A DNA stretch of 64,000 nucleotides from an uncultured Pelagibacteraceae bacterium (GTDB lineage Bacteria; Pseudomonadota; Alphaproteobacteria; Pelagibacterales; Pelagibacteraceae), in assembly GCA_902515985.1 (NCBI GenBank), contig CABXWY010000002.1, positions 91,448-155,447 on the forward strand, in the 5' to 3' direction. Of the stretch, positions 1-64,000 are shown piece by piece. Under the pieces are notes generated by a model. It saw only the letters and a list, made by a program, of their open reading frames with translations. It ran no database searches and had not been told where the DNA came from. Positions within the stretch are counted from its first letter, which is position 1, and each line of letters starts with the position of its first letter. The position numbers and the translations under genes were made by a program.

Positions 1-777
1 AATTCTGAGGAAGTATTAACTAGGCATTTACTAAAGTTGTCGGAGATTGAAAATCAATTTCAAGATTTAACAAATAAATTTGAAGAAATAAATTTTAAGT
101 TAGATAAACTTTCTAATAGGCTCTCCAAATCTCAAGCTGATAATCAACTAAGATTTCAACAACTAGAAGGTATTACAACAGGTTTAGACATTAATGCTAA
201 TGCTAAAATTGAAAAAGAAGATAAAGTTTTGCCTGGTTCTTCTCAACCTCAGGATTTAGGTTCAATATCTTATAAAGACACAGAGACTAAAAAAGAAAAT
301 CAAGAGATACAATCAATTGAAACCACCAATACTGTTTTAACTGAAACTTTTGTATCTGAAGAAAAAATTTTACCCGAGGGTACACCTAATGAGCAATATG
401 AGTTTGCAACTAGTTTTTTGAAAGTTGGAGATTATAATATGGCTGAAAGAGCATTTAGAGAATTTGTAAAAAACAATCCAGAGCATAACTTAGCTGGTAG
501 TGCGCAATATTGGTACGCCGAAACTTTTCGTATACGACAACTTTTTACTGATGCAGCCTCTGCATATTTGGAGGGTTATCAAAAATATCCAGAGAGTCAG
601 AAGGCTCCTATAAATTTATTGAAACTTGGTGTATCATTAGTCCAGATAGGTGAAAAAGATCAGGGTTGCTTAATGATATCTGGTGTCAAGAAGGAATATC
701 CACAAGCTAATCAGTCTGTTCTGCAAAAAGCAAAATATGAAGAAAAAAAGTTTGAATGCAAAAAAGAGGAATCGTAA
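1..777 (+). CDS. cpoB: Tol-Pal system protein CpoB/YbgF (5'-partial)
   Basis: Frame open from base 1; coiled coil then TPR region (AQYWYAETF, PINLLKLGVSL); lies directly upstream of tilS-ftsH. Confidence 0.85.
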   Translation, partial: NSEEVLTRHLLKLSEIENQFQDLTNKFEEINFKLDKLSNRLSKSQADNQLRFQQLEGITTGLDINANAKIEKEDKVLPGSSQPQDLGSISYKDTETKKENQEIQSIETTNTVLTETFVSEEKILPEGTPNEQYEFATSFLKVGDYNMAERAFREFVKNNPEHNLAGSAQYWYAETFRIRQLFTDAASAYLEGYQKYPESQKAPINLLKLGVSLVQIGEKDQGCLMISGVKKEYPQANQSVLQKAKYEEKKFECKKEES

Positions 778-1765
778 TAGAACAACTTTTTTTTTAAAGA
801 AAATATTTATCAAAAAAATTTATAAAATATTCGAAAAAAATGTTGACGGAATCGATAAATCATTAGTAGCTATTTCTGGAGGACCAGATAGTTTATCATT
901 AGCATTTTTAACTAAGTGTTATTCAATTTTTAATTCGGTAAAATTCAACTATGCATTGGTTGATCATAAGCTTCGAAAGGAGTCTTCTATTGAGGCAAAG
1001 AAAGTTGTGCAAATATTGAAAAAAATCGGTATCGAATGTAAAATTTTAACATGGAAAGGTAAAAAACCTGTTTCAAATATCCAGAAAATTGCAAGGAATA
1101 ATAGATACTATTTATTGACCAAGGAGTGTAACAGATTGAATGCAAAAACAATTTTATTGGGCCATCAAATGAATGATCTGCATGAGAATTTTTTTTTAAG
1201 AATGGCAAGAGGGAGTGGTTTAAAAGGATTGGCATCTTTTGGTAAAAATTCAGAATTCTTTAATATAAAATTATTAAGACCTTTAATTGAAGTACCAAAA
1301 AAAGATCTTGAAAAACTTACTTTAGAAGTATTCAAAACATTTATAAAAGATCCCTCAAATAAAAATGATGATTTTACAAGAGTAAGAATAAGAAAAGTTC
1401 TTGGAGAGTTTTATAAAGAAGGCTTAGAAACCAAAAAAATAGATTTAACCATCAATAATTTAAGATCCGCAAATGATGCATTAGATTTTTTTGCTAAAAA
1501 AAATATTAAGGAAAATGCAACCTTTTATGAGAGAAAAGAATCATACTTTTTAAAAAAAAACTTTTTTCTTAACCCGGAAGAAGTATTATTAAGATCAATT
1601 AGTGAGATTCTCAAAAATCTTAGTGGCAGATATTACCCTCCAAGAGGCAAGAAAATTAGAAGACTGATATCAATGATGAATTCTGAAAATATGGCTAAAA
1701 AAAGTACTCTAGGAGGATGTGTTATTGAAAAAGTCCATGAAACAGTTAAAATTAATAAAGAATAA
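737..1765 (+). CDS. tilS: tRNA(Ile)-lysidine synthetase
   Basis: PP-loop AISGGPDS, VDHKLR, LLRPL, DPSN; ATG at 737 preferred over ORF-finder start 683. Confidence 0.93.
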   Translation: MKKKSLNAKKRNRNRTTFFLKKIFIKKIYKIFEKNVDGIDKSLVAISGGPDSLSLAFLTKCYSIFNSVKFNYALVDHKLRKESSIEAKKVVQILKKIGIECKILTWKGKKPVSNIQKIARNNRYYLLTKECNRLNAKTILLGHQMNDLHENFFLRMARGSGLKGLASFGKNSEFFNIKLLRPLIEVPKKDLEKLTLEVFKTFIKDPSNKNDDFTRVRIRKVLGEFYKEGLETKKIDLTINNLRSANDALDFFAKKNIKENATFYERKESYFLKKNFFLNPEEVLLRSISEILKNLSGRYYPPRGKKIRRLISMMNSENMAKKSTLGGCVIEKVHETVKINKE

Positions 1766-1798
1766 CTTATCAAGGTCAAATTACCGCAAAAATAGACA

Positions 1799-1824
1799 CT
1801 TGTTTAATTTAAAATAACTCTTAT
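1799..1824 (+). promoter_or_regulatory. Putative sigma32 (RpoH) promoter of ftsH
   Basis: CTTG-N17-CTTAT, resembling the alphaproteobacterial RpoH consensus. Confidence 0.4.
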
Positions 1825-1827
1825 TTT

Positions 1828-3738
1828 ATGAGTATGAATTTCAAAAATTTAGCAATGTGGGCAATAATTGTATTCCTTACCATTGGTTTGTATAACATGT
1901 TCAAGAATCCTCAGGCGACTGTAGGAAATAAGAACCAAATTAATTTCTCAGAGTTTCTTACTGAAGTGGAAAATGGTAGAGTTGTACAAGTTGAGATTAA
2001 AGGAAATAACATCAATGGCGTTTTAGCAGATGGAAATAATTTTACTACCTATGCCCCTAATGATCCAAATTTAATTGAAAAACTTTCTTCGAAAGGTGTT
2101 TCTATATCAGCAGCACCTTTAGATGAAAAAATGCCATCTTTATTTGGTGTACTTCTTTCATGGTTCCCAATGCTTCTTCTAATAGCAGTATGGATATTTT
2201 TTATGAGACAGATGCAAGGAGGCAAAGGTGGAGCTATGGGCTTTGGAAGATCAAAAGCAAAAATGATGAATGAGTTAAAAGGAAAAGTTACATTTAATGA
2301 CGTTGCTGGAGTTGAGGAAGCTAAAGAAGAAGTAGAGGAAGTTGTTGAATTTTTAAGAGATCCAAAAAAATTTAGTAGATTGGGTGGAAAAATTCCAAGG
2401 GGGTGTTTGTTAGTGGGCCCTCCTGGAACAGGTAAAACATTATTAGCTAGAGCGATAGCTGGAGAAGCAGGAGTACCTTTTTTTACAATTTCAGGGTCAG
2501 ACTTTGTTGAAATGTTTGTTGGGGTTGGAGCTTCAAGAGTTAGAGATATGTTTGAACAAGGAAAAAAACACTCACCATGTATAATTTTTATTGATGAAAT
2601 AGATGCAGTAGGTAGAAGCCGTGGAGCTGGATTGGGTGGTGGAAATGATGAAAGAGAGCAAACTTTAAATCAGTTACTAGTAGAAATGGATGGCTTTGAT
2701 ACCAATGAGGGTGTTATAATTATTGCCGCAACAAACAGACCTGACGTTTTAGATCCAGCACTTTTAAGACCAGGTAGATTTGATAGACAGGTTGTGGTTT
2801 CAAATCCAGATATAATTGGTAGAGAAAAAATACTAAAAGTCCATGCCAAAAAAATATCAATGGCTCCAGATGTTAATTTAAGAACAGTTGCTCGCGGAAC
2901 GCCAGGATTTTCTGGTGCTGATTTAGCAAATTTAGTGAACGAGTCGGCATTATTAGCTGCAAGAAAAAATAAAAGAATTGTAACAAATCAGGAATTTGAA
3001 GAAGCAAAAGACAAAGTTATGATGGGTGCAGAAAGAAGATCAATGGTTATGACAGAGGACGAAAAAAAATTAACTGCATATCACGAAGGAGGTCATGCTT
3101 TGGTATCGTTTAATATGCCTAGTTATGACCCAATACATAAGGCAACTATAATACCTAGAGGAAGAGCTTTAGGAATGGTAATGAACCTTCCTGAAAGAGA
3201 TAAGCATGGGCATTCAATTAAATACTTGAAAGCGAGATTAGCAGTATGCTTTGGGGGAAGAGTTGCAGAAGAGCTTATATTTGGAAAAGATAATATTTCG
3301 ACGGGCGCTGGAGGAGGAAATGGTTCAGATATAAACCAAGCAACCCAACTTGCAAGGGCAATGGTAACCAAATATGGAATGAGTGAGGAATTGGGCCCCG
3401 TAGAGTATGGAGAGAATCAAGAGGAAGTTTTTCTTGGAAGATCTGTAACTCAAACACAGAGCGTTTCTGAGGCTGTGGCTCAAAAAATTGACAAAGAGAT
3501 TAGAAAATTAGTCGATGAAGGATATAACCAGGCAAAAAAAATACTATCTGATAAGATTGATGATTTGCACAAAATTGCTAAAGCATTATTAACTTATGAA
3601 ACTCTGACTGGAGAGGAAATTGAAAATATAATTAATAAAAATGAATTTCCCAAAGGTAAGGAAGACCCTAAAGATGATGAACAAGATCAAAGCTCAGCTT
3701 TGGGCACGATTGGTTTAAAACCAAAAATAGTTCATTAA
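1828..3738 (+). CDS. ftsH: ATP-dependent zinc metalloprotease FtsH
   Basis: Two TM helices, Walker [17 protein letters not shown] zinc motif. Confidence 0.98.
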
Positions 3739-3744
3739 TCCTTA

Positions 3745-4797
3745 ATGGATAAATATTACACTAAACCGTGTAATTTTTATTTTGGAAAGCAATCTGAAAA
3801 AAAAGTCAAAGATAAACAATCTCTACCACTGGGGGGAAATAACTCTATATCATTTGATTCTATAGAAATAATTTCGAGAAAAAAAAGTAAATTTATTAAT
3901 ATTAATAAAATAAATAGTCTAAACAAAAGTTTAAAAGAAAAAATAAATTTTGATATTTCAAACATAGTAAAAAAAAAATATTTTAAAAAACTGAATTTTA
4001 TAAATACTCCAATTTTGATGGGCGTAATAAATATGACTCCAGATAGTTTTTCTGACGGTGGAAAATTCAATAAATTAAGTTCTGCCGCAAAACGTGCAAA
4101 ATATTTCATTAAAAAGGGATGTAAAATAATTGATGTTGGAGGCGAGTCTACAAGGCCAGGTTCAAAAGAAATTAATTTTAGAAGAGAATGGAAAAGACTG
4201 GAGGGTTTTTTAAAAAAAACTAAAAAATTAAATTGTTTAATCTCATTAGACACAAGAAAAAGTCAAATTATGGAGTATGCTTCTAAGTATGAAGTAGATC
4301 TAGTAAACGACATATCGGGATTAAATTATGATGTATCTACAATTGAGTTTTTAAGGAAATCTAAAAAACCATTTGTACTTCATCATAGCAAAGGTTCACC
4401 CGAAAATATGCAAAAAAAACCAATGTATAAAAATGTGCTTTTGGATATTTATGATTTTTTTGAGAGTAAATTAGAAACAATTAACAAAAATGGCATTAAA
4501 CATAGAAATATAATTTTAGATCCAGGAATAGGTTTTGGTAAAAATTTGAAACATAATATTACTCTTTTGAAAAATGTTTCCATTTTCCACTCTCTTGGTT
4601 ATCCTGTAATGTTAGGAATATCTAGAAAGAAATTTATTAAGGATTTAGTAAACATAAATGATAGTAAAGAAAGGATAGGAGGAACAATATCATCTAGTAT
4701 ATGGTTAATGATGCAAGGCGTGCAAATCTTAAGAGTCCACGATTTTAACGAAATAAATCAAGCAATAAAAGTTTTTAGATCTTTAAGTTTTAAATAA
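3745..4797 (+). CDS. folP: Dihydropteroate synthase
   Basis: MGVINMTPDSFSDGG, DVGGESTRPG, DPGIGFGK, RVHD. Confidence 0.95.
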   Translation: MDKYYTKPCNFYFGKQSEKKVKDKQSLPLGGNNSISFDSIEIISRKKSKFININKINSLNKSLKEKINFDISNIVKKKYFKKLNFINTPILMGVINMTPDSFSDGGKFNKLSSAAKRAKYFIKKGCKIIDVGGESTRPGSKEINFRREWKRLEGFLKKTKKLNCLISLDTRKSQIMEYASKYEVDLVNDISGLNYDVSTIEFLRKSKKPFVLHHSKGSPENMQKKPMYKNVLLDIYDFFESKLETINKNGIKHRNIILDPGIGFGKNLKHNITLLKNVSIFHSLGYPVMLGISRKKFIKDLVNINDSKERIGGTISSSIWLMMQGVQILRVHDFNEINQAIKVFRSLSFK

Positions 4798-6131
4798 TGT
4801 CAAAAAAATATTTCGGAACTGACGGTATTAGGGGTATGGTTAATGACCAAAAAATCAACGGTGAAATGTTTTTTAAATTTGGTTTAGCGGCAGGTACTTA
4901 TTTTAAAAATTTAAAAAAAATAAAACAAATTGCTGTTATTGCAAAAGATACAAGACTATCTGGTTACACTTTGGAACCGGCGTTGGTATCTGGTTTAGCT
5001 TCAGCTGGTATGCACGTCTTTACTCTTGGACCATTACCCTCAAATGGTTTAGCCATGCTTACAAAAAAAATGAAAGCAAATTTAGGTATAATGATTACCG
5101 CCTCACATAATCCATACCATGACAATGGTTTAAAATTATTTGGACCCGATGGTTTAAAGCTATCAGATAAAATAGAGAGAAAAATAGAAAAACTAATCGA
5201 CTCTAAAATTGTCAAAAACTTAACATTACCAAAAAACTTAGGCAGAGTAAAAAGATTAGAGAATGCAACTGACTCATATATAAAAATTTTAAGAAAAAAC
5301 TTTCCTAAAGATTTTAGTCTTAAAGGAATCAGGATAGCAATAGATTGTGCGAATGGCGCTGGCTATAAATCTGCACCAAAATTACTTAAATCTTTGGGTG
5401 CAAAAGTTTATGATGTTGGTGTTTCACCAAATGGATTAAATATCAATGACAAATGTGGTTCTACCTTTCCAAAAAAAATAAAGATGCTTGTTTCAAAAAA
5501 AAAAGTCGATCTCGGAATATCTTTGGATGGAGATGCCGATAGAATTATTATTTGCGATGAAAACGCAAAAATTATCGACGGTGATAAAATTATCGCTATG
5601 TTAGCTGGTCGATGGAAAAGAAAAAAAATTTTAAAAGGCGGAGTAGTAGGTACTTTGATGTCAAATTTTGGTTTAGAAGTTTTTTTTAAAAAGAATAATA
5701 TAAAATTTTTGCGAGCAAATGTTGGAGATAGGTTTGTAAAAGAAAAAATGCAAAAAAATAATTTTAATCTTGGTGGGGAACAGTCAGGACATATAATATT
5801 AGGAAAATTTGCAACGACAGGAGATGGCTTGTTGGTTGCGCTTGAAATACTTTTCTCAATGAGAAAAGGTGAAAAAGCAAGTAATTTATTCAGTACCTTT
5901 AATCCAATTCCTCAAGTTTTAGAAAATGTAACAGTAAGAAATAAAAATATTATAAATTCATTGGAGTGTAAAAAAGCAATTAAAGAATCAAAAAAATTAT
6001 TAAATAACAATGGAAGAATTTTAGTTAGAAAATCTGGAACAGAGCCAAAAATAAGAATCATGGTTGAAACAATAAATAAAAAGCTATTATTGAAATGTAT
6101 TAATATTGTAAAAAGGTCTTTGGTCAATTGA
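4797..6131 (+). CDS. glmM: Phosphoglucosamine mutase
   Basis: FGTDGIRG, TASHNP, DGDADR, GGEQSGH. Confidence 0.96.
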   Translation: MSKKYFGTDGIRGMVNDQKINGEMFFKFGLAAGTYFKNLKKIKQIAVIAKDTRLSGYTLEPALVSGLASAGMHVFTLGPLPSNGLAMLTKKMKANLGIMITASHNPYHDNGLKLFGPDGLKLSDKIERKIEKLIDSKIVKNLTLPKNLGRVKRLENATDSYIKILRKNFPKDFSLKGIRIAIDCANGAGYKSAPKLLKSLGAKVYDVGVSPNGLNINDKCGSTFPKKIKMLVSKKKVDLGISLDGDADRIIICDENAKIIDGDKIIAMLAGRWKRKKILKGGVVGTLMSNFGLEVFFKKNNIKFLRANVGDRFVKEKMQKNNFNLGGEQSGHIILGKFATTGDGLLVALEILFSMRKGEKASNLFSTFNPIPQVLENVTVRNKNIINSLECKKAIKESKKLLNNNGRILVRKSGTEPKIRIMVETINKKLLLKCINIVKRSLVN

Positions 6132-6940
6132 AAATAAAATCAAAATTATTGATTATTGCTGGGTCTGACTCTTCTGGTGGAGCCGGAATTCAGGCAGATA
6201 TCAAAACTGCGACTTCATTAGGATCGTATGCGATGACAGCAATAACTGCACTGACAGCTCAAAATACAACTGGTGTATTGTCCATTGTAAAGATTTCTAG
6301 TGAAGAGATCTCAAAACAAATTGAATACACTGCTAAAGATATTAAACCAGACGCAATTAAAATTGGAATGCTTCATTCTGAAAAAGTAATAAATGCTGTA
6401 ATAAAATCACTAAAAAAGATTAAAGCAAAAAAAATAATTTTGGACCCAGTTATGGTCACCACTAGTGGTGTTAAATTAATTGATCAAAAAGCTATTATTA
6501 AGATAAGGAAACAATTAATAAAAAAGGTTGAATTAATAACACCAAATGTTCCTGAGGCTGAGATACTCACTAACCTTAAGATTCAATCAGTTAGTGATAT
6601 GATTTTTGCTGCACACAAGTTGATCAACTTAGGTGCAAAAAATGTACTTTTAAAAGGAGGTCACTTAAATGGAAAAACTATAACAGATATATTTGTAAAT
6701 AAAAAAGAAATTAAAATATTTAAAAATAAAAAAATTCCTACAAAAAATTTGCATGGCTCAGGTTGTTCGTTATCGAGTGCTATTGCAACTTACTTTTCAT
6801 GTGGAAAAACTCTAAAGAAATCTTGTGAGTTAGCTATTAATTATGTTAACCATTCTATTAAAAGCAACCCAAAATATGGCAAAGGAAATGGACCTTTAAA
6901 TCACTTAATAAGTTTTAAAATAAATAAAAAATATTTATGA
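6128..6940 (+). CDS. thiD: Hydroxymethylpyrimidine/phosphomethylpyrimidine kinase
   Basis: [29 protein letters not shown]. Confidence 0.95.
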
Positions 6941-8229
6941 ATAATGTAGCAGTTATTGGTTCACAGTGGGGAGATGAAGGAAAAGGTAAGATTGTTGATT
7001 GGCTTTCTAGTGAAGCTGATATTGTTATTAGATTCCAAGGAGGTCATAATGCTGGACATACTTTAGTAATAGATGGAGTTACATATAAGCTAAGATTGCT
7101 TCCATCGGGTATAGTTCGGAAAAATAAAATTTCAATAATCGGAAATGGAGTCGTTATAGATCCTTGGGCATTACTTCAAGAGATAGAAGAGATAAAGTCA
7201 AAAGGTGTCGAAGTTAATGTTGATAATCTAATTATTTCAGAGTCTGCAAATTTAATATTACCTTTTCATAAGGAAATGGATGAAATTAGAGAAGATGCTG
7301 CTGGCAAAGCTAAGATAGGAACGACTAGAAGAGGAATTGGTCCCGCTTATGAAGATAAAGTTGGAAGAAGATCAATTAGAGTAATGGATCTTATTTCAGA
7401 GAATAATCTTGACCAAAGACTTGAAACAGTGCTTTTACACCACAACGCTATTAGAAAGGGGCTAGGTAAGAATATATTTCAAAAGGATAAACTCAAAGAA
7501 GATTTGTTAAAAATTGCGCCTAAAATTTTGAAATTTTCTCAACCTGTATGGAAAAAAATTTATGAATTTAAGAAACAAAATAAAAAAATATTATTTGAGG
7601 GAGCCCAGGGTATATTGTTAGATGTTGATCATGGTACCTATCCATTTGTAACATCATCTAATACGGTTGCATCCGCTGCAGCAACTGGTTCTGGATGCGG
7701 ACCAAATTCTATCAATTATGTTTTAGGAATAACCAAAGCTTATACAACAAGAGTAGGTGAAGGGCCATTTCCCACTGAATTGAAAGACGAAATTGGAGAA
7801 AAGCTAGGAAATAGAGGAAAAGAGTTTGGAACAGTAACAAGTAGAAAAAGACGTTGTGGATGGTTTGACGGAGTTTTAGTTAGACAAACAATAAAAATTT
7901 CTGGAATTGATGGCATCGCTCTTACCAAACTTGATGTTTTAGATGAATTAGATGAAATTAAAATGTGTGTAGCTTATGAAATTAATGGGAAAAAAGTAGA
8001 TTATCTTCCTGCGGCAGTAGAGGATCAACTAAAAGTAAAACCAATATACAAGTCTTTTCAGGGGTGGAAATCCGAAACTAAGGGAATTAAAAAATTTGAT
8101 GATTTACCTAAAAATGCAAAAGATTACATAAAAGAGTTGGAAACTTTTGTAGAAACTAAAATTTCTAGTATATCAACTAGCCCAGAAAGAAACGATACAA
8201 TCTTGATAGAAGATCCTTTCAAGGACTAA
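6937..8229 (+). CDS. purA: Adenylosuccinate synthetase
   Basis: [21 protein letters not shown]. Confidence 0.98.
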
Positions 8230-9116
8230 TTAGCAGGTAAAAGATTTTTAGATTTTGCCGAATTAAGCATATGTTTTTGCAATTTTTCAAAAGCTTTATT
8301 TTCAATTTGTCTAATTCTTTCCCTACTAATTTTAAATATCTTACTTAAATCCTCTAAAGTTTTTGGCTCTTCATCCAGTCTTCTTGCAAAAAGAATTTGT
8401 TTTTCTCTGTCACTTAATATTTTGATAGAGTCTTTCAAAAGATCTTTTCTTTGTTCCATTTCTTCTTGTTGAGCAAACTTTAATTCTTGATCCATATCGT
8501 TGTCTACTACCCAATCTTGCCACTCATCACCATCTTCACCAATTGGAGCATTCAAAGATTGTTCTCGACCTGAAAGTCTTCGATTCATGGATACAACTTC
8601 ATTTTCAGTTACATTGAGTTTGTTAGCAATATCCTTAACATGTTCATCTCTTAAATCACCCTCGGTCCTAGGTGCAATTTGGTTTTTCAATTTTTTAAGA
8701 TTAAAAAATAATTTTTTTTGCGCAGTTGTGGTTCCAATTTTTACCAAGCTCCAAGATCTTAAAACATATTCCTGAATTGATGCTTTTATCCACCACATAG
8801 CATAAGTTGCCAGTCTAAAACCTTTTTCTGGCTCAAACTTTTTTACAGCCTGCATAAGTCCAACATTTCCTTCAGAAATAATTTCATTAAGCGGCAAACC
8901 ATAACCTTTATAACCCATTGCGATCTTTGCAACTAATCTTAAATGACTTGTAACTAATTTCTCCGCAGATTTAATATTTCCAGTAGATTTCCAATTTTTT
9001 GCTAGCATGTATTCTTCCTCAGCATCTAACATTGGAAATTTTTTGATTTGATTCAAATAGGCAGCTAAACCACCCTCGTTAGATAATACTGGGAACTTTA
9101 TAGATGTTGCATTCAT
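8226..9116 (-). CDS. rpoH: RNA polymerase sigma factor RpoH
   Basis: Sigma70-family regions with RpoH box QKKLFFNLK. Confidence 0.96.
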
Positions 9117-9158
9117 AATGTTATTTATTTAATAAAATATTTTAATATTTCAATGGTT

Positions 9159-10136
9159 TTATTTACAAGCATTTTTAAGCTTTTTTATGACTAATTCTAG
9201 ATCTTCAGGTAAACTAGATCCAAATTCTAATTGTTTTCCAGTCCTTGGATGAATAAAACCTATATTCTTTGCATGTAAAAATTGTCTATTTAAATTAGTA
9301 AGTGTTTTTTCAAGATTAAAATCTATATTTTTAATTTTTTTAAATCTTTTTTTATATTTTTTGTCACCTAAAATATTATTTCCCTTAAAAGTCATATGAA
9401 CTCTTATTTGATGAGTGCGCCCTGTTTCAAGCTCGCATTCAACTAAACTAAATGTTGGTATATTAATGTTTTCAAAAACATTTAGAGTTCTGTAATTTGT
9501 TATAGCTTTTTTTCCCTTTGAAAAGCTCACTTCCATAAGCTGTCTATTCTTAGAACTTCTTTTGATAAAAGTTTCGATTTTACCTTTTTGTGGTCTAAGT
9601 TTACCCCATATTAATGCTTGATAAACTCTTTTAATTGTATGTTTATTAAATTGATCCGATAAATTTTCGTGAGATTTATTATTTTTCGCAACCAATATTA
9701 AACCTGATGTATCTTTATCCAATCTATGGACAATTCCAGGTCTTAATTCATCACCTATATTAGAGAGTCTCTTATTATAATTTATAAGTGCGTTTACAAT
9801 TGTGTTATCGTAGTTGCCTGCTCCTGGGTGCATTGATATTCCTGCACTTTTATTAATGACCAATAAATCCTCATCCTCAAATATAACATTCAATTTATAT
9901 TTGTAAGGTTTTAGAGACATTTGTTTAGGCTCTGGAATTTCTAGGATCAAAATATCACCAACAAAAATTTTTTTTGAAGGATCTTCAATAACTTTTTTAT
10001 TTATTTTTAATTTTGATTTAATTATTAAGTTTTTAATTCTTGTCCGACTCAATGTTCTCTCCTTATTGGCAATAAATTGATCTACACGTTGATTATCTTC
10101 CAATTTCTGAACAATTAAATTAATGATATTTTTCAT
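9159..10136 (-). CDS. rluD: RluA/RluD family pseudouridine synthase
   Basis: S4 domain, HRLDKDTSG, TGRTHQIRVH; upstream of rpoH. Confidence 0.9.
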   Translation of the reverse strand: MKNIINLIVQKLEDNQRVDQFIANKERTLSRTRIKNLIIKSKLKINKKVIEDPSKKIFVGDILILEIPEPKQMSLKPYKYKLNVIFEDEDLLVINKSAGISMHPGAGNYDNTIVNALINYNKRLSNIGDELRPGIVHRLDKDTSGLILVAKNNKSHENLSDQFNKHTIKRVYQALIWGKLRPQKGKIETFIKRSSKNRQLMEVSFSKGKKAITNYRTLNVFENINIPTFSLVECELETGRTHQIRVHMTFKGNNILGDKKYKKRFKKIKNIDFNLEKTLTNLNRQFLHAKNIGFIHPRTGKQLEFGSSLPEDLELVIKKLKNACK

Positions 10137-10159
10137 AGATTATAATATTAATACTATAT

Positions 10160-10236
10160 GCGCTTGTAGCTCAACTGGATAGAGCGCCAGATTTCGGCTC
10201 TGGAGGTTCAGGGTTCGACTCCTTGCAGGCGCACCA
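10160..10236 (+). tRNA. tRNA-Arg(UCG)
   Basis: Acceptor GCGCTTG/CAGGCGC + ACCA, anticodon arm CCAGA-TTTCGGC-TCTGG, T loop GTTCGAC. Confidence 0.93.
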
Positions 10237-10238
10237 AA

Positions 10239-11030
10239 TTATTCCCCTATATTAATTAAAGAACCTTTTTTTCTGGCTTGACTGAAAGAGTAATAAAATA
10301 ATGAGATACCTATTAATAAGTAAATTGCATTTAATATGAATGCATCTCTTAAGTTTGAGTAATTTACAACTTTATTTACTAGGATTGATCTAGCTTCTTC
10401 GAAAATGTAGACAAGAGGTAATCCTTTTGCAATATTTTGAAATAAATCTGGTAAAATTTCAATTGGATAGTATATGCATCCTAAGGGAGCAAGTAAAAAT
10501 AAGGACGACCATGCAATATTTTCAAAAGCTGGACCATATCTAAGCAAGCCAGATGAAACAAAAAGACCAAGAGTTATTCCAAAAATATATAAACTTAAAA
10601 ATAAAAAAAACAAAGGTATACCCAGGTTTAATATTGATATACCGAATAAAGGAGAGGTTATTAATATAGCTGGAACTAAACCAATAAGAGTTCTAATTAA
10701 CGCTGTACCGACTAAAGCAGTGATAATTTCACTTATACGCATAGGTGCAATGAATAAGTTTGTAAAATTTCTACTCCATATTTCCTCTAAAAATAACATA
10801 TTAAAGCTAATACTTGATCTAAATAAAAAGTCATAAAGAATAGCGCAAGTTAAAATTACTCCAACAGTATTATTATAATAATCACTATAAATTGTAAAAA
10901 ATTTGGAAATAAAACCCCACAATATAATTTGTATCGTCGGCCAATAAATTAAATCAAGAATTCTAGGAAATGATCCTTTTATTAAAAAAAAATGTCTCAA
11001 AAATAATCCATATATTCTATTAAGATTCAT
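10239..11030 (-). CDS. ABC-2 type exporter permease
   Basis: About six TM segments, IYYPIEILP motif; coupled to the ATPase. Confidence 0.88.
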   Translation of the reverse strand: MNLNRIYGLFLRHFFLIKGSFPRILDLIYWPTIQIILWGFISKFFTIYSDYYNNTVGVILTCAILYDFLFRSSISFNMLFLEEIWSRNFTNLFIAPMRISEIITALVGTALIRTLIGLVPAILITSPLFGISILNLGIPLFFLFLSLYIFGITLGLFVSSGLLRYGPAFENIAWSSLFLLAPLGCIYYPIEILPDLFQNIAKGLPLVYIFEEARSILVNKVVNYSNLRDAFILNAIYLLIGISLFYYSFSQARKKGSLINIGE

Positions 11031-11754
11031 TATTATTCCTATTAAGTTTTAAAAATACTTCTTCAAGATTTCTTTTCCCGTGTTTTTTGATTAGATTATC
11101 AGGAGTACCTTGATCTATAATTACTCCATTGTTCATCATTAAAACATTTTTACATAAACGTTTTACTTCATCCATATTGTGTGAAGCTAATAGAATAGAC
11201 ATATTCTTCTCTTTCGATATTTTTTCAATAAAGGATCTTACAAAATCTCCAGTTTCAGGGTCTAGAGATGCTGTAGGTTCATCCAGGAATAATATAGATG
11301 GCTTATTGATCAATGCTTTAGCTAAACTTACTCTATTTTTTTGCCCTGAAGAAAGCTCACCAGTTTTGGTATTTATAAATTCATTTAATCTAAGCTTTTC
11401 AGACAAATATTTAATTCTTTCAGAAATTAACTTAACTCCGTATAGCTTTCCATAAACAATTAAATTTTCTTTTACGGTTAATTTTTTTGGAAGTTCGATA
11501 TAAGGAGATATAAAATTCATTTTATGAAGTAAAGATATTCTATTTTTTTCTATATCTTGACCATGGATTATAACCTTTCCTTTTGTTGGCTCTAATAAAC
11601 CCAGCATCATCGCTATCGTAGTTGTTTTGCCACAACCATTTGGACCAAGCAAACCCAATATTTCGTTTTCGTTAATTGTAAAGCTTATTTGTTTGACCGC
11701 TTCTTTATTTAAATAATTTTTTGATAAATTTTCTACAATAATTGATTTTTGCAT
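11020..11754 (-). CDS. ABC transporter ATP-binding protein
   Basis: GPNGCGKTT, LSSGQ, LDEPT. Confidence 0.93.
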   Translation of the reverse strand: MQKSIIVENLSKNYLNKEAVKQISFTINENEILGLLGPNGCGKTTTIAMMLGLLEPTKGKVIIHGQDIEKNRISLLHKMNFISPYIELPKKLTVKENLIVYGKLYGVKLISERIKYLSEKLRLNEFINTKTGELSSGQKNRVSLAKALINKPSILFLDEPTASLDPETGDFVRSFIEKISKEKNMSILLASHNMDEVKRLCKNVLMMNNGVIIDQGTPDNLIKKHGKRNLEEVFLKLNRNNNES

Positions 11755-11757
11755 AAC

Positions 11758-12687
11758 TTATCTTTTTGATGCTCTTTTTAATCTATCATTTATTGTTTGA
11801 CCTATTCCAATATTAGGAATTTTTTCTATTGCAATTTTTTTATATTTTAAATTTTTTATACGTCTTAAGGTTTTATACAATTTTCTACCAGCTTCTTTTA
11901 AATTTTGATTTTTTGTTAAATAAAAATAATCTCTATCAAAATTTTTCCTTTTTTTAATCAATATTAATGCCTCATCTAAAAAACGATTGCTGGCATTCAA
12001 TCTTATAGGAATACCTGGTGAATAATGAAATTTAGATTGTCCAGGGACTGATATCTTTTTACTTTTCGAATATTTTATTTTTTTCTTTAAAATTTTACTA
12101 ATTTTTTTTACATCTATACTGCCTAGTCTAAGAATTTTAGGGTTGTTTACTAGACTTATAATAGTTGATTCTAAACCTATTTCAGAGGATCCCCCATCTA
12201 AAATAAACTTAATTTTTTTTCCAAATTCTTCCTTCACATCCCTCTTTGAAATTGGACTTAATTGAGTATAAATATTTGCGCTAGGTGCAGCTAATGGATA
12301 ATCTAATGAAGAAAGTAAATTTTTAGTAATAAGATTTTTTGGAAATCTTACAGCCAAAGTTCTTTTTCCATTGGTAACATTTCTAGATATTTTACTCTTT
12401 CTTTTTAATTTTAAAACAAATGTCAAAGGACCCGGACAAAACTTACTATAAAGTTTTTTAAAGTTATTATTTATTTCACAATCCCTTTCTAAATCTTGCA
12501 TCTTTGAATAATGTACTATTAACGGATTTGTTTTTGGTCTTTTTTTTAACTTAAAAATTCTCAGGGTAGCTTTGCTAGAATATGCATTTGCAGCAAGCCC
12601 ATACACAGTTTCAGTAGGTATTGCTACACAATGATTTTTATTTAATAAATATTTAGCTTTTTTAATATTTGAAAGATCTTTTTTCAT
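11758..12687 (-). CDS. tsaC: L-threonylcarbamoyladenylate synthase (Sua5 type)
   Basis: PTETVYGL, NPLIVH, AAPSAN, C-terminal SUA5 domain (PGQSKFHYSP). Confidence 0.92.
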   Translation of the reverse strand: MKKDLSNIKKAKYLLNKNHCVAIPTETVYGLAANAYSSKATLRIFKLKKRPKTNPLIVHYSKMQDLERDCEINNNFKKLYSKFCPGPLTFVLKLKRKSKISRNVTNGKRTLAVRFPKNLITKNLLSSLDYPLAAPSANIYTQLSPISKRDVKEEFGKKIKFILDGGSSEIGLESTIISLVNNPKILRLGSIDVKKISKILKKKIKYSKSKKISVPGQSKFHYSPGIPIRLNASNRFLDEALILIKKRKNFDRDYFYLTKNQNLKEAGRKLYKTLRRIKNLKYKKIAIEKIPNIGIGQTINDRLKRASKR

Positions 12688-12707
12688 GTAATATTAACAA
12701 GTTTTAT

Positions 12708-12959
12708 ATGAAAGATAAAAATTTGCCAGATGATATTAGAAATAAATCTCTTAATGAGCTGACAGAATTAGCAAGTAATATAATTAAAAGTTTAGAAAAT
12801 AAAAAAAATCTAGAAGAGTCAATTGAGGATTATCAAAAATTAATTAAATTAAATATTTTAATTGAAAAACAATTTCAAAAAGCTTCAAAAGAATTGTCTA
12901 ATTCTACAAGGGACAAAATACAAGATATATTAAAAAAAAATGAAAAAAAAACTAAATAA
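12708..12959 (+). CDS. xseB: Exodeoxyribonuclease VII small subunit (divergent)
   Basis: Small helical protein (LEESIEDYQK) in the canonical xseB-ispA-dxs order. Confidence 0.7.
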   Translation: MKDKNLPDDIRNKSLNELTELASNIIKSLENKKNLEESIEDYQKLIKLNILIEKQFQKASKELSNSTRDKIQDILKKNEKKTK

Positions 12960-13809
12960 AGTTGCCAAAGATACAAATTTATTTCTCAAAAAATTTATAT
13001 TAAAACAGAAAAAAACAGAACTATTAAAACCTATAAGATATGGCCTTCTACCTGGTGGAAAAAAAATAAGATCAAAGTTAATTATTGATATTGGAAAAAT
13101 TTTTAAAATCAACTATTACAAATTAATTCAGATAGGTGCTGCAGTTGAGTGTATACATGCTTATTCTTTAATTCATGATGATCTTCCGTGTATGGATAAT
13201 GACAGGTTGAGAAGAGGAAAATTGTCAACTCACGCTAAATTTGGTGAGTCGACAGCTATACTCGCAGGAAATTCATTATTAACCATTGCATTTGAAATTT
13301 TAAGCCATCCTAATCTAAAAATAGATTATAAAACAAAAACTAGCTTAATACTTCTTTTATCTAAAAGTTCAGGACATACTGGTATCGCTGGTGGTCAATA
13401 TTCAGATCTTAAGTTCGAAGGAAAGAAACAATCTCTTAAAAAAATAATTGATATGCAGGTAAATAAAACAGGAAAGCTTTTTAGTTTTTGCTGTGTAGCA
13501 CCAGTAATTGTATCTAAAAAAAACAAATATATTAATTTGTTTAATTCTATTGGATCAAAGATTGGACTTTTGTTTCAAATTGCTGATGATTTAATAGATT
13601 ATAGCGGTAGTACTAAAAAAGCTGGAAAAAAAACAAGAAAAGATTCAAAAAAAGGTAAAGCGACCTTAATTAGTTTACTCGGTTACAAAAATACTGTTAA
13701 ATATGGTGATAAAGTTAAATTAGATATATTAACCAAGATTAAAAAATTTGGAAATAAAACAAAAGATTTAGCAGATACAATAAATTATATTTTAATTAGG
13801 TCAAAATGA
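12940..13809 (+). CDS. ispA: Farnesyl diphosphate synthase
   Basis: [27 protein letters not shown]. Confidence 0.93.
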
Positions 13810-15719
13810 AAAGAAATTACAAAATTTTAGATAATATTAATTTTCCAAGTGATATCAAAAAACTTTCTCATAAAGAATTAAAAATTCTTAGTAACGAAGT
13901 AAGAGAAGAAATGATAGATGCAGTTTCCGAAACAGGAGGACATCTTGGTGCTGGCTTAGGAGTTGTAGAGCTAACAGTGGTTCTTCATTATATTTTTAAT
14001 ACTCCAAATGATAAAATAATATGGGATGTTGGTCATCAAGCATATCCACATAAAATTTTGACAGGTAGAAAAGATAAAATTAGAACTCTAAGAAAAGGAA
14101 AGGGTCTATCAGGTTTTACAAAACGATCTGAAAGTGAATATGATCCTTTCGGAGCTGCTCATAGCTCTACTTCAATCTCATCAGCACTAGGAATAGCTAT
14201 AGCAAACAAGCTATCAAATAAATCTGATAGTGTTGTTGCAGTTATTGGTGATGGAGCAATAAGTGCTGGAATGGCGTATGAAGCAATGAATAATGCTGGA
14301 TCAAGTAAAACAAAATTAATAGTAATCTTAAATGACAATGATATGTCTATTGCAAAACCAGTGGGAGCGATGAGAGCATATTTAGCGAAAATTTTTACTG
14401 GTAAAATTTACTTTAGTTTAAGAGAAACTATTAAACTAATCATTTCAGCTTTCTCAAAAAGATTTAGTAAAAAAGCTGGTAAAGCAGAGGATTTTCTTCG
14501 TTCAGCTGTTACTGGTGGAACTTTATTTAGTTCAATGGGATTTTATTATGTAGGTCCAATCGATGGACATGACACTGATGCTCTTATTTCTGTATTAAAA
14601 AATGCAAAAGAAATTAATTATGACGGACCTATTATGATACATGTTAAAACAGTAAAAGGTAAAGGTTATAGTTTTGCAGAAAAATCAGAAGATAAGTATC
14701 ACGGTGTAACTAAATTTAATGTTAATACAGGGATTCAAGAGAAATCTAAATCTAACTCACCTTCCTATACCAAAGTATTTGCAAATACTCTAGTCAAACA
14801 TGCGGAAAAAGACAGTAAAATAATTGGAATTACAGCAGCAATGCCATCAGGAACTGGTATGGATATATTTGGAAGTAAATTTCCAAAAAGAATGTTTGAT
14901 GTGGGTATTGCAGAACAACACGCAGTTACATTCGCGGCTGGACTTGCAACAGAAGGTTATAAACCTTACGCTGCAATTTATTCAACATTTCTTCAAAGAG
15001 CTTACGATCAAGTTGTGCATGATGTTGCAATTCAAAGTCTACCAGTTAGGTTTGCAATTGATAGAGCTGGTCTTGTTGGCGCAGATGGGCCTACACACGC
15101 TGGCTCATTCGATATTACATATTTATCAACTTTACCAAATTTTGTTGTCATGGCAGCAAGTGACGAGTCTGAGCTTGTGAAAATGATTAATACATCAATT
15201 GATATAAACGATAGGCCATCAGCATTTAGATATCCAAGAGGAAATGGGGTTGGTATCGAACTTCCAACTATAAGTGAAAAAATTGAAATTGGAAAAGGTA
15301 GAATAATTAAAGAAGGTAAAAACGTAGCTATAATTAATTTTGGCGCAAGATTAAATGAATGTTTAATTACTAGAGAAAATTTATCAAAAAAAGGTATTAA
15401 CATAACATTAGTTGATGCAAGATTTGCTAAACCTTTAGATGAAAATCTAATTTGGCAAATTGCTACTGATCATGAAGCGCTTATTACAATCGAAGAAGGA
15501 TCTATAGGTGGTTTTGGTTCACATGTCGCGCAATTCTTAAATGAAAAAAAATTACTAGATAATAATCTAAAATTTCGATCAATGTTTTTACCTGATAGAT
15601 TTATTGACCAAGATAAGCCAGATTTAATGTATAAATATGCAGGACTTGATGCTGCTAACATAGAAAATAAGATACTAGACACAATTAATTCTAAAGTTAT
15701 AGTAAAAAAAAGTAATTAA
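13806..15719 (+). CDS. dxs: 1-deoxy-D-xylulose-5-phosphate synthase
   Basis: [32 protein letters not shown]. Confidence 0.98.
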
Positions 15720-16801
15720 GTATTACATTGAGCATTATGCATCAGATAATGATCTAGTAATACACAATGCATCATAGCTTCACCAATTGGAACTGCTCTT
15801 ATACCAACACAAGGATCATGTCTGCCTTTGACAGAAATAGATGTATTTTTACCAAATCGATCAATTGTTTTTCTACTAGTCAAAATTGACGATGTAGGTT
15901 TTACAGCAAACGATACAGCAATCTCTTGACCAGAAGATATTCCACCAAGAATTCCGCCTGCATTGTTAGAATTAAATTTGGTTTTACTCCCTGACTGAGA
16001 AATTTCATCCGAATTTTGTTCACCGGTCAATTGTGCCGAATTCATTCCAGATCCAATGTTTACACCTTTAACTGCATTTATACTCATCATTGCAGCAGCA
16101 AGATCCATATCGAGCTTTGAATATATTGGAGCTCCTAGGCCCACCGGAACGCCTCTCGCCCTAACTTCAATTATTGCTCCGCATGAAGATCCAGCTTTTC
16201 TAATACTTAGTAAGTATTTTTCCCATAATTTTACAATTGATTTGTCTGGGCAGAAAAAAGGATTTTTAGATATAAACTTGTCATTCCATTTTTTTATATC
16301 ACAACCAAGTATCCCTAATTGAGTAACAGCTCCTTTAACATTATATTTTTTTCCTATTTTTTTTTCCAAAACTTTTTTTGCTATTGCTCCTGCGGCAACC
16401 CTCGATGCTGTTTCTCTTGCTGACTGTCTTCCTCCACCTCTATAATCTCTTATTCCATATTTTTTAAAATATGTATAATCTGCATGTCCTGGACGAAACT
16501 TATTTTTGATAGTTTCATAATCTCTTGATCTCATATCTTTGTTATAAATGATCATCGATATTGGTGTGCCAGTTGTTTTACCGTCAAAAACTCCTGATAA
16601 AATATTCACTTTATCATCCTCTTTTCTTTGCGTTGTAAATTTTGATTGTCCTGGTTTTCTTTTATTTAATTCTTTTTGAATATCTGCCTCATTTATACTT
16701 ACATTGGGTGGACAGCCATCTACAACACACCCTATCGCAGGACCATGTGACTCACCCCAAGTGGTGAAGCGAAATATCTTTCCAAATGTGTTAAATGACA
16801 T
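15716..16801 (-). CDS. aroC: Chorismate synthase
   Basis: GESHG, RPGHAD, GRHDPC; start reset to MSFNTFG. Confidence 0.97.
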
Positions 16802-16834
16802 AAAATATAATATATAGATTATTTTGTTTAAATT

Positions 16835-17461
16835 ATGAATCAAAAAAACTCATTTGATCTTGATAAATGCTTTGGGGAGTTAGATGACCCATTTAAGTTA
16901 TTTGGAGAATGGTTCAATAAAGCCAAAGAAACAGAGATAAATGATCCAAATGCTCTAGCTCTAGCTACAGCAGATAAAAATGGAGTGCCATCTGTTAGAA
17001 TGGTATTGCTTAAAGATTTTAGCGAGAAAGGATTTGTTTTTTATACAAATCTTGAAAGTAAAAAAAGTGGTGACATAAAAAATAATCCAAATGTATCGAT
17101 GTGTTTCCATTGGAAAAGTCTATTAAGACAAATAAGAATAGTCGGAACAATAACTAGCGTTTCAAATGAAGAAGCTGACAATTATTACAATAGTAGAGCA
17201 TATGGAAGTAGGATTGGAGCATGGGCGTCTAAACAAAGTACAGTTTTGAAAAATAGAGATGAACTATACAAATCGATTGATAATTTTAAGAAAAAATTTC
17301 CTGACGAAAAAAATGTTCCAAGGCCAAATTATTGGTCAGGATGGATTCTGCATCCAAATGAAATTGAATTTTGGCTAGATGGAGATAATAGAATTCATCA
17401 AAGACTGAAATATATCAAGTCAAATGATAATAATTGGAAAAAAGTTTTACTAAGTCCTTAA
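16835..17461 (+). CDS. pdxH: Pyridoxamine 5'-phosphate oxidase
   Basis: [25 protein letters not shown] terminus. Confidence 0.95.
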
Positions 17462-18471
17462 AAATTTCTTTCCAAACTAAAAGAAGTTAATTTTTTTAGT
17501 ATTTCTTTTTCTTTAGACTCTGGAAAAATACTAAGTGAGTTAGATGAAAGACTAATAAAGTAATCAGCTTTTGAATAACAATCGTTGATAATTTCATATT
17601 TTTTTATTAACCTTAAAATACTTTTAAATTGTTCTTCAGATCTTTCATTATTTAAAAAACAACTCTTTATATCCTTTTTCTCATCTACATTAGCTTTTTG
17701 ATTAAGTAAAATAATTGGCAATGTTACTTTTCCTTCATAAAAATCGTTTCCGATTTCTTTTCCAAATATTTTGAGCTCTGAATTGTAATCTAAAGTATCA
17801 TCTGCAATTTGAAAAGTTAATCCAAGATTTTTTCCATAAAATTCTAATGCATCTTTAATTTTATTTTCTTTATTTGATAAAATAGCTCCAACTTTTGTTG
17901 CAGCTGCGAACAGAGAGGCAGTTTTCGATGAAATTATTTTTAAATACGTTTCCTCCAACATATCAATTTCTCTGTTATGCTGCAATTGCAGAACCTCACC
18001 CTGGGAAATTTCAGCTGATGTTGAGGATAATAGTTTTAAAACCTCTTGGTCTCCATCTTCAACCATCATCTCAAAACATCTACTAAGTAAATAGTCACCA
18101 ACCAGTATAGACGATTGGTTTCCCCAAATTTTATTTAATGTTTTTTTTCCTCTTCTTAGATCGCCATTATCAATCACATCGTCATGCATAAGAGTAGCAG
18201 CATGAATAAGTTCAACGCAAGCAGCAAGGTTTATGTCTCTAGTCCCTTTTTCATAATCGCAAAGTTTAGCAGAACCTAAGGTCAACAACGCTCGAAGTCT
18301 TTTTCCACCAGTATCTAAATGATACTTAGTCATTTTCTCTACCAAATCAACTTTACTCGAAAGCTTTGATTTAATTCTTTCTTCAACTAAAACTAATTTA
18401 TCCTCCACAGAACTTTTGAGGTCTAAATAAGAATTATTAATCTTATTTTTAAGTTGAACTACTGTTCCCAT
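17458..18471 (-). CDS. ispB: Long-chain polyprenyl diphosphate synthase
   Basis: GGKRLR, HDDVID, FQIADD. Confidence 0.9.
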   Translation of the reverse strand: MGTVVQLKNKINNSYLDLKSSVEDKLVLVEERIKSKLSSKVDLVEKMTKYHLDTGGKRLRALLTLGSAKLCDYEKGTRDINLAACVELIHAATLMHDDVIDNGDLRRGKKTLNKIWGNQSSILVGDYLLSRCFEMMVEDGDQEVLKLLSSTSAEISQGEVLQLQHNREIDMLEETYLKIISSKTASLFAAATKVGAILSNKENKIKDALEFYGKNLGLTFQIADDTLDYNSELKIFGKEIGNDFYEGKVTLPIILLNQKANVDEKKDIKSCFLNNERSEEQFKSILRLIKKYEIINDCYSKADYFISLSSNSLSIFPESKEKEILKKLTSFSLERNF

Positions 18472-18580
18472 AAAATTAGCGTATTATATATATCACTTTA
18501 TCATACTTAACAATTGACGCACCTCAATCTTCAACTATAAGGAGACTTTATATTTAATCATAAATTTTATAAGCATACAT

Positions 18581-19387
18581 ATGTTTTCAATTTTCAAAAA
18601 AAAAAAAGTTATTCCACATATTAAACTCAATGGAGTGATTGGTAATGTTGGAAAGTTTAAACAAGGTATTGATTTTGCGGGTCAAGAAGAGATCATAAAA
18701 AAAGCATTCTCACTTAAAAAATCGCCAGCAGTCGCAATATCGATTAATTCACCCGGAGGTTCGCCTGTTCAATCGCATTTAATTCATGATTATGTAAAAC
18801 AACAAGCAAAGAAGCATAAAAAAAAGGTAATAATATTTGCTGAGGATGTAGCGGCATCTGGAGGATATTTAATTGCTTGTTGTGGTGATGAAATTTATGC
18901 AAATCAAAGCTCCATAATAGGATCTATTGGAGTAATATATTCATCCTTTGGATTTACAGAACTAATAAGTAAGATAGGTGTTCAAAGAAGAGTTTATACT
19001 GCCGGAAAAAATAAGAGCACACTTGACCCTTTTATGAAAGAGAAAGATGAGGATATTGTAAGACTTAAAAATATACAATTGGATCTTCATAAAGATTTCA
19101 TAGATGTTGTTGAAAAAAGTAGAGGAATAAAATTAAAAAAAGATAAGGGAATAGAATTATTTTCAGGTGAATTTTGGTCAGGTAGACGAGCTAAAGAATT
19201 AGGACTTATAGATGGAATTGGAAATGCAGATCAGATTTTAAAAGAAAAATTTGGTGACGATGTAGTTATTAAAAAATTCGAAAAAGCAAAAGGCTGGCTA
19301 GCAAGAAAACTGTCTTCAGAAAGCAATACAGAACAAGTAATTAACATTTTAGAAGAAAGATCTATCTGGCAAAGATATGGTTTCTAA
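18581..19387 (+). CDS. S49 family peptidase (SppA/SohB-like)
   Basis: INSPGGS, AASGGY, GSIGV. Confidence 0.9.
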
Positions 19388-20261
19388 AAAAAAAAGGAAA
19401 CAACCTAAATTTCAAACATTTCAAGATACCATCTTGAATCTTCAAAAATATTGGAGCAAACATGGATGTATAATTTTACAACCATACGATATGGAAGTAG
19501 GAGCAGGTACATTTCATCCAGCAACAACACTAAGATCATTGGGACCAAAACCTTGGAAGGCAGCATACGTTCAACCTTCAAGAAGACCAACTGATGGTAG
19601 ATATGGCGATAATCCAAATAGATTACAGCATTACTATCAATTTCAAGTAATTATAAAACCATCTCCAAAAAATATTAAAAAACTTTACTTAAGTAGCTTA
19701 AATACAATAGGTATTAACCATAATGAACATGATATTCGTTTTGTCGAGGATGATTGGGAAAGCCCAACATTAGGTGCAGCAGGACTTGGATGGGAAGTTT
19801 GGTGTGATGGAATGGAGATAACTCAATTTACATATTTTCAACAAATGGCTGGATTTGAATGCAAACCAGTATCTGTAGAACTTACATATGGTTTGGAGAG
19901 ATTATGCATGTTTACTCAACAAAAAAAAAATGTTTATGATTTAACTTGGAATAGTGAGGATGTAAAATATGGCGATGTATTTCATCAAGCAGAAAAGGAA
20001 TTTTCTACTTATAATTTTGAACTTGCAAATACAGAAAATCTTTTCAAAATTTTTGATATGACTGAAAAAGAAGCTAAGATGCTTACAGAAAAAAATGTAT
20101 CATTGCCAGCTTATGATCAATGTTTAAAAGCGAGTCATGTTTTTAACATTTTAGATGCAAGAGGGGTTATAAGTGTTGCCCAAAGGGCTGAATATATCTT
20201 GAGAATAAGAAATATTACAAAAGGTGCAGCTGAAATTTGGTTAAAAAGTCAAACTGAATAA
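19377..20261 (+). CDS. glyQ: Glycine-tRNA ligase alpha subunit
   Basis: [25 protein letters not shown]. Confidence 0.98.
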
Positions 20262-22327
20262 TGTCTGAATTTTTTTTAGAAATTTTTACAGAGGAGATAC
20301 CAGCAAAATTACAAAACGATGCAAGAAACTCTCTACTCGAAAAATTTAAAAGTTTATTTGAAGAAAAAAAAATAAAATTCAAAAAAAGTAAAGTTTTTTC
20401 TGTTCCAAACAGGTTGGTGATATTATTTGATGGTCTAAGTAAACAAATTATTTTAGATAAGGAAGAGAAACGAGGACCAAGTACAAAATCCCCTAAAGAA
20501 GCAATTGAGGGTTTTTTAAGATCAAATAAAATCAATGAGAAAGAAGTTTATAAAAAACAAACTGAAAAAGGAGAATTTTATTTTTTTTTGAAGCCAAAAG
20601 AGAAAATAGATACTAAAGACATTCTTCAAAAAGAAATACCAATAATTTTAGATAAAATTGAGTGGAAAAAGTCTATGAAGTGGTCAGATCATAATTTGCT
20701 ATGGGGTCGACCTTTAAAATCATTGTTAGCTTTGTTTAATGATAAGTTTTTAGATTTTAATTACCATCATTTAAAAAGCTGTAATTTTACAATATTAGAC
20801 AAAGAATTTGAGGATAAAAAAAAGATAATAAAAAACTATAAATCTTATACTGACTGCTTAAAAAAGTTAAATATTGTTATTGATCAAAATCAGCGCAAAT
20901 CAATTATTGAAGAGAAGTTATTAAAAAACTCAAAGAAAAATAACATCTATATTGAAGTCAATGAGAAACTTTTATCTGAAGTAACTGATTTAGTAGAACA
21001 ACCCAATGTTCTATTGTGTGAATTTGATAAACGTTTTTTATCTATGCCAAAAGAGATTTTAGTGATCACAATGCAACATCACCAAAAATATTTTCATACT
21101 TTAGACAGAAATGGAAATATTACTAACCGATTTTATGTCATTGCAAATAATAAAGATTCAAAAGGCTTTATCAAAGCAGGTAATGAAAGAGTTGTAGAAG
21201 CAAGATTAAATGATGCAGAATTTTTTTGGAACAAAAATAAAAATCAAAATTTATTTAAGCAGGTATCTAAGCTAAAAAACATGAATTATTTTAAAGGACT
21301 CGGGACTTATTTTGATAAAATTCAAAGAATGAGAAAATTGGGTGGCGTAATTTCAGATGAACTTTTAATTAGTAAAGATAAAATAGAAATTTCTTGCTCA
21401 ATTTGCAAAACTGATTTGCTTTCTGATTTAGTCGGAGAATTTCCTGAACTGCAGGGAGTTATGGGAGGTTATTTTGCAGAGTCACAGGGTTTTGATAAAG
21501 ATATATCAACAGCGATTAAAGAACATTATTTACCTAATACCCTTGAAAGTAAAGTTCCAACAAAACCCTTTAGCCTTGGCCTATCATTGACTGATAAATT
21601 AGATACGCTAGTTGGTTTCTTTGGGGTTAATCAAAAACCTACAAGCTCAAAAGATCCATTTGCTTTGAGAAGGGCAGCATTAGGTGTTGTAAGATTAATA
21701 CTTGAAAATAAAAAAAATATTAGATTTAAGGATCTAATAAATTATTCATTACTATTATATCAAGAACAAAATTTTGAATTTGATAATAATTCTGTACAAA
21801 ACGATTTATCTGAATTTTTATTAGAACGATTAAAATTTTATATGAAAGAGAGAGGAATTAGATCTGATATTATAAATGCTAGTTTAAATAATAATAATAT
21901 TAATAATATTAATGAAATATACAGGAAATCTTTTTCTTTAAATAAAATTATAAACAAAGAGAACGGACAAGATATTATTTCAAGTTATAAACGAGCAGCG
22001 AATATTATTGAAAACGAACTAAAAGATAAAAATCTTGAATTATCAGAGACTGCCGACCCTGGAATATTTAAGAATGATTTTGAAAAGAATCTATTTAAAA
22101 AAATAAAAGAATTAAAAAAATATTTCTCAAATATAGATAAGGATGAGAATTATGAAATAACCCTAGATAATCTTAAGACAGCAAAACCTATTATTTTCGC
22201 ATTTTTCGATAATATTGTTGTTAATGATGATGATGAAGTTATTAAAAAAAATCGTTTGGAACTTCTTCAAATGTTTTGTAGAACCTTTGAAAATTATATA
22301 AATTTTTCTAAAATCGAGAGTGCTTGA
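20261..22327 (+). CDS. glyS: Glycine-tRNA ligase beta subunit
   Basis: EIFTEEIP, GEFPELQG, DPFALRR. Confidence 0.96.
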   Translation: MSEFFLEIFTEEIPAKLQNDARNSLLEKFKSLFEEKKIKFKKSKVFSVPNRLVILFDGLSKQIILDKEEKRGPSTKSPKEAIEGFLRSNKINEKEVYKKQTEKGEFYFFLKPKEKIDTKDILQKEIPIILDKIEWKKSMKWSDHNLLWGRPLKSLLALFNDKFLDFNYHHLKSCNFTILDKEFEDKKKIIKNYKSYTDCLKKLNIVIDQNQRKSIIEEKLLKNSKKNNIYIEVNEKLLSEVTDLVEQPNVLLCEFDKRFLSMPKEILVITMQHHQKYFHTLDRNGNITNRFYVIANNKDSKGFIKAGNERVVEARLNDAEFFWNKNKNQNLFKQVSKLKNMNYFKGLGTYFDKIQRMRKLGGVISDELLISKDKIEISCSICKTDLLSDLVGEFPELQGVMGGYFAESQGFDKDISTAIKEHYLPNTLESKVPTKPFSLGLSLTDKLDTLVGFFGVNQKPTSSKDPFALRRAALGVVRLILENKKNIRFKDLINYSLLLYQEQNFEFDNNSVQNDLSEFLLERLKFYMKERGIRSDIINASLNNNNINNINEIYRKSFSLNKIINKENGQDIISSYKRAANIIENELKDKNLELSETADPGIFKNDFEKNLFKKIKELKKYFSNIDKDENYEITLDNLKTAKPIIFAFFDNIVVNDDDEVIKKNRLELLQMFCRTFENYINFSKIESA

Positions 22328-24984
22328 TGAGTAGCTTAATTTTAAACTTTAATTCAAAATCCACTAAAAAAATTAAAAATCCAAAAAATCTCCTCGGCGG
22401 GAAAGGAGCAAATCTCTCACAAATGGGAAGAATGGGTTTACCCGTTCCACCAGGATTTACAATTTCAACCAAGGTTTGCGATTTATTTTATAAAAACAAA
22501 AAACAACTGAATATAAAAATTATAAAAAAAATAAAAAAACATTTATCTAAAATTGAAAAAGAAACAGATAAAAAATTTGGAGATTTAAAAAATCCACTAT
22601 TAGTATCCGTTCGATCTGGAGCAAGAGTATCAATGCCAGGTATGATGGATACAATACTTAATCTTGGTTTGAATGATAAAACTGTTTTGGCTCTAGCTCA
22701 TAAGACTTCAAACAAAAGATTTGCTAAAGATAGCTACAGAAGATTTATTCAAATGTACTCTAATGTAGTTATGGGTGTGGATAGCTATAATTTTGAAGAA
22801 TTAATAGAAAATTACAAGTTAACCAAAGGTGTTTTGTTAGATACCGAACTTGATGAAAAAGACTGGGATGCTTTAATCGGTGATTTTAAAAATGTTGTAA
22901 AAGAAAAAACTAAAAAAGACTTTCCTCAGGATGTATATGAACAACTTAATGGAGCAATCTCTGCAGTTTTTTTATCATGGCAAAGCCATCGCGCAAAAGT
23001 TTATCGAAAAATAAACCTAATCCCAGATGATTGGGGAACAGCTGTAAATGTTCAATCCATGGTTTTTGGTAATATGGGAAATGATTGTGCTACAGGAGTA
23101 ATTTTTACAAGAGATCCTTCAAATGGAAAAAATGAAATTTACGGTGAATATTTAATCAATGCACAAGGAGAGGATGTTGTTGCAGGAACAAGAACACCTC
23201 AACATATTACAAAAAAAGCAAGAGTTGATGCTGGAACAAAACAACTTTCGATGGAAGAAACCATGCCAAAAGTTTTTAAACAACTTAAAAAAATATTATT
23301 TACTTTAGAAAAACATTATAAAGACATGCAAGACGTTGAATTCACTGTGGAAAGTAAAAAACTTTGGATGTTGCAAACTAGATCTGGAAAAAGAACCGCT
23401 AAGTCTGCTGTAAAAATTGCAGTAGATATGGTTAAAGAAAAGATGATTTCGAAAAAAGATGCAATTTTAAGAATTGACCCAAATTCATTAGATACACTTC
23501 TACATCCAACTTTAAACGAAAAAAGTGAAATAAAAGTTATAGCAAAAGGCTTACCAGCATCTCCTGGTGCAGTGAGTGGAAAAGTAGTTTTCTCATCTGA
23601 GGAGGCTGAAAGACTAAATGGCATGATGCAAAATACTATTTTAGTTAGAGTAGAAACATCACCAGAAGATATACATGGAATGCATGCTGCAAAAGGGATT
23701 TTAACATCTAGAGGAGGCATGACAAGTCATGCAGCAGTTGTTGCACGAGGCATGGGTAGACCATGTGTTTCTGGATCAAGTGAAATTAGTATAGATTACG
23801 AAAATAGATTATTTAAAGCTGGTGAAATTGAAGTAAAAGAAGGCGAAGTTGTTACAATTGATGGATCTACTGGAAGAATAATTCTTGGTGAGGTTAAAAC
23901 CGTAAAACCAGAAATATCAGGTGACTTTTCAAAATTAATGAGTTGGGCTGATAATTTTAGAAAACTAAAAGTAAGAACTAATTCAGAAACTCCAATTGAC
24001 ACAAAAACAGCAAGAGACTTTGGTGCCGAAGGTATTGGGCTTTGTAGAACTGAACACATGTTTTTTGACGAAGATAGAATTATGTCAGTTAGAGAAATGA
24101 TATTATCAAAAACTACAAATGATAGAAATAAAGCTTTAGCAAAGCTTTTACCTCATCAAAAAAAAGATTTTATAGAAATATTTAAAATAATGAATGGCCT
24201 ACCAGTTACTGTGAGACTTTTAGATCCTCCATTACATGAGTTTTTACCGAAAAATGAGAAAGAAATTAAAGATGTTTCTGATGCACTTGGACTAACGGTT
24301 ACGGACATTGAGTCACGAATAGGTGAATTGCATGAGCACAATCCAATGTTGGGGCATAGAGGATGCAGATTAGCAATCTCTTTTCCCGAGATTTACGAAA
24401 TGCAATGCAGAGCAATTTTTGAGGCTTTAATTGAATGTAAAAATAAAAAAATTAAGTCAATTATTCCAGAAATTATGATTCCTTTAGTTTCTACTGAAGC
24501 CGAAATAGAAATAATGAAAAATTTGGTTGATAGAGTTGCAGATAAAGTAAAAGAAGAAAATAAAACGAAAATAGATTATCTAGTTGGTACAATGATCGAA
24601 TTACCAAGAGCTGCAATAAAAGCTAAAGATATAGCTAAACATGCAGACTTTTTTAGTTTTGGAACCAATGATTTAACACAAACTACTTTCGGTATCAGTA
24701 GGGACGATAGTGGAAAATTTTTAAATGATTATATTGAAAATAAAATATTTGATATTGATCCATTTATATCAATTGATGAAGGTGTGGGTGATTTGATTGA
24801 AATTGCTACAATTAAAGGAAGAAAGCAAAACAAAAAACTAAAATTAGGTATTTGTGGAGAGCACGGTGGAGATCCAAAAAGTATCAATTTTTGCTCAGCC
24901 ACAGGTCTAAATTATGTATCATGTTCACCGTATAGAGTTCCTATTGCAAGGCTAGCAGCGGCACAAGCGCAGCTTAAAAAATAG
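22327..24984 (+). CDS. ppdK: Pyruvate, phosphate dikinase
   Basis: GGKGANL, GGMTSHAAVVARG, SFGTNDLTQ, CGEHGG. Confidence 0.98.
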   Translation: MSSLILNFNSKSTKKIKNPKNLLGGKGANLSQMGRMGLPVPPGFTISTKVCDLFYKNKKQLNIKIIKKIKKHLSKIEKETDKKFGDLKNPLLVSVRSGARVSMPGMMDTILNLGLNDKTVLALAHKTSNKRFAKDSYRRFIQMYSNVVMGVDSYNFEELIENYKLTKGVLLDTELDEKDWDALIGDFKNVVKEKTKKDFPQDVYEQLNGAISAVFLSWQSHRAKVYRKINLIPDDWGTAVNVQSMVFGNMGNDCATGVIFTRDPSNGKNEIYGEYLINAQGEDVVAGTRTPQHITKKARVDAGTKQLSMEETMPKVFKQLKKILFTLEKHYKDMQDVEFTVESKKLWMLQTRSGKRTAKSAVKIAVDMVKEKMISKKDAILRIDPNSLDTLLHPTLNEKSEIKVIAKGLPASPGAVSGKVVFSSEEAERLNGMMQNTILVRVETSPEDIHGMHAAKGILTSRGGMTSHAAVVARGMGRPCVSGSSEISIDYENRLFKAGEIEVKEGEVVTIDGSTGRIILGEVKTVKPEISGDFSKLMSWADNFRKLKVRTNSETPIDTKTARDFGAEGIGLCRTEHMFFDEDRIMSVREMILSKTTNDRNKALAKLLPHQKKDFIEIFKIMNGLPVTVRLLDPPLHEFLPKNEKEIKDVSDALGLTVTDIESRIGELHEHNPMLGHRGCRLAISFPEIYEMQCRAIFEALIECKNKKIKSIIPEIMIPLVSTEAEIEIMKNLVDRVADKVKEENKTKIDYLVGTMIELPRAAIKAKDIAKHADFFSFGTNDLTQTTFGISRDDSGKFLNDYIENKIFDIDPFISIDEGVGDLIEIATIKGRKQNKKLKLGICGEHGGDPKSINFCSATGLNYVSCSPYRVPIARLAAAQAQLKK

Positions 24985-24987
24985 AAA

Positions 24988-25815
24988 TCAAATTTCTAAT
25001 TTTAAATCAATTGCAGAGACGCTGTGAGTTAAACGTCCAATAGAAATTCTATTTACACCAGTTGAAGCTATTTTTTTTAAATTTTTTAAATTAACATTTC
25101 CAGATGCCTCAGTTTCGCATTTATTCTGAACTAGCTGAACACCCTTTTTTAGATTTTTGATATTCATATTATCAAATAAAACAGTATCAAATTTTAAATC
25201 TAATATTTTTTTCAATTGACTTAAGTTGTCAACTTCTACTGTAATTTTTTTTCTATTTTTTTTTGCATCAGTAATTAGTTTTCTTATATTTGAATTAACA
25301 ATATGATTATCTTTAATTAAGTATTCGTCACTTAAATTAAAACGATGATTATAACCACCACCTAGGTTAACAGCATATTTTTGAATAGCTCTAAGACCTG
25401 GTATAGTTTTTCTTGTACAGCAAATTTTTGTTTTTTTTCCAACTTTTCTAACAAAGTTATTTGTTTTTGTAGCTATGCCCGAAACATGAGATAAAAAATT
25501 TAGGGCCACTCTTTCACCAGTTAATATATTTTTAATGTTACCTTGGATTTCTGCAATCACTTGTTTTTTTTTAATTTTTGAACCTTCTTTTTTTTTAATA
25601 TTAAATAATATTTTTTTATCGAGTATTTTGAAAGTTTGCTTAGCTAATTCTAAACCTCCAATGATACCACTAGTATTTGATATTATTTTTGCATTAATTT
25701 TTTTGGTATTCTTTAGTAGGTTAGAAGTTATATCTCCAGAGGGATATAGATCCTCTTTTAAAGCATCTTTGCAAATTTTGTAGATATATTTTTTTGATAA
25801 TTTTATTTTAGACAC
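24988..25815 (-). CDS. nadC: Quinolinate phosphoribosyltransferase
   Basis: TRKTIPG, HRFNLSD, IKDNH, EASG. Confidence 0.95.
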   Translation of the reverse strand: MSKIKLSKKYIYKICKDALKEDLYPSGDITSNLLKNTKKINAKIISNTSGIIGGLELAKQTFKILDKKILFNIKKKEGSKIKKKQVIAEIQGNIKNILTGERVALNFLSHVSGIATKTNNFVRKVGKKTKICCTRKTIPGLRAIQKYAVNLGGGYNHRFNLSDEYLIKDNHIVNSNIRKLITDAKKNRKKITVEVDNLSQLKKILDLKFDTVLFDNMNIKNLKKGVQLVQNKCETEASGNVNLKNLKKIASTGVNRISIGRLTHSVSAIDLKLEI

Positions 25816-25820
25816 AGAAT

Positions 25821-26810
25821 TTATCTGCCAATCTCTGCCATTCTCTCTACCGATTTTCTAGCTTTTTCAATTGTTTCTTTGCTCATAACAATTTCATTTG
25901 TCTCATTTTCAAGACAATCTAAAATTTTAGGTAGAGTTATTCTTTTCATGTGAGGACATAAGTTACATGGTCTTATAAATTGAACGTTAGGATTATCAAT
26001 TTGAACATTATCACTCATAGAGCACTCAGTAACCATCATTACTTTTTCTGGCTGATTATCTTTAACATATTTAATCATACCACTTGTTGAACCTGCAAAA
26101 TCACTTGCATTAATAACATCTGGTGGGCATTCTGGGTGAGCTATAATTTTAATACCAGGATTATTTTTTCTAATTTCATTTATTTCTTCATCATTAAATT
26201 GTTCATGAACTTCACAAGTACCTTTCCAAGAAATTATTTCCACATCTGTTTGAGACGCTACATACTTTGCAAGATAATCATCAGGAAGAAAGATTACTTT
26301 TTTAACGCTTAAAGAATTTACAATTTTTACAGCATTAGCTGATGTACAACAAACATCAGTTTCTGCTTTAACATCAGCAGAAGTGTTTACATAAGAAACA
26401 ACTGGTACACCTGGATATTTTTTTTTAAGATTTCTGACATCTTTACCAGTGATAGATGAAGATAAAGAACAACCAGCCCTCATATCAGGTAAGAAAACTT
26501 TTTTTTCAGGACTCATTAATTTTGCAGTCTCAGCCATGAAATGTACTCCACACATTATTATCTTATCAGCTTTCGTTTTTGCAGCCTCAACTGCAAGCGC
26601 AAGAGAGTCAGCTGAAAAATCAGAGATGCCATGATAAATTTCTGGAGTTTGATAGTTATGCGCAAGTATTACAGCGTTCTTTTCTTTTTTTAGTTTATTA
26701 ATTTTGTAGATGTATGGCGCGTGCACAGCCCACTCAATTTCAGGCATCGCCTTAGAAATTTTCCTATAAATTGGGTCAGTTGCTTTTTTTATCTCTTGAT
26801 TAAGTTCCAT
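25821..26810 (-). CDS. nadA: Quinolinate synthase
   Basis: AHNYQ, CGVHFMAE, YVNTS, HPEC, CPHMK. Confidence 0.96.
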   Translation of the reverse strand: MELNQEIKKATDPIYRKISKAMPEIEWAVHAPYIYKINKLKKEKNAVILAHNYQTPEIYHGISDFSADSLALAVEAAKTKADKIIMCGVHFMAETAKLMSPEKKVFLPDMRAGCSLSSSITGKDVRNLKKKYPGVPVVSYVNTSADVKAETDVCCTSANAVKIVNSLSVKKVIFLPDDYLAKYVASQTDVEIISWKGTCEVHEQFNDEEINEIRKNNPGIKIIAHPECPPDVINASDFAGSTSGMIKYVKDNQPEKVMMVTECSMSDNVQIDNPNVQFIRPCNLCPHMKRITLPKILDCLENETNEIVMSKETIEKARKSVERMAEIGR

Positions 26811-26829
26811 ATTAATTAAATCTATCAAC

Positions 26830-26858
26830 TTGAAAGATAATTGTCATTCACTTATTCT
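26830..26858 (+). promoter_or_regulatory. Sigma70 promoter of tRNA-Leu
   Basis: TTGAAA-N17-TATTCT followed by GC-rich GCCGC. Confidence 0.55.
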
Positions 26859-26869
26859 GCCGCATAAAA

Positions 26870-26955
26870 GCGGCCATGCTGAAATTGGTAGACAGGCACG
26901 GTTGAGGGCCGTGTGAGCCTAGCTCATGAGAGTTCGAGTCTCTCTGGCCGCACCA
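26870..26955 (+). tRNA. tRNA-Leu(GAG)
   Basis: GCGGCCA/TGGCCGC acceptor + ACCA, anticodon arm CACGG-TTGAGGG-CCGTG, long variable arm. Confidence 0.95.
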
Positions 26956-26956
26956 T

Positions 26957-27844
26957 TTATTTTAACCAATTGGGCTTTAGAATTTTAATTTTTGCAGTAC
27001 CACAACTAAAATTTTCACTAATTTTGATATCATTATCTTTAAATTTAATAAGACCAAAAGGATAGCTCTGATCAATCAGTACATTTCCAAATACTTTATT
27101 ATTTTGTTTGATTTCATCATTCATTTTTATTTTGCCCTCTAAAACTTTAATCGGAAATAATTTTTTGGATTGTTTATTTTTTAATTTAATTCTTGCAGTA
27201 TTTTCTTGTCCTACGTAACATCCTTTTTTAAAATCAAGACCATTAAGATCTTCAAAATTACATTCAATACCAAATAATTTATTTTGTAATTTTTGCGTAT
27301 CTATCTGTGGTATTCCAATATTGAAACTATGATCATAATATTCCTTAATATTTGATGACTTTAAGTTGAGCTTTTTAATTGAAAGATAAAGTTTTTCCAA
27401 ATTTATTATAATTCTTCCTCCAAGATCAGTGTTTCTTGGATCTAAGAATATAGGATCAGATCGATACTTAATGGTATTTCCAACAGAATCTTTTGCATTC
27501 TCAAAAGATAAAAACTTTTCCTTACTAATTGCGGCAACTACAAATTCATTGCTTAAGTTTAATATTTCAATTTTTGATCTCAATTTATACAGTTCTAACT
27601 TTTTAAATAGTTCATCAATTACTTTTTTTTCACAATCAATAAAATATCCCTCTTTGTGTTTGATTATTATAAAATCAAATAAATATTTCCCTTGTGGAGT
27701 TAGCAATGAAGCAAAACAACTATTGTTTTCTGATACTTTATTAAGATCATTGGAAATCAAATTCTGTAGAAATTCAAAACAGTCATCACCATTGATATAA
27801 AGGACTCCACGATCTTCTAAAATATAAACTTTATCCACATTCAT
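26957..27844 (-). CDS. ygfZ: Folate-binding Fe-S repair protein YgfZ
   Basis: KGCYVGQE signature, LLTPQGK. Confidence 0.93.
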   Translation of the reverse strand: MNVDKVYILEDRGVLYINGDDCFEFLQNLISNDLNKVSENNSCFASLLTPQGKYLFDFIIIKHKEGYFIDCEKKVIDELFKKLELYKLRSKIEILNLSNEFVVAAISKEKFLSFENAKDSVGNTIKYRSDPIFLDPRNTDLGGRIIINLEKLYLSIKKLNLKSSNIKEYYDHSFNIGIPQIDTQKLQNKLFGIECNFEDLNGLDFKKGCYVGQENTARIKLKNKQSKKLFPIKVLEGKIKMNDEIKQNNKVFGNVLIDQSYPFGLIKFKDNDIKISENFSCGTAKIKILKPNWLK

Positions 27845-27887
27845 AATTGATTATTAGTTTACATTAATATAATTACTATTTCTGAAA

Positions 27888-29198
27888 ATGTTAGATCTTA
27901 TAATAAAAAATGGCATATGTTTTATAGATGGTAAACTTCAAAAAAAGGATATTGCAGTAAAAGACGCCAAAATCAAACAGATTGAAGATAAAATATCGGA
28001 AGATGCTAAAGAAATTTACAATGTAAAAGATTTAATGGTTTTACCAGGGTGCATGGATACACAAGTACACTTTAGAGAGCCAGGCTCAACAGACGCAGAA
28101 GATTTATACACAGGAAGTAGAGCTGCTGTAGTAGGAGGTATTACAAGTGTATTTGAAATGCCTAATACAAATCCACCAACAACATCAGCAAAAGAATTTA
28201 AAAACAAATTAAATTTAGCAAAAAATAGAATGTTTTGTAATTATGCATTTTATTTTGGTGCTACTCCAGATAATTCAGAAGAACTTGCAAATCTAAAAAG
28301 TTTAGAAGGTTGTTGCGGTGTAAAATTATTTGCTGGTTCCTCTACTGGTACTTTATTAGTGCACAAAGAAGAGGATATAGAAAAAGTTTTTAAACATACT
28401 TCCAAGGTTGTTGCTGTTCACTCTGAAGATGAAGATGTACTTAACCAAAGAAAAAAATTTAGGGTTAAAGGAGATGTAAAAAGTCATCCAGTTTGGAGAA
28501 ATGAGGAATGCGCAATGTCTTCGACACGAAGAATTGTAAAGATTGCAATTAGATTGAATAAAAATGCACATATACTTCATGTAACAACGAAAGAAGAGGT
28601 TGATTTTTTGTCTCAAAATAAAGGGAACATTACATTTGAAATTACTCCACAACATCTAACAATTTATGCACCAGATTGTTATGAAGAATTAGGATCATTT
28701 GCACAAATGAATCCACCAATCAGAGATAAATCACATTATGACCGTCTATGGTATGCTATAAGAAACAATTACAATGATACGATTGGTTCAGATCATGCGC
28801 CACATCTTGCTGAAAATAAAAAAAAAGAATATCCAGAATCTCCTTCAGGGATGCCAGGAGTACAAACTTTGTTACCAGTGATGTTAAATCACATAAATGA
28901 TGGAAAATTAAAATTAGAACAGTTAATTAAGTTATTATGTGAAAATCCTGTTAAAATTTTCGGTATTCAGAACAAAGGTTTCATAAAAAAAGATTTCGAT
29001 GCAGATTTCACCGTTGTTGATATGAACAAAGAAATTGAGATCAAAAATGAAAAGATTGAAAGCAAATGTAAATGGTCGCCTTTTGATGGTAAAAAATTCA
29101 AAGGTTGTCCAGTTTCAACAATAATTGGTGGTAAAATTAAAGTTAAAAATGGTGAAATCCTTGGAGATGCTGAGGGTAAACCAATTGTATTTGATTAA
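27888..29198 (+). CDS. pyrC: Dihydroorotase
   Basis: QVHFREPG, EMPNTNP, MNPPIR, SDHAPH. Confidence 0.9.
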   Translation: MLDLIIKNGICFIDGKLQKKDIAVKDAKIKQIEDKISEDAKEIYNVKDLMVLPGCMDTQVHFREPGSTDAEDLYTGSRAAVVGGITSVFEMPNTNPPTTSAKEFKNKLNLAKNRMFCNYAFYFGATPDNSEELANLKSLEGCCGVKLFAGSSTGTLLVHKEEDIEKVFKHTSKVVAVHSEDEDVLNQRKKFRVKGDVKSHPVWRNEECAMSSTRRIVKIAIRLNKNAHILHVTTKEEVDFLSQNKGNITFEITPQHLTIYAPDCYEELGSFAQMNPPIRDKSHYDRLWYAIRNNYNDTIGSDHAPHLAENKKKEYPESPSGMPGVQTLLPVMLNHINDGKLKLEQLIKLLCENPVKIFGIQNKGFIKKDFDADFTVVDMNKEIEIKNEKIESKCKWSPFDGKKFKGCPVSTIIGGKIKVKNGEILGDAEGKPIVFD

Positions 29199-29200
29199 AA

Positions 29201-31099
29201 TTATATTTTGAGAATTTTGCTTTTAATGAGATCATCTTTGATTTCATCTAAAATAGCTGGGTCATCAATTGTTGCTGGCATTTTATACTCCTCTTTATCT
29301 GCTATCTTTCTAATGGTTCCTCTTAAAACCTTGCCAGATCTTGTTTTTGGAAGTCTTTTAACTACCAATGTAGTTTTAAAAGCTGCAACTGGACCAACTT
29401 TATTTCTTACCATCTGTACACACTCTTTAGAGATCATATCATTATCCTTTGTTACTCCCGCCTTTAAAGCTATTAATCCAATTGGCAGTTGTCCTTTTAA
29501 TTGATCTTTAATTCCAATCACTGCACATTCAGCAACTGACTGATGTTCTGATAAAACTTCTTCTATTGCTCCAGTTGATAATCTATGGCCTGCAACATTA
29601 ATTATATCGTCTGTTCTTGACATAATCCAAATATATCCATCATCATCTATGTGGCCCGCGTCATAAGTTTGATAGTATCCTTTATAGTTAGTCATATAAT
29701 TTTCTTCATATCTTTTATCTGCATTCCACAACGTCGGAAAAGTTCCAGGAGGTAGGGGAAGTTTTACAACTATATCTCCCATCTCATTTGGTTTTGCTAA
29801 TGATTGATCTGGTTTAATTACTTTTACATCGTAACCAGGAACAGCTTTACATGCTGAACCGTATTTTGTTTTCATCATTTCTATTCCTGTACAATTTGAA
29901 CTAATTGCCCAACTTGTTTCAGTTTGCCACCAATGATCTATTACTGGAACTTTTAAAAGGGACTCTGCCCATTTAATGGTATCTGGATCTGCTCTTTCAC
30001 CAGCTAAAAAAAGAGCTTCAAATTTACTTAGATCATACTTAGAAAAAAATTTTCCATCCGGATCTTCTTTTTTTATAGCTCTGAAAGCTGTAGGTGCAGT
30101 AAAAAGTGATTTAACTTTGTATTCAGAAATAATCTTCCAAAAGGCACCTGCGTCAGGAGTGCCCACTGGTTTGCCCTCGAATAATACTGTTGTGCATCCT
30201 TTAAATAAAGGAGCATAAACAATATAGGAGTGTCCTACAATCCACCCTATGTCACTTGCTGACCACCAGACATCATCCGGGTCTATATTGTAAATATTCT
30301 TCATTGTCCATTTTAGAGCCACAATATGTCCACCAATATCTCTTACTATACCTTTTGGGATGCCTGTAGTTCCCGATGTATAAAGTATATAAGCAAAATC
30401 ATTAGAATTCATTTCAACACAATCGACCTCTTGTGCATTTGATAATGCTTCCTCCCAACTTATTTCATTAGGTGCATTTAATTTGACTTCACGACCATGC
30501 CTTTGAAATAAAATTGTTTTACTTGGTTTGTGATTGGCAAGCTTAAGCGCTTCATCAACTAATGGTTTATACTCAACTGTTCTTCCTGGTTCAAAACCAC
30601 ATGATGCCGTTACCAAAAGTTTAGCTTTACTGTCATCAATTCTGCTTGCAAGTTCATTTGAAGCAAAACCGCCAAAGACAACGGAGTGAATTGCTCCGAT
30701 CCTGCCACAAGCAAGCATAGCTACCACTGCCTCAGGTATCATTGGCATATAAATTATTACCCTATCGCCCTTATCAACGCCCTGATTTCTCAAAGCTCCA
30801 GCAAATTTAGACACCTTAGTTCTTAACTCTTTGTAGCTAAATTGTTTTTTGTTTCCTGTTATCGGACTATCGTAAATTAAAGCTGTTTTATCTCCTCTAC
30901 CTTGATCTATATGAACATCTAATGCGTTGTAACAGGTGTTTGTAACCCCATCATTGAACCATTTATAGAATGGAGGGTTATCTTTGTTTAATATTTTTGT
31001 TGGTTTTTTAAACCAAAACACATCTTCAGATATTTTTTTCCAAAATTCTTCAGGATTTTTAAGAGATTCATCATAAATGTTATTAAAATTTGAACTCAT
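29201..31099 (-). CDS. prpE: Propionyl-CoA synthetase (PrpE/AcsA family)
   Basis: YTSGTTGIPKG, DHWWQTET, LPKTRSGK. Confidence 0.85.
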   Translation of the reverse strand: MSSNFNNIYDESLKNPEEFWKKISEDVFWFKKPTKILNKDNPPFYKWFNDGVTNTCYNALDVHIDQGRGDKTALIYDSPITGNKKQFSYKELRTKVSKFAGALRNQGVDKGDRVIIYMPMIPEAVVAMLACGRIGAIHSVVFGGFASNELASRIDDSKAKLLVTASCGFEPGRTVEYKPLVDEALKLANHKPSKTILFQRHGREVKLNAPNEISWEEALSNAQEVDCVEMNSNDFAYILYTSGTTGIPKGIVRDIGGHIVALKWTMKNIYNIDPDDVWWSASDIGWIVGHSYIVYAPLFKGCTTVLFEGKPVGTPDAGAFWKIISEYKVKSLFTAPTAFRAIKKEDPDGKFFSKYDLSKFEALFLAGERADPDTIKWAESLLKVPVIDHWWQTETSWAISSNCTGIEMMKTKYGSACKAVPGYDVKVIKPDQSLAKPNEMGDIVVKLPLPPGTFPTLWNADKRYEENYMTNYKGYYQTYDAGHIDDDGYIWIMSRTDDIINVAGHRLSTGAIEEVLSEHQSVAECAVIGIKDQLKGQLPIGLIALKAGVTKDNDMISKECVQMVRNKVGPVAAFKTTLVVKRLPKTRSGKVLRGTIRKIADKEEYKMPATIDDPAILDEIKDDLIKSKILKI

Positions 31100-31301
31100 G
31101 TATCTGACTCGATTTTATTAGTTTTTTGATATCTAGGTTGTATTAAATTTCAAAAACTCAGTAAAATCAATACTTATTAAAGGTAAAAAAGTCTTCTATT
31201 AACTATTTTTATTTGATAATTAACCCATTAACTTAGCAGTAAGTCAAATTACTGCTGTAGTTTATATAAACTATAAAAACTAACTAATGAGGGAGTTTTT
31301 T

Positions 31302-32072
31302 ATGAAAAAACTTAAAACGCTAGCAATAGCTTTATTTGCTCTAGTAGGAGCAACTACAGCGGCTAACGCAGCAACAGCCTTTTTAGCTACGGATGATTTC
31401 GTTGGTATTTCATTCTGGTTAATTTCAATGGGTATGTTGGCAGCTACAGCGTTTTTCTTTATGGAGCAAGCTAATGTTAGCACTCAGTGGAGAAAATCAG
31501 TAAACGTAGCTGGATTAGTAACTGGTATAGCATTTATTCATTATATGTATATGAGAGCAGTATGGGTTGAAACAGGTGATACTCCAACTGTTTACAGATA
31601 TATTGACTGGTTAATTACTGTACCGCTACAGTTAATAGAATTTTATTTAATTCTAGCTGCAGTTAAGAAAGTTCCAACTGGAATATTCTGGAGAATCTTA
31701 ATCGGTTCACTAGTAATGTTAGTAGGTGGATATATGGGAGAAGCTGGATTCATCAACCCAATGCTTGGTTTTATAATCGGTATGGCTGGATGGATTTACA
31801 TCTTATATGAAATATTTTCAGGAGAAGCAGGAAAAGTTGTTGCTAAATCTGGAAATAAATCACTTGCAACAGCATTTGGTGCTTTAAGAATGATCGTTAC
31901 AGTAGGTTGGGCAATTTACCCACTAGGTTACGTATTTGGTTACCTAACAGGTGGTATTGATGCTAACTCACTTAACGTGATTTACAACTTAGCAGACTTT
32001 GTTAATAAGATCGCTTTCGGTATTATTATCTGGTCTTGTGCAGTTGCGAACTCTGGAAGAGCAAGAGCATAG
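31302..32072 (+). CDS. Proteorhodopsin (blue-absorbing type)
   Basis: RYIDWLITVPLQLIEF (D97/T101/Q105/E108), H75, retinal Lys in DFVNK; SD-like GAGGGAG before ATG 31302. Confidence 0.97.
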   Translation: MKKLKTLAIALFALVGATTAANAATAFLATDDFVGISFWLISMGMLAATAFFFMEQANVSTQWRKSVNVAGLVTGIAFIHYMYMRAVWVETGDTPTVYRYIDWLITVPLQLIEFYLILAAVKKVPTGIFWRILIGSLVMLVGGYMGEAGFINPMLGFIIGMAGWIYILYEIFSGEAGKVVAKSGNKSLATAFGALRMIVTVGWAIYPLGYVFGYLTGGIDANSLNVIYNLADFVNKIAFGIIIWSCAVANSGRARA

Positions 32073-32086
32073 TTCTTTAAGAGTAA

Positions 32087-32469
<383 letters not shown>

Positions 32470-32470
<1 letters not shown>

Positions 32471-33489
32471 TGATTAAAACAGATGCATTAATTGTTGGAG
32501 CAGGGCCCACAGGTTTATTCACTGCACATCAATTAAAATTAATTGGTCTTGGTTGTGAGATTGTCGACAACCTCGACAAGATTGGGGGACAGTGTATCGA
32601 ATTATATCCTGATAAACCTATCTACGACATCCCAGCAATACCAGAATGTACAGGAGAAGAATTAACACAAAATCTTTTAGATCAATTAAAACCTTTTAAT
32701 ATCAAGTTTCATTTAAGTGAAAGAGTGGATGAATTGAAACAAGTTAATAATAAATGGAAAGTAAAAACGAATAAAGGTACAGAATTTGAAACGCCAAACA
32801 TAATAATTGCAGGAGGTGTTGGATCTTTCGAGCCTAGAAAATTTTCACCTAAAGAATGTGAAAAATTTGAAAATAAAACTATTTTATATTCAATAAAGGA
32901 TAAGAAAATTTTTCATGGAAAAACAGTATCTATTTTTGGTGGAGGCGATAGCGCACTAGACTGGGCATTAGAGTTATCTAAAAACTCTAAAGTTAATTTA
33001 ATCCACAGAAGAGACGAATTTAAAGCAGCCCAAGCAACAGTTGATAAAGTCAAAGAACTTTCAAATGCTGGAAAGATTAATTTAATAACTAATTCTCAGC
33101 TTAAAACTGTAAATGGCAACGGTGAACTTGAGGAAATTGAAATTGAGAATGATAATAAAGAGACAAAAAAACTTAAATCTGATTATGCTTTAGGGTTTTT
33201 TGGTCTAATAATGCAATTAGGTCCAATTGCAAATTGGGGGCTTAATTTAAATAAAAAAACTATAGAAGTAGATACTGAGAAGTTTGAGACCAACCAAAAA
33301 GGTATATATGCAGTTGGGGATATTTGTAATTATCCTGGCAAACTAAAATTAATTTTGTCTGGATTTCATGAAGGTGCACTTGCAGCAAGAGCATGCTTTA
33401 AATTAGCAAGACCTAATGAAAAATATAGATTTGAATTCACCACATCATCAAAAACAATTAAAAATAGACTTGGCGTAAAAAGTGATTGA
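32470..33489 (+). CDS. Ferredoxin-NADP reductase (TrxB-like)
   Basis: GAGPTG, LYPDKPIYDIP, GGGDSALDW; no CxxC. Confidence 0.88.
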
Positions 33490-34105
33490 ACTATTCGCGT
33501 CTGATACTCCAAACGGAAAAAAAATTAGTATTATGCTTGAGGAAATCAAGCTTCCTTACAAAGTTACCAAAGTTAATCTTTCAGAAGGAGAACAATTTAA
33601 AGAAGAGTTTGTAAAGATAAGTCCATTTAGCAAAATTCCAGTTATAAAAGATAGGGATAACGATAAAAGCGTTTTTGGATCAGGTGCAATTTTAATATAT
33701 TTAGCTGATAAAACTCAAAAATTTTATCATAAAAAAAATAAAGTAAATATTGACCAATGGTTAATGGCTCAGATGGGATTAGTTGGTCCACAAATTGGAG
33801 CTTACCATCACTTCTATCATTTTAATAAAAGTAAAAGTAAATACAGTGAAGAGAGATATTTCAAAATAACAAAAGATCTATATCAAAGATTAAATGATAG
33901 ATTGTTAGTGTCTAAATATCTTGCAGGAGATGATTACACAATAGCAGATATAGCTACATGGCCTTGGGTAGCGAGACATCAATGGCACGATATTGGTTTA
34001 AGTAATTATTCAAGTCTATGTAAATGGTACGAAGAGATCTCTAATAGAGAAGCAGTTATAAAGGGATATAATTTTATGGGAGGTGGAGCAATCCCTAAAC
34101 CTTAG
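33482..34105 (+). CDS. Glutathione S-transferase (YfcG-like)
   Basis: TPNG, KIP, SGAILIYL, YTIADIA. Confidence 0.88.
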   Translation: MIELFASDTPNGKKISIMLEEIKLPYKVTKVNLSEGEQFKEEFVKISPFSKIPVIKDRDNDKSVFGSGAILIYLADKTQKFYHKKNKVNIDQWLMAQMGLVGPQIGAYHHFYHFNKSKSKYSEERYFKITKDLYQRLNDRLLVSKYLAGDDYTIADIATWPWVARHQWHDIGLSNYSSLCKWYEEISNREAVIKGYNFMGGGAIPKP

Positions 34106-34518
34106 TCGTCAGCATAAACTTTCTCGTTTTTTTCATGTTTTTCTTGAGCGGCAATAGATAGAGTCGCAATTGGTCTCGCCATCAATCTTTTTAATCCAAT
34201 TGGTTCTGCTGTTTCCTCACAGAAGCCATATGTGCCTTCATGAATCTTTTTTATAGCAGAATCAATCTTAGAAATTAATTTCATTTGTCTGTTAATAGCT
34301 CTCATCTCTACATTTTTCTCTGTATATGAACTTGCCTGATCAACTATGTCCGCAGACGTGCTGTTGTCATCTAATGAGCTATTATAAAGGGCTTCATTAT
34401 TCGTCCTTACTAAATCTTTTTTCCATTCCGTAAGTTTATTTTTGAAATAAAGTTTATGCTTTTCACACATATACTTTTCTGATTCTTTTGGTGTATAGTT
34501 TTTTGATATCTTAACCAT
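34102..34518 (-). CDS. dksA: RNA polymerase-binding protein DksA
   Basis: DIVDQAS coiled-coil tip, YGFCEETAEPIGLKRL. Confidence 0.93.
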   Translation of the reverse strand: MVKISKNYTPKESEKYMCEKHKLYFKNKLTEWKKDLVRTNNEALYNSSLDDNSTSADIVDQASSYTEKNVEMRAINRQMKLISKIDSAIKKIHEGTYGFCEETAEPIGLKRLMARPIATLSIAAQEKHEKNEKVYADD

Positions 34519-34539
34519 GTCAACGTTTTTAGCGTCCGG

Positions 34540-34567
34540 AGTATATTCAGCAAATAGGTAGTGTCAA
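34540..34567 (-). promoter_or_regulatory. Sigma70 promoter of dksA
   Basis: Minus strand TTGACA-N16-TATACT then CCGGACGC. Confidence 0.65.
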
Positions 34568-34596
34568 GTAAGGTTTAATTGTGTAAATTCATACAA

Positions 34597-35919
34597 ATGG
34601 AGCTTTATAAAAAAAAAATAAAAAATATTTTTTATGTTTTTTTGACTGCACATTTAGTTATGTGGACTTTGATTCCTTCTTTAACTAATAATAATTTACC
34701 TTTAGATACTATCGAGGCTCTTGCATGGGGAAGTAACCTAGATTGGGGATTTGATAAACATCCACCTATGAGTGCTTTTATTATTGAGATTTTTTATAAT
34801 ATTTTTGGATCGAATGATTGGGCCTATTACTTGCAAAGCCAAATATTTATAATTTTCTCTTTTTTTATTATTTTTCAATTTAGTAAAGAAATATTAAAAA
34901 ATGAAACTTTGGCTCTTTTATCGGTATTATTATTAGAGGGTATTTATTTTTATAATTTTACAACTCCAGAATTTAATGTGAATGTTTGCCAAATTCCTTT
35001 TTGGGTTTTAACAGTATATTTTTCATGGAAAGTTTTTAACCAAAAAATACCGTCTGTGAAAGATTGTGTATTAGTTGGTTTATTTGCTGCTGGAGGTTTT
35101 TTATCTAAGTACTTATTTATTTATTTATTAATATCAATTGATTTACTTTTTATTTATTTGATTTTTATAAGAAAGGAACGGAAGTTTAATTTTAATTATA
35201 TTTTTTCAATTGAAGTTTTTTTAGTCTTAATGATACCTCATGTTATCTGGTTATTTGACAATGAATTCATTACAATTACTTATGGTGTTGCAAGATCAGG
35301 GTTAGAGGCTTCAAATATTATTGATCATTTTAATTATCCAATTTCATTTTTAATAAAGCAGATAGGAATTATTTTGCCATTTATTTTTATGGCAGCCATT
35401 ATCGTAAAAAAAATAAAATATAAATTAAACTTTAAGGATAAAAATCTTTTATTTTTAGTTTTTATAAATATTCTTCCAATTTTTTTGGTGCTTTTAACTT
35501 CAATGATAACAGGTTCGAAGATTAGAACAATGTGGATGACGCCATTCTATCTATTTTTTGGAACTTTAGTAATTTATATTTTTCAAAAACAAATATTAAA
35601 AATAAATTTAAAAAAGTTTTTTATTGCTTTTATTTTTATCTTTTTATTATCTCCAATTACCTATGGATACATATCAATAACTAAAACAGATAAAAGAACA
35701 GACTATCCTGGAAAAGAAATTGCTCAAAAAGTTCAAGCAAAATGGAGTAAAGAATTTGATGATCCAATTAATATTGTTTTAGGTAATGAGTGGAATGCTG
35801 GAAATTTATCTTATCATTTAAAATCAAGACCTGTTTGGGATGGCGAGGTAGATAAAAATAAGCTAGAAACTTATAATAAGTATATTTGTATAGATCAAAT
35901 TTGTGTAGGTAATAAATGA
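34597..35919 (+). CDS. GT-C (GT39/ArnT-like) membrane glycosyltransferase
   Basis: Many TM helices; DTIEALAWG...GFDKHPP; SKY. Confidence 0.8.
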   Translation: MELYKKKIKNIFYVFLTAHLVMWTLIPSLTNNNLPLDTIEALAWGSNLDWGFDKHPPMSAFIIEIFYNIFGSNDWAYYLQSQIFIIFSFFIIFQFSKEILKNETLALLSVLLLEGIYFYNFTTPEFNVNVCQIPFWVLTVYFSWKVFNQKIPSVKDCVLVGLFAAGGFLSKYLFIYLLISIDLLFIYLIFIRKERKFNFNYIFSIEVFLVLMIPHVIWLFDNEFITITYGVARSGLEASNIIDHFNYPISFLIKQIGIILPFIFMAAIIVKKIKYKLNFKDKNLLFLVFINILPIFLVLLTSMITGSKIRTMWMTPFYLFFGTLVIYIFQKQILKINLKKFFIAFIFIFLLSPITYGYISITKTDKRTDYPGKEIAQKVQAKWSKEFDDPINIVLGNEWNAGNLSYHLKSRPVWDGEVDKNKLETYNKYICIDQICVGNK

Positions 35920-36041
35920 ATGAATTTTTAAATACAAAATTTAAAAAAGCTGTTTTCATTATTGTAATTATTGCAATGATCGAGCTTTCAGGTCATGGAA
36001 TATTTGCTTCATTATTTAGATTTTTAAATTCTCTTAATTAA
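35916..36041 (+). CDS. Small 41-aa membrane protein (not in ORF track)
   Basis: ATGA overlap with the upstream stop, ends 2 nt before the next ATG; MNEFLNTKFKKAVFIIVIIAMIELSGHGIFASLFRFLNSLN. Confidence 0.65.
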   Translation: MNEFLNTKFKKAVFIIVIIAMIELSGHGIFASLFRFLNSLN

Positions 36042-36043
36042 AA

Positions 36044-36913
36044 ATGAAAATAATAATTTTGATACCAATTTACAATGATTGGCAATCTGTAAAGAAACTT
36101 TTAGAAAAAATTAATCATGAAGTAAAGGGTATGGATCACTCATTTTCTGTAACTTTAGTAAATGATGCATCTACAGAACAATTTACAGAAAATTTTTCTA
36201 ATTTATCTAATTTAAATTCTATCGAAGTTATTAATCTAAAAAATAATGTTGGTCACACAAGATGTATCGCAACAGGTTTAAAGCATATAAATGAAAATCA
36301 ACAATTTGATTATATTATTCCAATGGATGGAGATGGTGAAGATAGACCTGAAGAAATAAAGTTGTTTGTAGAAAATTTTAATTATCATCCAAATAAAACA
36401 ATTGTTGGAGAAAGAGTAAAAAGATCTGAAAATATTTTATTTAAAATATGTTATTTTTTCCACAAAATTCTAACCTATACTTTCACAGGACAATCAATCA
36501 AATTTGGAAATTATACTTGCTTAACAAAATCAACTATTGAAAAAATGTTAAGTGATAAAGCTACATGGAGTAGTTTTTCAGGATCATTATCAAAGAACTG
36601 TAATGATAAAGCAACAATTTCCTCAGAAAGAGGAAAAAGATATTTTGGTCCTTCGAAAATGAGCTTTTTAAATCTTATAAAACATTCTCTAGCAATAATT
36701 GGAGTGTTTAAATTTAGTGTTTTAGTTAGATCGATACTTTTTGTTTTAGTTTATATGTTTCTAATACACCAAAAAATATCATTTATAATGATATTACCAG
36801 TGATATTTATTGCTATATTTTTAATCTCAACTTTTATAATTTCACAAAGAGGAAGTTTGGATGAAATGAATAATTCACTATCCAATATTTTAATAATTGA
36901 TAAGATAAAATAA
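36044..36913 (+). CDS. GT2 family polyprenol-phosphate glycosyltransferase-like
   Basis: IPIYND, VNDAS, MDGDGED, two C-terminal TM helices. Confidence 0.85.
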   Translation: MKIIILIPIYNDWQSVKKLLEKINHEVKGMDHSFSVTLVNDASTEQFTENFSNLSNLNSIEVINLKNNVGHTRCIATGLKHINENQQFDYIIPMDGDGEDRPEEIKLFVENFNYHPNKTIVGERVKRSENILFKICYFFHKILTYTFTGQSIKFGNYTCLTKSTIEKMLSDKATWSSFSGSLSKNCNDKATISSERGKRYFGPSKMSFLNLIKHSLAIIGVFKFSVLVRSILFVLVYMFLIHQKISFIMILPVIFIAIFLISTFIISQRGSLDEMNNSLSNILIIDKIK

Positions 36914-37740
36914 TGAAAATTAACTTAATATCTGGTGCATTGGGAGCTGAAATATCTGGTTTAGACTTAAAAGACTCTTCAGAGGAAAATTGGAAAGTAA
37001 TTAATGACCTTCTTTTAGAGCACAAAGTTCTTTTTTTAAGAAATCAAAATATTTCACCAGAAGAGCAAATTAATTTTGCAAAGCGATTTGGGCCTTTAGA
37101 AAAACATGTATATGTTAAAGGAAGAGATCAATTCCCAGAAATAATTAGAATAATTAAAAAACCAGATGAAAAACAGCAGTGGGGGGAAACTTGGCATACA
37201 GACGTAAGTTACAATCCAAAACCTACTAAAGTAATCATTTTAAGATCAATTAAAATTCCTCCTGTTGGTGGAGACACGATGTTTTCCAATATGGAGCTGG
37301 CTTATGAAACTTTAGATAATGATCTTAAAGAAAAAATTAAAGACAAGAAAGCAGTTCATAGTTCTCTTGGTGCTGCAGCGTTTGTCGATGCTTATAAAGG
37401 CATGGAAGGTAACGGTAATTTAGATGAATATTCAAACATTCACCCAATTGTTAGAACTCATCCAGAAACAGGTAAAAAAATCCTTTACGTTAATTCTATG
37501 TATACAAAAAGAATTGAAGGTCTAGATGAAAGTGAAAGTAGCAAACTATTAAAAGAATTATTTGCTCACCAAGAAAGATTAGATCTAACTTGTAGATTTA
37601 AATGGACTGAAAATGCTGTTGCTATTTGGGATAACAGAAGTACACAGCATCAAGGCTTAACTGATTTCTTCCCCGGCAGAGGATTGGGACATGAAAGAGT
37701 TATGGATAGAATTGCTATAGAAGGCGATCAACCAATATAA
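36913..37740 (+). CDS. TauD/TfdA family Fe(II)/2-oxoglutarate dioxygenase
   Basis: WHTD, GGDT, HPIVRTHPETG, WDNRSTQH. Confidence 0.9.
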   Translation: MKINLISGALGAEISGLDLKDSSEENWKVINDLLLEHKVLFLRNQNISPEEQINFAKRFGPLEKHVYVKGRDQFPEIIRIIKKPDEKQQWGETWHTDVSYNPKPTKVIILRSIKIPPVGGDTMFSNMELAYETLDNDLKEKIKDKKAVHSSLGAAAFVDAYKGMEGNGNLDEYSNIHPIVRTHPETGKKILYVNSMYTKRIEGLDESESSKLLKELFAHQERLDLTCRFKWTENAVAIWDNRSTQHQGLTDFFPGRGLGHERVMDRIAIEGDQPI

Positions 37741-37756
37741 ATAATCAAATAAAGAT

Positions 37757-39871
37757 ATGTCCCAAGAAATAGTAGACGTCCTAAAAAATAATATTGACAC
37801 CTTGTGGGTAATTGATTGTGCAATTTTAGTTTTTATTATGCAAGCAGGTTTTATGTGTATGGAAACCGGTTTATCTAGATATAAAAATAGTATCAATGTT
37901 GCATTGAAAAATGCGGCAGACTTTGGTGTTTCTGTAGTTATCTTTTGGATTTTCGGATTTGGTATTATGTTTGGTACCTCTTACAACGGTTTTTTTGGTA
38001 CCGATTTATTTTTCTTTAAAACAGAAAAAGCGGAATACATGACTTATTTTGTTTTCCAAGCAATGTTTGTTGCAACTGCTGCAACAATTATCTCTGGTGC
38101 AGTTGCAGAAAGAATGAAATTTAATGGATATTTGATTATGACAGTTTTAGCTACTGGAGTAATATATCCTATTGTTGGCCATTGGGCTTGGTCTTCAAGT
38201 TATCTTACTGGTTCAGTTAAATCTTCAGGTTGGTTGTCAGATATAGGATTTGTAGATTTTGCTGGGAGTACAATTGTACATTCCGTGGGAGGATGGATTG
38301 CCTTAGCAGCAGTTATTATATTGGGGCCAAGAATTGGTAAATATTCAGAGGCAAATAAAGGCAAGTTTACTGGATCTAGTTTTCCTTTGGCGGTTTTGGG
38401 AACACTTATTTTATGGTTTGGTTGGTTTGGTTTTAATGGAGGAAGCAATGGGGCAATGGATGAGGCAGTACCATTAATTTTAATTAATACATTTTTAGCA
38501 GCAGCATTTGGTTTATTAACAGGTTTAACTATTTCATATTTTAAATATAAGAAACCTGATCCTTTTTATATTATTTTAGGTCCATTAGCAGGATTGGTTG
38601 CAATTACAGCTGGATGTAATTCAATGTCATCAGTAATTTCAATTTTTGTCGGAATAATAGGTTCAATAATTGCTATCATTGTAAATGAAACTTTGAATAA
38701 GTTTGAAATTGATGATGTTGTAGGTGCAGTTCCAGTTCATTTAGCTGCAGGTATTTGGGGAACTTTAGCTGTTGGTTTATTCTCAGATTTAACAATTTTA
38801 GATACTGGGTTAGACAGATTTTCACAAATTAAAATCCAATTAATTGGTATAACATCAATCGGTTTATTTACGTTTATTTCATCTTATTTTGTTTTGAGTA
38901 TAGTAAATAAATTTTATCCTCTACGGGTAAGTCCTGTACAAGAGGAGTTAGGGCTAAATATTGCTGAGCACAATGCAGTTTCAGTTGAGCATGATTTAAT
39001 TTCGATTTTAGACAAGCAGTCTGAGTCAGGAGATCTCAAAATTAGAGGACCTCAAGATCCATTTACTGCAGGTGGAGTAATTGGTCTTTATTATAACAAG
39101 TTAATGAGTAAGCTAGAGACAAGTGAAGAAGAGAAAAATAAGTGGCGTGCGAGAATATCCAAAGAAGTTAAGTTAGCAGTGAAGGTTCAAGAAAACTTTT
39201 TGCCAAAAAGAAATTTAAAAAATTATCCTGTAAAAGGTATAAATATAGCTGCCAGAGAGGTTTCAGGAGATTTTTTTAGTTTTTATCCTCATAACGATAA
39301 TGTTTATTTCATTATTGCAGATGTAGCTGGCAAAGGAATACATGCAGGAATGGTTATGGCTAAAGCGTCAACTTTATTTGAAATATTGGCTAGAGATAAA
39401 GTTGATGTAGATGAAATTGCATTTCATATGAACAATGATTTATTTTATACTAAAACGAGTGGAATGTTTGTAACTTCAATCATTGGAAATTATAATATTA
39501 CTACTGGTGAAATAGTATGGGTAAACGCTGGTCACCAACCCGCGTTAGTAAGAGATAAAAATGGAAATTTTGAAGAATATGAAAGTAAATCTCCTCCACT
39601 AGGTGTGATTGTGCAAAAAGCAAAATCAAGTTATTCTATTAATAGAATTAATTTAAATAGTAACAGACTTTATGCATTTACAGATGGATTGTCTGAAAGT
39701 TTAGACGAAAATAATGAAGAAATCGGTATCGAAGGTTCAAAAAAAGTAATTAATAATAATTTTAGTAATAATATTAATGATGAATTAAATAATATTACAA
39801 AAGAAGTTACTACTTCTTCTAAAATTGATAAATTAAGTGATGATTTAACTATAGTTGTTATAGGTAAATAA
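37757..39871 (+). CDS. Ammonium transporter fused to C-terminal SpoIIE/PP2C phosphatase
   Basis: Amt motifs FQAMF, AERM, DFAGSTIVH, WFGWFGFN, DDVVGAVPVH; PP2C motifs SGDFF, ADVAGKG, NAGH, TDGLSE, DDLT. Confidence 0.9.
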   Translation: MSQEIVDVLKNNIDTLWVIDCAILVFIMQAGFMCMETGLSRYKNSINVALKNAADFGVSVVIFWIFGFGIMFGTSYNGFFGTDLFFFKTEKAEYMTYFVFQAMFVATAATIISGAVAERMKFNGYLIMTVLATGVIYPIVGHWAWSSSYLTGSVKSSGWLSDIGFVDFAGSTIVHSVGGWIALAAVIILGPRIGKYSEANKGKFTGSSFPLAVLGTLILWFGWFGFNGGSNGAMDEAVPLILINTFLAAAFGLLTGLTISYFKYKKPDPFYIILGPLAGLVAITAGCNSMSSVISIFVGIIGSIIAIIVNETLNKFEIDDVVGAVPVHLAAGIWGTLAVGLFSDLTILDTGLDRFSQIKIQLIGITSIGLFTFISSYFVLSIVNKFYPLRVSPVQEELGLNIAEHNAVSVEHDLISILDKQSESGDLKIRGPQDPFTAGGVIGLYYNKLMSKLETSEEEKNKWRARISKEVKLAVKVQENFLPKRNLKNYPVKGINIAAREVSGDFFSFYPHNDNVYFIIADVAGKGIHAGMVMAKASTLFEILARDKVDVDEIAFHMNNDLFYTKTSGMFVTSIIGNYNITTGEIVWVNAGHQPALVRDKNGNFEEYESKSPPLGVIVQKAKSSYSINRINLNSNRLYAFTDGLSESLDENNEEIGIEGSKKVINNNFSNNINDELNNITKEVTTSSKIDKLSDDLTIVVIGK

Positions 39872-39877
39872 ATGTTT

Positions 39878-41155
39878 TTAGGCTTTTATTTTGGGTAGAG
39901 AATAAAAGTCAGCTGTATCAATTTTAGACGAATGTTCTCTTCTCATATTCCATTTTTTATAAACACCTGCGCTTGCAAGACTTAACGTAGCTCTTCCATA
40001 ACGATAATTAGTATTATCCATTGATCTCATCAATCTATTTATTTTTTCATCTTTTTCAGATGAGAATAAATTTTCTTTTTGATTTTCATTTGATAGCCCT
40101 GTTAACATTACTCCTGCTTTTTGGTATCGACAGCCATGTTTAAAAATATTTTCTAATATTGAAATTGCAGCCTTAACAGTTTCAATACTATTGTTCGTTG
40201 CTATTGGAAAATCAATTGTTTTTGAATTTGAATAGTAGCCAAAATTTCTTTGAAAAGGACTTGTTCTAACAAAAACTGTTATTGCTTTTGCAACTAAATT
40301 TTCTGATCTAATTTTTTCAGATGCATTTAAGCAGTAATTTGCAACTGCCTCTTTTAGTTCTTGAAAATGTTCAACTCTTTTTCCAAATGAACGGGATACA
40401 ACACAACTTTTTCTTTTTGTTTGAGTTGTTTCCAAATCAATACAAGGAATACCTCTAAGCTCCATAGCAGTTCTTGAACTTAAAACATTTGAACATTTTT
40501 TGATCCATGTATTAGATTTATTCTTTAATTGTTTTGCATTATAAACTCCATTTTTCTGATAAAATTTAGTTAACTGTCTTCCAACTCCCCAAATATCATT
40601 TATTTCTATTTTTTCTAATATCGGATCAAGATTTTCGATACCAATTAAGCTTGTAACACCAGATTGTTTTTTCTTTGCAATATGATTTGCAATTTTACTT
40701 AAAGTTTTTGTCTTTGCTATCCCTATGCTTGTTGGTATACCTGTCCATTGCAAAACAGTATTTCTAATTTCTTTTCCAACTTTTTCAACTTCTGTATCAG
40801 AAAAATTCGATAAATCCATAAACGCTTCATCGATCGAATAAACCTCTATTTCTGGATTGAATCTTTTTAGAGTTCTCATAACCCTTCTCGATAAATCACC
40901 ATACAAAGAATAATTTGACGAAAAAACTTGGACATTATTTTTGATAATTATATCTTTTGCTTTAAAATAAGGTTCGCCCATTTTAATACCTAAAGCTTTT
41001 GCCTCGTTAGACCTTGAGATTATACAACCATCATTGTTAGATAAAACAACAACAGGTTTTTTTCTTATTTTTGGGTTAAATAATCTTTCACAAGAAACAT
41101 AGAAAGAATTACAATCTATTAATGCAATTTTTTTAGTATACTGAGTGGATGACAT
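39878..41155 (-). CDS. umuC: Y-family DNA polymerase V subunit UmuC
   Basis: [27 protein letters not shown]. Confidence 0.92.
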
Positions 41156-41528
41156 AAGTTACAACTCCCCAAATAAAAATATCTTCTTCTTCGTTGATTA
41201 AAATTCTATCTTTAAAATCTTTAGATCCTGAGGTTAAAAATTTTTTATCTCTTTCTTGCACAAAGCTTTTAACCACTAATTCGTCATGGACATTTGCAAT
41301 TACAGTTGAGAAATTTCTAGGTGTTAAACTTTTGTCGACAACTAGTATGTCCCCATCATTGATTCCAACATCAATCATTGACTTTCCTTGAACCCTGATC
41401 ACAAAGGTTGCTGGAACATTCTTGATCAAGTGAACGTTCAGATCTATATCTTCCTCTATGTAATCAGTTGCTGGAGATGGAAAACCAGCTCCTGCTTTAT
41501 GTAAATAATAAGGTATGGTCAGCTTCAT
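41133..41528 (-). CDS. umuD: UmuD (S24 autopeptidase)
   Basis: AGFPSPA cleavage site, GKSM Ser, VVK Lys, WGVV; start reset to MKLTIPY. Confidence 0.9.
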
Positions 41529-41535
41529 AATAAAT

Positions 41536-41550
41536 GTTCCTATTTTGTTC
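41536..41550 (-). promoter_or_regulatory. LexA (SOS) box of umuDC
   Basis: GTTC-CTATTTT-GTTC, i.e. alphaproteobacterial GTTC-N7-GTTC; -35 TTGACA at 41577-41582 on the minus strand. Confidence 0.85.
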
Positions 41551-41701
41551 TTATTAGTACAACACTTATTCAATGGTGTCAAATAGGTTGTATTTTGAGT
41601 CTGGAACTGAATCAAAAGTGAATCAAAACGTGAACATCCAAACTACATTTTGTTAGATTGTGGATAACTTGGACAAGGGATAGATTGCTTAGATATAAAT
41701 T

Positions 41702-42073
41702 ATGGAAAAATTGAATTGTCATTGTGGTCAAATCGAAATCGAAGTGAATTTAACTAAAGACTTAAAAGATCTTTACAGATGTAATTGTTCAATGTGTAAA
41801 AGAAAGGGAGCAATAAGTACTGTCATTGATAAAAAAGATTTGAAGGTGATAAAAGGGGAAGAGTTATTAAAATTTTATCAATTTAAGACAAATGTTGCTA
41901 AACATTATTTTTGTACTAATTGTGGAATATACACTCACAATCAAAGAAGAGCAGATCCTAATACATATGGTATAAATGTAGGATGTTTAAATGGAATAAC
42001 AGAAGATGAGTTATTTAAATTTAAAGTAAGAATAAATGATGGACATAACCATATATTAGATAGGAAAAAATAA
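41702..42073 (+). CDS. GFA/CENP-V family protein
   Basis: CHCG, CNCSMC, HYFCTNCGI. Confidence 0.9.
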   Translation: MEKLNCHCGQIEIEVNLTKDLKDLYRCNCSMCKRKGAISTVIDKKDLKVIKGEELLKFYQFKTNVAKHYFCTNCGIYTHNQRRADPNTYGINVGCLNGITEDELFKFKVRINDGHNHILDRKK

Positions 42074-42441
42074 TGATAAAAAAATTAAAATGTCACTGTG
42101 GAAATGTTGAAGCTGAAGTAAATATTCCTGACAATGGAATTGAAAAAATAATGAGATGCAATTGTTCTATCTGTAAAAAAAAGGGATATGTAATTGGAGT
42201 ACTAGGTGAAAATGATTTTAAATTAACTAAAGGAGAAGATTCTTTAAAACTTTACCAATTTTATACAAATACTGCCAAACATTATTTTTGTATGAATTGT
42301 GGAATTCACACACATAATAGACCAAGAATTAATCCGAAAATTTATGGAATAAATGTTGCTTGTATAGATGATATCGATGTTTTTCAATTTAAAGATATTG
42401 CAGTTAATGACGGTCGTAATCATCCTTTAGATAAAAAATAA
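42073..42441 (+). CDS. GFA/CENP-V family protein (tandem paralog)
   Basis: CHCG, CNCSIC, HYFCMNCGI. Confidence 0.9.
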   Translation: MIKKLKCHCGNVEAEVNIPDNGIEKIMRCNCSICKKKGYVIGVLGENDFKLTKGEDSLKLYQFYTNTAKHYFCMNCGIHTHNRPRINPKIYGINVACIDDIDVFQFKDIAVNDGRNHPLDKK

Positions 42442-42442
42442 A

Positions 42443-43369
42443 ATGTCCCAAATTTCTGCATGTTTAAATAAAGTTAAAAAGCCTTGTTATAGATTTATAT
42501 CAACTCAGGAAATCTCTAACGAAAAATTTAAAAATAAAGATAAAATGTTAAGATCTTTTCTCATACCAGTTTGTTTTTGGATTGCTAAAAAAGTGAAGAA
42601 AAATAAAACTATGATTGTGGGTTTATCAGGGGGTCAAGGGACAGGGAAAACAACAATTTCTTCTATTATTAAAATAATACTAGAAAAGTACTTTAAATTG
42701 AATGTATTTAAAATTTCAATTGACGATTTTTATAAAACAAGTAAAGAAAGAATTATTTTGTCTAAAAAAGTCCATCCATTGTTAAAAACTAGAGGAGTTC
42801 CAGGAACTCATGATATTGATATGATGCTTAACTTGTTTAAAAAGGTTAAAGCTAAAAAGTTGAAAAGTTTATCACTTCCAAAATTTGATAAATCTATTGA
42901 TGATAGGGTTTCAAAAAAAAAATGGTATAAAGTTAAATCAAAACCAGATATTGTAATATTTGAAGGTTGGTGCGTTGGTGCAAAATCACAAAGTACAAAA
43001 CAACTTATAAATCCAATCAATTCTCTAGAAAGATTAAATGATCAATCCATGAAATGGAGAAAATATGTAAATTTAAACCTAAAAAATAAATACAAAAAGT
43101 TTCATAGCATGATGGATTGCTTATTGTATTTGAAAGCAGAAAATTTTGCTTTATTAAGGAAGTGGAGATTGGTTCAAGAGAAAAAATTAAAAATTACAAA
43201 TAAAAATAAAAAAAATTTGAAAGTAATGAATAAACAAGAAGTATTAAATTTTATGATGACATATCAAAGAATTACAGAACATATGTTTAAAACTGCAACA
43301 AAATACTCATCAATTGTAATGTCATTAAATGGACATCATCAAATTACAAAACTTAAATACAACAAATGA
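42443..43369 (+). CDS. P-loop kinase, D-glycerate 3-kinase (GLYK)/uridine kinase-like
   Basis: GGQGTGKTT, SIDDFY, RGVPGTHD, PKFDKSIDDR, FEGWCVG. Confidence 0.75.
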   Translation: MSQISACLNKVKKPCYRFISTQEISNEKFKNKDKMLRSFLIPVCFWIAKKVKKNKTMIVGLSGGQGTGKTTISSIIKIILEKYFKLNVFKISIDDFYKTSKERIILSKKVHPLLKTRGVPGTHDIDMMLNLFKKVKAKKLKSLSLPKFDKSIDDRVSKKKWYKVKSKPDIVIFEGWCVGAKSQSTKQLINPINSLERLNDQSMKWRKYVNLNLKNKYKKFHSMMDCLLYLKAENFALLRKWRLVQEKKLKITNKNKKNLKVMNKQEVLNFMMTYQRITEHMFKTATKYSSIVMSLNGHHQITKLKYNK

Positions 43370-44667
43370 AAAAAATATTTTTAATTTTATTATCGGTTTA
43401 CTTTTTTTCTTCAAGTGCTTTTGCAATCAATTTATCTCAAGCATTAAAAGAAGCTTATCAGAATAATCCTGAACTAAATGCTGAAAGAGAAAATATTAAA
43501 GTTTCTAAATCAGATCTTAATATCTCAAGAAGCGATTTTTTACCTTCAGTAACATTATCAGGTTCTAAAAGTTCTGAGGATACTTCTAAATTGACTAATC
43601 AAGACGGTACGAATGCAACAATTACTGACGTTAATCCTGAAACAAGATCAGTTAAAATTGAACAAAAATTATTTAAAGGTTTTGGGGGTGTTGCAGATTT
43701 TAAAAAAAGTAAATTAGGTTTAGATTTAGCTGATGCTAAATTACTTAAATCTGAGCAAGAAATATTGTTAAAAGCAGTTGAATCTTTTTCTGAAATGATT
43801 TTAGCTAATGAAAAGTTTTCAATTAACGAGCGAAATGTTGGTCTACTTGAAAGACAAGTTGAAACAGATAGAATTAGACTTGATAGAGGTGAAGTAAGTG
43901 TAGCTGACCTTGCTCAATCAGAATCCTCTTTTGCTGAGGCTCAAGCAAAGTTTATTCAAGCGAAGAATGGAGTTGTGACTGCAAGACTTAATTATGAAAA
44001 TGTAATTGGTCCAATTCAAGATACGTTTAGTTTAAATAAAAAATCCGATCTAAATTTTAAAATCCCAATAACTTTAGAAAACGCAATTAATATTTCTAAA
44101 ACTAAAAATCCTGAACTTAAAATTGCAAAATTAGAGTACGAGCAATCAGAACAAGATGTTAAAATTTCACAATCCGATTTATCACCGTCTGCAACTTTAT
44201 CATTTGAATCGAAAGAGACAGACGATTTAAGCTCTACACTTAATCAACAAGACAAAGAAACTGTTCAAGCAACTGTGTCATGGCCAATTTTTTCTGGAGG
44301 AAAAAATTACGCTGGTTTGAATAGATCTAAAAACTTAAGAAATAGAAAAAAATTATTGTTAGATAATGCCTTAAGAATTAATGAGACTAAAGTAACAACA
44401 GCTTGGTCAAATATGAAATCCAATGCTAGTATGCTAGAGTCTGTTAAATTACAAGTTAACGCAGCAGAAATTGCAAATGAAGGAATTACAGCTGAATATG
44501 AAAGCGGCAAAGGGAGATCTACGCTAGATGTTATCCAATCAAATTCTATATTATTAAATTCTCAGATAAGCCTAGCTAATTCTGAGAGAGAATTCTTATT
44601 GTCAAAATTTAAATTACTTCAATCAGTTGGTATTTTGAGTGCTGATTACTTGGGCTTTAATAAATAG
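43366..44667 (+). CDS. tolC: TolC family outer membrane protein
   Basis: Signal peptide, two OEP repeats (NNPEL...LPSV; KNPEL...SPSA), GRSTLDVI. Confidence 0.88.
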   Translation: MKKIFLILLSVYFFSSSAFAINLSQALKEAYQNNPELNAERENIKVSKSDLNISRSDFLPSVTLSGSKSSEDTSKLTNQDGTNATITDVNPETRSVKIEQKLFKGFGGVADFKKSKLGLDLADAKLLKSEQEILLKAVESFSEMILANEKFSINERNVGLLERQVETDRIRLDRGEVSVADLAQSESSFAEAQAKFIQAKNGVVTARLNYENVIGPIQDTFSLNKKSDLNFKIPITLENAINISKTKNPELKIAKLEYEQSEQDVKISQSDLSPSATLSFESKETDDLSSTLNQQDKETVQATVSWPIFSGGKNYAGLNRSKNLRNRKKLLLDNALRINETKVTTAWSNMKSNASMLESVKLQVNAAEIANEGITAEYESGKGRSTLDVIQSNSILLNSQISLANSEREFLLSKFKLLQSVGILSADYLGFNK

Positions 44668-44716
44668 GCCACTTTTTATGTATTTTTGCTCAAATAAATT
44701 AATTTCTTGCCAATGA

Positions 44717-44731
44717 GAACAAAATGTGTAC
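44717..44731 (+). promoter_or_regulatory. LexA (SOS) box of recA
   Basis: GAAC-AAAATGT-GTAC (GAAC-N7-GTAC variant). Confidence 0.75.
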
Positions 44732-44780
44732 ATTTAGTATCATGATTCGAGTAATAAAAACGCAAAAAAAGAGGCATTAA

Positions 44781-45914
44781 ATGACTAAAAACAACTTAAA
44801 AGTGGTTAAATCCGCAAAAGAAAAAGACACAGAAAGCAAAGAAAAGAATAAAGCTTTAGAAGCTGCAATCAGTCAAATTACAGATAATTTTGGTAAAGGA
44901 TCTGTAATGAAGTTGGGCCAACAAAAAGCAATGGATGTTGAGTCAATTTCAACTGGTTCATTAAGTTTAGACCTAGCTTTAGGAATTGGTGGATTGCCAA
45001 AAGGAAGAATTATTGAAATTTATGGTCCAGAATCTTCTGGAAAAACAACGCTTGCGCTGCAAGTTGTTGCAGAAGCACAAAAAGCAGGTGGTATATGCGG
45101 TTTTGTTGATGCTGAACATGCATTAGACCCAGTTTATGCTAAGAAATTAGGTGTAGATACTGAGGAATTATTGATTTCACAACCAGATACTGGTGAACAA
45201 GCATTAGAAATTACAGATACATTAATAAAATCTGGATCAATGTCAGTTCTAGTAGTTGATTCTGTAGCTGCACTTACACCAAGAGCTGAAATTGAAGGTG
45301 AAATGGGCGATCATCATGTTGGATTACAATCGAGATTGATGAGTCAAGCTCTTAGAAAATTAACGGGATCTATATCTAGAACAAATACGATGGTAATTTT
45401 TATTAATCAAATAAGAATGAAAATTGGTGTTATGTTTGGAAGTCCAGAAACAACTTCTGGAGGAAATGCTCTTAAATTCTATTCATCTGTTAGAATGGAT
45501 ATTAGAAGAATAGGTGCAATTAAAGATAAAGATCAGATCATAGGAAACGCAACAAGAGTAAAAGTTGTTAAAAATAAAGTTGCACCACCTTTTAAAGTAG
45601 TAGAATTCGATCTAATGTATGGCAAAGGAATAAGTAAAACAGGAGAACTTATAGATCTTGGTGCTAAAGCAGAAATAGTTGAAAAGGCTGGCGCATGGTA
45701 TGCTTACAAAGGTGAAAAAATAGGACAAGGAAAAGAAAATGCAAAACTTTACCTTGAGCAAAATCCAAAAGCTGCTGCAGAAATTGAGATGTCTATAAGA
45801 GAAAAAGCAGGCTTAATTTCAAAAAAAATTGAGGGTAACCCAATTGAACAGGAAAAAATACAAGAAAAAGTAAAAGCAGAAGTAAAAGAAGAAACAACTC
45901 CTGAAAAGAATTAA
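44781..45914 (+). CDS. recA: Recombinase RecA
   Basis: [33 protein letters not shown]. Confidence 0.99.
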
Positions 45915-45927
45915 CTTTTAGTTATCT

Positions 45928-45957
45928 AAAAAGGCGCTTATTATGAGCGCCTTTTTT
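45928..45957 (+). terminator. recA terminator (probably bidirectional)
   Basis: AAAAAGGCGCT-TATTATG-AGCGCCTTTTTT. Confidence 0.88.
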
Positions 45958-46016
45958 CCCTTACTATCTCTAGGAATACCAACGCTTATTCAAACAAACT
46001 TACATCAGATCTTTGC

Positions 46017-46049
46017 TTTATCTCCAAAGTCTCTAGTCTGGGCACTAGT
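46017..46049. repeat. 33-bp direct repeat, copy 1
   Basis: TTTATCTCCAAAGTCTCTAGTCTGGGCACTAGT; 31/33 identical to 47928-47960. Confidence 0.9.
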
Positions 46050-46067
46050 CATCCTATAAAATCCTAT

Positions 46068-46100
46068 AACCCAGAACCACGATCCCTAAAATTTTTTCAT
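46068..46100 (-). pseudogene. Frameshifted signal-peptide start remnant (MKKFLGIVVLG if one T is restored)
   Basis: ATGAAAAAATTTTAGGGATCGTGGTTCTGGGTT directly after the stop of 46101..46487; similar to the starts at 47036 and 47887. Confidence 0.75.
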
Positions 46101-46487
46101 TTAATCTGATTTATAGCAATCCCAAGTTAAATTTGAATATTTAAATTCTTCTAATTTGCTAGTAGGCTGAATTGCAGTTTGATAAAGAAAGCCATTTTTA
46201 AAATCAAAAAATCTCATAGTTCTTGAACTATCTAGTACTGGTGCTGAACTCCAAGCATTGTCATTATTGAATTCTATAATTGTATCTTTTTCAAAAACAT
46301 CAAATTTTTTTTTTATAGAATAGTTATACGAAGTTAAATGCTCAATTGTTTTCGCACTATCATTAATCTTGAAAACTAGTTGGAAATCCTTTGTTTCAGA
46401 TTTTAAACAAGTCCAAAGGAAGGTTTTAGCATAAGATTGATTAAAACAAAAAATAGTGAATGTTAAAATTATTAAATATTTTTTCAT
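46101..46487 (-). CDS. Hypothetical secreted protein
   Basis: Signal peptide MKKYLIILTFTIFCFNQSYA; Cys near each end of the mature part. Confidence 0.8.
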   Translation of the reverse strand: MKKYLIILTFTIFCFNQSYAKTFLWTCLKSETKDFQLVFKINDSAKTIEHLTSYNYSIKKKFDVFEKDTIIEFNNDNAWSSAPVLDSSRTMRFFDFKNGFLYQTAIQPTSKLEEFKYSNLTWDCYKSD

Positions 46488-47036
46488 TTATTTAGTTTCT
46501 GTAATTCTTGTTATAGACCAAGGTCCATAAATAGTTTTAAATCCATAGACTACGTTGATTTGTTCAATACTTGATAATTCTGAAAACCATTTATACTTTT
46601 TCAAATCTTCTCTAAGATCAAACATACTGTAATCAACCCTGTCATACCAAATTTGTCCATTGCCTAGGATAAATCCTTTATCAAGACCAACAGGGATACA
46701 TCCTGGTTTAGTGCTTAAAATTTTGCTTCTAAAACTTTCAGTAAATGCTTCATCAAAAGTTTTACCATCAAAAAAACTCATGTTTGGGCCTGATATTAAG
46801 TCATGTTTAATTAATGATAATAATTTTTTTAAGTCTTTATTTTTTACCGCTTCTTGAACTTCTAAACCAAATTTATAAGACTCCTCAGGTACAAAATAAT
46901 TTTTATAAACTTCTTCTACATACGATTTAAGAGTTTGATCAAAACCTTCTGGCTTCATATCATCAGGGCAATTTTCTGCATAGCTAACTTTGAAGAATAA
47001 CAAGCTTAGAAGTACAATCCCTAAAAATTTTTTCAT
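46488..47036 (-). CDS. Hypothetical secreted protein
   Basis: Signal peptide MKKFLGIVLLSLLFFKVSYA; GFILGNGQIWY motif. Confidence 0.8.
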   Translation of the reverse strand: MKKFLGIVLLSLLFFKVSYAENCPDDMKPEGFDQTLKSYVEEVYKNYFVPEESYKFGLEVQEAVKNKDLKKLLSLIKHDLISGPNMSFFDGKTFDEAFTESFRSKILSTKPGCIPVGLDKGFILGNGQIWYDRVDYSMFDLREDLKKYKWFSELSSIEQINVVYGFKTIYGPWSITRITETK

Positions 47037-47887
47037 TATAAAGCCCTTTTTTCCATTTTATTTTTTTGAATTAATTTTAAGTGTTTAATTATTTTAAAAC
47101 TATCATCTAAAACCTTACAATCCCACCAATCCCACCATTTTTTATAGCTAGCTGCATAAAATTTTAAATTTAAATTTTTTCTAGAAATTATCATCTTTTG
47201 CTCAGTGACTTTATATTTATCTGGTTTAGATGTGAGTTTTATTTCTGTTATTTCTGCAACATAATCCATTGTATCAGTTGAAATTTTATAGCTGTAAGGA
47301 CTAAATTCATACAATTTAGCAGTATTTGAATCTAAAAAGTGAAAATAAAAATAGAGTAATTCACTATCTTCTTTATTGCTTAAACACTCTAGTTTAACGT
47401 TTGAAAGATCATTATCTTTCTTTGGTTTTGTTTCATTTGCAATTTTTTGAAACTCTGTATCCCAATAAACCATTCGAGATTTTGGATCTTTTAAAGAATT
47501 AGAGCAAAGAGCATAATATTTTTCATTTAACAATTCAGTTTTAGAGTAATCTCTTCCACCGATATCAAGGAAAGTTTTATATATGTTTTGGATATTTGAT
47601 TGAATATCTTCATTAGATATATTTATCTTAGATGAAAAAAAATACACATTTTTTTCTGCTTCCTCACTTAATATATTCATTTCATTCACAAATGATTTTT
47701 CTTTTTCAGTAAGAGTGTCAACATCTTTTTTTCTTTCAACACCTCTGCTCAGAAATTTATAATAAACTGTACATTTGGAATACTCATCATAAAGTTTCTC
47801 AAATACGTATTGTTGAACGGGTGTGTTTGCATAAGATATATGACAAAATAATAAACTCAGAACGAGGATCCCAAAAAGTTTTTTCAT
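47036..47887 (-). CDS. Hypothetical secreted protein, probably two domains
   Basis: Signal peptide MKKLFGILVLSLLFCHISYA. Confidence 0.8.
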   Translation of the reverse strand: MKKLFGILVLSLLFCHISYANTPVQQYVFEKLYDEYSKCTVYYKFLSRGVERKKDVDTLTEKEKSFVNEMNILSEEAEKNVYFFSSKINISNEDIQSNIQNIYKTFLDIGGRDYSKTELLNEKYYALCSNSLKDPKSRMVYWDTEFQKIANETKPKKDNDLSNVKLECLSNKEDSELLYFYFHFLDSNTAKLYEFSPYSYKISTDTMDYVAEITEIKLTSKPDKYKVTEQKMIISRKNLNLKFYAASYKKWWDWWDCKVLDDSFKIIKHLKLIQKNKMEKRAL

Positions 47888-47927
47888 TACTAAATGTTAT
47901 CAAAAGACTTGAGAATTAACCATCCGA

Positions 47928-47960
47928 TTTATCTCTAAAGTCTCTAGTCTGGACACTAGT
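47928..47960. repeat. 33-bp direct repeat, copy 2
   Basis: TTTATCTCTAAAGTCTCTAGTCTGGACACTAGT. Confidence 0.9.
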
Positions 47961-48025
47961 TTGTTGTTTAATTTGATGAGTCTTTATGTGATTAATTTTT
48001 TATTAATTTTAAATTGTCCGCATAA

Positions 48026-48065
48026 CTAGTGTGAGCTAGTGTGAGCTAGTGTGAGGTAGTGTGTT
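48026..48065. repeat. 10-bp tandem repeat (CTAGTGTGAG x3 plus degenerate 4th)
   Basis: ctagtgtgag ctagtgtgag ctagtgtgag gtagtgtgtt. Confidence 0.92.
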
Positions 48066-48142
48066 CCTCACGTGCATATTTTAAGCGCCTTTTTTCCCTA
48101 CTGTTTACTAGACATCAATTAAAAAAGCTGTATTTTTAAAAT

Positions 48143-50809
48143 ATGGCTGACAAATCATTAAACGAAATAAGAACTGCATTCCTAAAATATTTTGAGAAAA
48201 ATGGTCATTCGATTGTTGACTCGAGCAATCTCGTTCCAAATAACGATCCAACATTAATGTTTGCTAATTCAGGCATGGTTCAGTTTAAAAATGTATTTAC
48301 TGGACTTGAAAAAAGAGATTATAAAAGAGCAACGACTTCTCAAAAATGTGTAAGAGCAGGTGGAAAACATAATGATTTAGAAAATGTAGGCTACACACCA
48401 AGACACCATACATTCTTTGAAATGTTGGGAAATTTTTCTTTTGGAGATTACTTTAAAGAAAGAGCAATTGAACTAGCTTGGAATTTAATTACAAAAGATT
48501 TTGGACTAGATAAGAATAGACTTTATTTCACAGTTTTTAATGAAGATGATGAAGCATTTAATTTATGGAAGAAAATCACCGGTCTTAGCGAAGATAGAAT
48601 TATTAGAATACCAACTTCAGATAACTTCTGGTCAATGGGGGAAACGGGCCCTTGTGGCCCATGTTCTGAGATATTTTATGATCATGGAGATCATCTTCAA
48701 GGAGGTCTTCCTGGCACAAAAGACCAAGACGGTGACAGATATATAGAAATCTGGAATCTAGTTTTCATGCAATACGAACAGATAACAAAAGAAAAAAGAA
48801 TTGATTTACCAAAACCTTCTGTTGATACGGGAATGGGATTAGAAAGAATAGTAGCTTTACTTCAAGGAACGCATGACAATTATAAAACAGATCATTTTAT
48901 AAAATTAATTAACTCAATCTCAGATACAGTAAAAGTAAAACCTTCTGATGAAAACTTATCTAGTTTTAGAGTTATTGCTGATCATTTAAGGGCAAGTTCT
49001 TTTTTATTAGCTGAAGGTGTTCTTCCTTCCAATGAAGGTAGAGGTTATGTCTTAAGACGAATTATGAGAAGAGGCATGAGACACTCGCATCTTCTAGGAG
49101 CAAAGGAACCTATTTTTTATAACATCTTTAAAACTTTAGAAAACGAAATGTCTGGTAATTATCCTGAATTAGAAAGAGCACAATCTTTAATTAAAGAAAC
49201 CTTAAAAATGGAAGAGGAAAAATTCTTAGTTCTTTTAGAAAGAGGTATGAAGATATTAGATGATGAGATTGAAAAGATAGATAAAGTTTTACCTGGTGAA
49301 GTAGCTTTCAAACTTTATGACACTTATGGTTTCCCTTTAGACTTAACAGAGGACATACTTAAAAATAAGTCACTAAGCTTAGATCATGAAAAATTTAAAA
49401 AACTAATGAAAGACAGTAAGGAACTTGCAAAGAAGAATTGGAAAGGATCAGGTGATAGCTCAGTAGATGAAATATGGTTTGGAATTAAAGACAAAATAGG
49501 CTCAACTGAATTTTTAGGTTATGAAACTAATCAGGCAGAAGGAGTAATTTTAAGTTTAATTAAAAATAATAAACAATCTGATAGTTTAAAAGAAGGTGAT
49601 GAGGGTATGGTAATTTTAAACCAAACTCCATTTTATGGTGAGTCTGGAGGACAAGTTGGTGATAATGGAACAATATCTAATGGAAATAATATTTTTAAAG
49701 TTTCAGATGTTCAAAAAAAATTAAGTAACCTATTCGTTCATTACGGAAAAGTCGAAAAAGGAAATTTCAATTTAAAGGATAACGTAGAACTTAAAATTGA
49801 TATTGAAAGAAGAGAAAATGTTAAAGCATATCATTCAGCAACACACTTATTACATGAATCCTTAAGACGGATACTTGGAACTCATGTGATGCAAAAAGGA
49901 TCATTAGTTGCACCTGATAGGTTGCGTTTTGATTTTAGTCACATGAAGCCAATTTCTTCAGATGAAATGGTAAAAATAGATGAATATGTAAATCAAATGG
50001 TGAATAAAAAATCAGAGGTAATTACAAGAATAATGACTCCAAAAGAAGGTATTGCTCATGGTGCATTAGCATTATTTGGTGAAAAATATGGCGAAGAGGT
50101 TAGAGTTGTTTTTATGGGTGAGGAAGAAAACAAATATTTTTCAACTGAACTATGTGGAGGAACACATGTAAAAAATACTATTGATATTGGTAATTTTAAA
50201 GTCGTTAGTCAATCAGCTATAGCAGCGGGTGTTAGAAGAGTTGAAGCTTTAAGAGATAAACAATTAGATGAATTTTTAAAAAATAAAGAAAAACAATCCA
50301 GTCTTTCTGAACAAAAGGATGATGAAACAATTAAAATTTTATCTGAAGAAATTAAAAAACTCGGTGGAATGCTTAATTTAAATAAAGAAAATAAAAAAGA
50401 TTTAATTAAAGAATTAAATAAAGAATTAGAAAAGTTATCAATTAATGAAATTATAAATAATAAATCTAAAAATATCATTAAAGATGAAAAAATTAATGGA
50501 GTATTCATAAGAACGCAAAAAATTGATGGACTACCACCAAAAGAATTAAGAAGATTAATTGATAGTGGGAAAAAAGAAATTGGTGAAGGAATAGTTATCA
50601 TATTTGCAAACAAAGATGATAAGGTAGGTTTAGCTGTAGGCATTACAGACAAATTTAAAAACAAATATGATGCTGTTAAACTTGTTAAAAATGCATCAGA
50701 AATTATTGGAGGCAAAGGCGGCGGAGGAAGACCAGATTTTGCTCAAGCAGGTGGAGTAAATAAAGATAAAATTGATGATGCTTTAGAAAGTTTAAAGACT
50801 TTAATTTAA
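48143..50809 (+). CDS. alaS: Alanine-tRNA ligase
   Basis: [40 protein letters not shown]. Confidence 0.98.
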
Positions 50810-52015
50810 TCTTTTTTTCAAATTTCCATCTATTACATCTAAAAATTCATTCGTTGTTAAATACTTAGTTGATGGACCGACTAAAATTGCTAAATCTTTT
50901 GTCATAGAACCTGATTCAACTGTATTTATACATGTCTTCTCTAAATGTTTTACAAATTTTTTTAAATTCTCGTTATTATCTAGTTTAGCTCTGTGATAAA
51001 GACCTCTAGCCCATGCAAAGATAGATGCAATCGGATTGGTTGAGGTTGCTTTACCTTGTTGGTGTAACCTATAGTGTCTTGTGACAGTTCCATGTGCAGC
51101 TTCTGCTTCTATAGTTTTTCCATCTGGACTCATAAGCACACTAGACATTAAACCCAATGAACCAAATCCTTGAGCAACCGTGTCAGATTGAACATCCCCA
51201 TCATAATTTTTACATGCCCAAATATAATTCCCATTCCACTTCATTGCACACGCAACCATATCATCAATAAGTCTATGTTCGTATGTTATCTCTCTTTCTT
51301 TAAATTTTTCTTTAAATTCTTTTTCAAATACCTCTTGAAATAAATCCTTAAATCTTCCGTCATAATTTTTTAAAATTGTATTTTTAGTTGATAGAAATAC
51401 TGGCCATTTTCTATTCAGACCATAATTCATGCATGATCTGGCAAAATCTATAATAGATTGATCTAAATTATACATTGAAAGTGCAACTCCTGGACCAGGA
51501 AAATTAAAAACTTCAAATTCTTTTTTATCTTTTCCGTCTTCTGAAGTCCATTTTATTTCTAATTTACCTTTCCCTGGAACTTGAAAATCTGTTGCTCTAT
51601 ATTGATCTCCGAAGGCATGTCTTCCAATACAAATTGGATTTTCCCAACTTGGTACTAATTTTGGAATATTTTTACAAAGTATCGGTTCTCTAAAAACAGT
51701 TCCTCCTAAAATATTTCGAATAGTTCCATTAGGTGATCGCCACATTTTTTTTAATTTAAATTCTTCAACTCTTGCCTCATCAGGTGTAATTGTTGCACAT
51801 TTAATACCTACCCCATATTTTCTTATTGCATGTGCACTATCGACAGTAATCTTATCTGATGTGTTATCTCTACTTTTTATTCCAAGATCGTAATATTTAA
51901 TATCTAGTTCAAGATAAGGAAGTATGAGCTTATTTTTGATAAAATCCCAAATTACTCTTGTCATTTCATCGCCATCTAACTCAACGACAGGGTTTTTAAC
52001 CTTAATTTTGCTCAT
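50801..52015 (-). CDS. icd: NADP-dependent isocitrate dehydrogenase
   Basis: [33 protein letters not shown]. Confidence 0.97.
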
Positions 52016-52091
52016 ATTAGAGTATATATCTTAATAATTGAATTTTGGAGTTTAATATACATATTAGGACCATATTGCCAATTTTATAATT

Positions 52092-52739
52092 ATGATAGAC
52101 AAAGTTTTTCCACCAATTCATGACCAAGGTTATAAATTTTTAGTAATTTTTGCTGTTGCAACAATTATATTATACTTAATAAGTAGTCTCTTAGGACTGA
52201 TTGGATTGGTTCTAACAATTTGGTGTTATTATTTTTTTAGAGATCCAGAAAGATATTCAATAAATGATGATGATTATTTAGTAAGCCCTGCTGATGGTTT
52301 GGTATTACAAGTTCAGGAAAATGATGGTCCAAAAGAGTTAAATCTAGAAAATAAAAAATTCACAAAGGTAAGTATTTTTATGAATGTTTTTGATTGTCAT
52401 GTTAATAGATCACCTTGTTCTGGAAAAGTATCAGAAATTTTATATAAACCTGGGAAGTTTTTCAATGCTTCTTTAGATAAGGCCAGTGAGGAAAATGAGA
52501 GAAACTATTATAAAATTACTAATTCAAAAGGGGAGAACATAATTGTTGTTCAGATTGCAGGATTAATTGCAAGAAGGATTGTAACTGAAACCTCAGAAAG
52601 TTCAGATCTTACTCAAGGAGAGAGAATTGGAATGATTAGATTTGGAAGTAGAGCAGACTTATACTTTGAAAATTACAAACCACTTGTAAAAGTAAATCAA
52701 AAAACAAGAGCCGGAGAAACTTTGATAGCTAAAAGATAA
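52092..52739 (+). CDS. psd: Phosphatidylserine decarboxylase
   Basis: FFRDP, SPADG, RFGSR cleavage motif. Confidence 0.93.
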   Translation: MIDKVFPPIHDQGYKFLVIFAVATIILYLISSLLGLIGLVLTIWCYYFFRDPERYSINDDDYLVSPADGLVLQVQENDGPKELNLENKKFTKVSIFMNVFDCHVNRSPCSGKVSEILYKPGKFFNASLDKASEENERNYYKITNSKGENIIVVQIAGLIARRIVTETSESSDLTQGERIGMIRFGSRADLYFENYKPLVKVNQKTRAGETLIAKR

Positions 52740-52740
52740 A

Positions 52741-53541
52741 ATGAACGAGCCAAGAAAAAAATTTCAAATTGTAACAGACAAAAGCGCAAGAGTTATATTA
52801 CCAAATACTTTAACATTGATTGGAGTATGCATCGGATTGACTTCTATAAATTTAGCTCTAAACCAAAATTTCAAACTTGCAATTGTAGCAATTGTGTGTG
52901 CAGCAATTATAGATGGATTAGATGGTAGAATAGCAAGATTAATAAAAGGAACTTCAAAAGTTGGTAAAGAACTAGACTCATTAACAGACATAATAAGTTT
53001 TGGTGTTGCTCCAGCATTTATAATGTATTTTTGGACTTTAAATTCTCTAGGGAAAATTGGATGGTTAATCTCATTAATTTATGTTGTTTGCATTGCCTTA
53101 AGACTAGCCAGATTTAATATTAGTGCAGGTGGAGAGACTACTTGGAGAGATAACTTTTTTGAGGGTGTCCCATCCCCAGCAGGTGGAATATTAGTTTTAA
53201 GTCCTCTTGTTTATGAACAGAGTGGTTTAAATATATTTAATTTTGATCTAAAATTAATAACACCAATTCTTTTTATAATTGTTTCAATTTTGCTAATAAG
53301 CAAGATACCATCTTATTCTTTTAAAAAAATTGTAGTACCCAGAAGTACAACAATATTTTTGCTTTTAGGAATAGTTTCGCTTTTTGGACTTTTATTAATA
53401 TTTCCTTTTAAAGTTATTGCCCTAGGTTCTACAATTTATCTTTTAGCATTACCTTTTAGTATTTTTCATTTCAATAAATTGAAAAAAAGTTCATTAGCAA
53501 ACAAACTACCAGCAGAAGATGAGCCTGAAGACATGTTATAA
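52741..53541 (+). CDS. pssA: CDP-diacylglycerol-serine O-phosphatidyltransferase
   Basis: DGLDGRIAR...GKELDSLTD, RLARFN. Confidence 0.93.
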   Translation: MNEPRKKFQIVTDKSARVILPNTLTLIGVCIGLTSINLALNQNFKLAIVAIVCAAIIDGLDGRIARLIKGTSKVGKELDSLTDIISFGVAPAFIMYFWTLNSLGKIGWLISLIYVVCIALRLARFNISAGGETTWRDNFFEGVPSPAGGILVLSPLVYEQSGLNIFNFDLKLITPILFIIVSILLISKIPSYSFKKIVVPRSTTIFLLLGIVSLFGLLLIFPFKVIALGSTIYLLALPFSIFHFNKLKKSSLANKLPAEDEPEDML

Positions 53542-54453
53542 ATGAAGAAAAATGTAATAGTTTCCCTTGCTGACTCAAATTATTTTAACTTATTAAATGA
53601 ATTAATAGACTCCATTAAACAATTTGATCAAAGCAACTCTGTTGCAATATGCATTTTAGATGCTGGATTACAAAAAGACCAACTAAATAAACTTTCAGAT
53701 AAAGTAGACGAAATTAAAAGTGCTGAATGGGATATCCAAGTTTCTTCTATAAAAGTCAGAGGAAAAGAATGGTTAAAGAGCCAGGTATCAAGAGCTTTTT
53801 TACCAAAATACTTTCCAAACTATGAAAAATATCTATGGATTGATTGTGATGCCTGGGTAAATGACTGGAATACTGTAGATTTATATTTTAAAGCATGTGA
53901 AAATGGTAAATTAGGAATTACTCAAACAATAGGTCCAGGTTATAGAATAATGTCCAAAGTAAATTGGTTGTTTGGTAAAATAGCTGTGATCAAATCACAA
54001 AATTTTAAACACGCAATAAGCTCAAAAATAGGAATGGATAATGCAAGAAAACTTGCTTTCGCCCCTCATGTTAATATAGGTGTTTTTTCATTAGAGAAAA
54101 AATCAACTTGTTGGGATGTTTGGCAAAAAAATTTAGAAACTACACTTAAATCTGGAAAAATATTTGGCTCAGAAGGCCTAGCAATTAATATGAGTATTTA
54201 TATTGATAACATTGAGACAGAATTTCTTCCACTAAATTGCAATTGGATTGCAAGCAATCTTTTACCAAAGTTTGATGAAAAAGAACAAATATTTGTAGAA
54301 CCTTATTTGCCAAATAGTAAAATTGGAATTATGCATCTTGCAGCAGGTATTTGGGATAACAAAAAAGATATGAGAATAGACAACTCAGTTAAAATTCAAA
54401 TCAAAACTTTAGAAAATAAGAGTATATCAAAGAGCTTAAGATTTGGTCAGTAG
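53542..54453 (+). CDS. Putative GT8-like glycosyltransferase
   Basis: YLWIDCDAW DxD motif, NIGVF, IMHLAAG. Confidence 0.65.
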   Translation: MKKNVIVSLADSNYFNLLNELIDSIKQFDQSNSVAICILDAGLQKDQLNKLSDKVDEIKSAEWDIQVSSIKVRGKEWLKSQVSRAFLPKYFPNYEKYLWIDCDAWVNDWNTVDLYFKACENGKLGITQTIGPGYRIMSKVNWLFGKIAVIKSQNFKHAISSKIGMDNARKLAFAPHVNIGVFSLEKKSTCWDVWQKNLETTLKSGKIFGSEGLAINMSIYIDNIETEFLPLNCNWIASNLLPKFDEKEQIFVEPYLPNSKIGIMHLAAGIWDNKKDMRIDNSVKIQIKTLENKSISKSLRFGQ

Positions 54454-55065
54454 TTGAAAAAAAATAAAATTTCAAAAAATTGGATAAACAAACAACATAG
54501 AGATATTTATGTTCGAAAATCTAAAATAGAAGGTTATAGATCAAGAGCAATTTATAAGCTGGAAGAAATTGATCAAAAATTTAAAATTTTAAAAGAAGTT
54601 CATACCGCAATTGATCTTGGTGCAGCACCGGGAAGTTGGTCTCAATATCTTTCTGAAAAAATACTTAATGGAAGAATATTAGCAATCGACTTACTGGAAT
54701 TCAAAAAAGTAAATAGAGTTCATCAAATAATTGGTGATTTTTCAAATGAGGAATCTAAGCAAAAGATTAAAGAATACTTCAAGAAAAAAGTGGATTTAGT
54801 TATCTCAGATATGGCAGTAAACACGACAGGAAATAAAAATCTCGATTCCATTGTAACTGGTGAGCTTTGTCTGGATGCCATGATTTTTGCAAAAAATCAG
54901 CTAAATAATAAGGGAAAATTTATATCTAAGTTATTTATGGGGTCTAGTTTTAATGAGGTAGTTTATGATGCTAAAAAAATATTTAAAGAGGTCAGAGTTT
55001 TTAAACCACCATCAAGCAGAAAAGATTCCAAAGAAAATTTTATAATTTGTAAGATATTACGTTAA
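54454..55065 (+). CDS. rlmE: 23S rRNA Um2552 methyltransferase
   Basis: YRSRAIYKL, DLGAAPGSW, SDMA, KPPSSR. Confidence 0.93.
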   Translation: MKKNKISKNWINKQHRDIYVRKSKIEGYRSRAIYKLEEIDQKFKILKEVHTAIDLGAAPGSWSQYLSEKILNGRILAIDLLEFKKVNRVHQIIGDFSNEESKQKIKEYFKKKVDLVISDMAVNTTGNKNLDSIVTGELCLDAMIFAKNQLNNKGKFISKLFMGSSFNEVVYDAKKIFKEVRVFKPPSSRKDSKENFIICKILR

Positions 55066-55104
55066 GTCCTCTTTTATTTTTATAAGAATCGTATATATAA
55101 GATT

Positions 55105-56181
55105 ATGGATCCTATAAAAGAAGCACTCACTTTTGATGATGTTACATTAGCACCAAAATATTCAGAAATCTTACCATCACAAGTAGATACATCAACCTAT
55201 CTAAGAAATGATTTTAAAATAAACATTCCTTTATTGTCTTCCGCAATGGATACCGTAACGGAATCGAAAATGGCTATAGCCATAGCAAAAGCAGGTGGTA
55301 TAGGCGTTATACATAGAAACTTAACAATTGATAATCAAATAAAAGAAATAAAAAAAGTTCAATCAAAAAATTTAAAAGTCGGCGCAGCTGTTGGTGCTGG
55401 GGATCTAGAATCAAAAAGAGCTCTTGCGATACTTAAAGAAAAAGTTGACATGATTGTTGTTGATACTGCGCACGGACATACAAAAAAGGTAAAAGAAATA
55501 ATCAAAAAGATTAAAAAAAATAAAAATAAAAAAACACTTTTATGTGCTGGAAATATTGCTACTGCTGAAGCTGCAAATTTTCTAGCAAATTTAGGTGTAG
55601 ATATAGTTAAAGTTGGCATTGGTCCTGGCTCCATTTGCACAACAAGACTTGTTGCAGGAATTGGTGTTCCTCAATTAAGTGCGATAATTAACGTAAAAAA
55701 AGGTTTAAAAAATAAAAAAATTAAAATAATTGCAGACGGTGGCATAAAATTTTCTGGAGATATTGCAAAAGCACTAGCAGCAGGAGCAGATGCAGTAATG
55801 ATTGGTTCTTTATTTGCTGGAAGTATTGAGTCACCAGGTAAAATTTTAAAAAAAAATGGAAAATTGTTTAAAGTTTTCAGAGGTATGGGCTCTATAGGTG
55901 CAATGAACAAAGGATCAGCAGATAGATATTTTCAATCTAAACAAAAAGATAAATCTAAATATGTTCCAGAAGGTGTTGAAGGTTTTGTTAAATTTAAAGG
56001 CCCAGTAGATAAAATAATTTTTAAATTAATAGGAGGTTTAAAATCCTCAATGGGTTATCTAGGATCTAAAAAAGTTTTAAAACTAAGAAATAAACCTAAA
56101 TTTGTTAAAATTACAAAAGCAGGATTTTATGAAAGTATGGTACATAATATAGATGAGGTAAAAAAAGATGAAAAGTATTAG
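55105..56181 (+). CDS. guaB: IMP dehydrogenase (no CBS domains)
   Basis: [36 protein letters not shown]. Confidence 0.95.
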
Positions 56182-56620
56182 TGATAAAATAATTATTTTT
56201 ATACTTTCGCTTGTTTGGATTTTTTTTATTACAAGCCATTCACAATCAGAAAACTTTTTTGCTGAAGCTAAACAAAAATTTGATCAAAAAAAATATGAAG
56301 ATTCAAAATTCCTGTTTCAAAGAAATATCGTTTTTAATCCAAAAAATGCAGAATCTTATTTATATTTAGCAAAAATTTATAAAAATGAAGAAAATGAAAA
56401 AGAGGAAATTAAAAACTTAAATACCACATTATTGTTAGATCCTACTAATGAAGAAGCAATGCATTTAATGATAAATTATGAACTGAAAAAGTCTAATTAT
56501 TCCAAAGTAAAAAAACTTAAAGAAAGCTTTTTATTAATTTGTAAAAAACTTTGTGAAGAAGTTGATGAAATGGAAAAATCATTAGCAGATATAGAACCAA
56601 AAAATGGATCTGAACAATAA
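56168..56620 (+). CDS. Secreted TPR protein
   Basis: N-terminal hydrophobic segment, TPR-like [20 protein letters not shown]. Confidence 0.75.
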
Positions 56621-58166
56621 TTTAAATAAAATTTTAATTATTGATTTTGGTTCACAATTTACTCAACTTATCGCAAGAAGAATAAGAGAGTTAGGAGTAT
56701 ACTCAGAAATAATTAGCCATAAAAAATTGAGTTCAAATTTAAATAAACCAGACGTAAAAGGAATAATTTTATCAGGCGGTCCTTTAAATGTTTATCAATC
56801 CAAAAAGGTAAAGTTTAGAAAAGATATATTTAAATGGAAAATCCCAATATTGGGAATTTGTTTTGGCCATCAAGTTATTTCTAAAGAATTAGGCGGCAGA
56901 GTTAAAAAAGCAAAGAGTAGAGAATTTGGTTTAGCTAAACTCAAAAGGATAAGAGAGTGTAAACTTACAGATAATTTTTTTGATAAAAATGGATTAAATA
57001 ATGTTTGGATGAGTCATTCAGACGAAGTTATAAAATTAGCTAAAGGATTTAAAATAGTTGCAAAAACTGAAACCTCAAAGTTTTCAGTTGTTGAAAATTC
57101 TATAAAAAAATTTTATGGAATACAGTTTCACCCAGAGGTAACACATACTAAAAATGGAAAAGTAATTCTTAAAAATTTTATTTTTTCTATTTGTAGGATA
57201 AAAAAAAATTGGTCATCAAAAAATCAAAGATTAATGTTAGTAAAAGATATAAAAAAAAATGTTGGAAAATCAAAAGTAATTTGTGCTTTATCAGGGGGTG
57301 TTGATAGTAGTGTTGTTGCAAAGTTAATCCATAATGCAATAGGCAAACAACTTACTTGTGTCTTTGTTAATACAGGATTGTTAAGAAAAAATGAGGAAAA
57401 ACAGGTTGTAAAAACATTTAGAAAAAAATTTAAAATTAATCTTATTTATGTTGATGCCAAAAACTTTTTTTTAAACAAACTAAAAAATGTTAAAGACCCT
57501 GAAAAAAAAAGAAAAATAATAGGAAATTTATTTATTAAAATTTTTGAAAAATATGCAAAAAAAATTAAGAATGTTAGGTATTTAGCCCAAGGCACCCTTT
57601 ATCCAGATTTAATTGAAAGCAAGTCGGTAACCGGTAGTCAAACTTCTAAAATTAAATCTCACCATAATGTTGGTGGTTTACCAAAAAAAATGAAATTAAA
57701 ACTGGTCGAGCCATTAAAGCTATTATTTAAAGATGAGGTAAGAAAATTAGGTTTAGAACTTAAATTATCAAAAGAGATTGTTTTAAGACATCCATTTCCA
57801 GGCCCTGGTCTTGCAATAAGAATACCTGGAGAGATTACAAAAGATAAAGTAAAAATTTTAAAAGATGCTGATGATATATTTATAAATGCATTAAGAGACC
57901 ACAATTTATATAAAGATATATGGCAAGCATATGCTGCATTATTACCTGTAAAAACTGTAGGCGTTATGGGTGATAATCGAACATACGAATATATGTGTTT
58001 ACTCAGAGCAATTACTTCTGAAGATGGAATGACAGCGGATACCTTTAACTTTAAAAAAGAGTTTATGCAGCTTGTTTCAAACAAAATAATAAATAATATA
58101 AAAGGTATTAATAGGGTTGTTTATGACATAACATCAAAACCGCCTAGTACAATCGAATTAGAATAA
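56604..58166 (+). CDS. guaA: GMP synthase
   Basis: DFGSQ, GICFG, FHPE, SGGVDS, HPFPGPG. Confidence 0.98.
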
Positions 58167-58942
58167 TGAATAATAAAATTAAAAAAATTATAAATAAAAA
58201 AAATAAATCAAAAATTGTTTGTTTAACTGCATATTCAAAAAATATTGCAGAGATAGCAGATAATCATGCTGATATAGTTCTTGTCGGAGACTCTCTAGGT
58301 TCAGTACTTTATAATTACAACACAACTAGAAAAGTTAATCTTAAAATGATGTTAGAACATACAAAAAGTGTGAGAATGGGGGTAAAGAAAAGTATTTTAG
58401 TAATTGATCTTCCTTATAATACTTACAGAAATAAATCTGAGGCTCTAAAAAATTCAAAAAGAGCAATCAAAGAAACAAATTGTGATGCCGTTAAAGTGGA
58501 AGGAGGAGTAAGAGTAAGAGATATAGTTCGTCATTTAGTAAAAAATAAAATACCCGTCTTAGGTCACATTGGATTAACACCACAAACAGTAAAAGGAAAA
58601 TTCAAATCTGTAGGTAAAACAGAAAAGGAAAAAAAAAAATTAATTAGAGATGCTAAAGCCCTGGAAGAAAGTGGAGCTTTTGGAATGGTTTTAGAATGTG
58701 TTTATAGTGACATCTCTAAAAAAATTACAAAACTAATAAGAATTCCCACTATTGGTATAGGGGCTTCAGTTCATTGTGATGGTCAAGTTTTGGTAACAGA
58801 CGATATTTTAGGTTTAACTGATGCAAAGATAAAGTTTGTGAAAAAATATGTAAATATTAAAAAAATTATAAATTCTGCATTATTAAAATTTAAAAATGAG
58901 GTTAAATCAAAAAAATATCCAACAAAAAAATATTCTTACTAA
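58166..58942 (+). CDS. panB: 3-methyl-2-oxobutanoate hydroxymethyltransferase
   Basis: LTAY, LVGDSLG, KVEGG, GHIGLTPQ, DGQVLV. Confidence 0.96.
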   Translation: MNNKIKKIINKKNKSKIVCLTAYSKNIAEIADNHADIVLVGDSLGSVLYNYNTTRKVNLKMMLEHTKSVRMGVKKSILVIDLPYNTYRNKSEALKNSKRAIKETNCDAVKVEGGVRVRDIVRHLVKNKIPVLGHIGLTPQTVKGKFKSVGKTEKEKKKLIRDAKALEESGAFGMVLECVYSDISKKITKLIRIPTIGIGASVHCDGQVLVTDDILGLTDAKIKFVKKYVNIKKIINSALLKFKNEVKSKKYPTKKYSY

Positions 58943-59550
58943 AAATATTTCTTAAAGCTTTCGTTAATTGAAAGTATTTCTAAATCTACCAAACCTCCAA
59001 TAACTAATTGAAGTGCAACTAGCAGAATGAATCCTAGGCCAACATAAGCAATCCATAGATGTTTTTGAATATAGTTTGCTAAAACCGTAGCAAGTGCACC
59101 AGTTAAAACTACAGATAAGATCAAACCAAATATCATAAAACCAAAATGTCCCTTTGATGCTCCTACTACTCCAATAACATTATCAAAACTAATTGTTATA
59201 TCGGCAAAAAGTACTTTATATATACTTTGTATGTAAGATGGTTCTTTCGATTTTTTTGTAGGTGATTTTACTTTCTTTATTTCAAATAAATCTTTTTTTA
59301 GATCATACACGATCCATATTAATAAAAGACCACCAAGAATTTTTATAAAATAAAACTTAAATAAATATGTTGCGAATAAGGCAAATACTATTTTAAATAC
59401 CAACGCCCCAGCAACACCCCAGAGTATTATTTGTCTCCTATTTTTAGGTACAAAATTAGAAGCAATTAATCCTATTATAATTGCATTGTCAGCTGCTAAA
59501 ATTATATCAATAAATATAATCTGGGTTAATATTACAAGTTCTTCAATCAA
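58939..59550 (-). CDS. TerC/YjbE family membrane protein
   Basis: IDIILAADNA and ADITISFDNV repeats. Confidence 0.88.
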   Translation of the reverse strand: MIEELVILTQIIFIDIILAADNAIIIGLIASNFVPKNRRQIILWGVAGALVFKIVFALFATYLFKFYFIKILGGLLLIWIVYDLKKDLFEIKKVKSPTKKSKEPSYIQSIYKVLFADITISFDNVIGVVGASKGHFGFMIFGLILSVVLTGALATVLANYIQKHLWIAYVGLGFILLVALQLVIGGLVDLEILSINESFKKYF

Positions 59551-59606
59551 AATTAATTTATATTACAAAAAAAAATTTTTTCAATATTAAGAATTAAAAA
59601 TTATTT

Positions 59607-60158
59607 TTAATACTTAGATGCTCTTTTACCGTCTATAATCTCTTTAAGTTCAGTGTATTCTTTGCAGTTACAACTTTTTAAAACATTTAAACGCTCAACT
59701 GCTTTATCTTTTCTATTTGTATTTAAGTAGAGTTCTCCGAGATATTCATTAATTCCATTATGATTTGGTTTTATCTTGAGACCCGATAAATAATATTTTT
59801 CAGCATCTTCGAAATTTCCAAGTTTTCTACTTGTAAAGCCCAAATAATTTAGTGTATCTGGTGTATTTGGCTTTTCTTTATTTGACTCCAATAATAGTTT
59901 TAAAGCTTTTTCATATTTTTTTTTTGCTTTGGTTAAATTTTTTTCGGCCTTTTTAATTTTTCCTTTTTTTTGAAGTTTATCCGCTTTTTTTTCTAGATAT
60001 TTACCAGACATGACAAGTTGATGACCTTTGGTATATTTAGAAATTTGCCCTTCATTTCCTCCATCATTATTACTATCACCCCCATCACTTCCAGCAGAAA
60101 ATGCACTGTGAGATGTTCCTATTATAAGTATTAAAACTAAACAAAATTTTTTTAACAT
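59607..60158 (-). CDS. Secreted TPR protein
   Basis: Signal peptide, PDTLNYLG, NEYLGELY, C-terminal CNC. Confidence 0.8.
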   Translation of the reverse strand: MLKKFCLVLILIIGTSHSAFSAGSDGGDSNNDGGNEGQISKYTKGHQLVMSGKYLEKKADKLQKKGKIKKAEKNLTKAKKKYEKALKLLLESNKEKPNTPDTLNYLGFTSRKLGNFEDAEKYYLSGLKIKPNHNGINEYLGELYLNTNRKDKAVERLNVLKSCNCKEYTELKEIIDGKRASKY

Positions 60159-60237
60159 AGGTATATTATATAGAATTTAAATTTATAATCACAACTTTAA
60201 TTAATTGACTCGAGACAATTTAGCATCAAAGTATCAT

Positions 60238-60741
60238 TTAATTAATATAAGCTTTTAGTTGATTATACTCCTTACACCCACAATTTTTTAAAGATACTAA
60301 AATTTCTTTGGCTTTTATTATTTTGTTATTATTGTAATAAAAAATACCTAAATTTAGCTTTATTGATTTATGCTCATTATTCAATTCTAAACCTAAAAGA
60401 TAATAAATTTCAGCATTTTCATTAAAACCTAGCTTTGCATTAGTTAATCCAAGATAATTCAATATATCTGGATTTGCTGGGTCTTCTGCATTTGCTTCTA
60501 AAAGATGTTCTAAGGCTTTTTCGTATTTAATTTTTGCCTTTTTAAGTTTACCTTTATTTTCAGTTTTGAGAGCTCTTTGAAGTTCTTTAAATCCTAGTCT
60601 GTATGGTCCTGCGGGTGGTGGTCCGTCTTTACCCAGGCTTTCATTAGCTTTTTTAGCATCTTTGGAACCAGCAGAGTATACTTTAAATGATATTACGATC
60701 ACAAAAAAAGTATAAAGGATGATTAAAAAAATTTTTTTCAT
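60238..60741 (-). CDS. Secreted TPR protein (paralog)
   Basis: Signal peptide, PDILNYLG, C-terminal CGC. Confidence 0.8.
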   Translation of the reverse strand: MKKIFLIILYTFFVIVISFKVYSAGSKDAKKANESLGKDGPPPAGPYRLGFKELQRALKTENKGKLKKAKIKYEKALEHLLEANAEDPANPDILNYLGLTNAKLGFNENAEIYYLLGLELNNEHKSIKLNLGIFYYNNNKIIKAKEILVSLKNCGCKEYNQLKAYIN

Positions 60742-61523
60742 TAATTAAATTTTTTCATTTGATTAAGAGATTTTAAGCTTAGATCATTACTTAAAAGATT
60801 CTCTCTTATAGTCTGAGCTGTATTTAGAGAACTTTTGTTATCACCATGAATACAAACGGAGTCGATTTCGCATGGTATTTGTTTACCTGAATAGCAATTT
60901 ATAGTTTGATTTTTAACCATAAATAGCACGTGTTTTTTTGCAACATGTGGATCTGTAATTAATGCATTTGCTTTAGATCGTGAAACAAGGTTTCCATCGT
61001 CTTCATAATTTCTATCAGCAAAAATCTCGCAAGCAATTTTCATATTTAATTTTTTTGCAGCCTTTTCCATTTTAGATCCTGTTGGTACAAGATAAATTAA
61101 ATCCTTATTTAAATTATATATTACATTTGCAAGAATGGTTGCTAGATTGATATCTTCACAAGCCATATTATTTAAAGCTCCATGCGGTTTCATATGTGTT
61201 ACACTTTCACCATGTTTTTCAGCAATTATTTGAAGAATTTCATATTGGTCTTTAATTAATTTTTCTATCTCATTTTTAGAGAGGTTAAGTCTTTTTCTGC
61301 CAAAATTTTCTGGATCATTAAAAGATGGATGTGCACCAATACTCACTCCATTTGCCTTTGAAATTAAAATAGTATTGTTCATGGTTTCTTCATCGCCAGC
61401 ATGATAGCCGCAAGCTATGTTTGCAGAATTAACAATTTGTAATAATTTTGGGTCATTAATATTTGAGTGATGTTTAGACTTTTCTCCTAAATCACAATTA
61501 ATATTAATTTCCATAGTATTCAT
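60741..61523 (-). CDS. pxpA: 5-oxoprolinase subunit A (LamB/YcsF)
   Basis: NCDLGE, ANIACGYHAG, KPHGALNN, FADR, CIHGD; start 61523 or 61514. Confidence 0.92.
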   Translation of the reverse strand: MNTMEININCDLGEKSKHHSNINDPKLLQIVNSANIACGYHAGDEETMNNTILISKANGVSIGAHPSFNDPENFGRKRLNLSKNEIEKLIKDQYEILQIIAEKHGESVTHMKPHGALNNMACEDINLATILANVIYNLNKDLIYLVPTGSKMEKAAKKLNMKIACEIFADRNYEDDGNLVSRSKANALITDPHVAKKHVLFMVKNQTINCYSGKQIPCEIDSVCIHGDNKSSLNTAQTIRENLLSNDLSLKSLNQMKKFN

Positions 61524-61542
61524 AGTTAAAGTATAACATCTC

Positions 61543-62226
61543 ATGATTAAAAATATATCAAATCTTGGAGACGCGGCTTTATATTGTGATTTCGGAGAAG
61601 AGATTAATCAAAAAATAAATACTGATGTAATTAAATATTTTAAGAATATTCAAAATAAAAAAATTAAAGGAATAATCAATTTAACTCCTTCATATAATAA
61701 ACTTATAATCTCCTTTGATCTTAATGAAGTAAATTTCCTTGATCTTAAAAAACAGGTTCAAGATATTGATATTTCTAAAGATGAAGTTAAAGTAAATCAA
61801 AAAATAATTAAAATCCCAGTGTGCTGTGATGATGAATTTGCATTAGATATACAAAGGCTTTCTATAAAATTAAATCTAACTAAAAAAGAAATTTTAGATA
61901 AATATTTAGATAAAGAATATTTTTGTTATATGACAGGATTTATTGCTGGAATGCCTTTTTTAGGTGATATACATAAAAAAATAAGATTAGAAAGATTAGA
62001 AACACCAAGAGTTAAAGTTCCAAAAGGGTCTGTTGGTATTACAGAACAATTTGCAAATATTTATACTTTTGAAAGTCCTGGTGGTTGGAATATTTTAGGT
62101 AAAACACCAACAACAATTTTTGATCATACAAAAGAACATCAACCAATATTAATTAGCGCTGGTGACAAAGTATCATTTTATCAAATCAGTAAAATTGAAT
62201 ATCTAAAATTAAATGACAAAAAGTAA
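61543..62226 (+). CDS. pxpB: 5-oxoprolinase subunit B
   Basis: GFIAGMPFL, PRVKVPKGSVGI, SPGGWNILG. Confidence 0.9.
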   Translation: MIKNISNLGDAALYCDFGEEINQKINTDVIKYFKNIQNKKIKGIINLTPSYNKLIISFDLNEVNFLDLKKQVQDIDISKDEVKVNQKIIKIPVCCDDEFALDIQRLSIKLNLTKKEILDKYLDKEYFCYMTGFIAGMPFLGDIHKKIRLERLETPRVKVPKGSVGITEQFANIYTFESPGGWNILGKTPTTIFDHTKEHQPILISAGDKVSFYQISKIEYLKLNDKK

Positions 62227-63157
62227 GATTAAAATTTTAAGAGAAGGAATTAATTCAACTTTTCAAGATTTAGGAAGAAATAACCTTTACCATATTGGCT
62301 TACCATTTAGTGGAGCAATGGATAAAAGAAACTACCTAATTGCTAATAAATTGGTTGGCAACAGGGATAATGAGGCCGTAATTGAGTTCGCCTATCAGGG
62401 ACCTATAATTAAAGTTGAAGACGGTAGTGTAAATTTTGCAATATCAGGTGATATTAAATTTAATATTAAAAAAGGTAACAGAATATTAAATGGAGAATGT
62501 TATAAAACATATTTTTTATCAAAGAATGATAAAATAGATATTATATCAACCAATAACTCTGTTTATGGTTATTTATCAGTAAGCGGAGGTTTTGATATAG
62601 AAAAAAATTTTGGTAGTTTTTCAACAACAGTAAGAGCAAATGTTGGACCAAATAATGGAAATAAAATTTCAAAAAATACAACTTTTTTAATTAAAAACCA
62701 GAAAAATGAACAAATTAAAAAAAATCTTAAATATTTAAACTCAAAGATTGAATATATAAGATTGCTAAAAGGAACAAACTTTAACTATTTTTCTAAAGAG
62801 TCAATAAATGGATTAACTGGTAAAGAATTTTCTGTTTCTAAACTTTCTGATCGAATGGGAATGAGGCTTCAAGGACCTGAAATTAAAAATTCAAAAGAGA
62901 CAAATATTAGATCAGAAGGTTTGGTAAAAGGGGTGGTTCAGGTTCCACCGGATGGTAATCCAATTATAATGTTATCAGATCATGGAACTATTGGGGGATA
63001 TCCAAAAATTGCAGTAGTTATAAGTGCTGATTATGATAAATTAATTCAAACTCCACCTGGAAAAAAATTAAAATTTAAGCTAATTGAATTGAAAGAAGCA
63101 GAGAAACTTCACAAATTATATCAAATGGAAACGGAAAATCTTTTAAATCAAATATAA
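62213..63157 (+). CDS. pxpC: 5-oxoprolinase subunit C
   Basis: QDLGR, GAMD, SDRMGMRL, VQVPPDGNPII, TIGGYPKI. Confidence 0.9.
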   Translation: MTKSKIKILREGINSTFQDLGRNNLYHIGLPFSGAMDKRNYLIANKLVGNRDNEAVIEFAYQGPIIKVEDGSVNFAISGDIKFNIKKGNRILNGECYKTYFLSKNDKIDIISTNNSVYGYLSVSGGFDIEKNFGSFSTTVRANVGPNNGNKISKNTTFLIKNQKNEQIKKNLKYLNSKIEYIRLLKGTNFNYFSKESINGLTGKEFSVSKLSDRMGMRLQGPEIKNSKETNIRSEGLVKGVVQVPPDGNPIIMLSDHGTIGGYPKIAVVISADYDKLIQTPPGKKLKFKLIELKEAEKLHKLYQMETENLLNQI

Positions 63158-64000
63158 TGAATTTGATAAGTAAATTACCTGGACCTTTATTAGTTTTTTT
63201 AGGAGCTTTAAGTCTCAGTTTTGGTGGACTAATTGTAAAGTCCTTTGAAGGGGCAAATTTATGGCAAATTCTATTCTGGCGATCGATTTTTTTTATTTTG
63301 GTTGTAAGTATTTTTTTAACAATAACTTACAGAAAAAATGTTTTAAAAGCTTTTATAAAATCTGGATTTCCTGGACTGATAGGTGGCTTAATATTATCTA
63401 CAGGATTTTGTGGGTATGTCTTTGCAATGTATAATACCACAGTAGCAAATACAAATTTTATAATTCAAACTCAAACAATATTTCTGGCAGTATTTGGTTA
63501 TTTGTTTTTAAAAGAAAAAGTTTCAAAAATTACCTTAGTCTCAATTATCTTGGCAATCTCTGGAATAATTCTAATGGTTGGCTCATCCCTATCACTAGGA
63601 CAAATGTCAGGTAATATTGCAGCTTTTATTATGCCAATATCTTTTGCAATTTTGATATTAATCATCAGAAAGTATCCAAATGTAGATATGGTACCTTTAC
63701 AACTAATCGCAGGAATAGTTGCAATGATAATTGGTTACTTGTTTGCAGGAAAAATTCTTATCTCTTTATATGATGTTTATTTAGGATTTCTAGCTGGCTT
63801 CTTTCAGTTAGGTTTTGGATTTATATTAATTACCATTGGGGCAAGACGTACACCTTCGGCATTAGTAGGAATCATAATGTTAACGGAGGCGGTATTAGGT
63901 CCGTTATGGGCATGGTTATTTGTTAATGAACAACCACCATTGATAGTTCTAATTGGTGGAAGTATTGTAATTATTTCAGTTTTGTTACAGTTTTTACCTA
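63157..64000 (+). CDS. DMT/EamA family transporter (3'-partial)
   Basis: TAATG-coupled ATG at 63157; MNLISKLPGPLLVFLGALSLSFGGLIVK...WQILFWRS; hydrophobic frame running to the window end. Confidence 0.8.
   Translation, partial: MNLISKLPGPLLVFLGALSLSFGGLIVKSFEGANLWQILFWRSIFFILVVSIFLTITYRKNVLKAFIKSGFPGLIGGLILSTGFCGYVFAMYNTTVANTNFIIQTQTIFLAVFGYLFLKEKVSKITLVSIILAISGIILMVGSSLSLGQMSGNIAAFIMPISFAILILIIRKYPNVDMVPLQLIAGIVAMIIGYLFAGKILISLYDVYLGFLAGFFQLGFGFILITIGARRTPSALVGIIMLTEAVLGPLWAWLFVNEQPPLIVLIGGSIVIISVLLQFLP

Follow-up and report, generated by a model that had tools for sequence, protein, structure and literature searches.

The islet between recA and alaS in the window (the whole 64,000-nucleotide stretch of DNA analysed here, from an uncultured Pelagibacteraceae bacterium) is, at a probability that we put at about 70%, an integrase-less cassette which carries both arms of capsid-less SAR11 elements of ~9 kb and which the tyrosine integrase of these elements likely inserts and excises in trans at the recA terminator. 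Movement in trans is supported by the arms that the islet and the integrase-bearing elements have in common, by a joined attP next to the integrase gene, by empty and filled alleles at recA-alaS, by tandem units and by a second target gene. Going by its sequence, we class the islet as a non-autonomous cassette of a SAR11 satellite family, similar to a cis-mobilizable element (CIME), with its movement in trans being the probable rather than the observed part. The features are as follows, with positions counted along the window.

44781..45914, + strand: host flank, a 377-aa ORF conserved in relatives, which we take from its sequence to be recA
45928..45956, + strand: attL, the recA terminator-like hairpin, a palindromic stem around the putative crossover loop
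45939..45961, + strand: left core repeat (exact 16-mer at 45946-45961; 21/23 with the right copy)
45962..46016, + strand: left arm, common to attP of integrase-bearing elements (aligns to L280, L283 and L042)
46017..46049, + strand: A' site, 33 bp, with two 12-bp-spaced CTAGT units; likely an arm-type site that the integrase would bind
46050..46100, - strand: conserved tail and truncated signal-peptide start (a stub, frameshifted in this islet)
46101..46487, - strand: cargo gene 1, 128 aa, predicted exported, no family; 20 homologues
46488..47036, - strand: cargo gene 2, 182 aa, predicted exported, no family; 32 homologues
47036..47887, - strand: cargo gene 3, 283 aa, predicted exported; helical N-domain and variable beta-barrel C-domain
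47888..47927, - strand: conserved 40-nt leader ahead of the first cargo gene; possible promoter
47928..47960, + strand: A site, 33 bp, homologous to the first integrase codons of autonomous elements
47961..48025, + strand: AT-rich spacer specific to the integrase-less lineage, in place of the integrase start
48026..48065, + strand: B repeats, four 10-mers arranged head to tail; probably sites for the integrase arm or an excisionase, to which binding is presumed
48066..48099, + strand: attR, an imperfect left half-site and the right core repeat (16-mer at 48084-48099)
48143..50809, + strand: host flank, an 888-aa ORF, presumably alaS from its sequence

Boundaries and cargo of the islet

A perfect 16-bp direct repeat flanks the islet exactly as the initial annotation had it, at 45946-45961 and 48084-48099 with a spacing of 2138, and these are the only exact copies in the 1.09-Mb genome. 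Allowing two mismatches, the repeat widens to 23 bp (21/23; 45939-45961 and 48077-48099). The left copy forms the 3' arm of a hairpin directly after the recA stop codon (45928-45956, -17.8 kcal/mol, z -5.4), in line with the earlier claim that the repeat duplicates this arm of the recA terminator; the right copy has no comparable hairpin (z -1.3), and a simple terminator scan did not call the hairpin at recA. Collapsing the two copies, said to leave a clean recA-alaS junction, indeed gives one that resembles the empty alleles of relatives. An exact 16-mer repeat taken by itself is only moderately rare, being met in 11/1000 simulated sequences and in 30/476 real 2228-nt genome tiles, and the reality of this repeat rests on comparative data. 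Nested within these ends are an inner direct repeat of 33 bp (A' at 46017-46049 and A at 47928-47960, 31/33 identical) and the four 10-bp tandem repeats B at 48026-48065; A, B and the core have no further copy elsewhere in the source genome.

The three minus-strand ORFs (283, 182 and 128 aa) all start with MKK and a 20-aa leader ending in SYA, and their joints read TAATG and TAAATG, so the ORF translations agree with what had been described; a fourth, truncated MKK start lies at 46050-46100. Export of the three proteins is predicted from the leader pattern. Between genes 1 and 3 the alignment is restricted to the leader, in agreement with the unrelated mature regions described before, and comparison gave no support for a fold common to gene 1 and gene 3's C-domain. 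All three families are small (20, 32 and 24 matches, with no informative annotation). The predicted structure of gene 3 (pLDDT 86) consists of a helical domain, common among its homologues, and a second, beta-barrel domain, which varies; the barrel resembles calycin/avidin-type folds at Z 8-10 and an rmsd of about 3, a likeness from which no function follows. That the cargo serves periplasmic or surface ligand binding is a guess. The reported lack of mobility genes stands: no integrase or transposase family was matched in the islet in Pfam or PHROGs, no tRNA was found in the locus from 47036 onward plus flank (L043), and Rfam gave no match in L001. The leader keeps a fixed distance of 39-41 nt in many loci; no consensus promoter was called at 47888..47927, and the promoter scan did not rise above shuffled sequence (17 vs 11.6 +/- 4.1).

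About 3 kb upstream of recA, at 39878-41615 of the window, lie genes that we take to be umuD/umuC-like, which would place the target inside a DNA-damage gene neighbourhood.

Alleles at recA-alaS and a second target gene

An intact junction, that is, a single terminator followed by alaS upstream sequence, is matched in 191/300 genus genomes, a count that includes at least one non-empty interval (G283), many of the remaining genomes being incomplete; the attR arm is found in 3/300. A GTDB-wide exact scan, the alleles of which overlap with this set so that the counts are not additive, returned 12 loci in 9 named Ca. Pelagibacter genomes with differing cargo. Labelled from sequence motifs, this cargo comprises a 698-aa TPR-type gene, one or two MKK-type genes or two to four pilin-type genes; another filled locus (L316) holds eight pilin-type genes in three tandem units, and one locus covers one end of a bigger element. 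Uisw isolates account for five of the named genomes, and this collection is analysed, according to its accessible part, in 10.64898/2026.10.07.757358. The comparison of the recA-alaS interval between relatives proposed in the initial annotation thus shows both empty and alternatively filled alleles, and the idea of a variable locus is borne out by the empty alleles (191/300) and by different cargo, often exported proteins, between the same flanks. The cargo is too narrowly described as exported-protein cassettes: this is often so, but pilin, TPR, restriction-modification-like and transporter-like genes are carried as well. The G283 insertion was rejected as a filled allele, as it stands before an intact terminator and has no arm; it is a 502-aa TPR-type gene between recA and alaS (L041:1987-3495).

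In marine metagenomes a 362-bp contig, which departs from the window by 7 letters and one 12-nt gap, leaves out exactly 2138 bases. This near-identical empty allele joins 45938 to 48077, so that the exchange would fall within the terminator loop; comparable joints were met in further metagenome runs. Another contig crosses the gene 3-gene 2 junction with no differences, and pieces of the cargo are found in independent runs. The proposed check on excised circles was answered in part: one contig runs from 48083 back to 45946 at about 86% identity and may be either a tandem junction or a parent element, but no cargo-only circle was seen, with 0 terminal repeats among metagenome loci L117-L194. 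Metagenome joints between the signal-peptide repeats were discarded, their sides of 21-26 nt being too short to count.

Across the family, the right arm is matched in 71/400 genomes at E<=1e-3 and in 38/400 at E<=1e-10. Most of these matches lie in a 75-aa gene, at its 5' end, which is restored by the left arm; this gene is conserved, belongs to no known family and is the commoner target of the same arms (L073, L074, L078, L089 and many more), with cassettes often two to four in tandem. Autonomous forms with the 75-aa-gene core also exist (L284, L298, L326), the recA and 75-aa-gene cores have a common half-site at the same distance from B, and other right-hand cores are seen besides these two main targets. 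One query of the source genome did not find the 75-aa gene. A loose arm pattern gave 48/211, chance matches included, compared to 29/211 with true arms as judged by eye, and genome G511 had a chance-looking arm match only. From the fetched loci L039 onward, with chance viral loci excluded, we parsed 83 distinct two-ended elements, 12 of them of recA type. Some of the 83 are the same element from two sources and hence not independent. At one chromosomal site away from recA (L310:8760-11854) a recA-type junction is accompanied by pilin and MKK cassettes.

Integrase-bearing elements with the same arms

Phage searches and the first viral pattern scans (0, 2 chance and 52 matches) turned up no integrase-less cassette, and none of the 52 scored against the module profile. 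An 18-nt left-arm pattern matched four IMG/VR contigs, two of them by chance. In contigs L280 (9271 bp) and L283 (9176 bp) the B repeats, core, left arm and A' are contiguous, an arrangement that reads as a joined attP; it is 85-91% identical to the two ends of the islet in the window, and the gene for a tyrosine integrase of ~560 aa starts inside A. These parents are recorded in IMG/VR with terminal repeats (77 nt in L280 and 120 nt in L283) and encode an AEP-type primase-helicase and a RusA-like nuclease; none of the 12 L283 ORFs scanned matched a capsid or conjugation family. The combination of integrase and replication genes with no recognised major capsid gene, as in phage satellites, is present in L280, L283 and L284 and not in the islet, and in genome G082 satellite genes sit behind the same attL. 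Locus L317, where a truncated alaS is joined to satellite genes, is possibly a single-cell amplification chimera.

The integrase of L083, a whole member of the family (559 aa), matches phrog_1 integrase at 6e-20 and Arm-DNA-bind_3 (PF13356) at E 1.2e-4, Pfam support for the family being below curated cut-offs. Residues R374, K401, K494, R497, H521 and Y531 are invariant in 11 homologues, and we presume them to be the catalytic R-K-(H/K)-R-H-Y set. The predicted fold is like that of Tn1549 Int, IntI, Xer and lambda Int (best E 2e-6), with weak matches to 3ju0, 3rmp and 3jtz (E 0.025-0.08) that hint at an arm-binding domain at the N-terminus. By catalytic set and modelled fold, the protein is a tyrosine recombinase. 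In the parents A coincides with the first integrase codons, where the repeat unit occurs in two reading frames, as one would expect of a site that works as DNA. A, B and the core are all retained in the integrase-less forms, whereas the conserved spacer is peculiar to these forms and lacks the integrase start, so that they look like a lineage and not like a fresh deletion; this AT-rich spacer is kept across 49 aligned modules and differs in autonomous forms. Integrase-bearing units stand beside cargo units in L083 and L153. The view that the locus is independent of any integrase is thus not supported, as its ends are attL and attR of an integrating element of a known type, of which the integrase-bearing, joined-attP form exists.

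How would the islet move then? We propose that the integrase, acting while an autonomous element passes through the cell, would bind the A/A' sites and the B repeats, and that strand exchange in the terminator loop would rebuild the recA terminator on the left and leave the alaS promoter region on the right. Between cells it could spread in phage particles, in vesicles or through homologous recombination in the flanking sequence; neither a packaging nor a replication signal was found. Some data speak against movement in trans. Close integrases (57% or more) occur in 3/400 family genomes, one of which is the query, and distant ones in 9/400, so the cognate enzyme is rare and many cassettes may be stranded; it was also not found in the source genome (87.6% complete). 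Two differences between attL and attR, in and beside the presumed overlap, could hinder excision, and the A-B spacer is not that of the parents.

The source genome's own 347-aa integrase was considered as the cognate enzyme and rejected, having a different target and different arms and an E of 3e-6 to the family profile. It belongs to an unrelated second element of ~4.3 kb just past the window end (G000:C2:155666-159970; L096, L097), which also has a primase-like gene and 11-bp repeats before the integrase, and which apparently sits inside a glycine riboswitch (partial copy left, Rfam match right). Distant integrase relatives (24-34%; L299-L307) lead comparable capsid-less elements, which occupy tRNA-Leu, tRNA-Cys and other sites and in some cases adjoin pilin arrays.

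Could the arms instead be stranded, left from one or a few old integrations, with the integrase inactive on them and the cargo changed by homologous recombination only? The arm in 38/400 family genomes (E<=1e-10) against 3 with a close integrase would fit such a relic, as would the two mismatches between the cores of the islet and the extensive SAR11 recombination proposed for such slots in the accessible part of 10.64898/2026.10.07.757358. We nevertheless consider it rather unlikely, since tandem units each have a full junction, two unrelated targets and other right-hand cores are used, presence is patchy among empty alleles, and the arms are conserved across several genera with the lineage-specific spacer included, which suggests continued use. 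It is much less probable still that the locus is an integron-like host system in which a host recombinase or RecA acts at the 16-mer and no mobile-element integrase takes part. The islet's lack of an integrase, its repeated signal-peptide starts with fixed rare codons and another tyrosine recombinase of 317 aa in the genome could be accommodated by such a system, but not easily the fact that both arms are common to integrase-bearing elements, in joined form; moreover, no attC-like palindrome stands among the longest inverted repeats listed, and the overlapping genes leave no room for one. A chance repeat or an assembly artefact, to which the exact 16-mer repeats in 30/476 genome tiles would lend some colour, is practically dismissed by the same ends with other cargo in complete genomes and by the cargo in independent metagenome runs, that is, refuted by the comparative data. 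Insertion and excision by the satellite integrase in trans is the reading that we retain.

Exchange inside the cassette and comparison with known systems

Among the 83 parsed elements 77 carry cargo, of 393-6204 bp. In these 77 the match of A' to A has a median of 28/32 within an element compared to 20 between elements, and it reaches >=29 in 34/77 versus 2.1% of cross pairs (0/1000 permutations, a test inflated by kinship among the elements). The other six lack cargo and have a single A, the outcome that recombination between A' and A would give, and such minimal units measure about 230 bp. Within parents, too, A and A' belong to one type, and integrase specificity may account for part of the match. 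Beside A', a conserved tail is found in 59/77 elements, an MKK signal-peptide stub in 23/77 and a pilin stub in 4/77, all four with pilin cargo, while the MKK stub pattern occurs in 12/1540 random body windows; some stub-bearing elements carry other cargo. For a codon test genes were picked by their 11-residue peptide alone, giving 58 genes in 43 unrelated mature clusters. Rare codons turned out to be fixed at the signal-peptide start: GGG in 32/34 (genome 7%), ATC in 37/43 (9%), GTG in 17/22 (8%), CTG in 32/43 (2%) and CTT in 35/36 (19%). At their 5' ends these genes are thus kept alike at the DNA level, as would suit a recombination point but also a recent common origin or a regulatory site.

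With less certainty than for the outer ends, we suggest that the A' and A repeats would serve for the exchange of cargo within the cassette, and that single genes could be gained or lost at the common 33-bp start of the signal peptide, with a stub remaining at the far end. Taken together this would make a nested three-level cassette system without genes of its own, in which a ~230-bp carrier docks at the recA terminator or the 75-aa gene via the integrase of a passing satellite, cargo swaps at the A sites and single exported-protein or pilin genes are added at the DNA-conserved signal-peptide start, the latter acting like an attC hidden in coding sequence. We put this forward tentatively, as a possibility with the odds against it; if true, the family would be a shuffling platform kept on purpose for surface and periplasm genes of SAR11, the ocean's most abundant bacterium, and not debris.

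Integrons are arrays of co-oriented genes behind one leader that vary between strains, and the islet likewise has co-oriented genes behind one leader and varies between strains. It differs in having no intI, in showing no attC-like inverted repeat among the longest listed and in its overlapping or abutting genes, and gene-level swapping, if there is any, would rely on a 5' repeat that is itself coding. The locus is therefore not an integron, although the integron analogy drawn in the initial annotation may hold for gene swapping inside the cassette.

CIMEs are described, in the accessible part of PMC5704250, as derived from an ICE or IME and moved in cis by conjugation, having lost their integration genes, kept attL and attR and undergone tandem accretion at one site with integrase-bearing relatives. 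The islet corresponds to this structurally, with no integration or transfer genes and with attL and attR of an integrase-bearing relative retained; it is one unit, and tandem accretion is seen in the family (L316 has three units, the 75-aa gene two to four). In contrast, the parent here looks like a satellite rather than an ICE or IME, no conjugation gene being recognised among the 12 L283 ORFs scanned, and the integrase-less forms are an apparent dedicated lineage with its own spacer and leader, which includes the cargo-less units of about 230 bp and far outnumbers the parents. The parents are also like VEIMEs, marine Pelagibacter phage satellites, as portrayed in what is accessible of PMC9618062 and PMC11876622, in size (about 9 kb), tyrosine integrase, primase-helicase, nuclease and lack of a recognised major capsid gene; the islet has none of the VEIME genes, and about 20% of VEIMEs are reported without an integrase. 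Such satellites are packaged as concatemers in the particles of a helper phage, and what is seen of the parents on this point is their presence in IMG/VR with terminal repeats. Terminator or small-gene targets and the arm anatomy were not found in the accessible parts of these two accounts. The integrase at one end of a tycheposon (10.1101/2020.12.28.424599, as far as accessible) is absent from the islet and present in the parents, and the target here is the recA terminator or the 75-aa gene, not a tRNA or tmRNA. By description the parents would thus be VEIME- or tycheposon-like. No description of these arms and targets was found in the accessible literature (10.64898/2026.04.03.716430, PMC12421898 and PMC11796062 included); VEIME datasets and other supplements may list the parent elements.

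The SAR11 pangenome has many small variable slots, rich in exported proteins and with almost no mobility genes (accessible parts of 10.64898/2026.10.07.757358 and PMC11796062), and the first of these sources calls their mechanism unresolved. An element like this one is invisible to gene-based annotation because its machinery is non-coding. Its arms supply a named enzyme, exact sites and cultured carriers, which makes the slot mechanism directly testable, at two or a few loci and not for the whole SAR11 flexible genome, and they offer a candidate route for gene swapping at fixed spots in streamlined SAR11. What is added here is the within-element match of the 33-bp sites, the cargo-less single-site elements and the rare-codon stubs ending many arrays, which together suggest nested gene swapping.

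Elsewhere in the source genome an orphan 12-codon MKK stub, with no arms nearby, is found at G000:C20:2208-2243 (L002). In L010, L312 and L319 a GC-rich element of ~35 nt, possibly a terminator or a small repeat, follows the cargo genes, twice in one cassette.

Follow-up and report, generated by a model that had tools for sequence, protein, structure and literature searches.

The stretch of DNA analysed here (the window) comprises 64,000 nucleotides from an uncultured Pelagibacteraceae bacterium. Three minus-strand genes stand in tandem between its recA and alaS genes, and directly behind the last of them the start of a signal peptide is written once more with no gene of its own. This raises the question of whether the sequence that codes for the signal peptide is itself a site at which genes are exchanged, as the initial annotation had suggested.

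The flanking core genes are recA (44781..45914, plus strand; Pfam RecA, E 1e-142) and alaS (48143..50809, plus strand; Pfam tRNA-synt_2c, E 7e-214). The sole ORFs between them are three on the minus strand, of 283, 182 and 128 aa, here called cargo genes A, B and C. No Pfam or NCBIfam family was found for any of the three. Gene A (47036..47887) and gene B (46488..47036, its start overlapping the stop of gene A) begin with a signal-peptide-coding block of 32-38 bp (roughly 35 bases) at the gene start, which we designate SIG. They match its consensus at 28 and 26 of 32 positions, respectively, in agreement with the kinship noted initially between the starts at 47887 and 47036 and the empty one. 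Gene C (46101..46487, minus strand) has a predicted signal peptide and a non-SIG start (MKKYLII...; 17/32). The N-terminal half of gene A is 48% identical to a non-SIG gene in locus L029, where a SIG gene comes next. A public metagenome contig covers the A/B junction with 0 differences, and therefore the array is not an assembly artefact or a chimera.

Two other places in the window are worth recording. Two tandem paralogues of 122-123 aa at 41702-42441, 73% identical across 217 nt, carry Cys-rich motifs, which we take to be GFA-like. A 704-aa ORF at 37757-39871, beside umuDC-like genes at 39878-41615, presumably encodes an ammonium transporter with a fused C-terminal phosphatase-like domain.

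The 2.1-kb island between recA and alaS is an integrative element in the recA terminator. Among 19 loci compared, of which five did not fit the pattern used, 13 of the remaining 14 relatives have the terminator hairpin once and alaS directly behind it. In the window the terminator-like inverted repeat occupies 45926..45961 (plus strand), and its 16-bp 3' arm (45946-45961) is duplicated at the other end of the element (48084..48099, plus strand). A metagenome contig that skips 2138 bases at 48084..48099 represents the empty site. The same terminator holds different cargo in loci L071, L224, L231 and L363. SIG is not the integration site of the island, which entered by a separate att/arm system.

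Read on the minus strand from the alaS side, the interior between the duplications starts with 10-bp repeats, an 18-bp motif and a 33-bp unit; behind the genes it closes with the empty SIG, a 19-bp doubled motif and another copy of the 33-bp unit. The four tandem 10-bp repeats (48024..48063) adjoin the core and, by analogy, are likely excisionase-type binding sites; three similar repeats stand at the equivalent position in the satellite attP of locus L325. The conserved 18-bp motif (47968..47985) marks integrase-less elements. By exact pattern it occurs in 16 of 151 genomes (control 0), and it was found in none of the integrase-bearing left ends examined. The 33-bp unit of the left end, or left-end barcode (47928..47960), appears to be a relic of the first codons of an integrase gene (K-L-x-x-x-L-x-x-x-E-I-K frame) together with arm-type sites. 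The right-end barcode (46017..46049) is 94% identical to it (0 in shuffles) and consists of a 9-bp repeat pair with 12-bp spacing and a conserved tail, probably arm-type integrase sites; its grammar is that of satellite attP arms. The conserved 19-bp doubled motif (46051..46069) stands at the opening of the right end, whether an element has SIG or not. A putative leaderless sigma-70-type promoter lies at 47894..47922, with a -35 at 47917-47922 and a -10 at 47894-47899, 6 nt ahead of the start of gene A. Its position is conserved across many left ends as judged by eye; a consensus scan did not flag it.

Matching ends recur elsewhere. We collected 123 distinct left ends and 74 right ends. The elements use the recA terminator, tRNA-Leu and either end of a conserved 75-aa gene as sites. 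Their repeat pair has over 30 variants, and 42 of 49 complete elements carry the same pair at both ends, compared with 8.2 by shuffling. Of the features of a lambda-type att, the core duplication and the empty sites in relatives were both found, and so were direct-repeat arm sites that match across the core, the latter being putative and seen at the level of sequence. A phage origin of the ends was also considered and rejected: there was no meaningful match in 50,697 phage records, and four IMG/VR scans, including those with the left- and right-end patterns, returned 0.

The survey of ends brought several side observations. The elements in L218, L156, L176, L209, L228 and L032 have shrunk to one barcode copy and no cargo, which is the outcome expected from recombination between two 33-bp repeats. 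L075 and L150 contain hybrid junctions of the reciprocal kind. In L265:5150-8900 (genome G367) islands are nested: inside a tRNA-Ser element lies a tmRNA-type repeat pair, and inside this pair a recA-type attP-like junction with the window's barcode, far from recA. Three elements are stacked at the recA terminator in L363:9150-14300 (genome G171), with eight pilin-like genes that share a near-identical N-terminus, possibly a second coding-sequence handle. The 75-aa gene (L069:8908-9135 and many other loci) encodes three helices, and it is an integration target at its 5' end and, inverted, at its 3' end; its neighbour is presumably yajQ-like. As a recombinase or cofactor it was rejected: no Pfam or NCBIfam family was found for it and its predicted structure amounts to a generic three-helix bundle (best Z 7.7), so we treat it as a target only.

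The likely parents of such elements are satellites with tyrosine integrases of about 560 aa. Genes of this family directly follow the core in L244, L146, L179 and L068. Their products match Arm-DNA-bind_3 (E 1e-4) and Phage_integrase, both below the Pfam cut-off, and a PHROG integrase (E 8e-23). The barcode pair sits in the first codons of these genes, in the same frame as given above. An IMG/VR contig of 9,070 bp includes a whole attP (repeat pair, core, three 10-bp repeats and an integrase start with the same repeat) and also encodes a primase and a RusA-like protein; the search of IMG/VR for the parent satellite gave 1 match. Satellites of similar build occur in genomes G495, G754 and G211, and the G211 element, at tRNA-Leu, has the same barcode as integrase-less elements at that tRNA. 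Loci L325-L328 combine their own integrase and primase/replication genes with ends like those of the window element, in which the ORFs and Pfam matches include no integrase or replication gene. From these sequences we infer that the barcode repeats are arm-type integrase sites. The window island is likely a non-autonomous derivative of a phage satellite. We take its arms to be of the lambda/L5 type and the tandem 10-bp repeats to be excisionase sites.

The integrase family is found in 11 of 401 genomes and has 352 homologues in metagenomes; it was not found in the window's own assembly (G000, 88% complete), and no member was found at the recA site. None of 220 integrases fits the window's barcode, and the overall matching of barcodes to integrases (31) was not significant against a column shuffle (mean 21, maximum 33). 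No SIG was seen in L325-L329 or L337. The integrase elements L237 and L242 each carry SIG. An integrase was near SIG in 2 of 60 loci with the first query set, and corrected queries on all loci added no SIG-only locus.

Other recombinases were also seen. Past the window end, at about 155,600-160,128 of the same contig (G000:C2; L245:5600-10129), there is an element with a 347-aa integrase of another family and three tandem 11-bp repeats ahead of that gene; it starts inside what we take to be a glycine riboswitch. A divergent tyrosine recombinase of about 320 aa (L246:3836-4789) is single in most genomes of the family and often lies near mid-chromosome. It is far below the XerC/XerD cut-offs, and a sister family (4 genomes) has two strong XerC/D-like matches. 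Its motifs are, on our assumption, Cre-like, and it may be a one-enzyme dimer resolvase. Two candidates were rejected: this core recombinase as the SIG enzyme, being present irrespective of SIG, including in genera without SIG matches, and a XerCD/dif or lox-type site within SIG, for which inspection against the consensus gave no matching arms or inverted repeat.

SIG itself is widely spread. Counting occurrences with at most 3 mismatches in 31, we found it in 48 of 121 genomes of the order Pelagibacterales, in 3 of 10 genera (control 0). All exact motif matches belong to Pelagibacteraceae or Pelagibacter records, and the pattern had 1 match in IMG/VR. SIG islands occur at tRNA-Thr, -Leu, -Gly and -Met/Val and at tmRNA, in addition to the barcoded elements. 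The 60 SIG genes picked by protein pattern represent 43 unrelated mature families, and a wider set of 120 genes represents 86. Pfam matches were obtained for 15 of these 86, including polysaccharide and alginate lyases, peptidases, a lectin-like domain and SHOCT proteins.

The block is conserved at the DNA level, including its synonymous sites. Rare codons are near-fixed at Gly6 (35/37; genome frequency 0.07), Ile7 (31/43; 0.09), Val8 (22/26; 0.08), Leu10 (31/42; 0.02) and Leu12 (30/39; 0.12), and agreement at six fourfold-type third positions is 194/216, in a sample of which a part was fetched with the DNA motif and in which related genomes are not independent. No such fixation was seen in 29 other MKK-type genes. 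Conservation in full genes fades across codons 12-20. The initial annotation had proposed a search for tandem arrays and for conservation of nucleotides beyond the protein. Both were seen, and the likeness is not one of amino acids alone, as a simply truncated gene would have led one to expect.

Two further islands in the window's assembly may be mentioned here. On the minus strand of contig C20, a second island at tRNA-Thr has an empty SIG with an ordinary gene behind it. On contig C25 two genes, one of which starts with SIG, are surrounded by three ends of the barcode type.

The remnant reported at 46068-46100 on the minus strand is as it had been described: it directly follows the last stop codon (46101-46103) and lacks one base. 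More exactly, the empty SIG (46070..46100, minus strand) comprises codons 1-11 of the block, is identical to the one-base-deleted family consensus at 31 of 31 positions and is fused to the right end at nt 32. The empty-site pattern was found in 24 of 401 genomes of the genus (27 places) and reversed-pattern controls gave 0, so it is not due to chance. The base deletion was rejected as the cause of emptiness, most empty copies of relatives being intact; these encode a 15-residue peptide that reads into the right end of the element. The proposed rule of N genes with N+1 start motifs does not apply to the window, where the start of gene C (46487) is not a SIG and three genes thus have three copies. 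The N+1 arrangement is common among arrays, not a rule. Nor does a remnant generally end an array: among 56 right ends collected independently of SIG, at least 24 nt of the block is present in 11, a shorter piece in 5 (one probably by chance) and none of it in 40.

Altogether we distinguished 239 SIG copies. Full genes begin with 128 of them, 62 are empty copies joined to a right end, and the other 49 are remnants of another kind; the corresponding numbers in a SIG-only sample of 97 are 59, 10 and 28. The junction of the 62 empty copies lies at nt 32 in 53, and the consensus stops at nt 33-41 in 43 of the 49 other remnants. Junctions at 11, 16-18, 25 and 34-37 nt were also seen.

SIG is a place where gene order changes. 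In 21 of 23 groups of loci with a shared upstream gene the downstream partner is not constant, and in 14 of 15 groups with a shared downstream unit the upstream partner varies. For example, 4 upstream and 4 downstream contexts were found for a 279-aa peptidase-like gene: behind it comes either an empty SIG (with three different barcodes) or one of three different SIG genes, and SIG is next in all 4 complete SIG-headed copies scored. A homologue of gene B lies in a tRNA-Met island of genome G136 (1 of 400 genomes), with 87% amino acid identity over residues 18-182. There the gene begins with a consensus SIG, the second half of its signal peptide differs, both neighbours are new, and the homology stops at the stop codon. 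Two metagenome contigs diverge from the window at 47011, within the signal block of gene B. In general, one upstream gene may precede empty, remnant or different full SIG copies. Bare platforms of promoter, SIG and right end only exist as well (L146/L179, L073), and remnants also sit ahead of ordinary genes in other island types.

A further SIG directly follows 46 of the 120 full genes; in the SIG-only sample this is so for 16 of 57. The distance from stop to start in these 46 cases ranges from -5 to +30 and is -4, -1 or 0 in 26 of them. The overlaps agree with the expectation that incoming payloads are translationally coupled. Many genes behind a remnant retain their own start codon and so gain no export.

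Sequence variants show where the exchanges fall. Variants at nt 1-38 of SIG go with neither flank, being shared in 0-18% of the comparisons that were informative against a background of 1-11%, and those at nt 39-60 track the downstream gene (63-71% versus about 15%), the compared pairs not being independent. This linkage places crossovers within the SIG block without narrowing them to one base. Breakpoints inside the motif had been predicted, and the breaks between genomes do map to SIG, although no single crossover base is resolved.

Breakpoint enrichment at SIG over the controls is moderate. Partners change in 15 of 17 families with SIG versus 57 of 99 without it (p=0.016); the control is imperfect, as it takes in the edges of islands, families that were split and core genes that G000 lacks. 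The first junction control had 0 shared pairs among 38 junctions. Alignment ends fall in SIG in 79 of 507 cases versus 3.4% expected, an unfair control, as ends gather at any gene boundary. Payload tails exchange barcodes without SIG too, which makes the 19-bp right-end motif a second exchange point. A clear mismatch between the two barcodes was seen in 4 elements, and every one of these ends in SIG (4/19 versus 0/30, p=0.018).

We consider it probable that SIG is a short homology handle for gene swaps, within an integrase-less element derived from a satellite. The role of a recombination handle is likely because SIG is shared by unrelated genes and gene order changes there. Its length of 32-38 bp is in line with the shortest pairing lengths given in PMC3945230, which are 31-34 bp for RecA and 23-27 bp for Red-beta. 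Two layers may be envisaged. In the outer one, a satellite integrase of the ~560-aa type would excise and integrate the barcoded island in trans. In the inner one, RecA or a phage annealase would mediate crossover between two SIG copies; satellite derivatives, once induced, would encounter phage annealases. Through a crossover of this kind whole genes would be gained, lost or replaced, or right ends exchanged, with the stop-start coupling preserved and, for SIG-headed genes, the export signal too. The prevalence of the nt-32 junction counts against a handle, since pure homology would give a less sharp position, unless the junction was inherited a single time. It could represent one inherited right-end module that spread through handle crossovers. 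The empty copy in the window is then probably the last handle, inherited in that module, and not a freshly broken fourth gene.

The preference for homology over a site-specific system is due to two observations: no SIG recombinase was found, and the crossovers cannot be pinned to one base. SIG could still be a true site-specific site, at which a dedicated host or satellite recombinase cuts near nt 32-34 and inserts circular cassettes in an integron-like manner. The fixed junction of the empty copies and the narrow range of consensus ends in other remnants would agree with this, as would the near-fixed synonymous sites over three genera, the genes that nearly always have a trailing SIG and the 35-40% of SIG-only copies that are cut within the first ~50 bases (38/97, among them a few frameshifted genes). 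However, SIG has no inverted-repeat core by inspection, the other junction lengths exist, and the linkage of variants never switches sharply at one base. The fading of conservation over codons 12-20 also caps how far the ends of remnants are readable. No candidate recombinase tracks SIG: the ~320-aa enzyme is also present in SIG-free genera, and an integrase is near so few SIG loci. We therefore regard a site-specific SIG as unlikely. A broader form is likewise unlikely in our view. It would be a two-tier, recombinase-free gene library: satellite integrases mobilise barcoded, integrase-less shells in trans, and within these a particular protein cuts the signal-peptide code, which is reserved as the place of crossover. 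If it were true, captured domains would at once be promoter-driven, coupled and exported, an integron of coding sequence that diversifies the cell surface of SAR11, the most abundant bacterium in the ocean. As to the dedicated system initially envisaged, neither a dedicated recombinase nor a restriction of shuffling to SIG junctions was found.

It is also conceivable, though quite unlikely, that SIG has no recombination role: it would be an ancestral start of exported genes, the empty copy would have been truncated once, and shuffling would occur at any gene boundary. One ancestral fusion would account for the fixed nt-32 junction, non-SIG junctions shuffle often, and many alignment ends lie at ordinary gene boundaries. 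But mere inheritance agrees poorly with rare codons kept across genera in front of 86 unrelated families, with the different states of SIG behind one and the same upstream gene, and with the remnants in other island types.

Finally, SIG might be a regulatory DNA or RNA element (a promoter part or a protein-binding site) whose breakpoints are secondary, which we find very unlikely because frame and hydrophobic codons are retained in 128 of 239 copies and no Rfam family reached the threshold, even though SIG nt 21-37 resembles the 17-bp spacer of one left-end promoter type (14/17 by inspection), behind several remnants there is a -10-like hexamer together with a start codon at a distance of 10-17 bases, and one gene is equally spaced behind SIG (L300) or a left-end promoter (L222).

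The homology handle has a counterpart in the lpl cluster of S. aureus, in which a conserved nucleotide block in tandem genes for secreted proteins or lipoproteins was proposed as a site of homologous recombination, so that what evolves as a unit extends from one block to the next and spans two neighbouring genes (Tsuru and Kobayashi 2008, PMC2568036). The same article places recombination in the ssl and spl clusters at the upstream-to-5' region. As lpl is described there, SIG is likewise an intragenic block kept at the nucleotide level between variable flanks, with rearrangement breakpoints at the block and a unit that crosses the gene boundary. Unlike the paralogous lpl genes, the SIG payloads are unrelated (86 families among 120 genes). 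The lpl block is central and confined to one locus, whereas SIG comprises the first 32-38 bp, is carried in arrays by integrative elements at many sites in three genera and has empty terminal copies.

The outer layer resembles the VEIMEs, small Pelagibacter integrative elements with a tyrosine integrase and a primase, about 20% of which are described as having no identified integrase, helper integrases being suggested (PMC9618062, PMC11876622). The parents L325-L328 have a VEIME-like build as far as it is given in these articles; the window element differs in having only ends, a predicted promoter and cargo. We found no description of arm barcodes, of a recA-terminator site or of a signal-coding handle in the two articles. 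Phage satellites are packaged in virions, often as concatemers; in IMG/VR the end patterns of the window element had 0 matches, SIG had 1 and a parent satellite 1. Tycheposons are cargo elements that stack into islands in streamlined marine bacteria (bioRxiv 10.1101/2020.12.28.424599). As presented in that preprint, what defines them is a site-specific integrase of their own at one end together with hallmark genes, and they lie at tRNAs; the window element has neither and lies in a terminator.

The window array is not an integron. Integrons have intI, attI, attC palindromes of about 57-141 bp and a Pc promoter. The array shares with them a predicted upstream promoter, single-gene units on the same strand, variable order and an empty acceptor form. 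In contrast to integrons, there is no adjacent intI, the genes abut or overlap and leave no room for attC hairpins, and the junction lies inside coding sequence, with no fixed crossover seen. The two PF00589 matches of G000 lie elsewhere and are far below the integron-integrase cut-off. With att sites of the lambda/L5 type our elements share an inverted-repeat core flanked by direct-repeat arms, and tandem 10-bp repeats that stand only to one side. Unlike those of lambda/L5, the arms of our elements vary as barcodes, overlap the start codons of the integrase and persist without the integrase. For SAR11 hypervariable regions, attC was reported as not found (PMC2217521).

In the freely accessible articles searched we found no description of the SIG layer. 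Signal peptides are reported for 13.1% of SAR11 flexible genes versus 4.6% of core genes (PMC11796062), and an excess in flexible genes is also reported in a preprint (bioRxiv 10.64898/2026.10.07.757358) that calls the gain of single flexible genes in SAR11 unresolved and mobility genes nearly absent. With a 35-bp handle in about 40% of the sampled genomes, together with att ends and an integrase family, the gain of flexible genes becomes testable with short DNA. One coding sequence would serve both as an export signal and as a point of exchange for unrelated enzymes and binding proteins.
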